Assembly: GCA_963740325.1 (NCBI GenBank) | Contig: CAVUDQ010000002.1 | Span: 118,773-182,772, forward strand | Source of the DNA: an uncultured Actinomycetota bacterium | Lineage (GTDB): Bacteria > Actinomycetota > Actinomycetes > Propionibacteriales > Nocardioidaceae | DNA: 64,000 bases | Direction of reading: 5' to 3' | In this document: positions 1 to 64,000 of the stretch, in pieces | Layout: every line of letters starts with the position of its first letter | How positions within the stretch are numbered: position 1 is the first letter of the stretch | Position numbers and translations under genes: made by a program | The notes under the pieces: model-generated | The model's database searches: none | What the model saw: only the letters and a program-made list of their open reading frames with translations | Told to the model about the DNA's origin: nothing

Positions 1-1350
1 GTCAACAAGACCGCCCGCGACGTCCTCGACGCCCACGACTTCGTCGAGATCGAGACGCCCACCCTCACCCGGTCGACCCCGGAGGGGGCGCGCGACTTCC
101 TGGTGCCGGCGCGGCTGCAGCCCGGCAGCTGGTACGCCCTGCCGCAGAGTCCGCAGCTGTTCAAGCAGCTGCTGATGGTCGCGGGCATGGAGCGCTACTA
201 CCAGATCGCCCGCTGCTACCGCGACGAGGACTTCCGGGCCGACCGGCAGCCGGAGTTCACCCAGCTCGACGTCGAGATGAGCTTCGTCGACCAGGACGAC
301 GTGATCGCGCTGTCCGAGGAGGTGCTGGCGGCGCTGTGGAAGCTGGTCGGGTACGACGTCCCGACCCCCCTGCCGCGGCTCACCTACGCCGACGCGATGG
401 CCCGCTACGGCTCCGACAAGCCCGACCTTCGGATGGGCCAGGAGCTCGTCGACTGCACCGAGTTCTTCGCGGACACCCCCTTCCGGGTGTTCCAGTCGGC
501 GTACGTCGGCGCGGTGGTCATGCCCGGCGGCGCCTCCCAGCCGCGCAAGCAGCTCGACGCCTGGCAGGACTGGGCCCGGCAGCGCGGCGCCAAGGGGCTG
601 GCCTACGTCCTGGTCCAGGACGACGGCGAGCTCGGCGGGCCGGTGGCCAAGAACCTCTCCGAGGAGGAGCGGGCCGGGATCGTGGCCCACGTCGGCGCGC
701 AGCCCGGTGACTGCGTCTTCTTCGGCTCCGGCCCGGTCAAGTCGACCCGGGCGCTGCTCGGCGCCACCCGGCTCGAGATCGGGCGACGCTGCGGGCTGAT
801 CGACGACGACGCCTGGTCGTTCGTGTGGGTCGTCGACGCCCCGCTGTTCGAGCCCGCCGACGAGGCGACCGCCGCCGGTGAGGTCGCCGTCGGCTCGGGC
901 GTGTGGACGGCGGTCCACCACGCCTTCACCTCCCCGCAGGACCTCGACGCCTTCGACACCGACCCGGGCAACGCGCTGGCGTGGGCCTACGACATCGTGT
1001 GCAACGGCAACGAGATCGGCGGGGGGTCGATCCGTATCCACCGCGACGACGTCCAGAAGCGGGTGTTCGAGGTCATGGGCCTGGGCGCGGAGGAGGCCCA
1101 GGAGAAGTTCGGCTTCCTGCTCGACGCCTTCAAGTACGGCGCCCCGCCGCACGGCGGCATCGCGTTCGGCTGGGACCGGATCGTGGCGCTGTTGGCCGGG
1201 ACCGAGTCGATCCGCGACGTCATCGCCTTCCCGAAGTCCGGCGGCGGGTTCGACCCGCTGACGGCGGCGCCGGCGCCGATCACGCCCGAGCAGCGCAAGG
1301 AGGCGGGCGTCGACGCGCCGCCCAGGGCCGCGGAGGCACCGACGGAGTGA
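1..1350 (+). CDS. aspS: Aspartate--tRNA ligase, 5' end outside window
   Basis: Frame open from base 1 ([36 protein letters not shown]); motifs [54 protein letters not shown]. Confidence 0.97.
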
Positions 1351-2714
1351 GCGACGACGCCGGGCTGTTCGACGTACCGGGTGCCCCTGCGGCCACCGCG
1401 CCCGGGAGCGGGTCGCTCGGCACCAACACGCATGCCTCGGCGCCGCTGCCGGTGCGGATGCGCCCGCGCACGCTCGACGAGCTGGTCGGCCAGGAGCAGC
1501 TGCGGGCCCCCGGCTCCCCGCTGCGGCAGCTGATCGAGGGCGACCGGGCCACCTCGCTGCTGCTGTGGGGGCCGCCCGGCACCGGCAAGACCACCATCGC
1601 GGGCATCGTCAGCCAGCAGACCGACCGGCGGTTCGTCGAGGTCTCGGCCGTCTCGGCGGGGGTCAAGGAGGTGCGGGCGGCGATCGACGCCGCCCGGTCG
1701 GAGCTGACGCGCGGCGGCCGCGAGACCGTGCTGTTCGTCGACGAGGTGCACCGGTTCAGCAAGGCGCAGCAGGACGCGCTGCTGCCGGGGGTGGAGAACC
1801 GCTGGGTCACCCTGGTGGCCGCCACGACGGAGAACCCGTTCTTCAGCGTCATCTCGCCGCTGCTGTCCCGGAGCCTGCTGCTGCGGCTGCAGCCGCTCAC
1901 CGACGACGACGTCCGCGCGGTGATGGAGAGCGCGCTCGCCGACACCCGGGGGCTGGCCGGCGCCTACGAGCTCGACGAGGACGCCCGTGAGCACCTGGTG
2001 CGGCTCGCCGGCGGCGACGCCCGCCGCTCGCTGACCTACCTCGAGGCCGCCGCCCGGGCGGCCGGGGCGCGGGACGCGACGCGGATCGACCTGGAGTCGG
2101 CGGAGGCGGCGGTCGACCAGGCGGCGGTGCGCTACGACCGGCAGGGCGACCAGCACTACGACGTGGTGAGCGCCTGGATCAAGTCGATCCGCGGCTCCGA
2201 CGCCGACGCCGCGCTGCACTACCTGGCCCGGATGATCGAGGCGGGAGAGGACCCGCGGTTCATCGCGCGCCGGCTGGTGGTGCACGCCAGCGAGGACGTC
2301 GGTCTGGCCGACCCCACCGCGCTCCAGGCGGCGGTCGCCGCCGCGCAGGCGGTGCAGCTGATCGGCATGCCGGAGGCGCGGATCAACCTCGCCCAGGCCA
2401 CGATCCACCTCGCGGTCGCGCCCAAGTCGAATGCCGTCATCACCGCGATCGACGCCGCGCTCGCCGATGTCCGCGCCGGCAGGATCGGGCAGGTCCCGCC
2501 CCACCTGCGCGACGCCCACTACCGGGGGGCCGACGACCTCGGGCACGGGAAGGGCTACGTCTACAGCCACGACGCGCCGTACGGCATCGCGGAGCAGCAG
2601 TACGCCCCCGACGTCGTGCTCGAGGCCCGCTACTACCGGCCGACCAACCTCGGCGCCGAGGCCGCCGTCGCCGAGCGCTGGGCGAGGATCCGCAAGCTCG
2701 TGCGCGGCGAGTGA
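1347..2714 (+). CDS. rarA: Replication-associated recombination protein A (MgsA/RarA AAA+ ATPase)
   Basis: GTG at 1347 overlaps aspS stop; RMRPRTLDE, Walker [10 protein letters not shown], Walker [29 protein letters not shown]. Confidence 0.93.
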
Positions 2715-2744
2715 CACGGACACAGCCGAGACGACTCCCTGCTT

Positions 2745-2760
2745 CGGTCGCCGGCGACCG
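2745..2760. terminator. Perfect 16-bp palindrome between convergent genes; possible terminator or pause hairpin
   Basis: cggtcgccggcgaccg between the rarA stop and the stop of the convergent membrane gene; no U-tract. Confidence 0.3.
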
Positions 2761-2783
2761 GGCGGCGGCCCCGGGCTGAATCC

Positions 2784-3962
2784 TCAGCGGCGCAGCCACA
2801 GGGAGACGTGGCTCGGCTGCACGCTTCGCGCGGCCACGGAGCAGAGCTCGGCTCCGACCGCGCCGAGGTCCACCTCGTGGCCCAACCGGTTCGAGAACGC
2901 GGTCAGCGTCTGGGTGGCGTCGTACCTGCGGCGATAGAAGCGGCGGTCGACGACCGCCTGGATGCGCGCGCGAGCCGGTCGGAAGAGTGCGGCCACCGCG
3001 AGGGTGGACCCCGCGACGGCGAGGTCGTTGTCGCCGGTGAGCGGACCCAGCAGCACCCGCAGGCTCAGGATCGAGCCGACGTAGGTCACGAGGAGTGCGG
3101 CAGTCAACGTGCCGTAGACGAGCGTGCGGTTGATGACGACGTCGATGTCGTAGAGCCGGTACCGCAGGATCGCGAACCCGGTGGCGATGGGGATGGCGAC
3201 GGTGGAGGCGATCACGAACACCGCCCACCCGATGTCGTTCACGACTTGACCGGGGCCTTCCGGCAGCCACAGTCCGCTGGCGGACAGCGCGAGACCCGCG
3301 AACGGCAGCAGCGCTGCGTAGGTGAACCACTTCAGCTGCTGCCGCTCCGTTCCCCGCGACCGGCGGAACCGCAGGAGCAGGGACGCGAAGGAGAGCAGCA
3401 GGGTCGTCACGATGGCGTACGGGACGACGCCGGCCACCATCTCCAGCACGCGCTGAGCCGTCCCGTGCACTCCCAGCGGGTTGTCGACGGGGGCGTTGAC
3501 GGCCAGGTGCCCGGGGCCGAGGGCCAGGGTGAGGATCCCGACGACCGTCGTCACGAGAGCGATCCACTCGACGAGGCGCCAGCGTGACGAGAGCAGCCGC
3601 CCGTTCGGGAAGCGCAGCGGGAGGAAGATCACCACGATCGCCCACCCCGCGTAGACCAGCCAGCCGGTGACCCACGCGACGGCCACGTAGCCCGGGTTCG
3701 ACATCGTGACGACGTAGTCGTCGCCGACGACGGAGGTCGAGAGGGCCAGCGCGGCCACGAGCAGCAGCCACCCCACCGCGTTGCCGGGTTGCCGCGACGC
3801 GACGAGCGCGCCGACGGTCGCGTACCCCACGAGCGCGAGGAGCAGCGGGTAGTCGCCGTGGTGGGGCAGGTTGCCACCGAACCAGATCGTGACGATCGTG
3901 AGGGCGAGCCAGCACGACCACAGACCCCAGGCCAGGACCGAAGAGGCAGGTGGGCGGGACAT
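2784..3962 (-). CDS. Multi-pass membrane protein resembling the N-terminal sensor module of actinobacterial histidine kinases, without a kinase domain
   Basis: ATG at 3962 with upstream GGAGG; about 9 hydrophobic segments; motifs RQPGNAVGWLL, RFPNGRLLSSRWR, ERQQLKWF, ILRYRLYDIDVVINRTLVY, VDRRFYRRRYD. Confidence 0.75.
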   Translation of the reverse strand: MSRPPASSVLAWGLWSCWLALTIVTIWFGGNLPHHGDYPLLLALVGYATVGALVASRQPGNAVGWLLLVAALALSTSVVGDDYVVTMSNPGYVAVAWVTGWLVYAGWAIVVIFLPLRFPNGRLLSSRWRLVEWIALVTTVVGILTLALGPGHLAVNAPVDNPLGVHGTAQRVLEMVAGVVPYAIVTTLLLSFASLLLRFRRSRGTERQQLKWFTYAALLPFAGLALSASGLWLPEGPGQVVNDIGWAVFVIASTVAIPIATGFAILRYRLYDIDVVINRTLVYGTLTAALLVTYVGSILSLRVLLGPLTGDNDLAVAGSTLAVAALFRPARARIQAVVDRRFYRRRYDATQTLTAFSNRLGHEVDLGAVGAELCSVAARSVQPSHVSLWLRR

Positions 3963-4142
3963 GAAGGTGCCACCTCCCTCCAGCGTTGCCCTCCACGGTA
4001 GGACCAGCGGCGTCCGCGAATCGTTACGAGCGGCGATCCAGTGCCCGCGTGCGCAGGACCCATGGCAACCCGACGAGCCCCCCGCGCGTCTCCAGGGGTA
4101 TCGGCGGCTTCGGTCCGCAAGTACTGACGAGAGGCGAGCGTC

Positions 4143-4328
4143 ATGTCGGAGTTCGAGGAGGCAGTGCAGGACCGGCTGTCGCGGTTGCGGGTGGAGCTGG
4201 CCGACGCGCTCACCGACGACGACTACGCCGGCGCTGCCTGGGTCGAGTCGGCGATGCTGGATCTGCACCGCCTCCACCGGGAGAACGGCGCGGCTGTGCT
4301 GCCACCGCTGGGCGGTGTGTCCGAGTAG
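4143..4328 (+). CDS. Small helical hypothetical protein (61 aa)
   Basis: GAGAGG RBS before ATG; natural composition, unlike shadow ORFs. Confidence 0.6.
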   Translation: MSEFEEAVQDRLSRLRVELADALTDDDYAGAAWVESAMLDLHRLHRENGAAVLPPLGGVSE

Positions 4329-4413
4329 GTCCAGAGGTGCGCGTCCGGCACGGTGATCGGCCGTGGAACGCTGACGAGGGACCGCGTTCTGCGGATGGGC
4401 GTACCGTGAAGGC

Positions 4414-4680
4414 ATGCGTGGAGACCGCGTGGAGGTCGTGATCGACGCGGGTGGCGAGGTGCGCACCTACCAGATCGAGGCCACCCGGAACGGGCGACGC
4501 GTCGAGATCGAGACCGGGCGCGGCATCGTCACGGTCTCGGAGGTGACCCGCAGCGGCACGCCTGTCCGGACCGCCCGTTTCATGGCTAACCGGATTCTCG
4601 CGCTGGTCGAGCACCCGGCAGCGGACCAGAACATTGCCCGGGAGGTTCCGGAACCGCGGCCGATCCGGTCCTCCGGCTGA
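4414..4680 (+). CDS. Small beta-rich hypothetical protein (88 aa)
   Basis: GDRVEVVIDAGG...ATRNGRRVEI...EVTRSGTPVRTARFM...LALVEHP; globular-looking composition. Confidence 0.7.
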   Translation: MRGDRVEVVIDAGGEVRTYQIEATRNGRRVEIETGRGIVTVSEVTRSGTPVRTARFMANRILALVEHPAADQNIAREVPEPRPIRSSG

Positions 4681-4868
4681 GCTCGGCAGGCCCCTTCGGC
4701 GGCCGAGGGGTCGCCGACGCCGTACCGGAGCGGCGCGCTCGGTCGTCCGGATCCCGCGCCTCCGGAGGAGAGGACCCTTCCGACGCTCTTGACTCCCGAC
4801 CCGCCGGGCCGTGAACTGGGCGAGTGGTCGAGTCCGGCCACGGGCGCCCACGGGAGTGGGGTGGAGCG

Positions 4869-5657
4869 GTGAGGGCGTTGCTGTTCGCCTGCCTGCTCGG
4901 GGTGGCGGGTGGCGTGGCCTGGGTGCTCGGAAACGCGTTCTCGTCTCCCGAGCCGGTCGTCGAGGCGGGGGGGCGGATCGCCACCGTGGTGGCCCGCGAC
5001 AGCTCCGGGAACGGGCACCACGCGATCATCCAGGGGTCGGTGCGGCTGGGGCGCCCCGGGCACTTCGGATCGTCCTTCTCCTTCGACAAGCGTGACTCCT
5101 GGCTGATGGTGCCGCCGTCGCCGGACCTCAACCCCGGGAACCACGACTTCCTGGTGTCGGCCTGGGTCTCCCTGCGGGAGAGCCCGGGCCCCGGCGAGAC
5201 CTACGACGTCGTGCGCAAGGGGATCTCGTACACCATTCCGGGCGAGTTCAAGCTCGAAGTCCTCCGTCACGGCCGGGTGCGGTGCACCGCGAAGGACGAC
5301 GAGGACCGCACCGCCAAGGTGACGACCAGCCAGGCCAACGTCATCGATGGGCGGTGGCACCTGGTCGGCTGTGCCCGCACCGGTCGGCTGTGGAGCGCGC
5401 TCGCAGACGACACGGTCACGAGCCGCTCCACCGCGCTGGGGGTGGTGGGGAACGAGGTGCCGTTGTCCATCGGCTCCAAGTACGGCTCGGAGGACCGACC
5501 CGACGGCCGGCTCGACGACGTCAGATTCGTCCTGGGCAAGCCGTACGACGAGGGCACGCTCGACAACCTCGCCCGGCTCGAAGCACTCGAGCAAGCGGCG
5601 CCCATCGCTCGGTGGCGCCTGGACGAGTCGTCGTCGAGCCGCACTCCCGCGCCCTGA
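4869..5657 (+). CDS. Secreted or membrane-anchored LamG-like (concanavalin A-like) jelly-roll protein
   Basis: N-terminal hydrophobic segment; DSSGNGHHA, F..SAWV, WHLVGC, LSIG, GRLDDVRF; start placed at GTG 4869. Confidence 0.7.
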   Translation: MRALLFACLLGVAGGVAWVLGNAFSSPEPVVEAGGRIATVVARDSSGNGHHAIIQGSVRLGRPGHFGSSFSFDKRDSWLMVPPSPDLNPGNHDFLVSAWVSLRESPGPGETYDVVRKGISYTIPGEFKLEVLRHGRVRCTAKDDEDRTAKVTTSQANVIDGRWHLVGCARTGRLWSALADDTVTSRSTALGVVGNEVPLSIGSKYGSEDRPDGRLDDVRFVLGKPYDEGTLDNLARLEALEQAAPIARWRLDESSSSRTPAP

Positions 5658-5717
5658 CCCTGCGGCGGTGTACCGCCACCACGGTCGTCCACCGCGGTCC
5701 GACCCCGTGCCCGGAGC

Positions 5718-6074
5718 TCAGCCGAGGCAGAGGCAGAACGGGTGGCCGGCCGGGTCGAGCAGGACCCGGAACCGGGTCCCGGGCTGGTGCTCGGCCCGGG
5801 TCGCGCCGAGCGCGACGGTGGCGCGCTCGGCCTCGTCGAGGTCGTCGACGACGACGTCGAGGTGCAGCTGCTGCGGATGCTCCTGACCGGGCCAGGCGGG
5901 GGCCGAGTAGTCGTCGACCTGCTGGAAGCAGAGGCACTGCCCGTAGTCGGCGCGCGCCTCGGCCCAGCCCGCTGAGTGGGTGACCTCCCAGTCGAGCAGG
6001 GCGCCGTAGAAGCGCGCCAGCTCGGCGGGGTCGGGGCAGTCGAGGACGACGCTCGGGTATCGCGCGATGGCCAT
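5718..6074 (-). CDS. VOC/glyoxalase family protein
   Basis: VVLDCPDPAELARFYGALL, QLHLDVVVDDLD, VLLDPAGHPFCL; TAGCCT-N6-ATG leaderless promoter. Confidence 0.9.
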   Translation of the reverse strand: MAIARYPSVVLDCPDPAELARFYGALLDWEVTHSAGWAEARADYGQCLCFQQVDDYSAPAWPGQEHPQQLHLDVVVDDLDEAERATVALGATRAEHQPGTRFRVLLDPAGHPFCLCLG

Positions 6075-6115
6075 GTCGCGAGGCTAGGGCAGGATCCGGA
6101 CGGTCGGCGTCCGCG

Positions 6116-8839
6116 TCAGTCGGTGACCCGGATCGTGCGGACCACCCGCTCCCGGTTCAACCCGACCTTCAAGGTCACCCGCTCCGTGCCCTCCCGTACG
6201 CCGTCGGCGCGGATCGGCATCGTGAGCGTTCCGGTCCGGTCGCCGGCGCGCAGCCGCTCGTACAGGTAGGCGCCGGCCCGGTGCAGCGGTACGTCGGGGT
6301 CGACTCCCCTGATGTAGTGACGCTCCAGCCACGGCTTCGGGACGTCGCCGACCGCCAGCCGGCGCCCGGGGCCGCGGCCGCGCACGACCTGGGCCACGAA
6401 GTAGGAGTCGTAGCCGGTCGCGGCGGAGAGCGTCACCCTGACCCGGAGGTCCTCGCCCTCCTCGACCCGCCTCGGAACCTGCACCCGGACCCGCGGAGCC
6501 GGGTCGTCGTCGAGCAGCACGAGCCGGCCGTCGTAGGCGTCGGTCATGGCGCCCCGGACCGCGAACGCCGAGAAGCTCGTGACCCTGCGGCCGCGGTCGT
6601 CGACGGTGTTGCCGGTGTACTCGTAGCGGATCGTGCCCTGGGTCTGGCCGGGAGCCAGGTCGAGGCGGAGCCGCTGCCGCGAGCGCCGGGACGCCCAGTC
6701 GACGACCCCGACGGTGAGCTGCGCCGGCTGGGTGACGGGGCCGGTCACGGTGAACGGCAGCCGGACCACCGACGTGCCCGGCCCGTCGCCCTCCTCGAGG
6801 GTGAGCGAGCCGAGGCTGACCAGGGGCAGGCGCTGGTCGGGGACTGCTGCCAGCGTGTCGGGTGCGGACGCGACGTCGAGGATCCACAGCCGGCCGTCCG
6901 AGCTGTCGCCGATGACGTCGACGCGCGTGACCCGGCTCAGGTCGATCCCCGTGGCGGTGCCGGGGTCGGCCACGACGGTCTGGGCCCAGCGCTTGCCGAC
7001 GTACCGGTCGAGCGGGAGCGCCCGGACGAGTCCCTCGCCGACGGGCGTGACCACGGCGGAGCTGCCCTCCGCGTCGGTGAGGCGGAGCCGGATCCGGATC
7101 CGGCCGTACCTGGGGTCGACGATCGAGCGCATCTCCAGGCGGCGGCTCGAGAGGTCGAGCGGCTCGTCGAACACCAGGCCGCCGGACTGGCCGGCCCGGG
7201 TCCAGGTCATCTCGAGCTCACGGCGGGGTGGCGCGAACTCCCCGTCGAGGTACCAGTGCGGTGCCTGGCCGTAGAGCCGGCCCGCCCGGCCACAGGCCCC
7301 GACCGAGCCGTCACTGACGACGCCCCGGCAGAAGGAGGTGTCGGCGCCGGACGTCAGCGACAGCCCGGTGTCCAGGGCAGGGCGCCGCAGCTCACGTCCG
7401 CCGCCGATGGCGTGCGAGCGGACGTCGGCGTCGCCGATCGACGGCGGGTGGACCACGGAACCGTCGAACAGCGGCAGGAGCTCCTGGGCGTCCTGGGCGA
7501 ACAGCTGCGCGGCACCCGCGACGTACGCGACCCCGACGTCGCGCTGTTCGGCGGCGTTCAGCCGGGTGCGCGAGTCCCGGCCGCACAGCCCGTTCCGGCT
7601 GAACCAGTCGTCCCAGGCCGGCGCCTGCGCGATGCGCGGGGTCCACTCGGTGTTGAAGAAGTTGTGGTTGGCGCCGAGCACCATCACCGAGCTCTTGAGC
7701 GAGGTGTCGTCGGCCACGAGGTCGCGGGCGCTGTCGGTGTAGCGCTGGCCCTGGAGGTCGGACACGTCGCCGTCGCAGTAGGGCAGCATCGTCACGGTGG
7801 GGACGTAGGGCGCGGTCTGGGTGCCGAAGTCGGTGGGCGCCAGCAGCACCTGGCCGACGACTCGGTACGCCGCGTCGAGAGGGATCTGGAGGGACGCTCG
7901 GTTGACGCCCTCACCGCCCCGGCTGTGGCCGACGAGCACGACCCGGGACAGGTCGACCCGGTGCTCGTCCGCGCGCTTCGCCCAGTGGTCGAGGTGTCGC
8001 TGCACGATCTGGGCGCGCGCGTCGGCGCCGCCGTCGGAGAGCCGGAAGTCCTGGGCGTTGATGCCGTTGACCCGGACCGACACGGTGGCGAAGCCCTGGG
8101 ACGCCAGCACCTGCTGGATGTAGTCGTAGCCGAGGTGGCTCGGGATCTCCTCGAGCGGCGGCCGGCACGGCCACTTCCAGTCGGCGGCACCGGAGTCCGT
8201 GGGGTCGTAGCAGTAGGAGTGGCGGCCATGGAGGAACAGCACCAACGGGCGCGGACCGGTGTCGGCGGACGGGGCGGGCTCGACGACGTGCCCGACCATC
8301 TCGATCGGGTGCTTCATCCGTGGCAGCTTCACCGGGTCGAGCTTGTAGTGGCTCGTCACCACGTCGTACTCACCGGGCTCGGCCGGGTCGTCGGCGAGCT
8401 GGGGGCTCCGCCTCGGCGTCGTCGCGGGGGCGGTCTCGTCGGTCCGGTCCAGCCCGGCCTGGTCGAGCCGGTCGCCGGACAGGACGACGTCGAGGTCGGC
8501 CGGGTCCGGCCGCTCGGTGGCCCTGACCTGGGTGACCACGGTCCGGCCGTCGGCCCGCAGGACCGGCACCCCCACCGGTACGCCGTCCAGCACGATCGTC
8601 GGCCGGTCGGACGTCACGGGGAGCCGGCGCGGCGACCGCCAGCTCACCTCGTAGCTGCCGGCACCGGTCCGGGCGACCTGCCACTGACCGGTCGTGCCGT
8701 CGCCGGAGGCCGCGCGCGCAGCCGCGGGCGGTGGAGCGGGGCTGGCGTCCGAGGCGCCGGGCACCACGCTCAGCCCGAGCGCGCCGACCAGGGCGGCGGC
8801 CAGCAGGGAACGAACCTGACGACGAGGGCGAGCGAGCAT
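6116..8839 (-). CDS. Large secreted alpha/beta-hydrolase with C-terminal beta-sandwich (Calx-beta-like) domains
   Basis: AAGGAG RBS before ATG 8839; Sec signal peptide; LVLFLHGRH, nucleophile elbow GHSRGG, CDGDV, GANHNFFNTEW. Confidence 0.75.
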   Translation of the reverse strand: MLARPRRQVRSLLAAALVGALGLSVVPGASDASPAPPPAAARAASGDGTTGQWQVARTGAGSYEVSWRSPRRLPVTSDRPTIVLDGVPVGVPVLRADGRTVVTQVRATERPDPADLDVVLSGDRLDQAGLDRTDETAPATTPRRSPQLADDPAEPGEYDVVTSHYKLDPVKLPRMKHPIEMVGHVVEPAPSADTGPRPLVLFLHGRHSYCYDPTDSGAADWKWPCRPPLEEIPSHLGYDYIQQVLASQGFATVSVRVNGINAQDFRLSDGGADARAQIVQRHLDHWAKRADEHRVDLSRVVLVGHSRGGEGVNRASLQIPLDAAYRVVGQVLLAPTDFGTQTAPYVPTVTMLPYCDGDVSDLQGQRYTDSARDLVADDTSLKSSVMVLGANHNFFNTEWTPRIAQAPAWDDWFSRNGLCGRDSRTRLNAAEQRDVGVAYVAGAAQLFAQDAQELLPLFDGSVVHPPSIGDADVRSHAIGGGRELRRPALDTGLSLTSGADTSFCRGVVSDGSVGACGRAGRLYGQAPHWYLDGEFAPPRRELEMTWTRAGQSGGLVFDEPLDLSSRRLEMRSIVDPRYGRIRIRLRLTDAEGSSAVVTPVGEGLVRALPLDRYVGKRWAQTVVADPGTATGIDLSRVTRVDVIGDSSDGRLWILDVASAPDTLAAVPDQRLPLVSLGSLTLEEGDGPGTSVVRLPFTVTGPVTQPAQLTVGVVDWASRRSRQRLRLDLAPGQTQGTIRYEYTGNTVDDRGRRVTSFSAFAVRGAMTDAYDGRLVLLDDDPAPRVRVQVPRRVEEGEDLRVRVTLSAATGYDSYFVAQVVRGRGPGRRLAVGDVPKPWLERHYIRGVDPDVPLHRAGAYLYERLRAGDRTGTLTMPIRADGVREGTERVTLKVGLNRERVVRTIRVTD

Positions 8840-9026
8840 GGCGGTCTCCTTGGGCACGGGGCTCACCACTGGGACGCGGTCGGCTAACCCCTGGGTTGGC
8901 CTCGCGCAGCCCTTTGTCGGGATGGTCCCCCGGGACGAGGGGGAGTGCCCAGAGTCGTCGGTCCCGACCTGCGCCGGAGTCGACGACCTACTGACACCTT
9001 CCGGTGCGGAGATCCGGCTCTGCGCA

Positions 9027-9067
9027 GGTGGTTTCGAGACGGGCCTTCACGGCACTCCTCCACCACC
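9027..9067 (+). repeat. Palindromic REP-like repeat, subtype A (intergenic)
   Basis: ggtggtttcgagacgggccttcacggcactcctccaccacc shares GTTTCGAGAC..CTCCTC..CCACC with copies at 10600 and 52617-52768. Confidence 0.7.
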
Positions 9068-9081
9068 GACCAGTGCTCGGG

Positions 9082-9780
9082 TCAGGTGGGCAGCTGGTCG
9101 TGCAGGAAGGTCAGGGTCGTGTCCCACGCCTGTCGCGACGCGGCGGGGTGGTGGAGGACGAAGTCGTCGTTGTCGAAGGCGTGGTTCGCGCCCTCGTACC
9201 GCTCGACACGTGCGGGCCGGCCGTCGGCGGTGACGGCCTCGGTGATCCGGCGGACCGCGTCGGCGTCGAGGTAGGCGTCGGAGGTGCCGAAGTGGTGCAG
9301 GCTCGGGCAGGTCACCCGCGGGGCGAGGTCGAGCAGCTGGGGGAGCGAGGAGCCGTAGTAGCTCACCAGCACCGAAGGCTCGGCCTCGGCGGCCACGCTG
9401 AACGCCACGCCGCCGCCGAAGCAGAAACCGACCACGCCGGGGGTGCCGCGCACCGTGTCCAGCCCGGACAGCGCGTCGAGCGCAGCCACGGCGTCGGTGA
9501 CCGCGGTGGGCCACTGCAGCTGACCGGCCAGCCCCATCGCCTGGTCGATCGCCCCGTCCGCCTGCTCGTCCACCACCTGCTGGTCCAGCCGCCAGTACAG
9601 CTCCGGGGCGAGGACGACGTAGCCGGCGGCCGCGAGGTCGGCCGCCCTGCGCCGGACGTAGGAGCTGACCCCGAAGATCTCCTGCAGCAGCAGGAGCCCC
9701 GGACCGCTGCCGGACTCGGGGGCCCAGAGGAAGGCCGGCATCTCGCCGTCGGACGTGGGCACCGCGATGCGCGTGGTCAT
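9082..9780 (-). CDS. Dienelactone hydrolase family protein
   Basis: LLLQEIFGV, nucleophile GFCFGG, ANHAF; CAGGGT-N6-ATG. Confidence 0.92.
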   Translation of the reverse strand: MTTRIAVPTSDGEMPAFLWAPESGSGPGLLLLQEIFGVSSYVRRRAADLAAAGYVVLAPELYWRLDQQVVDEQADGAIDQAMGLAGQLQWPTAVTDAVAALDALSGLDTVRGTPGVVGFCFGGGVAFSVAAEAEPSVLVSYYGSSLPQLLDLAPRVTCPSLHHFGTSDAYLDADAVRRITEAVTADGRPARVERYEGANHAFDNDDFVLHHPAASRQAWDTTLTFLHDQLPT

Positions 9781-9841
9781 GCGCCCACCCTGTCGTCCCG
9801 GGGCGGCTGGGGGCAACGGCGGACCGATAGGGTCGGTCCCC

Positions 9842-10375
9842 ATGACGTGGGAGTGGCTGGCGCTCGCGGGACTCGCCCTGGTGGCGCTCGTCCTGCTCGT
9901 GGCGCTCGCCCGGCTGCGACGCCGCACGGCCCGCGACATCGACGCCGCCCACGCCGAGGCGGCCGAGCTGCGGGCGCGGCTCGACCGGCTCGAGCACGAG
10001 CGCGCCGAGGCCGAGCGCACGCCGGTCGTCGACGAGCGCGAGTACACCATCACCCGGGTCGGTGAGCCCTTCGAGACGGGCGCGGAGCGCCCTCCTCAGG
10101 AACCACCCGCACCGGACGTCGAGGCGGTGCGGCTCGAGCGGTCCGTGTTCGCCGACCACGTGCTCCGGGAGAGCGTGATCCGGCTCGGCTCGCTGGCCCA
10201 CGGCGTACGCCGGGCGCTGGACCCCGAGACCCGCAACCGGATCCGCTTCGAGATGCGGCGCGAGGTCAAGCGGGCCCGCAAGCAGCGCCGGACCGAGCAG
10301 CGCGAGGCCTACCGCGAGTGGCAGGCCCGGCGGCGGGCCGACGTGGCCGACGACGACCTGCGGGAGACGGCGTGA
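9842..10375 (+). CDS. Hypothetical membrane-anchored coiled-coil protein carrying an in-frame 39-bp repeat
   Basis: N-terminal TM, coiled coil, basic C-terminus [18 protein letters not shown]; stop overlaps next GTG. Confidence 0.75.
10067..10105 (+). repeat. 39-bp palindromic element, subtype B, in frame within a CDS
   Basis: cccttcgagacgggcgcggagcgccctcctcaggaacca; inner stem GGGCGC-gga-GCGCCC; near-identical to 52648-52686 (-) and 62584-62622. Confidence 0.85.
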
Positions 10376-10665
10376 GCAGGCCACTGTGGTTCCTGGCCGG
10401 CGCCGGGGCCGGCATCTACGGCATGGTCCGCGGCCGCCGGGCCGCCGAGGCGTTCACCGCCGAGGGCCTGCACGACCGGATGAGCGCCCTGTTCCTCGGC
10501 GCCCGGATGTTCCGCGACGAGGTCGCCCAGGGGGCGGCCGACCGGGAAACCGAGTTGCGGGAACGGTTCGCCGTCGTGCCCCATGGAACCCCCGAACTGG
10601 GTTTCGAGACGGGCGCTGCGCGCCCTCCTCAACCACCGGACGAGACGAAGGAGCACAGTCGTTGA
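10372..10665 (+). CDS. DUF6167-like small membrane protein upstream of alaS
   Basis: GTG 10372; [14 protein letters not shown]; TGA overlaps alaS ATG. Confidence 0.75.
10600..10639 (+). repeat. Palindromic REP-like repeat, subtype A, translated in the C-terminus of the DUF6167-like gene
   Basis: ggtttcgagacgggcgctgcgcgccctcctcaaccaccgg; encodes [13 protein letters not shown]. Confidence 0.8.
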
Positions 10666-13337
10666 TGGACACCGCCGAGATCCGCCGCCGGTTCACGGCC
10701 CACTTCGAACGGGCCGGACACACCGCGGTGCCGTCGGCGTCCCTGCTGCTCGACGACCCCAACCTGCTGTTCGTCAACGCCGGCATGGTGCCCTTCAAGC
10801 CCTACTTCCTGGGCCAGGAGACGCCGCCCTACGACCGCGCGGTCAGCGTGCAGAAGTGCGTCCGGACGCCCGACATCGAGGACGTCGGCAAGACCACCCG
10901 CCACGGCACGTTCTTCGAGATGTGCGGCAACTTCTCCTTCGGCGACTACTTCAAGGCGGGTGCCATCGAGCTCGGCTGGGACCTGGTCACCCGGTCGATC
11001 GACGACGGCGGCTTCGGGTTCCCCGAGGACAAGCTCTGGCCGACCGTCTACGAGGACGACGCCGAGGCGGTCGAGCTCTGGCGCAAGATCACGGGGCTGC
11101 CCGACGAGCGGATCGTGCGGCTGGGCAAGAAGGAGAACTACTGGTCGATGGGGGTGCCCGGGCCGGGCGGCCCGTGCTCGGAGATCCTGATCGACCGCGG
11201 CCCCGACTACGGTCCCGACGGCGACTTCTCCGCCGAGGACCGCTACCTGGAGTTCTGGAACCTGGTCTTCATGCAGGACGAGCTGTCGGCGGTGCGGTCC
11301 AAGGAGGACTTCGACATCGCCGGCTCGCTGCCGAGGAAGAACATCGACACCGGGATGGGTCTGGAGCGGGTCGCGTACCTGCTGCAGGGCAAGCAGAACA
11401 TGTACGAGATCGACGTCATGTTCCCGGTGATCGAGAAGGCGATGGAGCTCACCGGACGGCGCTACGGGGCCGACCACACCGACGACGTCCGGTTCCGCGT
11501 GGTGGCCGACCACGTCCGCTCCTCGATGATGCTGATCAGCGACGGCGTCACGCCCGGCAACGAGGCCCGCGGCTACGTGCTGCGGCGGTTGCTGCGGCGC
11601 GCCGTACGGTCGATGCGGCTGCTCGGCTACGAGGACCGCGCGCTGCCCGAGCTGCTGCCGGTCTCGCGCGACAAGATGGGCGAGACCTACTCCGAGCTGC
11701 ACCGCGACTGGGAACGGATCTCGACCGTCGCGTACGCCGAGGAGGACGCGTTCCGCCAGACGCTGCGTGCCGGGACGGCGATCTTCGACCTCGCCACCAC
11801 CGACGTGAAGGAGTCCGGAGGCACCCAGCTCTCGGGCGCCAAGGCGTTCAGCCTCCACGACACCTACGGCTTCCCCATCGACCTGACCCTCGAGATGGCG
11901 AGCGAGCAGGGGCTCAGCGTCGACGAGGAGGGCTTCCGCCGGTTGATGACCGAGCAGCGCGACCGCGCCAAGGCCGATGCCCGGGCCAAGAAGGGCCAGC
12001 ACCGTGACGCCTCCGCCTACCGGGCCGTGGCCGACGGGCTGGGCCGGCCGGTGGAGTTCACCGGCTACGGCGAGGTCGTGACCGAGGGATCCGTGCGCGG
12101 GATCGTGACTCCCGGCGGCGTCGTCGAGTCCGCCCGCGAGGGTCAGGAGATCGAGCTGGTCCTCGACCGGACGCCGTTCTACGCCGAGGGTGGCGGACAG
12201 CTCGCCGACCAGGGAGTCATCGAGCTCGACAACGGGGCCCGGCTCGAGGTCCGCGACGTGCAGTCGCCGATCACCGGCCTGGTGGTCCACCAGGCAGTGG
12301 TGGTCTCGGGCGAGGTCACCGTCGGGGCGGGCGCCCACTCGCTGGTCGACGTCGAGCGCCGGCGGTCGATCTCGCGCTCCCACACCGCCACCCACATGGT
12401 CCACAAGGCGTTCCGTGAGGCGCTCGGGGACACCGCCACCCAGGCCGGGTCGGAGAACAGCCCCGGCCGGTTCCGGTTCGACTTCTCCGCGACCGGCGCG
12501 GTGCCCGCCTCGGTGATGGCCGACGTCGAGGCCCGGGTCAACGACCTGGTGCTCGACGACCTCTCGGTCCACGCCGAGATCATGACCCAGGACGAGGCCG
12601 TGAAGTCCGGCGCGATGGCGCTGTTCGGAGAGAAGTACGGCGACGAGGTGCGGGTGATCTCGGTCGGCGACTGGGCCCGCGAGCTCTGCGGCGGCACCCA
12701 CGCCGTGCGCTCCGGCCAGCTCGGCGTGATCAAGCTGCTCGGCGAGTCCTCCATCGGCTCCGGCGTACGCCGGGTCGAGGCACTGGTCGGCAGCGACGCC
12801 TACCGGTTCCTCGCCCGCGAGCACGTCCTGGTCGCCCAGCTCTCCGAGGCCCTCAAGGTGCCCTCCGAGCAGCTGCCCGACCGGGTCAACGACATCGTCG
12901 AGCGACTGCGGGCGGCCGAGAAGGAGATCGAGAAGGTCCGCGTGCAGCAGCTCCTCGGCGCCGGCGCGCAGCTCGCCGAGCAGGCGGCCGACGTCGCCGG
13001 GGTGAAGGTCGTGGCCCACCGGGCCGAGGGCGCCGGTGGCGGCGACGTCCGGCAGCTCGCCCTCGACGTCCGCGGCCGGCTGCCCGTCGGCCAGCCGGGC
13101 GTGGTGGTCGTCATCGGCACCGCCGACGGCAAGGTGTCGGTCGTGGCGGCGGTCAACGACGCGGCCCGCGACCGCGGCCTGAGCGCCAACGCGCTCGTCG
13201 GGGCGATCGGGCCCCTCGTGGGCGGCCGCGGCGGCGGCAAGGACGACCTGGCCCAGGGCGGCGGCAGCGACGCTTCCCGCGTCGACGAGGCGCTGGCGCT
13301 CGTCGCCACCGAGGTCGGCCGCGCCGTCGGCGCGTAG
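10665..13337 (+). CDS. alaS: Alanine--tRNA ligase
   Basis: [41 protein letters not shown], editing HTATHMVH and ELCGGTH, GGRGGGK. Confidence 0.98.
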
Positions 13338-13351
13338 CGAACAGGAGCCCG

Positions 13352-13810
13352 ATGCGCCACGGCGTACGACTCGGCGTCGACCCAGGGGACTCCCGGGTCG
13401 GCGTGGCCCGCAGCGACCCCTCCGGCTTCCTCGCGACACCGGTCGAGACGCTGCGCCGCGGTCAGGGCGACCTGCGTCGTCTGGCCCGGCTGGTGCAGGA
13501 GGAGGAGGTCGTCGAGGTGGTCGTCGGCCTGCCCCGCTCGCTGTCCGGGGGTGAGGGGCCGGCCGCGGCCAAGGCGCGGGAGTACGCCGCCCGGCTGGCC
13601 GAGCGGGTGGCGCCGGTCCCGGTGCGCCTCGTCGACGAGCGTCTGACGACCGTGTCGGCGGAGGCTATGCTGCGCGATCGGGGGAAGAAGGGTCAGCAGC
13701 GGCGGGGGGTCGTCGACCAGGCGGCCGCGGTGATGATCTTGCAGCACGCACTGGACACCGAACGTGCCACGGGTGCGCCCCCTGGCGAGCCCGTCGAGAG
13801 GGATGGATGA
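13352..13810 (+). CDS. ruvX: RuvX/YqgF family nuclease
   Basis: LGVDPGDSRVGVARSDP, VVVGLP, DERLTT, VDQAAAVMILQ; follows alaS. Confidence 0.95.
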   Translation: MRHGVRLGVDPGDSRVGVARSDPSGFLATPVETLRRGQGDLRRLARLVQEEEVVEVVVGLPRSLSGGEGPAAAKAREYAARLAERVAPVPVRLVDERLTTVSAEAMLRDRGKKGQQRRGVVDQAAAVMILQHALDTERATGAPPGEPVERDG

Positions 13811-14961
13811 GCGACCAACGGACGGACTCCCCGCTCGGGAACGTCTACTACGAGGGCGGCCGCCGTCGGCGGAAGCGCCGCGGACGCAGCATCCCGGGGT
13901 GCCTGGCCGTCCTGGTGGCCCTCGCCGTCGTCGTGGGCGGTCTCTGGTTCGGCGTCACCCGGGGCGTCGACTTCATCCGTGACCAGTTCGCCGACCCGGC
14001 CGACTACGCGGGCCCCGGCAAGGGCAAGGTCGTGTTCGAGGTCGAGGAGGGCGACTCGATCGCCGCGATGGGTCGCGGTCTGAAGGAGCAGGGCGTGGTG
14101 GCGTCGGTGCAGGCGTTCATCAACGCGGCCGAGGCCGACCCGGAGTCGGTCGGCATCCAGGTCGGCTTCTACAAGATGCAGAAGGAGCTGCCCGCTGCTG
14201 ATGCGCTCGACGTGCTGCTGGACCCCGACAACATCCTCAAGAACACCGTCACCATCCCCGAGGGGCTGACGGTCGACGACATCCTGGCGACTCTCGCGAA
14301 GGAGACCGACTTCTCGGTGGCGCAGTACGAGCAGGTGCTCGACGACCCGGGCAAGCTCGGGCTGCCCGACTACGCCAGGGGCGAGGCCGAGGGCTACCTG
14401 TTCCCGTCGACCTACGACTTCGGGCCGCAGGAGACGCCGACCACGGTCCTCGCCGCGATGGTCGACCGGTGGCGGCAGTCGGCGGAGGAGGCCGACCTCG
14501 AGGCCCGGGCCGAGGAGCTCGGCTACACCCCCCACGAGCTGATGACCGTGGCCAGCCTGGTGGAGTCCGAGGCCGCCCGCGACGAGGATCGGGGCAAGGT
14601 CGCGCGCGTGATCTACAACCGGCTCACCGGCAACGAGACCGACGGCCTGCTGCAGATCGACGCCACCGTCAACTACGCGGCCGACAACGACCTGGGCGCG
14701 GTGCCGACCACCGAGGACCTCGAGATCGACTCGCCGTACAACACCTACCAGAACCCCGGGCTGCCGCCCGGGCCGATCGAGGCGCCCGGCGACGCGGCGA
14801 TCGCGGCGGCGGCCGCCCCGACCGAGGGCGACTGGTACTACTACGTCACCGTCAACCTCCGGACGGGCGAGACCAAGTTCGCCGAGACCTACGACGAGTT
14901 CCTGACCTACAAGGACGAGCTGCGCGAGTACTGTGCCACCGAGTCCAGCGGCGCCTGCTGA
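13807..14961 (+). CDS. mltG: Endolytic transglycosylase MltG
   Basis: N-terminal TM; EGYLFPSTY, ASLVESE, LQIDATVNY, SPYNTY, GLPPGPI. Confidence 0.95.
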   Translation: MSDQRTDSPLGNVYYEGGRRRRKRRGRSIPGCLAVLVALAVVVGGLWFGVTRGVDFIRDQFADPADYAGPGKGKVVFEVEEGDSIAAMGRGLKEQGVVASVQAFINAAEADPESVGIQVGFYKMQKELPAADALDVLLDPDNILKNTVTIPEGLTVDDILATLAKETDFSVAQYEQVLDDPGKLGLPDYARGEAEGYLFPSTYDFGPQETPTTVLAAMVDRWRQSAEEADLEARAEELGYTPHELMTVASLVESEAARDEDRGKVARVIYNRLTGNETDGLLQIDATVNYAADNDLGAVPTTEDLEIDSPYNTYQNPGLPPGPIEAPGDAAIAAAAAPTEGDWYYYVTVNLRTGETKFAETYDEFLTYKDELREYCATESSGAC

Positions 14962-14964
14962 CCG

Positions 14965-15780
14965 ATGCCCGCGGCAATGCACTGCGCCGTCCTGGGTGAC
15001 CCCATTGGTCACTCGCTCTCGCCGGTCCTCCACCGGGCGGCGTACGACGCGGTGGGGCTCGACTGGACCTACGAGGCGGTACGGGTGCCGGCCGGCGGTC
15101 TGGCCGGCTTCGTCGCGGGCCTCGACGACGGCTGGCGCGGGCTCTCGGTCACGATGCCGCTGAAGCGGGAGGCGCTGGCGCTCGGGGAGCCGACGACCGA
15201 CCGGGCGCGGCTGGCGGGCTCGGCCAACACGCTGGTACGCCGGGCCGACGGCTGGCTGGCCGACAACACCGATCTCCCGGGGGCCGCCGCGGCGGTCCGG
15301 GAGCGGTGGCACGGCCCGGTGCGGTCCGTCACGGTCCTCGGCGGCGGGGCGACCGCGGCGTCGGTCGCGTTGGCCCTGTGCGACCTGGGCGCCCGTGAGG
15401 TGCGGCTGCTCGTGCGCTCCGCGGAACGGGCCGCCGACACCGCCGCCGTGGTCCGCCACCACCCGGCGTCGCCGGAGGTGGAGGTCGGCGCCCTCACCGA
15501 CCCGATCACGGGCGACGTCGTCGTGTCGACGGTCCCCGTGGAGGCGCAGACCCCGGACCTGGTGGGACGCTGCGCCGGCGTCCCGGTCGTGTTCGAGGTC
15601 CGCTACGACCCGTGGCCGACCCCGCTCGCCGCGGCGGCCGCAGGCCGGGTGCTGGTCTCGGGGCTCGACCTGCTGGTCCACCAGGCCGCCGACCAGTTCG
15701 CGCTGTTCACCGGCCTACCTGCCCCCCTGGCCGAGATGCGCCGCGCCGGCGAGGCCGCGGTGTCCGGGGAACTGCGGTGA
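14965..15780 (+). CDS. aroE: Shikimate dehydrogenase
   Basis: AVLGDPIGHSLSP, GLSVTMPLK, ANT, NTD, LGGGATA, GLDLLVHQA. Confidence 0.93.
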   Translation: MPAAMHCAVLGDPIGHSLSPVLHRAAYDAVGLDWTYEAVRVPAGGLAGFVAGLDDGWRGLSVTMPLKREALALGEPTTDRARLAGSANTLVRRADGWLADNTDLPGAAAAVRERWHGPVRSVTVLGGGATAASVALALCDLGAREVRLLVRSAERAADTAAVVRHHPASPEVEVGALTDPITGDVVVSTVPVEAQTPDLVGRCAGVPVVFEVRYDPWPTPLAAAAAGRVLVSGLDLLVHQAADQFALFTGLPAPLAEMRRAGEAAVSGELR

Positions 15781-16541
15781 CCTGGATGGTGCCGCTCGCC
15801 TGCGCGGCGGCGGCCGGGCTCGGTGGGTTCGCCGTGCCGTGGCTGGTCGGGCGGCTGCCCGAGCCCGACCCTCGCCCCGCACCGTCCTCGTCGGAGGCCG
15901 AGGACGACGCCGCCGAGCCGGCCCCGGTCGACGACCCGGAGCCGCCGAAGGTCCCGTACGCCGAGCTGGCCACCCGCCCCGGCCTCGGCTGGCGCTCGGC
16001 GCTGGTCGGCGCCGTCGTCGGTGCGGCGATCGGCGCCGTGGTGGGCGACGACTGGTGGCTCGTCGTGCTGGTGCCGCTGGTCCCGGTGTGCGTGGCGCTG
16101 TCGTTCATCGACTGGCACACCAAGCTGCTGCCCACGCGGCTGGTGCTCCCCGCGACGGCGTACGCCCTGCTGGGCGCCGTCGTCGGCTGGGCGGTCACCC
16201 AGCAGACCGACGACCTGGTGCGGGCGCTGCTCGGCCTGCTGGTCGCGCGCAGCTTTTTCTGGCTGCTGTGGTTCATCCACTCCGCCGGCATGGGCTTCGG
16301 TGACGTCCGGCTCGCGGCCCTGCTCGGCCTCGCGCTGGGGCACCTCGGCTGGGCCGAGCTGCTCACGGGCATCTACGCCGGGTTCCTCGTCTTCGGGCTG
16401 CCCGGGCTGCTGCTGGCGGTCGTGCGGCGCGACCGCCGGCTGCTGCGGACGGCGTTCCCGTTCGGCCCGTTCATGCTGGTCGGCGCGCTGCTGGGCGTGC
16501 TCGTCGGTCCCTGGCTCGCCGCCTATCTCGCGTGGCGCTGA
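15777..16541 (+). CDS. A24 family (prepilin) peptidase
   Basis: GTG overlaps aroE stop; FIDWHTKLLP, GMGFGDVRLA, FPFGPFM. Confidence 0.88.
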   Translation: MTWMVPLACAAAAGLGGFAVPWLVGRLPEPDPRPAPSSSEAEDDAAEPAPVDDPEPPKVPYAELATRPGLGWRSALVGAVVGAAIGAVVGDDWWLVVLVPLVPVCVALSFIDWHTKLLPTRLVLPATAYALLGAVVGWAVTQQTDDLVRALLGLLVARSFFWLLWFIHSAGMGFGDVRLAALLGLALGHLGWAELLTGIYAGFLVFGLPGLLLAVVRRDRRLLRTAFPFGPFMLVGALLGVLVGPWLAAYLAWR

Positions 16542-16581
16542 CGCCGTCCGGCGCCACGACGCCGTCTGAAAGACTGGCGCC

Positions 16582-17760
16582 ATGCTGCGCTGGTTGACCG
16601 CGGGTGAGTCCCACGGCCCCTCCCTGGTCGCGATCCTGGAGGGGCTGCCCGCCCACGTCGCGATCACCTCCGACGACCTCGTCGACGCGCTCGCCCGGCG
16701 CCGGCTGGGCTACGGCCGGGGCGCCCGCATGAAGTTCGAGCGGGACGAGGTCACCATGGTCGGCGGGGTCCGCCACGGCCGCACCCAGGGTGGCCCGGTG
16801 GCGATCCAGATCGGCAACACCGAATGGCCCAAGTGGGAACAGGTGATGTCCGCCGACCCGGTCGACCCCGCGGTGCTCGAGGGACTGGCCCGCAACGCCG
16901 CGCTGACCAGGCCCCGGCCGGGGCACGCCGACCTGGTCGGCATGCAGAAGTACGCCTTCGACGAGGCGAGACCGGTCCTCGAGCGGGCCTCGGCCCGGGA
17001 GACCGCGGCCCGGGTGGCGCTCGGTCGGGTGGCGACCAACTTCCTCGAGCAGGCCGTCGGCGCGAGCCTGGTCTCCCACGTGGTCGAGCTCGGCGGTGTC
17101 CCCGCACCCTCCGGCGTGGTCCCCGGTCCCGACGACCTCGCCCGGCTCGACGCCGACCCGGTGCGCTGCCTCGACCCCGAGGCCAGCGCCGAGATGGTGG
17201 CGCGGATCGACCGCGCCCAGAACGACGGCGACACCCTCGGCGGCGTCGTCGAGGTGGTCGTCCACGGGCTGCCGCCGGGGCTCGGCTCCCACGTCCACTG
17301 GGACCGGCGGCTCGACTCCCGGCTGGCGGGTGCGCTGATGGGCATCCAGGCGATCAAGGGCGTCGAGGTCGGCGACGGGTTCGAGCTCGCCGCGACCCCG
17401 GGGTCGGAGGCCCACGACGAGATCGTGCCGACCGACAAGGGCCTGCGCCGTACGTCGGGACGCTCTGGGGGCACCGAGGGCGGGATGTCGACCGGCGAGG
17501 TGCTGCGGGTGCGGGCGGCGATGAAGCCGATCGCCACCGTGCCGCGGGCGCTGCGCACCGTCGACCTCGCCACCGGCGAGCAGACGACCGCCCACCACCA
17601 GCGCTCCGACGTGTGCGCCGTGCCGGCGGCGGGCATCGTCGCCGAGGCGATGGTGGCGCTCGTGCTGGCCGACGCGGTGGTCGAGAAGTTCGGGGGCGAC
17701 TCGGTGATGGAGACCCGGCGCAACGCCGAGTCCTACCTCGACACCCTGAGGTTCAGATGA
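16582..17760 (+). CDS. aroC: Chorismate synthase
   Basis: [47 protein letters not shown]. Confidence 0.98.
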
Positions 17761-18281
17761 CTCCAGTGCCGGTGACGACTCCTCGGGTGGTCCTCGTCGG
17801 ACCGATGGGCGCGGGAAAGACGACGGTGGCGGGGCTGGTGGCCGACGCCTGGGGCGTGCCGGTGCGCGACACGGACGCCGACATCGTCGCCGGCGAGGGG
17901 CGCAGCATCGCCGAGATCTTCGTCGACGACGGCGAGGAGCGGTTCCGGGCGATCGAGAGGGCGGCCGTGGCCGAGGCACTGGCCGCCCATGAGGGCGTGC
18001 TCGCGCTCGGCGGCGGCGCCGTGCTCGACGAGGGGACCCGGGAGGCGCTCGCGGGGCGCACGGTGGTGTTCCTGCGGGTCGGGCTCTCCGACGCGGTGAA
18101 GCGGGTCGGGCTGGGCTCCGGCCGCCCACTGCTGCTCGGCAACGTCCGCGCCCGCATCAAGACCCTGCTCGACGAGCGGACCCCGATCTACGAGGCCGTG
18201 GCCACCCACGTCGTCGACACCGACGGCCGGACCCCCGACGAGGTCGCCGCCGACGTACGCCGGCTGCTGGAGGCGCCGTGA
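17757..18281 (+). CDS. aroK: Shikimate kinase
   Basis: ATGA overlap; [30 protein letters not shown] motif. Confidence 0.95.
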
Positions 18282-19372
18282 AGACGACGGTGCTCCACGT
18301 CGACGGTCCCTCGCCCTACGACGTCGTGGTCGGTCGCGACCTGACCGGCCGGTTGCCGGGCGTGCTCGGCGCGGGGGTGCAGCGGGTGGCCGTCCTCTAC
18401 TCGGACCGGCAGGCCGAGCGGGCCCAGCCGCTGGTCGACGCGCTGGTCGAGCACCACGACGTGCTCGCGCTCGGGCTGCCCGACGGCGAGGAGGCGAAGG
18501 CCGCGGCGGTGGCCCACGACTGCTGGGAGGCGCTGGGGGAGCGCGGCTTCACCCGCTCCGACGCCGTGGTGACGTTCGGGGGCGGCGCGGTCACCGACCT
18601 CGGCGGCTTCGTCGCCGCGACCTGGCTGCGGGGAGTGGCGGTCGTGCACGTCCCGACGACGCTGCTCGGCATGGTCGACGCGGCGGTCGGCGGCAAGACC
18701 GGCATCAACACCTCGGCCGGCAAGAACCTCGTCGGCTCCTTCCACGAGCCCCGCGGCGTGCTGTGCGACCTGGCGACGCTCGAGACCCTGCCTCGGCGGG
18801 ACCTCGTCGCCGGGCTCGGGGAGGTCGTCAAGTGCGGCTTCATCGCCGATCCCCGGATCCTGGAGCTGGTCGAACAGACCGATCCCACGTCGCTCACGGC
18901 CGACTCGGACGTGCTGCGCGAGCTGGTCGAGCGGGCGATCCGGGTCAAGATCGACGTGGTCGTCGGCGACCTGAGGGAGACCGGCGGCAAGGGCGGGGTC
19001 GGACGCGAGGTGCTGAACTACGGCCACACGCTCGCTCACGCCATCGAGCGCGCGGAGGGCTACCGGATGCGGCACGGCGACGCGGTCTCGCTCGGCTGCG
19101 TCTACGCCGCCGAGCTGGCGGGCCTCGCGGGGCTGCTCGATCCCGGCACCGTGGCGCGGCACCGCGACGTGCTGCAGCGGGTCGGGCTGCCCACGACGTA
19201 CTCGAATGCCGGCTTCGAGGAGCTGCTGGCCACGATGCGCGTGGACAAGAAGGCGCGCGGGTCGCAGATCCGCTTCGTCGCGCTCGAAGGAGTGGGCAGG
19301 CCCGTGGTGCTGGAGCCGACCGACGAGCAGCTGCGAGCGGCATGGGAACGGATCGGAGGAGGAGCAGCATGA
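18278..19372 (+). CDS. aroB: 3-dehydroquinate synthase
   Basis: GGGAVTDLGGF, PTTLLGMVDAAVGGKTGIN, EVVKCG, LNYGHT, DKK. Confidence 0.97.
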   Translation: MKTTVLHVDGPSPYDVVVGRDLTGRLPGVLGAGVQRVAVLYSDRQAERAQPLVDALVEHHDVLALGLPDGEEAKAAAVAHDCWEALGERGFTRSDAVVTFGGGAVTDLGGFVAATWLRGVAVVHVPTTLLGMVDAAVGGKTGINTSAGKNLVGSFHEPRGVLCDLATLETLPRRDLVAGLGEVVKCGFIADPRILELVEQTDPTSLTADSDVLRELVERAIRVKIDVVVGDLRETGGKGGVGREVLNYGHTLAHAIERAEGYRMRHGDAVSLGCVYAAELAGLAGLLDPGTVARHRDVLQRVGLPTTYSNAGFEELLATMRVDKKARGSQIRFVALEGVGRPVVLEPTDEQLRAAWERIGGGAA

Positions 19373-19824
19373 TGCCCATGGGGTCGGTGCCGGAGCGGGT
19401 GTGGGTCCTCAACGGGCCCAACCTCGGACGACTGGGTCGGCGGCAGCCGGAGATCTACGGCACCACGACGCTCGCCGAGCTGGGGCACCTGTGCGAGCAC
19501 TGGGGCCGCGAGCTCGGCCTCGAGGTCGAGACCCGGCAGACCAACCACGAGGGCGAGCTGCTCGACTGGCTGAACCAGGCGGCCGACCAGCAGGTCGCCG
19601 TCGTCCTCAATGCCGCGGCGTGGACCCACTACTCGTGGGCCGTCTACGACGCCTGCGCCCAGCTGACCGCCCCGCTGGTCGAGGTGCACATCTCTGACCC
19701 GAAGCAGCGACCCGAGCCGTTCCGGCACACCTCGGTGATCGAGCCGCATGCCGTGGCGACGGTTGCCGGGCAGGGGATCGACGGCTACCGGCAGGCGCTC
19801 GAGATCGTCTCCCGGTCGGCCTGA
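19369..19824 (+). CDS. aroQ: Type II 3-dehydroquinate dehydratase
   Basis: VLNGPNLGRLGRRQPEIYG, QTNHEG, NAAAWTHYS, EVHISD. Confidence 0.95.
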   Translation: MMPMGSVPERVWVLNGPNLGRLGRRQPEIYGTTTLAELGHLCEHWGRELGLEVETRQTNHEGELLDWLNQAADQQVAVVLNAAAWTHYSWAVYDACAQLTAPLVEVHISDPKQRPEPFRHTSVIEPHAVATVAGQGIDGYRQALEIVSRSA

Positions 19825-20008
19825 CGCGGCGCGGTGGGTGGTCCACCCCCCTTCCCTAGCGGTGGAGGAGGTACCGGCGACTCCCGGGGCGCCGTGTCGG
19901 CGTTGGGTGGTACCGTGACCCGGCCAGGAACGGTGGAGGAGCCACCGGTGCCCGATCATGACAATGGTCGCGCCTGGCTGAGACACTCTGCCCGCGGAGG
20001 TGGGGGAG

Positions 20009-20755
20009 ATGACGGTGACGACGGCGGCGCGTGCGCCGCTCGGTGAGGAACTGCGGGCGGCGGGGGAGCAAGCCGTCCGCACGTTCGCGACGATCTCGTT
20101 GGTGGGGGCACTGTGCGGCGCCTTCGCGGTGGGCGTGCTCGGCCGGCTCGCGATGCGACTGCTGGCCTACCTCAACCCGGTCGCGACCGGCGTGACCAGC
20201 GACGACGGCTTCGAGATCGGGCAGGTCACACTCGCTGGCTCGCTCCAGCTGGCGGGGGCGGGGATCCAGATCGGGCTGATGGGCGCCCTGGGCTACGCCG
20301 TCCTGCGCGGCCTCATGGTCGGGCCGCCCTGGTTCCGGCTGGCGTCCATCTCGCTGGGGCCCGGCGTCGTGGCGGGGGCGATGATCGTCGGCCCGGAGGG
20401 CGTCGACTTCCGCCTGCTCGATCCGGTGTGGCTCGCCGTGGCGCTCTTCGTGGCGGTCCCCACGGCGTACGTCGCCCTCCTGAGCATCGTCGCCGAGCGG
20501 TTGCTCGCGCGGCGTGAGCTCCCGTGGCCGCTGCTCCTCGTCGGCCTGGCAGTGTGGGTGGTGGTGCTGCCGCTCGTGCCCCTGGCCCTCGCGGCCCTCG
20601 CCGGGGTGCTGGCCCTGAGCGTCCTGCGCAGGACCCGTGCCGGAGAGCGGCTGCTCGGCTCGCCGATCGTCCCGTGGGTGCTGCGCTGCGCCCTCGCGGC
20701 GGTGTTCGTGTGGGCCGTGGCCGACCTGGCCGCCGACGCGGCCACCCTGTCCTGA
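20009..20755 (+). CDS. Hypothetical multi-pass membrane protein
   Basis: Six to seven hydrophobic segments; GGAG RBS. Confidence 0.75.
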   Translation: MTVTTAARAPLGEELRAAGEQAVRTFATISLVGALCGAFAVGVLGRLAMRLLAYLNPVATGVTSDDGFEIGQVTLAGSLQLAGAGIQIGLMGALGYAVLRGLMVGPPWFRLASISLGPGVVAGAMIVGPEGVDFRLLDPVWLAVALFVAVPTAYVALLSIVAERLLARRELPWPLLLVGLAVWVVVLPLVPLALAALAGVLALSVLRRTRAGERLLGSPIVPWVLRCALAAVFVWAVADLAADAATLS

Positions 20756-20775
20756 CCCGCTCGTACGATGGCGGC

Positions 20776-21300
20776 ATGAGCCGGGTGGCCTGGCTGGCGC
20801 TGGTCCTGGTGGCCGCAGGCTGCGGCGCGCCGGCTCCCGACGGCGACGAGCGACCAGCCGACGGAACCGCCGCGTCGTCGACGCCGGACCCCACGGTCGA
20901 GTCGTCACCCTCGCCGAAGCAGGTCCCGCCCGCGCGAGACCGCGGGACGATGGTGACCGTGGGGGGCAGCCCGTTCGGGCAGATGCTCTTCGACCGGCGC
21001 GGCCAGGCGATCTACCTGTTCGAGCCCGAGGCCGACGGTCGGCCCGCCTGCTACGACGCCTGCGAGACGGCCTGGCCACCCGTGCTGACCGAGGGCGCGC
21101 CGGTCGCGGACGACGGACTGCGACCCGGCCTCCTCGGCACCGTCGAGCGCCGCGACGGCTCGCGCCAGGTCACCTACGGCGGCTGGCCGCTCTACTTCTA
21201 CGCCCACGAGGACCCCGGAGAGGTGCTCTGCCACGACGTGGTCCTCAACGGGGGCCTCTGGCTGGCGATCGGACCAGACGGTCGCGCGCTCCCCACCTGA
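20776..21300 (+). CDS. COG4315-like lipoprotein (secreted repeat family)
   Basis: Lipobox AAGC; LYLF, CYDAC..AWPPV, QVTYGGWPLYFY; TACGAT-N6-ATG. Confidence 0.85.
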   Translation: MSRVAWLALVLVAAGCGAPAPDGDERPADGTAASSTPDPTVESSPSPKQVPPARDRGTMVTVGGSPFGQMLFDRRGQAIYLFEPEADGRPACYDACETAWPPVLTEGAPVADDGLRPGLLGTVERRDGSRQVTYGGWPLYFYAHEDPGEVLCHDVVLNGGLWLAIGPDGRALPT

Positions 21301-21424
21301 CCGGCGGTTGTTCCTCCACCGTTCCGAGGCTCCGGACGGGGAAGACCCACCGCCGACTTGCGGGGCCCGGAACCGGGATGCCGGACACCGCGTCGAAGCC
21401 TCACCACCGAGAGAGGACGACGAC

Positions 21425-22219
21425 ATGAACGCAACGGTGACGGTGAGCGTGAAGGGACTGCTGGTCGCGGCGCTGGTGATGCTGGCCCTGGTCACGGCGT
21501 ACGTGCTGGGAGGTGCGGGTGGGACGCCGGCCGCGCCCGCCCAGGCGACGCCCGCAGCGACGGAGCAGCCGGCCGGAGACGACGCCCGGACCCTGCGCAT
21601 GGTCGGCACGGGGGAGGCGACCGTGGTGCCGGACATGCTGGGCTTCACACTCTCGGTCACCGCCAAGCAGCCGGACCTCGACGACGCCCTGGGCCAGGCC
21701 AGCGGCACGATGCGTCGGGTGCTGGCCGCGCTGCGCGACCAGGGGGTGCGCGACGCCGACGTGCAGACCACGGGCCTGCAGATGTACCCGGAGTACGACT
21801 ACCCCGCCTACAGTCCGCCGGTGCTCACCGGCTACCGGGTGACCCAGCGGGCCCGGGTGACCGTCCGCGAGCTGGCCGACGGCGGCGAGGCCGTCAGCAC
21901 CGCCGTCGAGACAGGCGGCAACGGCGTCCGGGTCACCGACATCCGGCTCGGGGTCTCTGACCCGGAGGCAGCGCTCGGCGAGGCCCGTGACGCGGCGGTC
22001 GAGGCCGCCACCGCCAAGGCCGAGCAGTACGCCGCCGCGACCGGGCAGACGCTCGGCGACGTGCTCGGTCTCCGAGAGCTGTCCGGGAGCCGCCCGCAGC
22101 CGCAGCCGGTGCTCGCCTACCAGCGGGCCGCGAGTGCCGTGGACCTGGCCGCGGTACCGCTGAGGGCCGGTCGCGACGACCTCGACGTCAGGGTCGAGGT
22201 GGTGTGGGCCTTCGAATAG
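21425..22219 (+). CDS. SIMPL (DUF541) domain protein
   Basis: N-terminal TM; [40 protein letters not shown]. Confidence 0.88.
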
Positions 22220-22253
22220 GAGTTCGGTCGGCACGGCCGATAACCTCGGGCGC

Positions 22254-22817
22254 ATGGCGACGACGAACGACCTCAAGAACGGCATGGTGCTCAACCTCGA
22301 CGGCCAGCTCTGGCAGGTCCTCTGGTTCCAGCACCACAAGCCCGGCAAGGGCGGCGCCGTCGTCCGCACCAAGCTCAAGAACGTCGAGAGCAACAAGACG
22401 GTCGACAAGACCTTCAACGCCGACGTGAAGGTCGAGGTCGCCAACGTCGACAAGCGCACGATGCAGTACCTCTACAACGACGGCACGTCCTACGTGTTCA
22501 TGGACACCCAGACCTACGACCAGCTCGAGGTCGACCCGGCCATCGTGGGTGACTCCAAGAACTTCCTGCTCGAGAACGGCGAGGCGATCGTGGCCACCAA
22601 CGACGGCCGCGTCCTCTACATCGAGCTGCCCGCCTCCGTCGAGCTCGAGATCACCTTCACCGAGCCCGGCGTCGCCGGCGACTCGGCCACCGGCCGCACC
22701 AAGCCGGCCACCCTGGAGACCGGCCACGAGATCCAGGTGCCGCTGTTCATCACCCAGGGGGAGCGGGTCAAGGTCGACACCCGCGACTCCTCCTACCTCG
22801 GCCGTGTGAAGGGCTGA
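22254..22817 (+). CDS. efp: Elongation factor P
   Basis: [42 protein letters not shown]. Confidence 0.98.
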
Positions 22818-22826
22818 CGTCCGCAC

Positions 22827-23237
22827 GTGCCTGCCAGGAGCAAGGCCCGCAAGCGGGCCCTCGACCTGTTGTTCGCCTCCGAGCTGCGGGGCGAGGACCC
22901 CGTGCTCGCCCTCGACCGCGCCGTCGCCGAGGGCGAGGGGCCGACCAACGACTACACGGACTTCCTCGTGCGGGGCGTCGCTGAGCACCGCGAGCGTATC
23001 GACGAGCTGCTCTCGACGTACTCCCAGGGCTGGACCCTTGCCCGGATGCCCGCCGTCGACCGCAACGTGCTCCGGATCGGCGCCTTCGAGATGATGTGGG
23101 TCGACGACGTTCCCGACCCGGTGGCGGTGACCGAGGCGGTGGCGCTCGTGCGCGACCTCTCCACCGACGAGTCACCCGGCTTCGTCAACGGGGTGCTCGG
23201 CGCGCTGCTGCGCAACAAGGAGTCCCTGACCGGGTGA
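22827..23237 (+). CDS. nusB: Transcription antitermination factor NusB
   Basis: ARSKARKRALDLLF, RMPAVDRNVLR, FVNGVL; follows efp. Confidence 0.96.
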   Translation: MPARSKARKRALDLLFASELRGEDPVLALDRAVAEGEGPTNDYTDFLVRGVAEHRERIDELLSTYSQGWTLARMPAVDRNVLRIGAFEMMWVDDVPDPVAVTEAVALVRDLSTDESPGFVNGVLGALLRNKESLTG

Positions 23238-23272
23238 ACCGGACGGCGCACCGCTGGCCCTAGGGTGCCGCC

Positions 23273-24130
23273 ATGGGAGAGATCCAGCAGGCGGCGCAGC
23301 GCGCCCACAAGAGCGACGGCCTCGAGGTCGCCATCCGTGTCGGGCTCGTCGCCTACGGCGTCGTGCACGTCCTCATCGGCTGGCTGGCCGTCCAGGTGGC
23401 CTTCGGCGAGAAGTCCAAGCAGGCGTCCGGCACGGGTGCGCTGCACACCCTCGCCTCGCAACCGCTCGGGGCGGTGCTGGTCTGGGTGGTCGCGATCGGC
23501 CTGTTCGCCCTCGTCGTGTGGCGGGGCCTCGAGGCGTGGCAGGCCTGGCGCACCGAGGACGGCGCCGACCGGGTGAAGAGCATGCTCGGCCAGGTCCTCA
23601 AGGCCGTGATCTACGCCGTGCTCGCGTTCACGGCCCTCAAGACGGCGATCAGCGACACCACCGGCGGTGGTGGCGGTGGCGGGGGCGGCAAGGGCGGCGG
23701 CGGCAAGGGTGGCTCCGGGAGCACCGACAGCCTCACCGCCCAGCTCCTCGCGATGCCGGGCGGCGTGATCCTCGTCGCCGCGGTCGGCCTGGCGGTGATC
23801 GGCTACGCCGTCTACTACGTCTGGCAGGGCTGGTCCGACAAGTTCCTCGAGAAGCTCGACGGCAGCCCGAAGCGTCGCGAGGTCAGCAAGGCCTACCGGA
23901 TGCTGGGGAAGGCCGGGTTCATCGCGAAGGGCGTCGCCATCGGCGTGATCGGTGCGCTCCTCGTGTACGCCGCGCTCACCCACGACCCGCAGAAGTCGGC
24001 GGGTCTCGACCAGGCGCTGCAGGAGATCGCCCAGCAGCCCTTCGGGCAGCTGCTGCTCGTGGCAGTCGGGGCCGGGATCGCCTGCTACGGCGTCTTCTGC
24101 TTCGCCCGCGCCCGTCACGTGTCGACGTGA
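23273..24130 (+). CDS. DUF1206-like membrane protein with a Gly-rich loop
   Basis: Repeated TM modules RVGLVAYGVVH, LGKAGFIAKG, GLDQAL, QPFGQLLL; TAGGGT-N6-ATG. Confidence 0.85.
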   Translation: MGEIQQAAQRAHKSDGLEVAIRVGLVAYGVVHVLIGWLAVQVAFGEKSKQASGTGALHTLASQPLGAVLVWVVAIGLFALVVWRGLEAWQAWRTEDGADRVKSMLGQVLKAVIYAVLAFTALKTAISDTTGGGGGGGGGKGGGGKGGSGSTDSLTAQLLAMPGGVILVAAVGLAVIGYAVYYVWQGWSDKFLEKLDGSPKRREVSKAYRMLGKAGFIAKGVAIGVIGALLVYAALTHDPQKSAGLDQALQEIAQQPFGQLLLVAVGAGIACYGVFCFARARHVST

Positions 24131-24190
24131 CGACGGCCGCCCGGCGCCGCCACGGTGGCGCCGGGTCGGCCGTGATGCCCTCTCGAGGGA

Positions 24191-24430
24191 TCAGCGTCGG
24201 TGCATCAGGGCGCGTTCTTCGCGGTTGGTGCCGGGGAACAGCCCGGGCTCGACGTCGGGGTTGGGCTCGAAGTCGAAGCTGTACGGCTCGCTGATGGACG
24301 GGGACGCTTCCTCGTCCAGGACGAGGGTCGCGACGCCGTAGCCGGCGCCCGCGGCGAGCACGGCGCCGGCGAAGGCAACGGCGGCGGTGGTGGCTGAGAT
24401 GCGGTGCGGGTGGGTGGTGTGGACGGTCAT
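24191..24430 (-). CDS. Small single-pass membrane or secreted protein (79 aa), divergent from the SARP-STAND regulator
   Basis: GGAGAGG RBS; TM AAVAFAGAVLAAGAGYGVATLVL followed by an acidic Pro-rich tail. Confidence 0.65.
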   Translation of the reverse strand: MTVHTTHPHRISATTAAVAFAGAVLAAGAGYGVATLVLDEEASPSISEPYSFDFEPNPDVEPGLFPGTNREERALMHRR

Positions 24431-24503
24431 GACGGGTCCTCTCCGGGTGTGGTGGTCGTTGTCGGTGTGGTGTGCGTTGTCATGTCCCGGTTCTCGCCCA
24501 CTG

Positions 24504-24543
24504 CGGTACCGGGACGGTGCGTTGCCGGTAACGCCCCGGTAAT
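24504..24543 (-). promoter_or_regulatory. Four heptameric direct repeats at 11-bp period, candidate SARP binding site
   Basis: CGGT at 24504, 24515, 24526, 24537; minus-strand heptamers ATTACCG, GTTACCG, CGCACCG, GGTACCG. Confidence 0.6.
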
Positions 24544-24550
24544 GCCGCTG

Positions 24551-24579
24551 TTGACCGGTGACGCCGACGGGGTCACTGT
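24551..24579 (+). promoter_or_regulatory. Principal-sigma-type promoter of the regulator, leaderless
   Basis: TTGACC-N17-CACTGT-N6-ATG(24586). Confidence 0.55.
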
Positions 24580-24585
24580 CGAGCC

Positions 24586-27500
24586 ATGGGCATCGCGGTA
24601 CTGGGCCCGCTGGAAGTCGACGGGGGGAACGGCGCGTTGGCGCGTCGGGACCGGGTGGTGCTCGCGGTTCTCGCGATGCGTGCCGGCGAGGTGGTTCCCG
24701 CGGATCAGCTGGCCGACGCGCTGTGGCCCGAGGGGCCGCCCGCCACCTGGAGCAAGGCGCTGCAGGGCACGGTGGTCCGGCTGCGCAAGCTGCTGGGTGC
24801 CGCCGCCATCGAGACGGTGGGGCACGGGTATCGGCTGGCGTTGCCGCCGAGCGAGATCGACGCCCACGAGTTCGAGCGGTTGATGGGGCGGTCCCGGGAG
24901 CTGCTGGAGCTGGGTGAGCCGGAGCGGGCCGGGTACGGAGCGGCGGAGGCCCTGGGGCTGTGGCGCGGGACGCCGCTGGCCGACCTCGAGGAGTGGGAAC
25001 CGGGCCGGACGGAGGCCGACCGGCTGGAGGAGCTGCACCGCGACGCCGAGGAGCTGCGGGTCGATGCCGCGTTGCGCAGCGGCCGGCACGGCGAGGTACT
25101 GGGTGACGCGCGGCGGCTGGTCGAGCAGGCACCGCTGCGGGAGCGTCGGTGGGAGCTGTTGGCGCTTGCGCAGTACCGCGCGGGGCAGCAGGCCGACGCG
25201 CTGCGGAGCCTGCAGCAGCTGCGCCGGGTCCTGGTCTCCGAGCTCGGCCTGGACCCCGGTCCGGAGGTGCTCGCCCTCGAGCAGGCGATCCTGCGGCAGG
25301 ACCCCGATCTGTTGCCGCTGATCACCGTGGCGGAGCCCAGCGAGACCTGCCCCTACCTGGGCCTGGTGCCGTACGGGGTCGGCGACGCGGAGACGTTCTT
25401 CGGCCGGGAGGCCGAGGTCGAGGCGTGCCGACGCCGGTTGCCGAGCGCGGGTGTGGTGGCGGTGGTCGGCCCCTCGGGCTCGGGCAAGTCCTCGCTGGTC
25501 CGTGCCGGGTTGGCGGCCGCGCTGGAGCGGGACGGGGAGCGGGTGGTCGTGATCACGCCGGGGCGCCACCCGCTGGCGGCGCTGAGCGCCGTCCCGCCCA
25601 GGGGCCCGCCGGTGGTGGTGGTCGTGGACCAGGCCGAGGAGGCGGTGTCGCTGTGCGAGGACTCGGCCGAGGTGGGCCAGTTCTTCGAGGCGCTCGCCGC
25701 GCACGCCGCCGGGCACGCGACCGGGGGCGGACTGGTGCTGGCGCTGCGGGCCGACCGGTTGGGTGACCTGGTCGGGTACGGCGAGATGTCCCGGCTGGTG
25801 GAGCAGGGGCTCTACCTGCTCACGCCGATGACCGCGGAGTCGCTGCGGGCCGCGATCGAGGGGCCGGCGCGGCAGGCGGGGCTGCGGCTCGAGCCGGGCC
25901 TGGTCGAGCTCCTGGTCGCGGAGGTGGAGGGGCAGCCGGGTGCGTTGCCGCTGCTGTCCCACGCGCTGCGGCAGACCTGGGAGCGACGTGAGGGTGGGGT
26001 CCTGACTCTCGAGGGCTACCGGGCCACCGGCGGCATCCGGCAGGCCGTGGCCCGGTCGGCCGAGCGGGTGTATGAGGAGCTGCCGCTCGAGCAGCGGACG
26101 ATGCTGCGCGACGTGATGCTCCGGCTGGTCACCCCCAGCCCGGAGGGGGCGCCGATGCGCAGCCGGGTGCCGCGCCGGCTGCTGTCCACCGATCCCGCCC
26201 ACGACCAGCTGATGGAGCGGCTGGTCGCCGCCCGGCTGGTGACCAGCGACGACGGCGTGGTGGAGCTGGCCCACGAGGCGATAGCCCGGGCGTGGCCGCG
26301 GCTGCAGGGCTGGCTGGACGACGACACCGAGGGGCAGCGGGTGCTGCGGCACCTCTCGGTCGCCGCCGACACCTGGGACACGATGGGGCGGCCCGACGAC
26401 GAGCTCTACCGCGGCACCCGCCTGGCGCAGGCGCTCGAGTGGCGCGCCCGGGCTGCGCCCGACCTGACCCCGGTCGAGGTCGACCACCTGACGGCGGCGG
26501 AACGCCGCGCCCGCCAGGAGGAGCAGTCCGCCCTGGAGCAGGCGCGGTCCCAGGCCCGGGTGAACCGGCGGCTGCGCGGTCTGCTGGTGGGGGCAGCGAT
26601 GCTGCTGGTAGCAGCGATGGTGGCCGGCATCCTCGCCGTACGGCAGGCCAACCGCGCCGCCGACGCCACCGAGACCGCCGTGGCCCAGCGTGCCGCGGCG
26701 CAGGCGCAGCTCGCCGGCACCGTGGACCGGGCGCTCGCGCTGGCGGCCGCCGCCCATCACGTCGAGCAGTCGTCGGAGTCGCGCGCCGGACTGTTGGCCG
26801 CCCTGGCCCGGATCCCGCAGCTGAGCGCGGTGCGGCCGAGGGGCGGCGTCTTCCTGGAGGCCAGCCCGGACGGCCGCACCCTGGTCACCCTCGACACCGA
26901 CCACCGGTTCTGGTTCCACGACACGAGCACCCTCGAGCTCGTGGGCGGGTACGACCCGTACCCCGATCGCGACGTGCACGGGATCACCTCCAACGGGTCC
27001 CACCTCGCTTTCGACGCCGACGGGACCCGGCTGGCGGTCGCCCTGCTCGACGTGACCGACGGCGTCGTCGAGGTGCTCGACCCCGCGACGTACGAACCGG
27101 TTGCCGCCCAGCCGGGTGGTCAGCCCGACGGTGCTCTCCCCATCGACGTCAAGCTCAGTGCCGATGGCCGCTACCTCGCGGTCAGCGTGGCACTGCTCGA
27201 GTCCTCTGCCGGGCAGGGGCACTGGGTCTACGTGTGGGACCTGACGCGGCCGGAACAGCCGCTGCGCCGGATCGAGATGCCCAGCGACACCTTCCACATC
27301 GACTTCTCGCACGATGGCCGGCTGCTCTACGCCGCCCCGGGCAGCCAGTCCGGCGCCGCGGGCACGGGCCTGCGGGTCTACGACGTGCGGACCGGGCAGC
27401 TGACCGACCGGCGTGGCGGCGGCGGCCAGGGGCTCGAGCTCAGCCCGGACGGCCGGACGCTGGCCTACGGTCAGGGGGACGAGGTCTTCCTCTCCGACGC

Positions 27501-28803
27501 GGCGACCGGCGACATCACGCACCGGTTGCGCGGGGCCGAGGGGGTGGCGCGGATCGCGTTCTCGACGGGCGGCCGCTTGGTCGCCGCGGTGTCCGATGCT
27601 GCGTATGTCTGGGAGACGCACTCCGGCCGGTTGCTGGAGAAGATCCCTCTCGAGGCGCCGACGCTCGACCTCGCGTTCGACACGTCCGGTGACCGGCTCT
27701 TCGTGCCGTCGGACGGCCGGCTGCTCGCCCTCGACCTCACCGGCGCCAACCGCTACGTGCAGCGGATCTCGGATGCCGACCCAGACCCGCCACCGGTGGG
27801 TACCGGATTCCGGTACGCCTCCCCGTACGTGCCGATTGCCGCGCGCAACGGTCCGATCACCACGTCGGGAAGGGTGAACACCTTGGAGGACCTGCAGTTC
27901 GAGCCCCGGAGGACCGGTGGGACCACCGCCCGACTCGGCCTCAGCGGTCTGGGCAACACCTACGACTCCCACGCCTGGTCACCCGACCGTCGCCACCTCG
28001 CCTACGGCGACCCCAACGGACGGATGCGGATCGTCGACTGGCGCGCTGGGACGGAGATCGCTCGCCGCAGGTTCCCGGTCCGACAGCTCGCCTACACCTC
28101 GGACGGGACCCGCATCCTCGCCGGGCGGCCCTCTGGCCTCGTCATGCTGGATGCCCGCACCCTGCGCGAGACCACGGAGCTGCTCTCGCTCCCGGACCGA
28201 CTGATCATCCACGCCGATGCCGGTCCCGGTGACGACACCGCCGTCGTCGTGACCGCCCAGGACACCGGCGCCGCCCGCGACCTGTTCACGGTGGCGGACC
28301 GCTGGCTCCTGATCGACCTGCAGACAGGGGACACGCTGCGGGAGGGGCGGCTGCACGCTTCGGCATCTTCGATGGCCGTGTCGCCGGACCGCACCAGGAT
28401 GGCGGCTGCCTCCGACGGTGCCGTGGAGGTCGTCGACCTGCGCTCCGGCGAGTCGACGGTGTCTACCGAGACCAGCACCGCCGCCAAGGCGGAAGGAGGG
28501 GTCACCTTCTCACCTGACGGTGCGCTGCTGGCTTCCGCCGACGTCCTCGGCGACGTGAGCCTGTGGGACGGCACCACGGGAGCGCCGCTCGGCACCGTCC
28601 ACGTGGGGGAGGACGCCACGGTACCGGTGTTCCTCGACAACCGGCAGCTGCTGCTGCCCTATCCCGACGGCTCGACGTTCGTGTGGGACACCAGCGCGCA
28701 GTACGCCGTGGACACGGCCTGCCGGATCCTCGGCCGCGGGCTGAGCCGCGAGGAGTGGCGGGTGGCTTTCGGCGACCGACCGTTCGAGGAGGTGTGCGGG
28801 TGA
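24586..28803 (+). CDS. AfsR/SARP-type regulator: wHTH + BTAD + nSTAND NTPase + WD40-like beta-propeller
   Basis: IAVLGPLEV, ALGLWRGTPL, PLRERRWELLALAQYRAGQQADAL, GLDPGPE, CPYLGL, Walker A GPSGSGKSS, VVVDQAEE, PGALPLLSHAL, a TM-like segment, then repeated FSPDG/LWD blades. Confidence 0.9.
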   Translation: MGIAVLGPLEVDGGNGALARRDRVVLAVLAMRAGEVVPADQLADALWPEGPPATWSKALQGTVVRLRKLLGAAAIETVGHGYRLALPPSEIDAHEFERLMGRSRELLELGEPERAGYGAAEALGLWRGTPLADLEEWEPGRTEADRLEELHRDAEELRVDAALRSGRHGEVLGDARRLVEQAPLRERRWELLALAQYRAGQQADALRSLQQLRRVLVSELGLDPGPEVLALEQAILRQDPDLLPLITVAEPSETCPYLGLVPYGVGDAETFFGREAEVEACRRRLPSAGVVAVVGPSGSGKSSLVRAGLAAALERDGERVVVITPGRHPLAALSAVPPRGPPVVVVVDQAEEAVSLCEDSAEVGQFFEALAAHAAGHATGGGLVLALRADRLGDLVGYGEMSRLVEQGLYLLTPMTAESLRAAIEGPARQAGLRLEPGLVELLVAEVEGQPGALPLLSHALRQTWERREGGVLTLEGYRATGGIRQAVARSAERVYEELPLEQRTMLRDVMLRLVTPSPEGAPMRSRVPRRLLSTDPAHDQLMERLVAARLVTSDDGVVELAHEAIARAWPRLQGWLDDDTEGQRVLRHLSVAADTWDTMGRPDDELYRGTRLAQALEWRARAAPDLTPVEVDHLTAAERRARQEEQSALEQARSQARVNRRLRGLLVGAAMLLVAAMVAGILAVRQANRAADATETAVAQRAAAQAQLAGTVDRALALAAAAHHVEQSSESRAGLLAALARIPQLSAVRPRGGVFLEASPDGRTLVTLDTDHRFWFHDTSTLELVGGYDPYPDRDVHGITSNGSHLAFDADGTRLAVALLDVTDGVVEVLDPATYEPVAAQPGGQPDGALPIDVKLSADGRYLAVSVALLESSAGQGHWVYVWDLTRPEQPLRRIEMPSDTFHIDFSHDGRLLYAAPGSQSGAAGTGLRVYDVRTGQLTDRRGGGGQGLELSPDGRTLAYGQGDEVFLSDAATGDITHRLRGAEGVARIAFSTGGRLVAAVSDAAYVWETHSGRLLEKIPLEAPTLDLAFDTSGDRLFVPSDGRLLALDLTGANRYVQRISDADPDPPPVGTGFRYASPYVPIAARNGPITTSGRVNTLEDLQFEPRRTGGTTARLGLSGLGNTYDSHAWSPDRRHLAYGDPNGRMRIVDWRAGTEIARRRFPVRQLAYTSDGTRILAGRPSGLVMLDARTLRETTELLSLPDRLIIHADAGPGDDTAVVVTAQDTGAARDLFTVADRWLLIDLQTGDTLREGRLHASASSMAVSPDRTRMAAASDGAVEVVDLRSGESTVSTETSTAAKAEGGVTFSPDGALLASADVLGDVSLWDGTTGAPLGTVHVGEDATVPVFLDNRQLLLPYPDGSTFVWDTSAQYAVDTACRILGRGLSREEWRVAFGDRPFEEVCG

Positions 28804-28807
28804 GGGG

Positions 28808-30145
28808 TCACCCGAGCTGCGCCACCGCACTCACCACCGCCTCGACCTCTTCGGGCGCGGTGACGATGCTCGGGCCGAGCCGGAGGTAGGACTCCCGGTA
28901 CGGCGTGGCGCTGGCCACCACGCCGAGCTCACGCAGCTCCAGGACGGCGTTGGCCGGGAGCATCCCGCGCACGTCGACGCAGACGATCCCGGCCGAGAGC
29001 TCCGGGTCGACGGGCGTCACCAGGGTGATCCCGTCGATACCGGTCAGTCCTTCCTTGAGGGCCGTCGCCTGCTCGACCGTGCGGGCCGCCACCCGGTCGC
29101 GGCCGATCCGCTCGTGGAACGCGAACGCCTCCGAGAGCGCCCAGCGGTGCTCGAAGTCGTGGTAGCCGCCCGGGGTCAGTCGTTGCGCCTCGCCCGGTCC
29201 CGAGAACGTCGGGATCAGCTCGGTCAGCGGCTGCCAGTCGCGGGCCCAGAGGACACCCGTCCCGCGGGGCCCGAAGAGCCACTTGTGGGTCCCGGTGGCG
29301 AGGAAGTCGCACCCGAGGTCGGGCAGGTCGACGTCGACGGCGGCGAAGCCGTGCACCCCGTCGACGCAGAACCGGATCCGCTCGGTGTCCGCCCGGTCGC
29401 GGTTGGCCTCCGCGACGACCGCACCGATGTCGGTGATCGGCAGCCGGACCCCGGTGCTCGAGTGGACCCACGTCACCGCGACCACCCTGGTGCGCTCGGT
29501 GATCCCCTCCGCCAGCCGCGACGTCAGCTGGTCGACGGTGGCCGCCACCGGGTCGTCGTAGAGCGTGGTGGGTCGCAGCTCGGCGCCGGTGCGGCGGGCG
29601 AGCAGCCCGAGCGCGGCCTCGGTCGAGTAGAAGTCGTGGGTGGTGGTGAGGACCTCGTCGCCGGGCGCCAGATCCAGGCCGCCGTACATCAGCGAGATAC
29701 CCATCGTGGTGCTGTCGGTGAGCGCGAACTGGCCAGGAGAGCCCCCGGCGTACGACGCTGCCGCTCTCCGTACCGCCTCCTCGAGCGACTGGCCCTCGTG
29801 GAGCGCCGCCTCGGTGTCGATGTCGAGGCGGGCCCTGTGGTGGGCGATCGCCGCCGACACCTGGGCGGTGTGCGGCGACAGCACGTACGCGGCGAACTGG
29901 GCGTCCTCGGTCGCGAGCGGGAACTGGGCGCGGACCGACGCCCAGTCCCCGGGATCGAAGTCGGGCACGACGAGGTCCCCGGGACCGGGCATCACGGTCG
30001 GTGCGGTTGACGCCGACGGGGAGGGCGTGGCGCCGGCCGGGACCGGGTCACGCCTGGAGGTGCAGCCGGCGAGGACTCCCGCTCCGCCGGCCAGTCCGAA
30101 GCCGAGCAACGCCCGGCGGCTCGTGGTGGTCGCCTCGTATCGCAT
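28808..30145 (-). CDS. Class V PLP-dependent aminotransferase-like protein with Tat signal and lipobox
   Basis: SRRALL twin-arginine motif, LAGC lipobox; VTWVHSSTG, CVDGVHG, DFLATGTHKWLFGPRGTG. Confidence 0.85.
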   Translation of the reverse strand: MRYEATTTSRRALLGFGLAGGAGVLAGCTSRRDPVPAGATPSPSASTAPTVMPGPGDLVVPDFDPGDWASVRAQFPLATEDAQFAAYVLSPHTAQVSAAIAHHRARLDIDTEAALHEGQSLEEAVRRAAASYAGGSPGQFALTDSTTMGISLMYGGLDLAPGDEVLTTTHDFYSTEAALGLLARRTGAELRPTTLYDDPVAATVDQLTSRLAEGITERTRVVAVTWVHSSTGVRLPITDIGAVVAEANRDRADTERIRFCVDGVHGFAAVDVDLPDLGCDFLATGTHKWLFGPRGTGVLWARDWQPLTELIPTFSGPGEAQRLTPGGYHDFEHRWALSEAFAFHERIGRDRVAARTVEQATALKEGLTGIDGITLVTPVDPELSAGIVCVDVRGMLPANAVLELRELGVVASATPYRESYLRLGPSIVTAPEEVEAVVSAVAQLG

Positions 30146-30197
30146 GGCCCATGGTGGCCCAGCCGTCGCCGCTTGACGAGGCTGACAGGGTGGCCGC

Positions 30198-31553
30198 ATG
30201 ACACGGCACGAGGCGGACGTGGTGGTCCTCGGACTCGGACCGGGCGGTGAGTACGCCGCGCAGAAGCTGGCCGAGGGAGGGCTCGACGTCGTCGGGGTCG
30301 AGCGCGACCTGGTGGGCGGCGAGTGCCCGTTCTACGGCTGCATCCCCTCGAAGATGATGATCCGTGCCGCTGACGCGCTCGGCGAGGCGCGCCGGGTGGA
30401 CGCGTTGGCCGGCCATGCGGAGGTGACGCCCGACTGGGGCGCGGTCGCCACGCGGCTCGACAAGCAGGCGACCAACCACTGGCGCGACGACTCCCACGTC
30501 GAGCGGCTGGAGGCGGCCGGCGTCCGGGTGGTCCGGGGCGAGGGCCGGCTCAACGGCCCCGGAACCGTGCGGGTCGGTGACGACGACTACGTCGGCGCCC
30601 GGGGCGTGGTGCTCAACGTCGGCACCTCGCCGGCGACGCTCCCGATCGACGGGCTGGCGGAGACGCCGTACCTGACCAACCGCGAGATCGTGAAGGTCAC
30701 CGAGCTGCCGACGTCGCTGGCCGTCCTCGGCGGCGGGCCGATCGGCTGCGAGCTCGCCCAGGCCTTCGCCCGGTTCGGGACGCAGGTCACCGTGCTCGAG
30801 CTGGCCGACCGGCTGCTGAGCCCGGAGGAGCCGGAGACCAGCGCGCTGGTGGAGAAGGTCTTCGCGCAGGAGGGGATCCGGGTCGAGACGGGCCTCACCG
30901 TAGAGCGGGTCGACCACGACGGGCGGTTCACGCTCACGACCGACCGCGGCACGTTCGGGGCCGACCAGCTCCTCATCGCAGCCGGGCGGTCGCTCAACCT
31001 GGGCGGGATCGGCCTCGACACCGTCGGCCTGGACCCAGAGGCCGGGTCCGTCGCGACCGACGAGCGGATGCGGGCGGGGGAGCGGCTGTGGGCGGTCGGC
31101 GACATCACCGGCCACGGTGCCTACACCCACGTCTCGATGTACCAGGGCGAGATCGCGGCCCGCGACGTGCTGGCCCAGCCCGGGTTCACGGCCGACTACC
31201 GCGCAGTCACCCGCGTGACCTTCACCGACCCGGAGGTCGGCGGGGTCGGGATGACCGAGCAGCAGGCGCGCGACGCCGGCCTCGAGGTCCGGGTCGGCCA
31301 CGCCGACCTCGAGGCCTCGAGCCGCGGCTGGATCCACCAGCAGGGGGCGGCCGGACTGCTCAAGCTGGTCGCGGACGCCGAGCGCGGCGTGCTCGTCGGG
31401 GCCACCTCGGTGGGGCCGAACGGCGGCGAGGTGCTGGGCCTGCTGGCGGTAGCGGTGCACGCCGAGGTGCCCCTCGAGCGGCTCGCCTCGATGCACTACG
31501 CCTATCCCACGTTCCACCGGGCCGTGGACGTCGCCGTCACCTCGATCCTCTAG
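30198..31553 (+). CDS. Pyridine nucleotide-disulfide oxidoreductase (Lpd-like family)
   Basis: GLGPGG, GGECPFYGCIPSK, GGGPIGCELAQ, WAVGDITG, VTFTDPE. Confidence 0.88.
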   Translation: MTRHEADVVVLGLGPGGEYAAQKLAEGGLDVVGVERDLVGGECPFYGCIPSKMMIRAADALGEARRVDALAGHAEVTPDWGAVATRLDKQATNHWRDDSHVERLEAAGVRVVRGEGRLNGPGTVRVGDDDYVGARGVVLNVGTSPATLPIDGLAETPYLTNREIVKVTELPTSLAVLGGGPIGCELAQAFARFGTQVTVLELADRLLSPEEPETSALVEKVFAQEGIRVETGLTVERVDHDGRFTLTTDRGTFGADQLLIAAGRSLNLGGIGLDTVGLDPEAGSVATDERMRAGERLWAVGDITGHGAYTHVSMYQGEIAARDVLAQPGFTADYRAVTRVTFTDPEVGGVGMTEQQARDAGLEVRVGHADLEASSRGWIHQQGAAGLLKLVADAERGVLVGATSVGPNGGEVLGLLAVAVHAEVPLERLASMHYAYPTFHRAVDVAVTSIL

Positions 31554-31625
31554 CACACGGGCCGTCTGGGTAGTGTGCCGGGAGGGCCACCAGCCCCCGG
31601 GGTGGCCACGACGGAGGAGTCTCGG

Positions 31626-32909
31626 ATGTCACACATGCCTGCCCACGACCCGCGTCGCGGTGAACGCAGTGAGCCGCTGCCGCCCGCCGACGACCCGCTC
31701 AACGGCCCGCTGACCCGGCCCACGCCCCCCGCGACGGAGTCCCGTCCTGAGTCCGACCCGCCGGCCGCTGCCGAGCCGGCAGCCGCCGAGCCGGCACCCG
31801 CCGAGCAGGCAGCCGCCCAGCCGGCAGCCGCCGAGCCGGCACCCACCGAGCCGGTCGCCCCCGAGCCGCCGCGACAGACCCCGCCGGCCTCACCGCCGCC
31901 GACCGCGGCTGCGCAGGCCCCCGCACGTCCTTCGTGGGCCGAGGAGCCCGCGCCGGAGCCCGAGGTGCCCCGCTTCATGTCGGCCACCGACTTCCTGGAG
32001 CGGCGCTCCGAGAGCGTCGGCTACGGCCCGCCGACCTGGGGTTGGCGGGGCAGGCTCCACCGCTGGACCGGCGGCACGATCAGCCCGCAGATGGGGCCGG
32101 AGGAGAAGCAGCACTCCCGCGACCGGGCCGCCATCCAGCGGGCCTTCGACGGGCCGCGCACGATCGTCTTCCTCAATCCCAAGGGCGGGGCCGCCAAGAC
32201 CACGAGCGTGCTGGTTGCCGGCTACACCTTCGGGACGGTCCGCGGCGGCGGCGTGGTGGCGTGGGACAACAACGAGACCCGGGGCACCCTCGGCATCCGC
32301 GGCCAGCGCGCCGGCCACGGCAACACCACCCGCGAGCTGCTCGAGGACCTCGAGCGCTTCAACGACGTCTACCAGGCCCGCATCGGCGACCTGGGCGCCT
32401 TCGTACGCTCGCAGGGCGACGCCCACTTCGACGTCCTGGCCTCCGACGAGCGGCCCGACGTGACCGGCACCATCCGTGCATCCGACTTCACGGCGGTCCA
32501 CCAGCTGCTCGAGCGGTTCTACCGGCTGATCCTGGTCGACACCGGCAACAACATGCGGGCCGAGAACTGGCTGGCGGCAGCCGAGACGGCCGACCTGCTG
32601 GTGGTGACCACCACGATGCGTGAGGACACCGGCTACTCCGGACTGTGGATGCTGGACGCGCTGCAGGACGCCGGCTACCAGGACCTCAAGCACAAGACCA
32701 TCACCGTGCTGTCCGAGCCGTCGTCGCACGTCGACGAGCAGCTCGCCCAGGACATGGTCGACGTCTACGAGCAGCGCACCAAGGCGGTGTTCCGGGTGCC
32801 CTACGACCCGGCGCTGGTGTCGGGCTCGGTCATCCCCTACGAGCAGCTCACCGAGGAGACCCGGATGGCATGGGTACGCGCCTGCGCGGCGATGGCCGGA
32901 CAGCTCTGA
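31626..32909 (+). CDS. MinD/ParA-like ATPase with a disordered Pro/Ala/Glu N-terminus
   Basis: Deviant Walker A NPKGGAAKTT, WDNNETRGTL, ILVDTGN, PYDPAL. Confidence 0.8.
   Translation: MSHMPAHDPRRGERSEPLPPADDPLNGPLTRPTPPATESRPESDPPAAAEPAAAEPAPAEQAAAQPAAAEPAPTEPVAPEPPRQTPPASPPPTAAAQAPARPSWAEEPAPEPEVPRFMSATDFLERRSESVGYGPPTWGWRGRLHRWTGGTISPQMGPEEKQHSRDRAAIQRAFDGPRTIVFLNPKGGAAKTTSVLVAGYTFGTVRGGGVVAWDNNETRGTLGIRGQRAGHGNTTRELLEDLERFNDVYQARIGDLGAFVRSQGDAHFDVLASDERPDVTGTIRASDFTAVHQLLERFYRLILVDTGNNMRAENWLAAAETADLLVVTTTMREDTGYSGLWMLDALQDAGYQDLKHKTITVLSEPSSHVDEQLAQDMVDVYEQRTKAVFRVPYDPALVSGSVIPYEQLTEETRMAWVRACAAMAGQL
31770..31868 (+). repeat. Coding 15-bp tandem repeat (about 6.5 units)
   Basis: gccgagccggca(g/c)cc units encoding AEPAA/AEPAP/AEQAA/AQPAA/AEPAP/TEPVA. 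Confidence 0.85.
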
Positions 32910-32932
32910 GCCTGGGGTAGTGTCGCTGGCGA

Positions 32933-34513
<1,581 letters not shown>

Positions 34514-34517
<4 letters not shown>

Positions 34518-35827
34518 CGACGTACCTGATCCGAGGGGCCTCCGTGCTGGGCGGGGAGCCGACGGACCTGCTGCTGCGCGACGGGATCGTGGCCGAGATC
34601 GGCCCCGCGCTGTCCCTCGATGCTGCTTCGGGGGTGTCCGACCCAGCGGACCTGGAGGTCGTCGACGCGACCGGGCTGGTGGCGCTGCCCGGACTGGTCG
34701 ACCTGCACACCCACCTGCGCGAGCCGGGCCGCGAGGACGCCGAGACGGTGCTCACCGGGACCCGGGCCGCCGCGATGGGCGGCTTCACCGCCGTGCACGC
34801 GATGGCCAACACCGACCCGGTCGCCGACACCGCAGGCGTCGTCGAGCAGGTGTGGCGGCTGGGTCGCGAGGGCGGCTACTGCGACGTCCGCCCGGTCGGT
34901 GCGGTGACCGTCGGTCTGGCGGGGGAGCGGCTGGCCGAGCTCGGCGCGATGGCCGACTCGGCGGCGCGGGTGCGGGTGTTCTCCGACGACGGCAGGTGCG
35001 TGAGCGACGCGGTGCTGATGCGGCGGGCGCTGGAGTACGTCAAGGCGTTCGACGGCGTGGTCGCCCAGCACGCCCAGGAGCCGCGGCTGACCGAGGGCGC
35101 CCAGATGAACGAGGGCGAGCTCTCGGGCCGGCTCGGGCTCACCGGCTGGCCCGCGGTCGCCGAGGAGGCGATCATCGCCCGCGACTGCCTGCTCGCCGCC
35201 CACGTCGGGTCCCGGCTCCACGTGTGCCACGTGTCGACGGCGGGTTCGGTCGAGATCGTCCGCGACGCCAAGCGGAAGGGCTGGGACGTCACCGCCGAGG
35301 TCTGCCCCCACCACCTGCTGCTCACCGACGAGCTCGCGGCGACCTACGACCCGATCTACAAGGTCAACCCGCCGCTGCGCAGCGCGGCCGACGTCGAGGC
35401 GCTCCGCGAGGGGCTCGCCGACGGCACCATCGACATCGTCGCGACCGACCACGCGCCGCACCCCCACGAGGACAAGGACTGCGAGTGGGCGGCGGCGGCG
35501 TTCGGGATGCTCGGCCTCGAGACCGCGCTCTCGGTCGTGCAGGAGACGATGGTCGACCCCGGGCTGCTCGGCTGGGCCGGCGTCGCCGAGCGGATGTCAC
35601 ACGCCCCGGCCCGGATCGGCCGGGTGGCCGACCAGGGACGGCCGATCGCGGAGGGCGCCCCCGCCAACATCGTGCTCTACGACCCGTCGGCGCGTCGGGT
35701 CGTCGAGGCCTCGACCTCCGCGTCGCTGTCCCGCAACACGCCGTACGCCGGCCGCGAGCTGCCCGGCCGGGTGGTCGCGACGTTCCTGCGGGGCCGGGCC
35801 ACGGTGCTCGACGGCAAGCTGCAGTAG
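34514..35827 (+). CDS. pyrC: Dihydroorotase
   Basis: [37 protein letters not shown]. Confidence 0.96.
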
Positions 35828-35831
35828 CCCG

Positions 35832-37412
35832 GTGTCCGACCCCAGCGACTGGCTGCTCACCCGGACCGAGCGCGCCAACCCCCGGACCCGGCTCGACGAT
35901 TGCCACGGCGACGACCGGGCCTGGTCGGACGGCAACCTGGTGACGCCGCTGGTGCACGGGTCGGCGTACTTCCGGGAGCTCCACGACGCCGTCGCCGCGA
36001 CCCGCGCGGGTGACCTGGTGCTGTTCACCGACTGGCAGGGCGACGCCGACGAGCGGCTCACCGGAGAGCCCGGCTCGGAGGTCGTGGAGGTGTTGGGCTC
36101 GGCCGACGAGCGCGGCGTCGACGTGCGCGGTCTGGTGTGGCGCTCCCACCTCGACCAGACCGGCTTCTTCGCCGCCGAGAACCGGCACCTCGGGGAGCAG
36201 CTCCAGCGCCGCGGCGCCGAGGTGCTGCTCGACATGCGGGTGCGTGCCGGTGGCTCGCACCACCAGAAGTTCGCGGTGGTCCGGCATCGCGACGACCCGG
36301 CCCGCGACGTCGCCTTCGTCGGCGGCATCGACCTCGCCCACAACCGGCGCGACGACGCCGACCACCACGGCGACCCGCAGCCGCAGCCGCTGTCCGAGGA
36401 GTACGGCGACCACCCGCCGTGGCACGACGTGCAGGTGAAGATCCAGGGGCCCGCCGTCCACGATGTCGAGACCGTGTTCCGCGAGCGGTGGGAGGACCCC
36501 ACGCCGCTGAGCCGCAGCCCGCTGCGGATGCTCGCCGACCGGGTGCGGGGGCTCGACGTCGACCCGGACCCGCTGCCGCCCCAGCAGCCCCCACCCCCGG
36601 AGGCCGGGCCGCACACCGTGCAGCTGCTGCGGACCTACCCGAACCTGCGGCACGGCCGGGACTTCCCCTTCGCGCGCGGGGGCGAGCGCAGCGTCGCCCG
36701 CGGCTACACCAAGGCGATCGGGCAGGCGGCCGGGCTCATCTACGTCGAGGACCAGTACTTCTGGGGGCACGACGTGGCCGGGCCGTTCCTGGACGCGCTG
36801 CGCGACCAGGCGGAGCTCCGGCTGGTCGCCGTGATCCCGCTGCACCCCGACGTGACCGGGATGGCGCGGGTCCCGGAGCTGCTCGGCCGCAACCGGGCGT
36901 TCCGGACCCTGATGGCCGCGGCTCCGGGTCGCGTGGCGGCGTACGGCCTCGAGAACCACGCCGGCACCCCCGTCTACGTCCACGCCAAGGTCTGCGTCGT
37001 CGACGACACGTGGGCGAGCGTGGGGTCCGACAACTTCAACCGGCGCTCGTGGACCCACGACTCCGAGCTCTCCTGCGTCGTGCTCGACCGTGACTACGCG
37101 CGGTCGCTCCGGCTGACCCTCGCGGCGGAGCACCTCGACCGGCTCCCCGACGCGGAGCGGGACGGGCTCGACGCCGTGATGGCCGACTGCGTCGACCCGG
37201 CCGGCCTGTTCGACACGTACGCCGCCACCGCCGGCCGGCTCGACGCCTGGCACGCGGGCGGACGGGTGGGGGAGCGGCCGCCGGGGCGGCTGCGCCGGCT
37301 GCCTCTGCCTCCCGTCGGCCGGTTCGCGAGCCGGTGGGCCAAGATGCCGCTGGAGGTGCTGCACGACCCCGACGGTCGCCCCGGCCCGCTCCGGGGCGGC
37401 CGTCGCTACTGA
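35832..37412 (+). CDS. Phospholipase D superfamily protein
   Basis: Two HKD-type motifs: SHHQKFAVV and YVHAKVCVVD...GSDN. Confidence 0.88.
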   Translation: MSDPSDWLLTRTERANPRTRLDDCHGDDRAWSDGNLVTPLVHGSAYFRELHDAVAATRAGDLVLFTDWQGDADERLTGEPGSEVVEVLGSADERGVDVRGLVWRSHLDQTGFFAAENRHLGEQLQRRGAEVLLDMRVRAGGSHHQKFAVVRHRDDPARDVAFVGGIDLAHNRRDDADHHGDPQPQPLSEEYGDHPPWHDVQVKIQGPAVHDVETVFRERWEDPTPLSRSPLRMLADRVRGLDVDPDPLPPQQPPPPEAGPHTVQLLRTYPNLRHGRDFPFARGGERSVARGYTKAIGQAAGLIYVEDQYFWGHDVAGPFLDALRDQAELRLVAVIPLHPDVTGMARVPELLGRNRAFRTLMAAAPGRVAAYGLENHAGTPVYVHAKVCVVDDTWASVGSDNFNRRSWTHDSELSCVVLDRDYARSLRLTLAAEHLDRLPDAERDGLDAVMADCVDPAGLFDTYAATAGRLDAWHAGGRVGERPPGRLRRLPLPPVGRFASRWAKMPLEVLHDPDGRPGPLRGGRRY

Positions 37413-37416
37413 GTCG

Positions 37417-38019
37417 TCAGTCGATCACCCCGCACGCGACCCGGACGCCGGCGTCGCCGGTGGCCAGGGTCATGGCATCGGGCCCGGGGACCCCACCGGC
37501 GCTGTAGCGGGTCGGGATGTTGGCGAAGTTGTCGCGGCCGGCGTGGACCATCACCGCGGAGCCGTCGGCGTCCTGCAGGTCGGCCATCGTGAACCGGTCG
37601 CTGACGAACTGCGTACGTGCCCAGCCGTCGTCGGTGACCAGCAGCGGCGGCATGTCGCCCGCGTGGTCGCCATGGGTGGTGTCACCGCCGGTGTAGTGGC
37701 CCCCAGCGGTGGTGAAGGGACCCAGGGGCGCGGCGGGCTCGCACAGTCCGGTCGCGTGGACGTGGAAGCCGTGGAAGCCGGGTGTCAGCCCCTCGGCCCG
37801 GCCCCGCACCAGGACCACCTCGCCCTTCTGCCACATGGTCACCCGGCCGACGTTGCTCCCGTCGACCCCGTGCAGCACGACGCGGAGGACCGTGTCGTCC
37901 CCGGTGCGGTGCTGGTGGACGGCGCCGGCGGAGTCGGTGGCTGCGGTCGCCGCGGCCGCCGCGCAGAGCACCAGGGCTCCCGCGACTGCGACTCCCCGTG
38001 CGCGCGTTCGTGTGGACAT
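37417..38019 (-). CDS. sodC: Exported Cu/Zn superoxide dismutase family protein
   Basis: Signal peptide; GFHGFHVH, GGHY, THGDHAGDMP, VMVHAG, GDAG.RVACG. Confidence 0.9.
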   Translation of the reverse strand: MSTRTRARGVAVAGALVLCAAAAATAATDSAGAVHQHRTGDDTVLRVVLHGVDGSNVGRVTMWQKGEVVLVRGRAEGLTPGFHGFHVHATGLCEPAAPLGPFTTAGGHYTGGDTTHGDHAGDMPPLLVTDDGWARTQFVSDRFTMADLQDADGSAVMVHAGRDNFANIPTRYSAGGVPGPDAMTLATGDAGVRVACGVID

Positions 38020-38185
38020 CGTGTCTCCCCTCGCCGATGTGGTCGATGCCCAGGTCGGCAGGCGGTCCCCCCGGAGGGTCCGGCTCGAGGTGCGGCCGTC
38101 GGACCCGGACGTCGCGACGTTGCTCCCGTCGACCGGCACCTGGCAAGCAGCCGCCTCCGACCCGCGGAGGGGAACGGCCACCGGA

Positions 38186-39100
38186 TCAGACGGAGGGGAA
38201 CACGGTCTCCCAGTCGCGGACCATGCTGACGACCGTCCAGCCCAGCCGGGACGCCACCTCCGTGATCGGCTCCGCCTCCTCGAACGTCTCTGCGGTGCCG
38301 GTGTAGGCGAACTCGCGGACGGCGTCGTCGTGGTCGACGAGCAGCGCCAGCGTGGGCCCCGGGTGCGCGGCGGCCCACTCGAGCATCTCGCGGTCACCGC
38401 CGGAGTTGCCGGCGGCGACGACCGGTCGGCGACCGAGGTGCGCCTGGATCGCGCCGACCTTGGCTTCACCCTCGTTGGCCACTCCGCTGATCCTGGCGGT
38501 CCGCCGCAGCCGTGGCCGTCCCTGCTGGTCGCGGTCGAAGTCGTAGTCGAGCATCGTCCCGACGACCCGCTCCGGCGGTACGCCGTAGAGGTCGAGGCTG
38601 ACCGCGCGGAGGAACTCGGTCCCGCCGCCGGTGACGATGGTGACCGTGACGTCGCGCGCCCGCAGCTCGTCGAGCAGCTCCAGCATCGGCTGGTAGACCG
38701 CGGTGCGGTGGGGGCGGCGCAGCGTCGGGTGCTGTGCCCGCGCCATGAAGTCCCGGACCCGGAGGGTGAACTCCTCCGGGGTCTGCCCCTGGGACAGGCC
38801 CGTGAGGGCCGTCGCCACGCGCACGAGCCCCACCCGGGCGACGGCCTCCCGGTCGCCGGACAGGACCGCGGCGTACTCCTCCCGCTCGCCCAGGGAGGGG
38901 TCGTCGGCGACCGCGGCCCCCAGGAGGTCGACGAGGAAGTCGAGCTGGACGTAGGTGGGGCGCTCGCACCAGAGGGTGCCGTCGTTGTCGAAGCAGGCCA
39001 GCCGTGAGGCGACCGGCACGTCGGTCACCTGCTCGAGGAAGGCGACGACCGCGTCCCGGGTCGTGCCGTCGCGCCAGGACGGGAGCAGCCTGCTGGTCAT
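38186..39100 (-). CDS. HAD-superfamily hydrolase (sulfatase-operon associated)
   Basis: CFDNDGTLWCERP, IVTGGG, AAGNSGGDREML. Confidence 0.88.
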   Translation of the reverse strand: MTSRLLPSWRDGTTRDAVVAFLEQVTDVPVASRLACFDNDGTLWCERPTYVQLDFLVDLLGAAVADDPSLGEREEYAAVLSGDREAVARVGLVRVATALTGLSQGQTPEEFTLRVRDFMARAQHPTLRRPHRTAVYQPMLELLDELRARDVTVTIVTGGGTEFLRAVSLDLYGVPPERVVGTMLDYDFDRDQQGRPRLRRTARISGVANEGEAKVGAIQAHLGRRPVVAAGNSGGDREMLEWAAAHPGPTLALLVDHDDAVREFAYTGTAETFEEAEPITEVASRLGWTVVSMVRDWETVFPSV

Positions 39101-40041
39101 CGCACCGGGTGGTGGACGCAGCGGAACCCCACGTGGCTCATCCCGGTGTCGACCATCTGGGGCCGGCGCGCGGCAGGCCGGTAGCGCAGGCAGTAGCTGT
39201 CGGCGCACAGGTGGGAGCCACCCTTGACCACCTTGCGACCGACGCGGAACTGGGGCTGCGCCGGGTCGAGGCTTCCCTCGAAGGTCCCACCGCGCGGGTC
39301 GGCGGGCGCACAGCAGGCTTGGCCGGCGTCGTCGGGGTGCCGGCTGGTCCACCAGTCGTCGGTCCACTCCCAGACGTTGCCGGTCATGTCGAGCAGCCCG
39401 TAGCCGTTCGGCGGGAAGCTGCCGACCGGCGAGGTCCGCAGGTGGCCGCTCTCCCGGGTGTGGCGCCACGGGAAGTCGGGCCCGTCCCAGGTGTTGGCCA
39501 TGATCCGTCCGCCCGGTCGCGGCTCGTCCCCCCACACGTACGTCGCCCCGTCCAGGCCGCCGCGGGCGGCGTACTCCCACTCCGCCTCGGTGGGCAGCGC
39601 GGCCCCAGCCCAGTCGGCGTAGGCGCGGGCGTCCTCGTGGGCGACGTGCACCACCGGGTGGTCGGGGATCCGCTTCACCGAGCTGCCCGGTCCGTACGGC
39701 GCGCTCCAGCAGGCGCCGGGCGTCCACGACCACCACTGGCTCAGGTGGCGCAGGTCGACCGGGCCGGAGGTGGGGGTGAACACCATCGATCCCGGCACCA
39801 GGTTGTCGACCGGTGCGCCCGGGAAGTCCGCCGGGTCGAGTGGACGCTCGGCCACGGTCCGGTGGCCGGTCGCGTGGACGAAGCGTCCGAACTGGTCATT
39901 GGTCACCGGTGTGACGTCGATGGCGAAGTCGTCCACCCGCACCAGGTGACTGGGTGCCTCCTCCGGGTAGTGCCGGTCCGAGCCCATCCGGAACACGCCT
40001 CCGGCGACCCGGATGACCTCGACCGTCGTCCGGGCGGTCAT
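39097..40041 (-). CDS. Formylglycine-generating enzyme (SUMF1/FGE family)
   Basis: FRMGS, HPVVHV, LPTEAEWEYAARGG, NGYGL.DMTGNVWEW, KGGSHLCADSYCLRYRPAAR. Confidence 0.93.
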   Translation of the reverse strand: MTARTTVEVIRVAGGVFRMGSDRHYPEEAPSHLVRVDDFAIDVTPVTNDQFGRFVHATGHRTVAERPLDPADFPGAPVDNLVPGSMVFTPTSGPVDLRHLSQWWSWTPGACWSAPYGPGSSVKRIPDHPVVHVAHEDARAYADWAGAALPTEAEWEYAARGGLDGATYVWGDEPRPGGRIMANTWDGPDFPWRHTRESGHLRTSPVGSFPPNGYGLLDMTGNVWEWTDDWWTSRHPDDAGQACCAPADPRGGTFEGSLDPAQPQFRVGRKVVKGGSHLCADSYCLRYRPAARRPQMVDTGMSHVGFRCVHHPVR

Positions 40042-41537
40042 GTGCTGGTGGCTCCCGCCTCCAGCCGCTCCAGGAGGTCGCCGAGGTTGAAGGTGGCCGG
40101 CTTCTGCCGCGGCGGGAACTCGCGCAGCGTCTGGAGCATCCGCGAGGCGTACGCCTGGGCGGGCACCAGGACCCAGGCGTGGTCGAGCAGCCAGTCGTAG
40201 TAGGTGTTGGACGTGGTGTCGGCCCGTTCGTAGGGGTCGGTGCGCAGGTTGAAGATCTTGGGGACCCGGAGCTCGACGAACGGCTCGGCCCACACCTGCA
40301 GCGTGCCGACGGCCCGCTGCTCCAGGAACACGACCTTCCAGTTGTCGTAGCGCAGGGCGGCGAGGTCACCGTCGTCGGTGGCGTAGAAGAAGTGCCGGCG
40401 GGCACTCTCCGGCTCCTCGCCGGTGAGATAGCCGAGCTGGTCGTGCCCGTCGAGGTGCACCTTGTACGTCGTGCCGGCGAGGTCGGTCCCGGCCCGCAGC
40501 CGCTCGGCGACCTCGGTGTCGCCCGCGGCCGCGAGCAGCGTGACGAACCAGTCGTTGTGGCTGACGATCCCGTTGAGCACCCGGCCGGCCGGGATCCGTC
40601 CCGGCCAGCGAACGACGCACGGGACCCGGAAGGCGCCCTCCCAGTTGGAGTTCTTCTCGTTCCGGAAGGGGGTCATCCCCGCGTCGGGCCAGCTGTTCAT
40701 GTGCGGGCCGTTGTCGGTGGAGTACATGACGATCGTGTCGTCGGCGAGGCCCTCGTCGTCGAGGAAGTCCAGGACCGACCCGACCAGGTCGTCGTGGTCG
40801 CACATCGTGTCGTGGTAGGCCGACTGCCAGCGTCCGGCCCTGCCGCGGCTGCCGTCCTTGGTGTGGGTCCGGAAGTGCATGTGCGTGGTGTTGAGCCACA
40901 GGAAGAACGGGGTGTCCTGCGCGTGCGCATCGCGCATGAAGCGGAGCGCCTCGGGGACGACCTCCTCGTCGATGGTCTTCATCCGCTCCCGGGTGAGTGG
41001 GCCGGTGTCCTCGATCCGCTGCGAGCCGTCGCCCTCGGCCCAGGAGTGGATGACGCCGCGTGGGCCGAACCGCTCGCGAAACCCGGGGATGTCGTCGTCG
41101 GTCGGGTAGTCGTCGAGCTCGGGCTCCTCCTCGGCGTTGAGGTGGTAGAGGTTGCCGAAGAACTCGTCGAACCCGTGCGCGGTCGGCAGGAACTCGTCGC
41201 GGTCACCGAAGTGGTTCTTGCCGAACTGTCCCGTGGCATAGCCCAGCGACCTCAGCGCCGTCGCGATGGTGGGGTCCTCGGCGCGCAGCCCGATGTCGGC
41301 GCCCGGCATCCCGACCTTGGTGAGGCCGGTCCGGTAGGGGTTCTGGCCGGTGATGAAGGCGGCCCGACCGGCGGTGCAGCTCTGCTCGCCGTAGTAGTCG
41401 GTGAAGCGCACGCCCTCCGCGGCGATCCGGTCGATGTGGGGGGTGCGGTAGCCCATCAGCCCGTCGCTGTAGCAGCTGAGGTTGCTGACCCCGATGTCAT
41501 CGCCCCAGATGACGAGGATGTTGGGTCTCCCGGCCAT
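40038..41537 (-). CDS. Arylsulfatase (Cys-type, cytoplasmic)
   Basis: PNILVIWGDDIG, signature SCTAGRAAFITG, GKNHFGD, TDNG; no signal peptide. Confidence 0.93.
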   Translation of the reverse strand: MAGRPNILVIWGDDIGVSNLSCYSDGLMGYRTPHIDRIAAEGVRFTDYYGEQSCTAGRAAFITGQNPYRTGLTKVGMPGADIGLRAEDPTIATALRSLGYATGQFGKNHFGDRDEFLPTAHGFDEFFGNLYHLNAEEEPELDDYPTDDDIPGFRERFGPRGVIHSWAEGDGSQRIEDTGPLTRERMKTIDEEVVPEALRFMRDAHAQDTPFFLWLNTTHMHFRTHTKDGSRGRAGRWQSAYHDTMCDHDDLVGSVLDFLDDEGLADDTIVMYSTDNGPHMNSWPDAGMTPFRNEKNSNWEGAFRVPCVVRWPGRIPAGRVLNGIVSHNDWFVTLLAAAGDTEVAERLRAGTDLAGTTYKVHLDGHDQLGYLTGEEPESARRHFFYATDDGDLAALRYDNWKVVFLEQRAVGTLQVWAEPFVELRVPKIFNLRTDPYERADTTSNTYYDWLLDHAWVLVPAQAYASRMLQTLREFPPRQKPATFNLGDLLERLEAGATST

Positions 41538-41627
41538 GACGGCCCTCCTGGTGAACGCGGGGGACGGGAGGCCGAAGGTAGGTCTCCCCGCCGCGAGGGT
41601 GCCTCCCCCGGAGCGGGTGAGGGAGGG

Positions 41628-42347
41628 TCAGGGACGCAGCCGAAGCTCGCGGAGCCGGTCGTAGGCCGGCCGACAGGCCTCGGCGACCGCGGCGTCGTGC
41701 CGGCTCAGGTCGACCTCGCGGGGCCGGTACGGCGCGAAGCCGGTCGACGCCCGGACAGCGTGGTACCAGTGGGGCGCCCAGACTCCGTCGGAGTCGCGCG
41801 GCCCGGCGGGCCAGGAGAGCATCCGGTCGGTGAACGGGATGCCGAGCCAGTCGCACAGCCACCTCAGGTAGGACTCGGGGTCGCGCAGGAAGTCGGCCGC
41901 GTCGATCACGGGCGGCGGCTCCTCGAGCTGGTCGAGGAGCTCGACCTGCTGGAGCAGCCCGATGTCCTCGGGCTCGCACGCCTCCCGCGACCTCACGTAC
42001 GACGCCACGACCTCGGCCGGGTCGCGGACCAGCAGCACGTTGCGGAACTCCCGCGCCCAGGTCAGGTCCTGTCCGGGCTCGAGGTGCTGGGCCATGTGCT
42101 TGGCGTAGTGGACGGTGCGGCCCTCGGGCAGCGGCGCCCGGAGGTCGGCGAGCACCTGGTCGACGGCGGTCGGCTGCGAGGCGATGACCTCGTCGCGGGC
42201 CGGGTGGTCGAGCCCGGTGCGGAGGAGGTACGCCGCGTAGAGCGGCTCGTCGACCACGACCGTGTCGGGCCGGTTCTCCCAGGCCCGCATCATGGCCGTG
42301 GAGATGTTGCGCGGGCCGCTCCACATCGCGACCCTCACCTCCCTCAC
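41628..42347 (-). CDS. Sulfotransferase-like P-loop protein
   Basis: MWSGPRNISTAMMRAW, DEPLY, KHMAQH, LVRDP.EV..SY, W..HWY; GTG overlaps the upstream stop. Confidence 0.75.
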   Translation of the reverse strand: MREVRVAMWSGPRNISTAMMRAWENRPDTVVVDEPLYAAYLLRTGLDHPARDEVIASQPTAVDQVLADLRAPLPEGRTVHYAKHMAQHLEPGQDLTWAREFRNVLLVRDPAEVVASYVRSREACEPEDIGLLQQVELLDQLEEPPPVIDAADFLRDPESYLRWLCDWLGIPFTDRMLSWPAGPRDSDGVWAPHWYHAVRASTGFAPYRPREVDLSRHDAAVAEACRPAYDRLRELRLRP

Positions 42348-43273
42348 GGTGCGACCCGGCCCGCGACGTCGGCGACGACGTGGTCGGCGTACAGGCCCTG
42401 GAGCCGCTCGACCACCGGGCCGCGCGCCCCGGACCCGATGGTGCGGCCGTCGACGCTCCGGACCGGGACCAGCCCGGCGAAGGTGCCGGTGACGAACGCC
42501 TCGCGGGCCGAGTAGACGTCGGTGAGGCTGAACGTCGTCTCGCGGGCGGCGATGCCGGCGCGGCGGCAGACCTCCAGCACGTTGCCGCGGGTGATGCCGC
42601 CGAGGCAGAACCTGCCGTCGGAGGTCCACACCTCGTCGTCGGGCGTGACGATGAAGAAGTGGGTGGAGTTGCAGGTGGCGACGAAGCCGTGCGGGTCGAG
42701 CATCAGCGCCTCGTCGGCCCCGGCGGTGTAGGCCTGGATGCAGGCCGCGATGTCGTTGAGCTTGCTGTGGGCGTTGAGCTTGGGGTCGAGGGTGTCGGGG
42801 GTGGCCCTGCGGACGTGGGTCGTGAAGAGGGTGATGCCCTCGGTGACCGTGGCCGGCATGGGCTCCTTGTGCTCGGCGATGATCACGACGGTCGCGGGGC
42901 CGACGGTGACCCGGGGGTCCTGGTAGGGCGTCGACTTCACACCGCGGGTGACCATCAGCCGCACGTGGACGCCGTCGCGCATGTCGTTGGCGGCGAGGGT
43001 CGCGTAGATCGCGCGGGTGAGCTCCTCGCGCGACATCCCGATGTCGAGCACGATCGCGGCCGCGCCCTGCCACAGCCGGTCGAGGTGGGACTCGAGGAAC
43101 GCCGGGTGCCCGTCGTGGACCCGCAACCCCTCCCACACGCCGTCGCCGAGGACGAACCCGGAGTCGAAGACCGACACCACCGCCTCGGCGCGCGGTCGCA
43201 GCTCGCCGTTGACCCAGATCAGGATCCCGGCGTTGCGCGGGTCGTCGGCGTGGTCGTGGGTGCCGTGGGCCAT
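42344..43273 (-). CDS. Fold-type IV PLP enzyme (BCAT/DAAT-like)
   Basis: VSVFDSGFVLGDGVWEGLR, HLDRL, RLMVTRG, DEALMLD, LGGITR, EAFVTGT; TAGGGT-N6-ATG. Confidence 0.88.
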   Translation of the reverse strand: MAHGTHDHADDPRNAGILIWVNGELRPRAEAVVSVFDSGFVLGDGVWEGLRVHDGHPAFLESHLDRLWQGAAAIVLDIGMSREELTRAIYATLAANDMRDGVHVRLMVTRGVKSTPYQDPRVTVGPATVVIIAEHKEPMPATVTEGITLFTTHVRRATPDTLDPKLNAHSKLNDIAACIQAYTAGADEALMLDPHGFVATCNSTHFFIVTPDDEVWTSDGRFCLGGITRGNVLEVCRRAGIAARETTFSLTDVYSAREAFVTGTFAGLVPVRSVDGRTIGSGARGPVVERLQGLYADHVVADVAGRVAP

Positions 43274-43310
43274 GGGCTCACCCTAGGGGTGGGTGCGCCG
43301 GGCCTGTCCC

Positions 43311-43463
43311 TCACGCAGCACGGGCGGCGATCGACGTACCGCAGCGGGGGCAGTGGCGCCCGGCGCAGAGGTCCAGGTCCTGGCCGCAGGGGCAGGTGTC
43401 GGGGCGGCGCTCGTGGGGCTCCAGCGGGTGGAGCGTGGCCCAGGCGTGTCGCTCGGTGGTCAT
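43311..43463 (-). CDS. Small putative zinc-ribbon protein (50 aa)
   Basis: GGGAGG RBS; CPCG and CPRCG Cys pairs plus a fifth Cys. Confidence 0.6.
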   Translation of the reverse strand: MTTERHAWATLHPLEPHERRPDTCPCGQDLDLCAGRHCPRCGTSIAARAA

Positions 43464-43558
43464 CGTCGTCACCTCCCTCGGCAGTGGGTTCGGAGCGGTG
43501 GCCCCGGGTGGATGTCTGCTCGTGGAGGTAGACCCTCGGGGCAGGGCAGACTCATCGC

Positions 43559-44134
43559 ATGCCGGCACCCGATCCCGCCCCGTGGGCGGACGCGCTGCTC
43601 GTCGTCGACGTCCAGCGGGCGCTGGTCGAGGGGCCGCAATCGGTGGCGGGGGCCGAGGCGTTCCTCGACCGCTGGCGACGCGCCCTGGGCGTCGCCCGCG
43701 ACGCTGGTGTGCCGGTCGTGCACCTGCAGGACGACGGGCGCGACCCGGGCTCGCTCATCCCGCGCGGGACGCCCGGGTGGGAGCTGGTGCTCGACGTGGC
43801 GGTGGGGGAGCAGGTGGTCGCGAAGGCGCACGACGACGGCTTCGACGGCACCGACCTCGACGCGCTGCTCCGGTCGCGGGGAGCGGCCCGGCCCTGCGTG
43901 GTCGGCATCCAGTCCGAGATGTGTGTGGCCGGTACCGCCCGTGGGGCGCTGGCCCGCGGCTACGAGGTCGTGCTCCCGCGCGACGGCCACACGACGTACG
44001 ACGTCCCGGCCGACGGGGCTGCGCCCGCCGTCCCCGCCGCGCTGGTCGCCCGGGTGGCGGAGTGGTCGCTGGGTGACGGGGTCGTCGCCCCGCCGCGGCT
44101 CGCCGACGTGGTGTTCGTCGCCCCCGCGACCTGA
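43559..44134 (+). CDS. Isochorismatase/cysteine hydrolase family protein
   Basis: ALLVVDVQ, VAK...GF, VVGIQSEMCV, DGHTT. Confidence 0.9.
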   Translation: MPAPDPAPWADALLVVDVQRALVEGPQSVAGAEAFLDRWRRALGVARDAGVPVVHLQDDGRDPGSLIPRGTPGWELVLDVAVGEQVVAKAHDDGFDGTDLDALLRSRGAARPCVVGIQSEMCVAGTARGALARGYEVVLPRDGHTTYDVPADGAAPAVPAALVARVAEWSLGDGVVAPPRLADVVFVAPAT

Positions 44135-44168
44135 GCCACGGGGTGACTCAGGTCGGAGCGACCAGGGA

Positions 44169-44801
44169 TCAGCCGCGCCGGGCGCTGATCCGGTTGCCGC
44201 GGCCGTCGTCACGGACCGCGGTCTCGCCGCGGCGGACCCGGACGGAGTTGTCGTCGCCGGAGACGACGAGCGAGTCGAGACGGCGGTAGCGCAGCGTGTT
44301 GCCGTCGCCGCCGACCGAGGCGTCGTAGCCGCGGCCGGTACGGAGGGTGGTGCGCGAGCCGGGCACCGTGACGTCGTACACCCGGTCGGCGGTGACCGTG
44401 GCGCGGCGGCCACCGAGCCGGGCGGTCTCGACGAGGCCCTCGACCTCGACCGTCGTGGCGGGCGACGCCACTCGCAGCACTCGCGCAGCTGCCGGGCGGA
44501 CGTCCTGGTGCCGACCACGGACGACCAGGGTGTCGACCGACTTGCTGACCACGGTGTTGCCGTGGCCGCGCACGACCACGCGGGTCGCGGTCGGGATCCG
44601 GGCGACGACGTCGTCGGCCAGCACCTTCACCACGCCGCAGGTGCCGTTGACGTCGTAGGTGACGTCGTCCCAGCGAAGCTCGACCGTGCCGTGGGAGCAG
44701 TCGACAGGAACCGCCAGCGCGGCGTCGGCCGGGACCGCGGTCAGGCCGAGGGGGACGAGCAGGCTCGCGGTGACGGCGGCGAGACGACGGGCGGGGGGCA
44801 C
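44169..44801 (-). CDS. Secreted beta-solenoid protein (DUF3060-like)
   Basis: GGAGG RBS before GTG; signal peptide; repeated V.G.GN.V motifs. Confidence 0.65.
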   Translation of the reverse strand: MPPARRLAAVTASLLVPLGLTAVPADAALAVPVDCSHGTVELRWDDVTYDVNGTCGVVKVLADDVVARIPTATRVVVRGHGNTVVSKSVDTLVVRGRHQDVRPAAARVLRVASPATTVEVEGLVETARLGGRRATVTADRVYDVTVPGSRTTLRTGRGYDASVGGDGNTLRYRRLDSLVVSGDDNSVRVRRGETAVRDDGRGNRISARRG

Positions 44802-44907
44802 GGGACCTCCTGGAAGACGGCATACCTTCGGTACGTACCGCCAGTATGACAACCCCGTCCACGCCCTGTCGCGTCAGGGAGCGGTGATGTCGGGCACAGC
44901 GCGCGGG

Positions 44908-45648
44908 TCAGGCCTGGGTGGCCTCGGTCAGCGGCGCCGGCTCCTCGCCGCCGAGCAGCAGGGCGTAGCTGACCCCGGCGATCACCGCACCCACGAGCGG
45001 CGCCAGCCAGAACGCCCACAGCTGCATCAGCGCGTCGGCACCCGCGAAGAGTGCGGGGCCGGTCGAGCGGGCCGGGTTCACCGACGTGTTGCTGACGGGG
45101 ATGCTCACCAGGTGGATCACGGTGAGCGAGAGCCCGATCGCGATCGGCGCGAAGCCCTTCGGGGCGCGGGTGTCGGTGGCGCCGAGGATGACGTAGAGGA
45201 AGAACGCGGTCAGCACCACCTCGACGACCAGCACCGACAGCAGCGAGTAGCCGCCCGGCGATCGGTCGCCGTAGCCGTTGGTGGCGAACCCGGACTCCGA
45301 CGCGCTGAACCCCTCGACCCCGCTGGCGATCACCCACAGCACCGCCGCGGCCACGATCGCCGCGACGACCTGGGTCACCACGTAGGCAGGCACGTCCCGC
45401 CACGCGAACCGGCGGGCGGTCGCCAGGCCCAGGGTCACCGCCGGGTTGAAGTGCCCGCCGCTGACGTGCCCGACGGCGTACGCCATGGTGAGCACGGTGA
45501 GGCCGAAGGCCATCGCCACCCCGAGGAACCCGATCCCGAAGCCCGGGAACCCGGCAGCGAGGACCGCGCTGCCACACCCTCCCAGGACCAGCCAGAAGGT
45601 GCCGAGGAACTCCGCCCCGAGCCGTTGCGCCGTCGTGTGTCCGCCCAT
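44908..45648 (-). CDS. aqpZ: Aquaporin Z
   Basis: [34 protein letters not shown]. Confidence 0.95.
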
Positions 45649-45849
45649 GTCACGTCTCCCCTTCCGTGCGGCGGTCGGACCTCATCGTGCTCCCGGCGAG
45701 GGTGTCGGGGGAAGCCCCGACCACGGGAGCCGTGGGGGCAGAACGTCACGTCTCGGTCTCGACCGCTGTCCGCCGGAGGTCCGCTCTGGCAGAATCGGAG
45801 CTGCGGTCCCCCGGCCGACGTTCGATCAGGTACACATCCGGAGGTGGCC

Positions 45850-46755
45850 ATGCGCATCCGTTCCCTCTTCGCCGTGCTGACGGCGCTGCTCGTGTCGATG
45901 CTCGCCGCCTGCGGAGGCGGCGGTGACAGCGCCGATTCCAGCGACGGCGAGTCCTCCGCCGCGTCCGGCGAGGGCGTGTGTGCGGGCGAGACCACCGACC
46001 TGCTCGCGCAGGTCTGCGACGACGGGGTCCTCACCGTGTCCACCGACCCGGCGTACCCACCCCAGTCCAAGTTGAACGAGCAGACGGGCGAGTACGAAGG
46101 TTTCGACATCGACGTCGCCACCGAGATCGCCACCCGGCTCGGCGTCGACGTCGGCTGGGAGGCCCCGGCCTGGGACGTCATCACCGCCGGCAGCTGGAAC
46201 GGTCGCTGGGACACCACGGTGGGCTCGATGACGCCCACGAACGACCGGCAGGAGGTGCTCTACTTCACCGAGCCGTACAACTACGTTCCTGCCGTGGTCG
46301 TGGTCCGCGCTGACGACGATGAGGTCACCGACGTCAGCACCGACCTCGACGGCGCGACCATCGGGGTCTGCAGCGGCTGCACCTACGAGCAGTTCCTCAA
46401 CAAGGAGCTCGACATCGAGGGCTACACCTTCGACTACGTCATCGACGACGCCGAGGTCTCCGGCTACGACACGGACACGACGGCCCTGCAGGACCTCGCC
46501 AACGGGCGCGTCGACGCGGTGATCACCTCGGTGACGACCGCGCAGGGTTACATCGACGCGGGCAACCCGGTGAAGATCGTGGGCGACCCGGTGTTCAACG
46601 AGCCCCTGTCGGTGGGCTTCGACAAGAGCTCGGACCCGTCGTCGGAGAGCCTCTGGAAGGCGGTCGACGGGATCGTCGCCGACATGCACGAGGACGGCAC
46701 CCTCTCCGCGATGGCGGAGGAGTGGTACGGCCTCGACACCACGACACAGGAGTGA
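45850..46755 (+). CDS. Polar amino-acid ABC transporter substrate-binding lipoprotein
   Basis: Lipobox LAAC; DPAYPP, GFDIDVA, MTPT.DRQ, DLANGRVDA. Confidence 0.92.
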   Translation: MRIRSLFAVLTALLVSMLAACGGGGDSADSSDGESSAASGEGVCAGETTDLLAQVCDDGVLTVSTDPAYPPQSKLNEQTGEYEGFDIDVATEIATRLGVDVGWEAPAWDVITAGSWNGRWDTTVGSMTPTNDRQEVLYFTEPYNYVPAVVVVRADDDEVTDVSTDLDGATIGVCSGCTYEQFLNKELDIEGYTFDYVIDDAEVSGYDTDTTALQDLANGRVDAVITSVTTAQGYIDAGNPVKIVGDPVFNEPLSVGFDKSSDPSSESLWKAVDGIVADMHEDGTLSAMAEEWYGLDTTTQE

Positions 46756-46798
46756 CGGCGCCCATCGTGGACGGGGGGCCCGGGCGGGCCGGGGAGCG

Positions 46799-47677
46799 AT
46801 GACACAGTTCTGGGAGCGGCTGCAGCTCGCCTCCGCGCGAGTGCCCTTCCGCGCGAAGAACGCCGCCGTCTGGGTCGTGCTCTTCGCCCTGCTCGCCTTC
46901 TTCGGCAATGCCGCCGGCTTCGACCTCCAGTGGATCAGCGACAACTTCCGCTACATCCTCGGCGGGCTGCCCTACACCGCGGCCATCGCGGTGGGAGGCA
47001 TCGCGCTGGCGGTCGTGATGGCGCTCTTCGGCGCGCTGTCCCGGCTCTCGCGCAACCCGGTCCCGTTCGCCGTCGCCGGCTTCTACGTGTCGTTCTTCCG
47101 GGGCACGCCGCTGATCGTGCAGATGTTCCTGATCTACCTGGCCCTGCCTCCGGTCGGGCAGAACCTCGCCGCGAAGTACACCTGGCTGCCCGAGGGCTTC
47201 GACGAGGCACTGATCTTCGACGCCGCGACCGCCGGCACCATCGCCCTCGGACTCAACTACGGCGCCTACATGACCGAGATCTTCCGGGCCGGCATCCAGT
47301 CGGTGGCCGGCGGCCAGGGCGAGGCCGCCGACGCGCTCGGCATGACGTACGGCCAGAAGATGCGCAGGGTGGTGCTGCCGCAGGCGTTCCGGGTGATCAT
47401 CCCGCCGACCGGCAACGAGTTCATCGCGATGATGAAGGACACCGCCCTGGTGTCGTTCCTCGGTGTGACCGCGGCCAGCGCCGAGATCTTCCGCCGCTCC
47501 CAGCTGGTCGGCAAGGCGGACTTCAAGAACCTCGAGGCCTACGTCACCGTCGCGATGGTCTACTGGGCCCTCACGGTGCTGTTCACCTTCTTCCAGAGCC
47601 GGCTGGAGGCGCGGGTGGGCCGCGGCTACGACCGCGAGCACGTGGTGCGGGCGATGCAGGCCCAGGAGCCTCACTGA
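46799..47677 (+). CDS. Amino-acid ABC transporter permease
   Basis: [38 protein letters not shown]. Confidence 0.93.
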
Positions 47678-48435
47678 TGACCCGCGACGTCGTCGTCCGG
47701 CTGGACGCGCTGCACAAGAGCTTCGGACACCTCGAGGTCGTCCGCGGCATCGACATGGAGGTGCACCGCGGCGAGGTGGTCGTGGTGTTCGGGCGCTCGG
47801 GGTCGGGCAAGTCCACGGTGCTGCGCTGCATCAACTTCATCGACGACCCCACCGCCGGTTCCGTCGAGGTGTCGGGGATCCGGTTGGAGGGTGGGTACCG
47901 GACCCGGCGGAAGCGCGAGCAGATCCGCCAGCTCCGGCTGCACGTCGGGATGGTGTTCCAGCAGTTCAACCTGTTCCCGAACATGACCGTGCTCGACAAC
48001 GTGACCTGCGCGCCGCGCTGCGCCGGCCGCGGCACCGAGAAGCAGATCGTCGCGCGGGCCAAGGAGCTGATCGATCAGGTCGGCCTGGCCGACAAGGCGG
48101 CGGAGCATCCGATCCGGCTCTCCGGCGGCCAGCAGCAGCGAGTGGCGATCGCCCGGGCGCTGGCCATGGAGCCCGACGTGATGCTCTTCGACGAGCCGAC
48201 GTCGGCCCTCGACCCCGAGCTCACCGGCGAGGTCCTGGCGGTGATGAGGTCGCTCTCCACCGAGATGCACATGACCATGATGGTGGTGACCCACGAGATG
48301 GGCTTCGCCCGCGAGGTCGCGGACCGGATGGCGTTCTTCCACGAGGGCCGGATCCTCGAGGAGGGGCCACCCGACCAGCTGATCACGTCACCTGCGCACG
48401 CCGAGACGCAGGCGTTCCTCGACGCAGTGCTCTGA
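47677..48435 (+). CDS. Amino-acid ABC transporter ATP-binding protein
   Basis: [48 protein letters not shown]. Confidence 0.95.
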
Positions 48436-48449
48436 CCGGTCCTACCCAC

Positions 48450-48478
48450 GTGACGTCTGAATGGTCATTCAGTATGAT
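48450..48478 (+). promoter_or_regulatory. Principal-sigma-type promoter with a palindromic operator in the spacer
   Basis: GTGACG-N17-TATGAT; perfect inverted repeat CTGAATG-gt-CATTCAG at 48457-48472. Confidence 0.7.
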
Positions 48479-48514
48479 CGCCGGAGTCCGGCGAGGCCGG
48501 GGGAGGGGAGCGAG

Positions 48515-49729
48515 ATGATCCGGACGACGCCGTTCCACGAGCGGCTCGCGGAGCTCAACGACCAGCACCTCTACACGCACTGGCAGGGCCACCTGTCGGC
48601 GCTGCGCTACTCCGACGCGCCGAAGCACGAGTACTTCGCGGTGCGCAACGGCGTCGGGATCTTCGACACCTCGCCCCTCTTCAAGTGCCGCATCTCCGGC
48701 GCGGACGCGGAGGCGTTCCTCGGCGGCCTGATGGTGCGCGACATCGTTGCCTGTCGCCCCGGCCGGGCGGCGTACACCCTGTGGTGCGACGACCGGGGGT
48801 ACGTCATGGAGGACGGCGTGGTCTTCCGGCACGGGGACCGGGAGTTCCTGCTCACGTCCGCCAGACCGGTGCTGGGCTGGCTGTCGGACCACCGGCACCG
48901 CATGCGGGTCGACCTGGAGGACGTCACCGACGACCACGGGATGCTCGCGGTCCAGGGCCCGCGGTCGCGCGAGGTGCTGGCCACGCTGGTGCCCGAGGTG
49001 ACGGAGCTGCCCTACTTCGGCCTCGTCGAGGCCAAGGTCGGCTCCGTCCCCGTCGTCGTGTCCCGCACCGGGTACACCGGCGACCTCGGCTTCGAGCTGC
49101 TGGTGCCGGCCGACGACGCGGTGTCGGTGCTGGACGCCGTCCTCGAGGCCGGCCGGCCGCACGGCATGCGGCCGTTCGGCGAGGAGGCGCTGATGACCCT
49201 GCGGATCGAGGCCGGGCTGCCGCTCGGCGACATCGAGTGGCACGACAGCCGCACGGCGTGGACCGACCACGACCGCGTCACCCCGCGCGAGCTCGGCCAG
49301 GGCTGGATGCTCAAGGGCGTGCGCGACCGGACCCGCCGGTTCGTCGGCAGCGAGGCGATCCGCCGCGAGCTGGTCGACGGCACCTCGCGGTGGACCACGA
49401 CCGGGATCGTCGTCGACTGGGCCGACTGGGACCGGCTGCACCGCGACGCGGGCGAGCTTCCCCCGATGGACCCGCAGCAGCTCGGCTGGGAGCAGTGGCT
49501 GCGCGCCGACGCGGAAGGCTCGGGTGAGCAGGTCGGCTACGTCACCAGCTTCTGCTACTCGCCGGTGCTCCAGCGGCACATCGGCCTGGCGCGGGTACGC
49601 CCCGGCCTGGCCGACCCCGGCACGGCCCTGCACATGGAGACCACGCTGCACCACAGCACCCACATGGTCGCCGTGACCACCGTCCCACTGCCCTTCTTCA
49701 ACCCTGCTCGAAAGACGGCCACACCATGA
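48515..49729 (+). CDS. GcvT-like aminomethyltransferase / folate-binding family protein
   Basis: RTTPFH, GIFDTSPL, LAVQGP, SRTGYTGDLGFEL, LRIEAGL. Confidence 0.88.
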   Translation: MIRTTPFHERLAELNDQHLYTHWQGHLSALRYSDAPKHEYFAVRNGVGIFDTSPLFKCRISGADAEAFLGGLMVRDIVACRPGRAAYTLWCDDRGYVMEDGVVFRHGDREFLLTSARPVLGWLSDHRHRMRVDLEDVTDDHGMLAVQGPRSREVLATLVPEVTELPYFGLVEAKVGSVPVVVSRTGYTGDLGFELLVPADDAVSVLDAVLEAGRPHGMRPFGEEALMTLRIEAGLPLGDIEWHDSRTAWTDHDRVTPRELGQGWMLKGVRDRTRRFVGSEAIRRELVDGTSRWTTTGIVVDWADWDRLHRDAGELPPMDPQQLGWEQWLRADAEGSGEQVGYVTSFCYSPVLQRHIGLARVRPGLADPGTALHMETTLHHSTHMVAVTTVPLPFFNPARKTATP

Positions 49730-51357
49730 CGGACCCCAGCCCGACGACCGGCCGCACCGCCACGTCGTACGACGCCATCGTCGTCGGCGGTGGCCACAAC
49801 GGCCTCACGAACGCTGCGTACCTCGCCAAGGCCGGCCTGCGCACGCTGGTGCTCGAGCAGCGCCACCTCGTCGGCGGCGCGGCGATCACCGAGGAGCTGC
49901 GGCCCGGGTTCTCGTTCACCACGTTCTCCTATGCACTCAGCCTGCTGCGGCCGGAGATCGTCCACGAGCTCGACCTCGTCGAGCACGGGTTCATGCCGCT
50001 GATGATGCCGGGCGACTTCCACCCGACCGGCGACGGCGACTACCTGCTGTTCGGCGACGACGACGAACAGAACGTGCAGATGATCCGGCGGCACTCGCGC
50101 CACGACGCCGATGCCTACACGCGCTACAACTACGACGTCGATCGCATCATCCAGGCGGTGCGGCCGCTGTTCGACAACGCGCCCCCGAACATCTTCGGCA
50201 GCGACCCCGAGGACCAGGCCGACGTGGCCTGGTTGCTCAAGCACCTCGGCAGCGTGGACCGGAAGACGATCCACGACACCGTGCGGATGCTGACCGGAAG
50301 CGCGGCCGACCTGCTGGACGACTACTTCGAGTACGAGCCGCTCAAGGGCTACCTCGCGTCGTCCTCCAACATCGGCAACCAGATCGGCCCGATGTCCGGT
50401 GGGTCCGGACTGGTGCTGCTCTACCACAAGATGGGCGAGCACGACGGGCACCTCGGGTCGTGGTCCTTCCACAAGGGTGGCAACGGCGGGTTCACCCAGG
50501 TGCTCGCCCGCGCGGCCGCGTCGTGGGGTGCCGAGATCGAGCTCGAGGCCCGGGTCGACCGGGTGCTGACCCGCGACGGCCGCGCCACCGGCGTGGTGCT
50601 TGCCGACGGCACCGAGCTGACCGCCCCGGTCGTGGTGTCGGCCCTCGACGCCCGCCGTACCTTCCTCGAGCTGGTCGACCCGCGCGAGCTGCCCGACGAC
50701 CTGGTCGACAACGTGCGGCGGACCCGCTACCGCGGCTCGTCCGCCAAGGTGAACTTCGCGCTCGACGGGATGCCGCAGTTCCCCGGCCTGGCCGGCGCTG
50801 CTCCCTTCGGCGGGTTCCTCAACATCGGCCCGACGCTCGACTACCTCGAGCGGGCCTACGACGCCGCCAAGTACGGCTGGTACTCCGACCGCCCGTTCAT
50901 CGATGGCGCCCTGCAGTCGGTGATCGACCCCGACATGGCGCCTCCTGGCAAGCACGTGCTGTCGTGCTTCGTGCAGCACGCGCCGTACGAGCTCAAGGGC
51001 CCCGACGGTTCCCGTGTCGACTGGGAGACCGAGCGGGAGCGCCTGGGCGACACCGCCCAGGCCGTGCTCGAGGAGCACTTCCCGGGCTTCGGCGACCTGG
51101 TCCTGCAGCGGGAGGTCGTCACGCCGGCCGACATCGAGCGGGTCACCGGCCTGTCCGAGGGCAACATCTTCGCCGGCGAGTTCCTCGCCCCGCAGATGTA
51201 CTTCTTCCGGCCCTCGCCGGGCTGGAGCCAGTACGGCACCCCGATCGCCGGCTACTACCAGTGCGGCTCGGGCACCCACCCCGGCGGCTGCGTCATCGGC
51301 TCGCCCGGCCGGCTCGCCAGCCAGCGGATCCTGCGCGACCGGGCCACGGGGCGGTAG
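49726..51357 (+). CDS. FAD-dependent oxidoreductase, phytoene desaturase-like family
   Basis: IVVGGGHNGL..AAYLAKAG, LEQR..VGGA, C-terminal GSGTHPGG.V.G.PG; ATGA overlap. Confidence 0.88.
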   Translation: MTDPSPTTGRTATSYDAIVVGGGHNGLTNAAYLAKAGLRTLVLEQRHLVGGAAITEELRPGFSFTTFSYALSLLRPEIVHELDLVEHGFMPLMMPGDFHPTGDGDYLLFGDDDEQNVQMIRRHSRHDADAYTRYNYDVDRIIQAVRPLFDNAPPNIFGSDPEDQADVAWLLKHLGSVDRKTIHDTVRMLTGSAADLLDDYFEYEPLKGYLASSSNIGNQIGPMSGGSGLVLLYHKMGEHDGHLGSWSFHKGGNGGFTQVLARAAASWGAEIELEARVDRVLTRDGRATGVVLADGTELTAPVVVSALDARRTFLELVDPRELPDDLVDNVRRTRYRGSSAKVNFALDGMPQFPGLAGAAPFGGFLNIGPTLDYLERAYDAAKYGWYSDRPFIDGALQSVIDPDMAPPGKHVLSCFVQHAPYELKGPDGSRVDWETERERLGDTAQAVLEEHFPGFGDLVLQREVVTPADIERVTGLSEGNIFAGEFLAPQMYFFRPSPGWSQYGTPIAGYYQCGSGTHPGGCVIGSPGRLASQRILRDRATGR

Positions 51358-51423
51358 CCGGGGGAGGTGCCGGCAAGCCGGTGCCGATCCGGGGGCTGGT
51401 GCGCTGATAGGGTCGGGTCCGGC

Positions 51424-51467
51424 TCGACATCCTTTAACGATCCGTCCCGTGAGGCGGAGAAGGAGGT
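51424..51467 (+). promoter_or_regulatory. Second PyrR-binding leader upstream of carA
   Basis: tcgacatcctttaacgatccgtcccgtgaggcggagaaggaggt, 43/44 identical to 32933-32976; -10 TAGGGT at 51408. Confidence 0.88.
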
Positions 51468-51476
51468 ACGACGGAG

Positions 51477-64000: not shown

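What the first reader, a model, noticed from the sequence alone, without database searches (positions are those of the whole stretch)
24191..28803. SARP-nSTAND-beta-propeller receptor paired with a divergent 79-aa membrane microprotein: a possible one-component sensing module
The 1405-aa protein joins a DNA-binding SARP/BTAD head, a STAND NTPase, a hydrophobic TM-like segment (LLVGAAMLLVAAMVAGILAV) and a long propeller that may face outward. This is an NLR-like ligand-sensing activator layout. The only divergent gene is a tiny single-TM protein whose upstream region carries SARP-type repeats. No biosynthetic cluster, the usual SARP target, is nearby. Inference: the receptor switches on the microprotein, which may be its effector, ligand or feedback partner.
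Basis: partly seen in the sequence, partly recalled or inferred. Interest (0 to 1): 0.66.

Follow-up and report, generated by a model that had tools for sequence, protein, structure and literature searches.

The report
Membrane-spanning SARP-STAND receptor with microprotein partner
A soil actinobacterium encodes a very large regulator that appears to span the membrane, with a sensor outside and an ATP switch plus DNA-binding head inside. It sits back-to-back with a tiny membrane-protein gene, separated by a conserved binding-site array, and the pair travels together between genomes, so it looks like an uncharacterised outside-to-gene signalling module.

Summary
ORF 24586-28803(+) encodes a 1405-aa protein. 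It has an OmpR-type wHTH, BTAD and a full-length nSTAND1 NTPase, then one strongly hydrophobic helix (aa 663-686), then a tandem WD40 double propeller. ORF 24191-24430(-) encodes a real, conserved 79-aa single-TM protein.

New results:
- The two genes form a divergent pair in at least 7 distinct loci across at least 5 genomic contexts.
- The 155-bp spacer holds four 11-bp-phased CGGTAAY heptamers, unique in the 64 kb. They lie 8 bp from a -10-like hexamer facing the small gene and abut the TTGACC -35 of the regulator's own apparently leaderless promoter.
- More distant homologues keep this cassette. Their divergent genes differ, and the N termini of the 141-aa, VCPO-like and 199-aa partners look like signal peptides.
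- The cytoplasmic half is 95% identical to that of a non-syntenic locus whose propellers are only 31% identical, which indicates sensor swapping.
- nSTAND1 followed by a hydrophobic helix also occurs with kinase heads and with heads that look like trypsin-type protease and TIR domains.

Most likely mechanism (inferred): an outside signal triggers STAND oligomerisation, the SARP heads bind the array, and the microprotein gene is activated together with autoregulation. The microprotein's role is unresolved. I rate it a new variant of known kinds (AfsR-AfsS, ToxR-ToxS) and moderately to highly interesting.

The parts
24586..28803 (+). Regulator gene, 1405 aa: SARP head, nSTAND1 NTPase, single TM helix, tandem WD40 propellers
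   Evidence: ORF and translation; Pfam; more than 6800 homologues, many with the same architecture in Nocardioidaceae, Kribbella and Jiangellaceae
24634..25293 (+). SARP module: OmpR-type winged helix (aa 17-84) plus BTAD (aa 91-236)
   Evidence: Pfam. PDB sequence hits to EmbR 2fez (E 2e-26) and AfsR 8k60 (E 2e-24) over aa 4-303
25351..26397 (+). nSTAND1 NTPase (aa 256-604), with Walker A at 25468-25494 and Walker B at 25612-25641
   Evidence: Pfam PF20703, E 3.4e-106, full-length match; motifs located
26572..26643 (+). Predicted transmembrane helix (aa 663-686). The flank on its N side is net +5 and the flank on its C side is neutral
   Evidence: Single hydropathy peak, conserved in 15 of 15 homologues, with charge asymmetry. 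It lies within a long predicted helix spanning aa 641-709
26821..28689 (+). Tandem beta-propeller sensor, predicted to be extracytoplasmic
   Evidence: AF2 model of aa 640-1405: pLDDT 88.3, pTM 0.85. Foldseek best matches are double WD40 propellers: 2ymu, Pwp2, Aip1, and Apaf-1 at TMq 0.43
28690..28800 (+). C-terminal helical cap with invariant Cys1379 and Cys1404
   Evidence: Invariant columns in A1 and A4; helices at the C terminus of the model; cysteine count after the TM is even in 15 of 15 homologues
24191..24430 (-). Microprotein gene, 79 aa. Parts: His-rich N tail (24395-24430), TM helix aa 13-38 with a Gly/Ala patch (24317-24394), variable linker (24245-24316), near-invariant C-terminal motif GLFPGTNREERALMHRR (24194-24244)
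   Evidence: AF2 gives a TM helix at 13-38 and a short helix at 69-76. pN/pS is 0.70, 1.05 and 0.42 for N tail plus TM, linker and C motif
24437..24444 (-). Shine-Dalgarno-like GGAGAGGA, 6 nt upstream of the microprotein ATG
   Evidence: Read directly from the sequence
24504..24543 (.). Heptamer array on an 11-bp period: CGGTACC, CGGTGCG, CGGTAAC, CGGTAAT. A degenerate fifth unit, CTGTTGA, lies at 24548-24554. This is the candidate SARP operator
   Evidence: Unique in the window, 0.02 expected by chance. CGGT/GGT cores are invariant in 8 aligned loci. Equivalent arrays start at -82 to -84 from the regulator ATG in L020, L022 and L024, and an array is present in L025
24483..24495 (-). Predicted microprotein promoter core. 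A -10-like GAGAAC (24490-24495) lies 8 bp after the last heptamer, and a predicted start at A24483 lies 6 nt further on
   Evidence: The pattern ACCG-N8-GA(G/C)AAC-N6-A holds in 8 of 8 loci (ACCA in L001). It also holds in L024, and as CACAAC and AACAAC variants in L022 and L025. The geometry matches the published SARP rule (PMC11301090). No experimental start site is available
24551..24586 (+). Predicted promoter of the regulator: -35 TTGACC (24551-24556), 17-nt spacer, -10-like CACTGT (24574-24579), then 6 nt to the ATG at 24586. This implies a leaderless mRNA
   Evidence: TTGACC and TCAnTnTC are invariant in 8 loci. No SD-like sequence precedes the ATG. The strict sigma-70 scanner did not call it
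24113..24165 (.). Two GC-rich hairpins between the convergent DUF1206 gene and the microprotein gene; likely terminators
   Evidence: Inverted repeats I1 and I2

Best explanation
This is a conserved two-gene signalling cassette.

The large protein is a single-pass membrane receptor that is also a transcription factor. Its SARP DNA-binding head and nSTAND1 NTPase switch lie in the cytoplasm. One TM helix follows, and a tandem WD40 double propeller lies outside the membrane.

Proposed mechanism:
1. A ligand or envelope cue binds the propellers.
2. This releases NTP-dependent oligomerisation of the nSTAND1 domains.
3. Oligomerisation clusters several SARP heads.
4. The clustered heads bind cooperatively to four in-phase CGGTAAY heptamers in the 155-bp divergent spacer.
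5. Bound 8 bp upstream of a weak -10, they recruit RNA polymerase and switch on the 79-aa microprotein gene.
6. The same array abuts the -35 of the receptor's own leaderless promoter, so the receptor also tunes its own level.

The microprotein has a cytoplasmic His-rich tip, a TM helix with a glycine patch and an outward tail ending in GT(N/D)RE.R.LMHRR. It is the dedicated membrane or exported output of the module and may feed back on the receptor.

Shown here: the architecture, conservation of the TM helix, conservation of the gene pair, conservation and geometry of the operator, and the modular exchange of sensors. Inferred: the topology, DNA binding, the direction of regulation, the signal and what the microprotein does.
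For: Architecture and NTPase motifs.

Topology. The TM peak is present in 15 of 15 homologues. The flank on its N side carries +4 to +6 and the flank on its C side -2 to +2. The cysteine count after the TM is always even, whereas before it the count is mixed. The ectodomain model is confident and is a double propeller of the Apaf-1 or Aip1 type.

Pair conservation. The small gene lies divergently next to an orthologous regulator in the window, L002, L003/L004, L005, L006/L007, L020 and L021. The flanking genes differ: efp-nusB-DUF1206; beta-lactamase and LysR; methyltransferase and SnoaL; M48 and BlaI; FMO and abhydrolase.

Operator. Four phased heptamers are unique in 64 kb. Their cores are invariant across 8 loci, and spacing to both promoter cores is fixed, while the 5'UTR varies between 35 and 54 nt. 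Published SARP sites are heptamers with 4-nt spacers, with the last repeat 8 nt from the -10 (PMC10972967, PMC11301090). PimR binds three CGGCAAG repeats with 4-nt spacers in its own divergent spacer (PMC3367932).

Generality. L022, L024 and L025 (44-50% identical regulators) keep the array, the TTGACS -35 and an NA(C/G)AAC -10-like hexamer. Their divergent genes are a VCPO/PAP2-like enzyme (twice), a 199-aa protein, and a 141-aa protein with an additional C-terminal TM. By eye, all have signal-peptide-like N termini; no signal-peptide predictor was run.
Against: - There are no transcript, binding or topology data. The organism is known only from soil metagenomes, and the metatranscriptome contigs were uninformative.
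- The -10-like hexamer lacks the usual T at its last position, and the sigma-70 scanner called no promoter.
- Heptamer orientation is ambiguous. CGGTAAC reads on the regulator's coding strand, as CGGCAAG does for PimR's target pimM. The reverse complement, CGTTACCG, resembles the AfsR box CGTT(C/T)ATCG facing the small gene.
- L001 retains the small gene without the adjacent regulator. L019 retains the regulator, with two heptamers, without the small gene.
- More distant homologues L023 and L012 lack the array.
- The comparative sample is small: about 12 loci out of more than 6800 homologues.
Confidence: 0.55

Rival explanations
1. Autoregulation only. The heptamer array serves the regulator's own promoter. 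The microprotein gene has an independent promoter and is a conserved neighbour, for example one carried along in the same recombination block. The regulator's real targets lie elsewhere in the genome.
For: The array directly abuts the TTGACC -35 of the regulator. It stays at -82 to -84 from the regulator ATG whatever the divergent gene is. L019 keeps the two proximal heptamers and the -35 although the small gene is gone. The heptamer orientation matches PimR repeats relative to their target (PMC3367932). L001 keeps the small gene without the adjacent regulator.
Against: The small-gene side also keeps an invariant ACCG-N8-GA(G/C)AAC-N6-A geometry in 8 of 8 loci (ACCA in L001), and analogous hexamers in L022, L024 and L025. 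This is the canonical SARP activation geometry (PMC11301090). The regulator's own promoter has a near-consensus -35 and so needs an activator less. The pair moves as a unit through at least 5 contexts.
Confidence: 0.17
2. Co-receptor model. The microprotein is an obligatory membrane partner of the receptor, comparable to ToxS for ToxR or to the EACC1 single-TM component of actinobacterial membrane conflict systems. It contacts the receptor's TM or juxtamembrane region and gates or stabilises it. On this view it is not simply an output.
For: The TM helix has a conserved central patch of small residues (AGAVLAAGAGYG), and the receptor TM is also rich in Gly and Ala. [quoted passage not shown] The conserved parts of the microprotein track the conserved cytoplasmic and TM half of the receptor, not the swapped propellers.
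Against: None of 31 family members has a significant Pfam match to any family. The gene order is divergent rather than a 5'-to-3' operon, and the partner has no caspase or cyclase. Related regulators carry quite different divergent genes (enzymes with signal-peptide-like N termini), which fits variable outputs better than a constant co-receptor. L019 lacks the microprotein gene.
Confidence: 0.22
3. Conflict or defence system. The nSTAND1 receptor senses an invader or competitor cue, and the induced single-TM microprotein is a membrane-damaging effector that causes growth arrest or abortive infection.
For: nSTAND1 was defined in predicted conflict systems (PMC8195603). The same nSTAND1-plus-hydrophobic-helix platform carries a Ser/Thr kinase head, and heads that by eye look like trypsin-type protease and TIR domains, in L009 and L014-L017. 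Sensor domains are swapped between nearly identical cytoplasmic halves, as in immune receptors. The linker of the small protein evolves neutrally to fast, with pN/pS 1.05.
Against: There is no meaningful PADLOC match. The sensor is predicted to be outside the cell, whereas known bacterial STAND defences sense phage proteins inside. The cassette sits among housekeeping genes and is syntenic in relatives. The alternative divergent genes are VCPO/PAP2-like enzymes, not toxins.
Confidence: 0.12
4. The hydrophobic segment is not membrane-spanning. The protein is a soluble cytoplasmic NLR-like regulator, and its WD40 propellers sense an intracellular ligand as in Apaf-1.
For: WD40 sensors of characterised STAND proteins are cytoplasmic. 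No signal peptide or experimental topology is available. One distant homologue (L010) has no hydrophobic peak.
Against: The 19-aa hydropathy mean is 2.25-2.92 in 15 of 15 homologues. Conserved Arg-rich flanks (RVNRRLRG) lie on the N side only, and the cysteine count after the segment is even in all 15. In the model the helix does not pack against the propellers.
Confidence: 0.07

Closest known systems
AfsR-AfsS of Streptomyces (large SARP with a STAND ATPase that activates a small-protein gene)
   Same: SARP head (wHTH plus BTAD), then a STAND-type NTPase, then a repeat sensor. The direct target is a small-protein gene. AfsR binds direct repeats 8 nt upstream of the -10 (PMC11301090). That afsS is adjacent to afsR and encodes 63 aa is from my own knowledge.
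   Different: AfsR uses NB-ARC plus TPR, is soluble and is controlled by Ser/Thr phosphorylation. Here the NTPase is nSTAND1, the sensor is a WD40 double propeller placed beyond a TM helix, and the small protein is membrane-anchored. The AfsR NCBIfam model scores 127 bits against a cut-off of 1430.
PimR/SanG/PolY-type SARP-LAL regulators
   Same: PimR binds heptameric direct repeats with 4-nt spacers (CGGCAAG; here CGGTAAY, 5 of 7 identical). The site lies in the divergent spacer between the regulator gene and its single target, and it does not overlap the -35 (PMC3367932).
   Different: These regulators are cluster-situated in antibiotic gene clusters, soluble, and have a LAL-type ATPase. Their target is another regulator gene, not a microprotein gene.
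ToxR-ToxS, TcpP-TcpH and CadC (membrane-bound one-component regulators)
   Same: Predicted topology: a cytoplasmic OmpR-type winged helix, one TM helix and an external sensor domain. ToxR and TcpP work with a small single-pass partner encoded next door (established knowledge).
   Different: They have no BTAD, no STAND NTPase and no propellers, and their partner genes are co-transcribed rather than divergent. Apart from the winged helix, no homology was detected here.
[quoted passage not shown] 2020 and 2021)
   Same: Prevalent in actinobacteria. They combine a small protein with one conserved TM helix containing a central glycine patch and a large multidomain protein that can include a STAND NTPase and repeats (PMC7159879, PMC8195603).
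   Different: The EACC1 partner has an N-terminal caspase or cyclase, and the genes are co-directional. Here the head is a DNA-binding SARP, the genes are divergent with an operator between them, and the microprotein matches no Pfam model.
Apaf-1 and other NLR-type STAND receptors
   Same: Tripartite logic of output domain, NTPase switch and repeat sensor. The fold is a tandem WD40 propeller (3shf, TMq 0.43).
   Different: Those receptors are wholly intracellular, and their output is recruitment of a protease or other effector. Here a TM helix separates the switch from the sensor, and the output is transcription.

Membership tests
SARP (Streptomyces antibiotic regulatory protein) family | N-terminal OmpR-type winged-helix DNA-binding domain | tested here: met
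   PF00486, aa 17-84, 31.0 bits against a cut-off of 26.2. Sequence hits to EmbR and AfsR structures over aa 4-303
SARP (Streptomyces antibiotic regulatory protein) family | BTAD (bacterial transcriptional activation domain) directly after the winged helix | tested here: met
   PF03704, aa 91-236, E 3.5e-34, profile positions 1-146 of 146
SARP (Streptomyces antibiotic regulatory protein) family | Target promoters carry heptameric direct repeats on an 11-bp period, with the last repeat 8 bp upstream of the -10 | tested here: met
   Four phased heptamers at 24504-24543. On the small-gene strand an 8-bp gap leads to GAGAAC. The arrangement is conserved in 8 loci. This is a sequence test only
SARP (Streptomyces antibiotic regulatory protein) family | The protein binds those repeats and activates transcription | not testable with these tools
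   Needs EMSA or footprinting and reporter assays
AfsR-type large SARP | Central NB-ARC ATPase and C-terminal TPR sensor | tested here: not met
   The NTPase is nSTAND1 and the repeats are WD40. The AfsR equivalog model NF053617 matches only aa 4-304, scoring 127 bits against a cut-off of 1430
nSTAND1 clade of STAND NTPases | Full-length match to the nSTAND1 profile with intact Walker A and Walker B motifs | tested here: met
   PF20703, E 3.4e-106, profile positions 1-378 of 379. GPSGSGKSS and VVVVVDQAEE located
ToxR-like membrane-bound one-component regulators | Cytoplasmic winged helix, single TM helix, extracytoplasmic sensor domain | tested here: inconclusive
   The predicted topology fits (single TM, positive-inside flanks, even cysteine count outside). 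Topology has not been measured, and the BTAD and STAND insert has no ToxR counterpart
EACC1 two-gene membrane conflict system | Small protein belonging to the EACC1 domain family | tested here: not met
   None of 31 family members had a significant Pfam match, even at a permissive threshold (E up to 10). Only the qualitative description fits (single TM with a central patch of small residues). Whether this Pfam copy holds an EACC1 model was not verified
EACC1 two-gene membrane conflict system | Downstream co-directional gene with an N-terminal caspase or cNMP cyclase | tested here: not met
   The partner has a SARP head and is divergently transcribed
Known anti-phage STAND systems (Avs and others in PADLOC) | Match to a defence-system protein model | tested here: not met
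   Only weak P-loop-level hits (mad8 at 5e-6, mad3 at 2e-5) and nothing for the small protein
Apaf-1-like tandem WD40 sensors | Two consecutive beta-propellers C-terminal to a STAND NTPase | tested here: met
   AF2 model with pLDDT 88. Foldseek hits to double propellers, including Apaf-1 3shf and 3sfz. This is fold-level resemblance only

The most novel reading that the evidence does not exclude
Actinobacteria and some other phyla may possess a family of transmembrane NLR-like receptors built as nSTAND1, TM helix and external propellers. These would carry information from outside the cell to a cytoplasmic STAND oligomerisation switch. Both ends appear exchangeable. The cytoplasmic heads include SARP and Ser/Thr kinase domains, plus heads that look like trypsin-type protease and TIR domains. 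The external sensors can be swapped by recombination just upstream of the TM. The SARP branch would be a self-contained outside-to-gene circuit. Receptor oligomers would read a multi-heptamer operator and switch on a dedicated exported product: here a 79-aa microprotein, elsewhere a VCPO-like enzyme. Paralogous receptors sharing one operator would funnel several external cues onto the same microprotein family.
Probability: 0.35. Interest if true: 0.8.

Novelty: new variant of a known kind. Interest (0 to 1): 0.62.

Why it matters
SARPs are treated as soluble, cluster-situated switches for antibiotic synthesis, and bacterial STAND/NLR proteins as intracellular sensors. This cassette suggests a third arrangement. 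It would be a membrane-spanning STAND receptor whose sensor faces outward and whose output is transcription of one dedicated small membrane protein, located far from any biosynthetic cluster.

If confirmed, it would provide three things:
- a compact and portable one-protein route from an external signal to a defined promoter;
- a natural example of how STAND oligomerisation could be coupled to a multi-repeat operator;
- a function-discovery handle for a conserved microprotein family, and for more than 6800 annotated but unstudied homologues of the regulator, many of which share its full architecture.

The sharp sensor-swap breakpoint also marks where such receptors might be re-engineered.

Tried and rejected
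They returned only 11 distant loci and 1 locus, so the neighbourhood survey relied on 12 exact-protein look-ups.
- One of those look-ups (P0008, Nocardioides coralli) found no record.
- RNA evidence: no RNA run exists for this organism. Two soil metatranscriptomes gave only short, mostly nonspecific contig matches. One 307-nt contig covers 24569-24762 but has no strand or end information, so no start site could be mapped.
- The strict sigma-70 and terminator scan found nothing in 24050-24700. The promoters proposed here rest on conservation and geometry.
Tail-propeller docking therefore remains untested.
- Pfam, NCBIfam and PADLOC gave nothing for the microprotein. The idea that it is an EACC1 member was dropped as a membership claim.
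- Whole-gene dN/dS for the small ORF is high (0.34-1.1) and does not by itself prove coding. Coding status rests on the in-frame length differences, the GC3 pattern, the SD sequence and region-specific constraint.
- The upstream ATG at the predicted start site was considered as the true start codon. This was rejected as a general rule because it is in frame in only 3 of 8 loci.
- A biosynthetic-cluster context was checked and not found.
Full report
**1. What is in the sequence**

The window is high-GC DNA (about 73%). Protein matches place it in the Nocardioidaceae, near Marmoricola and Nocardioides.

ORF 24586-28803(+) encodes a 1405-aa protein. Pfam gives the following domains:
- Trans_reg_C at aa 17-84;
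- BTAD at aa 91-236 (E 3.5e-34);
- a full-length nSTAND1 NTPase at aa 256-604 (E 3.4e-106);
- many WD40-type propeller families from about aa 800 to 1380.

Walker A (GPSGSGKSS, aa 295-303) and Walker B (VVVVVDQAEE, aa 343-352) are intact. By sequence, the only solved relatives of the N-terminal 300 residues are EmbR and AfsR.

ORF 24191-24430(-) encodes 79 aa. It has a coding-type GC pattern (0.69/0.54/0.91), and GGAGAGGA lies 6 nt upstream of its ATG.

The surrounding genes are housekeeping: SIMPL, efp, nusB, DUF1206, then the pair, then a class V aminotransferase, a pyridine-nucleotide disulphide oxidoreductase, an unknown gene, pyrR and pyrB. Further out lie aspS, alaS, mltG-like and aro genes. 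None of the roughly 30 scanned ORFs belongs to a biosynthetic cluster.

**2. The membrane helix and the outside domain**

A 19-residue hydropathy scan finds one peak in each of 15 homologues that are 44-100% identical to the window protein. The peak is always at the same place, with values of 2.25-2.92.
- The flank on the N side is Arg-rich (RVNRRLRG, net +4 to +6).
- The flank on the C side is about neutral.
- By the positive-inside rule, the SARP and NTPase half is cytoplasmic and the propellers are outside.
- The number of cysteines after the helix is even in all 15 proteins (2, 4 or 6), whereas before it the count is mixed.
- Cys1379 and Cys1404 are invariant.
- Even cysteine counts are typical of exported, disulphide-bonded actinobacterial proteins. 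That generalisation is from established knowledge.

An AF2 model of aa 640-1405 is confident (pLDDT 88.3, pTM 0.85). It shows one long helix (aa 641-709) that includes the TM segment, two short helices, a tandem propeller and a small C-terminal helical cap. Foldseek matches double WD40 propellers, including Aip1, Pwp2 and Apaf-1.

**3. The microprotein is a real, narrow family**

It has 34 homologues at 55-80% identity. A profile search of 1.84 billion representatives finds only about 33 small proteins.

The family plan is:
- N tip MT.HTAHPGHH;
- a TM helix with a central patch of small residues (LAGAVLA.GAGYG);
- LDE;
- a variable Pro/Thr-rich linker;
- a near-invariant extreme C terminus, GT(N/D)RE.R.LMHRR.

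AF2 gives a TM helix at aa 13-38, a disordered linker and a short helix at aa 69-76. All length differences among the eight aligned ORFs are in frame. pN/pS is 0.70 for the N tip plus TM, 1.05 for the linker and 0.42 for the C-terminal motif. The flanking charges favour N-in, C-out. That would place the conserved tail on the same side of the membrane as the propellers. No Pfam, NCBIfam or PADLOC model matches.

**4. The pair is conserved as a unit**

Looking up contigs that encode microprotein homologues, or regulator homologues, gives the following paired loci. In each, the microprotein gene lies divergently next to an orthologous regulator.

| Locus | Flanking context |
|---|---|
| window, L002 | efp-nusB-DUF1206 |
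| L003 (= L004) | beta-lactamase, LysR |
| L005 | methyltransferase, SnoaL |
| L006 (= L007) | M48 peptidase, BlaI |
| L020 (regulator 56%, microprotein 45% identical) | FMO, abhydrolase, ECF sigma factor |
| L021 | short contig |

There are two exceptions.
- L001 is syntenic with the window. It has a clean internal deletion equivalent to window 24611-28701. The spacer, the first codons and the last 36 codons of the regulator remain, along with an intact microprotein gene that is 80% identical.
- L019 has a 64%-identical regulator with an IS21 element upstream and no microprotein gene.

**5. The spacer is a conserved bidirectional control region**

An alignment of 8 spacers shows invariant CGGT or GGT cores at an exact 11-nt period. 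In the window these are CGGTACC (24504), CGGTGCG (24515), CGGTAAC (24526) and CGGTAAT (24537). A degenerate fifth unit overlaps the next element. The phased pattern occurs only here in 64 kb, against 0.02 expected by chance.

On the regulator side, an invariant TTGACC (24551-24556) is followed by 17 nt, then CACTGT, then 6 nt, then the ATG. No Shine-Dalgarno sequence is present. This suggests a leaderless mRNA from a promoter with a good -35.

On the microprotein side, all 8 loci keep ACCG-N8-GA(G/C)AAC-N6-A (ACCA in L001). The 5'UTR downstream of that motif varies between 35 and 54 nt.

The published rule for SARP sites is heptamers with 4-nt spacers on one face of the helix, with the last repeat 8 nt upstream of the -10 and overlapping the -35 (PMC10972967, PMC11301090). 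PimR binds three CGGCAAG repeats with 4-nt spacers in its own divergent spacer (PMC3367932). The geometry therefore fits SARP-dependent activation of the microprotein gene. It also fits upstream (class I-like) control of the regulator's own promoter.

Orientation arguments by analogy point both ways and do not settle which promoter is the main target.

**6. The cassette extends beyond the microprotein clade**

Regulators that are 44-50% identical keep the array (starting at -82 to -84 where measured), the TTGACS -35 and a -10-like hexamer of the form NA(C/G)AAC. Their divergent genes differ.

| Locus | Divergent gene(s) |
|---|---|
| L022 | VCPO/PAP2-like enzyme |
| L025 | 199-aa protein followed by a VCPO/PAP2-like enzyme |
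| L024 | 141-aa protein with a C-terminal TM helix |

By eye, all four of these products have signal-peptide-like N termini; no signal-peptide predictor was run. L019 keeps only the two heptamers next to the -35. L023 and L012 show no array.

I read this as a receptor family whose operator cassette drives variable divergent genes for what appear to be exported products. The microprotein is one such product. That favours an output role over an obligatory constant co-receptor. The sample is small, however.

**7. Modular exchange at both ends**

Against L003, the window protein is 95% identical in the SARP module and 95% in nSTAND1, but only 31% in the propellers. L005 and L006 behave the same way.

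At the DNA level, identity is 91-97% from about 24400 to 26400. It collapses just before the TM helix. On the other side it decays inside the microprotein gene.

The true syntenic orthologue, L002, is uniformly about 81% identical. That matches the 81-83% seen for the flanking housekeeping genes. The pattern recurs in three independent contigs from two studies, so it is not an assembly artefact.

This implies recombination or gene conversion. A common cytoplasmic-plus-operator block is joined to different external sensors.

Separately, nSTAND1 followed by a strongly hydrophobic helix occurs with other N-terminal heads (heads read from sequence by eye, not scanned against Pfam; whether propellers follow the helix was not checked in these loci):
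- heads with trypsin-like catalytic motifs in three Streptomyces loci;
- a TIR-like head in a Dehalococcoidia locus;
- a Ser/Thr kinase in a Chloroflexota locus.

The TM-containing STAND platform is therefore general, and the SARP version is its transcriptional branch.

**8. Mechanism and comparison**

My best reading is a membrane-spanning STAND receptor and transcription factor.
1. An external cue at the propellers licenses NTP-dependent oligomerisation.
2. Oligomerisation clusters the SARP heads onto the four-heptamer array.
3. The microprotein gene is activated, and receptor expression is adjusted.

The steps from ligand to transcription are inferred.

The closest analogues are:
- AfsR-AfsS, a STAND-SARP that activates a small-protein gene;
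- PimR, with heptamers in a divergent spacer;
- ToxR-ToxS, with the same topology and a small membrane partner;
- the EACC1 and nSTAND1 conflict systems of Kaur et al. (PMC7159879, PMC8195603);
- Apaf-1, with a tandem propeller sensor.

Membership in SARP and in nSTAND1 is met. Membership in AfsR-type large SARPs, EACC1 and known defence systems is not met.

**9. Verdict**

The regulatory link is supported by comparative geometry but is unproven. The microprotein's role remains open. Reviews of SARPs list small, medium, large (NB-ARC-TPR) and SARP-LAL classes but not this architecture (PMC10972967), although databases annotate thousands of such proteins. I rate it a new variant of known kinds, with interest about 0.6.

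Noticed in passing
window 24400-26500, compared with L003, L005 and L006: There is a sharp mosaic. A block of about 2 kb is 91-97% identical in DNA to a non-syntenic locus. The block covers the 5' part of the microprotein gene, the spacer, SARP and nSTAND1. Identity collapses just before the TM helix, and the propellers are only 31% identical. This is higher than the 81% seen with the true syntenic orthologue, which suggests gene conversion or exchange between receptor paralogues.
   Followed up: partly
L001 6708-7001 (equivalent to window 24611-28701): A syntenic relative has a clean internal deletion of about 4.1 kb in the regulator gene. The spacer, the first codons, the last 36 codons and an intact microprotein gene remain.
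   Followed up: partly
window 24481-24483 (-), and the same position in L001-L006 and L021: The predicted microprotein transcription start is the A of a conserved ATG (CATGAC in 7 of 8 loci). It is in frame in 3 loci, where it would add an MTTDH... extension. It is out of frame in 4 loci, where it opens a 12-18-codon uORF whose TGA overlaps the microprotein ATG. It is unclear whether this is a leaderless uORF, an alternative start codon or only a promoter element.
   Followed up: partly
L014, L015, L016 (Streptomyces); L017 (Dehalococcoidia); L009 (Aggregatilineales); L008 (Gaiellales): The nSTAND1 domain followed by a strongly hydrophobic helix also occurs with other N-terminal heads: trypsin-like protease motifs, a TIR-like head, a Ser/Thr kinase and an AAA-like head. 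The heads were read from the sequences by eye. Whether propellers follow the helix was not checked. This points to a general transmembrane STAND platform.
   Followed up: partly
L022 1428-2681 (-); L025 765-2841 (-): Two regulators that are only 45-50% identical to the window protein each have a VCPO/PAP2-like (haloperoxidase or phosphatase family) gene as the divergent partner behind the same heptamer cassette. Both products have signal-peptide-like N termini. In L025 a 199-aa unknown protein with a similar N terminus precedes it.
   Followed up: partly
L024 2389-2814 (-): A Kribbella-like homologue has a different small divergent partner. It is a 141-aa protein with a signal-peptide-like N terminus and a Gly-rich C-terminal TM anchor, placed behind CGGTATC heptamers.
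   Followed up: no
window 6116-9046 (-), 2784-4466 (-), 31575-32909 (+): Three sizeable ORFs with coding-type GC3 (976, 560 and 444 aa) have no Pfam match. The 444-aa ORF lies between the oxidoreductase gene and pyrR, inside the same syntenic block as the cassette, and a 348-aa gene with no Pfam hit sits at the corresponding position in L001.
   Followed up: no
window 24113-24165: Two GC-rich inverted repeats (CGTCACGT/ACGTGACG and CCCGGCGCCGCC/GGTGGCGCCGGG) lie between the convergent DUF1206 and microprotein genes. They are likely bidirectional terminators without a T tract.
   Followed up: no
window 24556-24562: An extra CGGTGAC heptamer lies inside the 17-nt spacer of the regulator's promoter, out of phase with the array (19 nt from the last unit). 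It is partly conserved, as CGGTAAC in L001 and L020. It could be an autorepression site.
   Followed up: no
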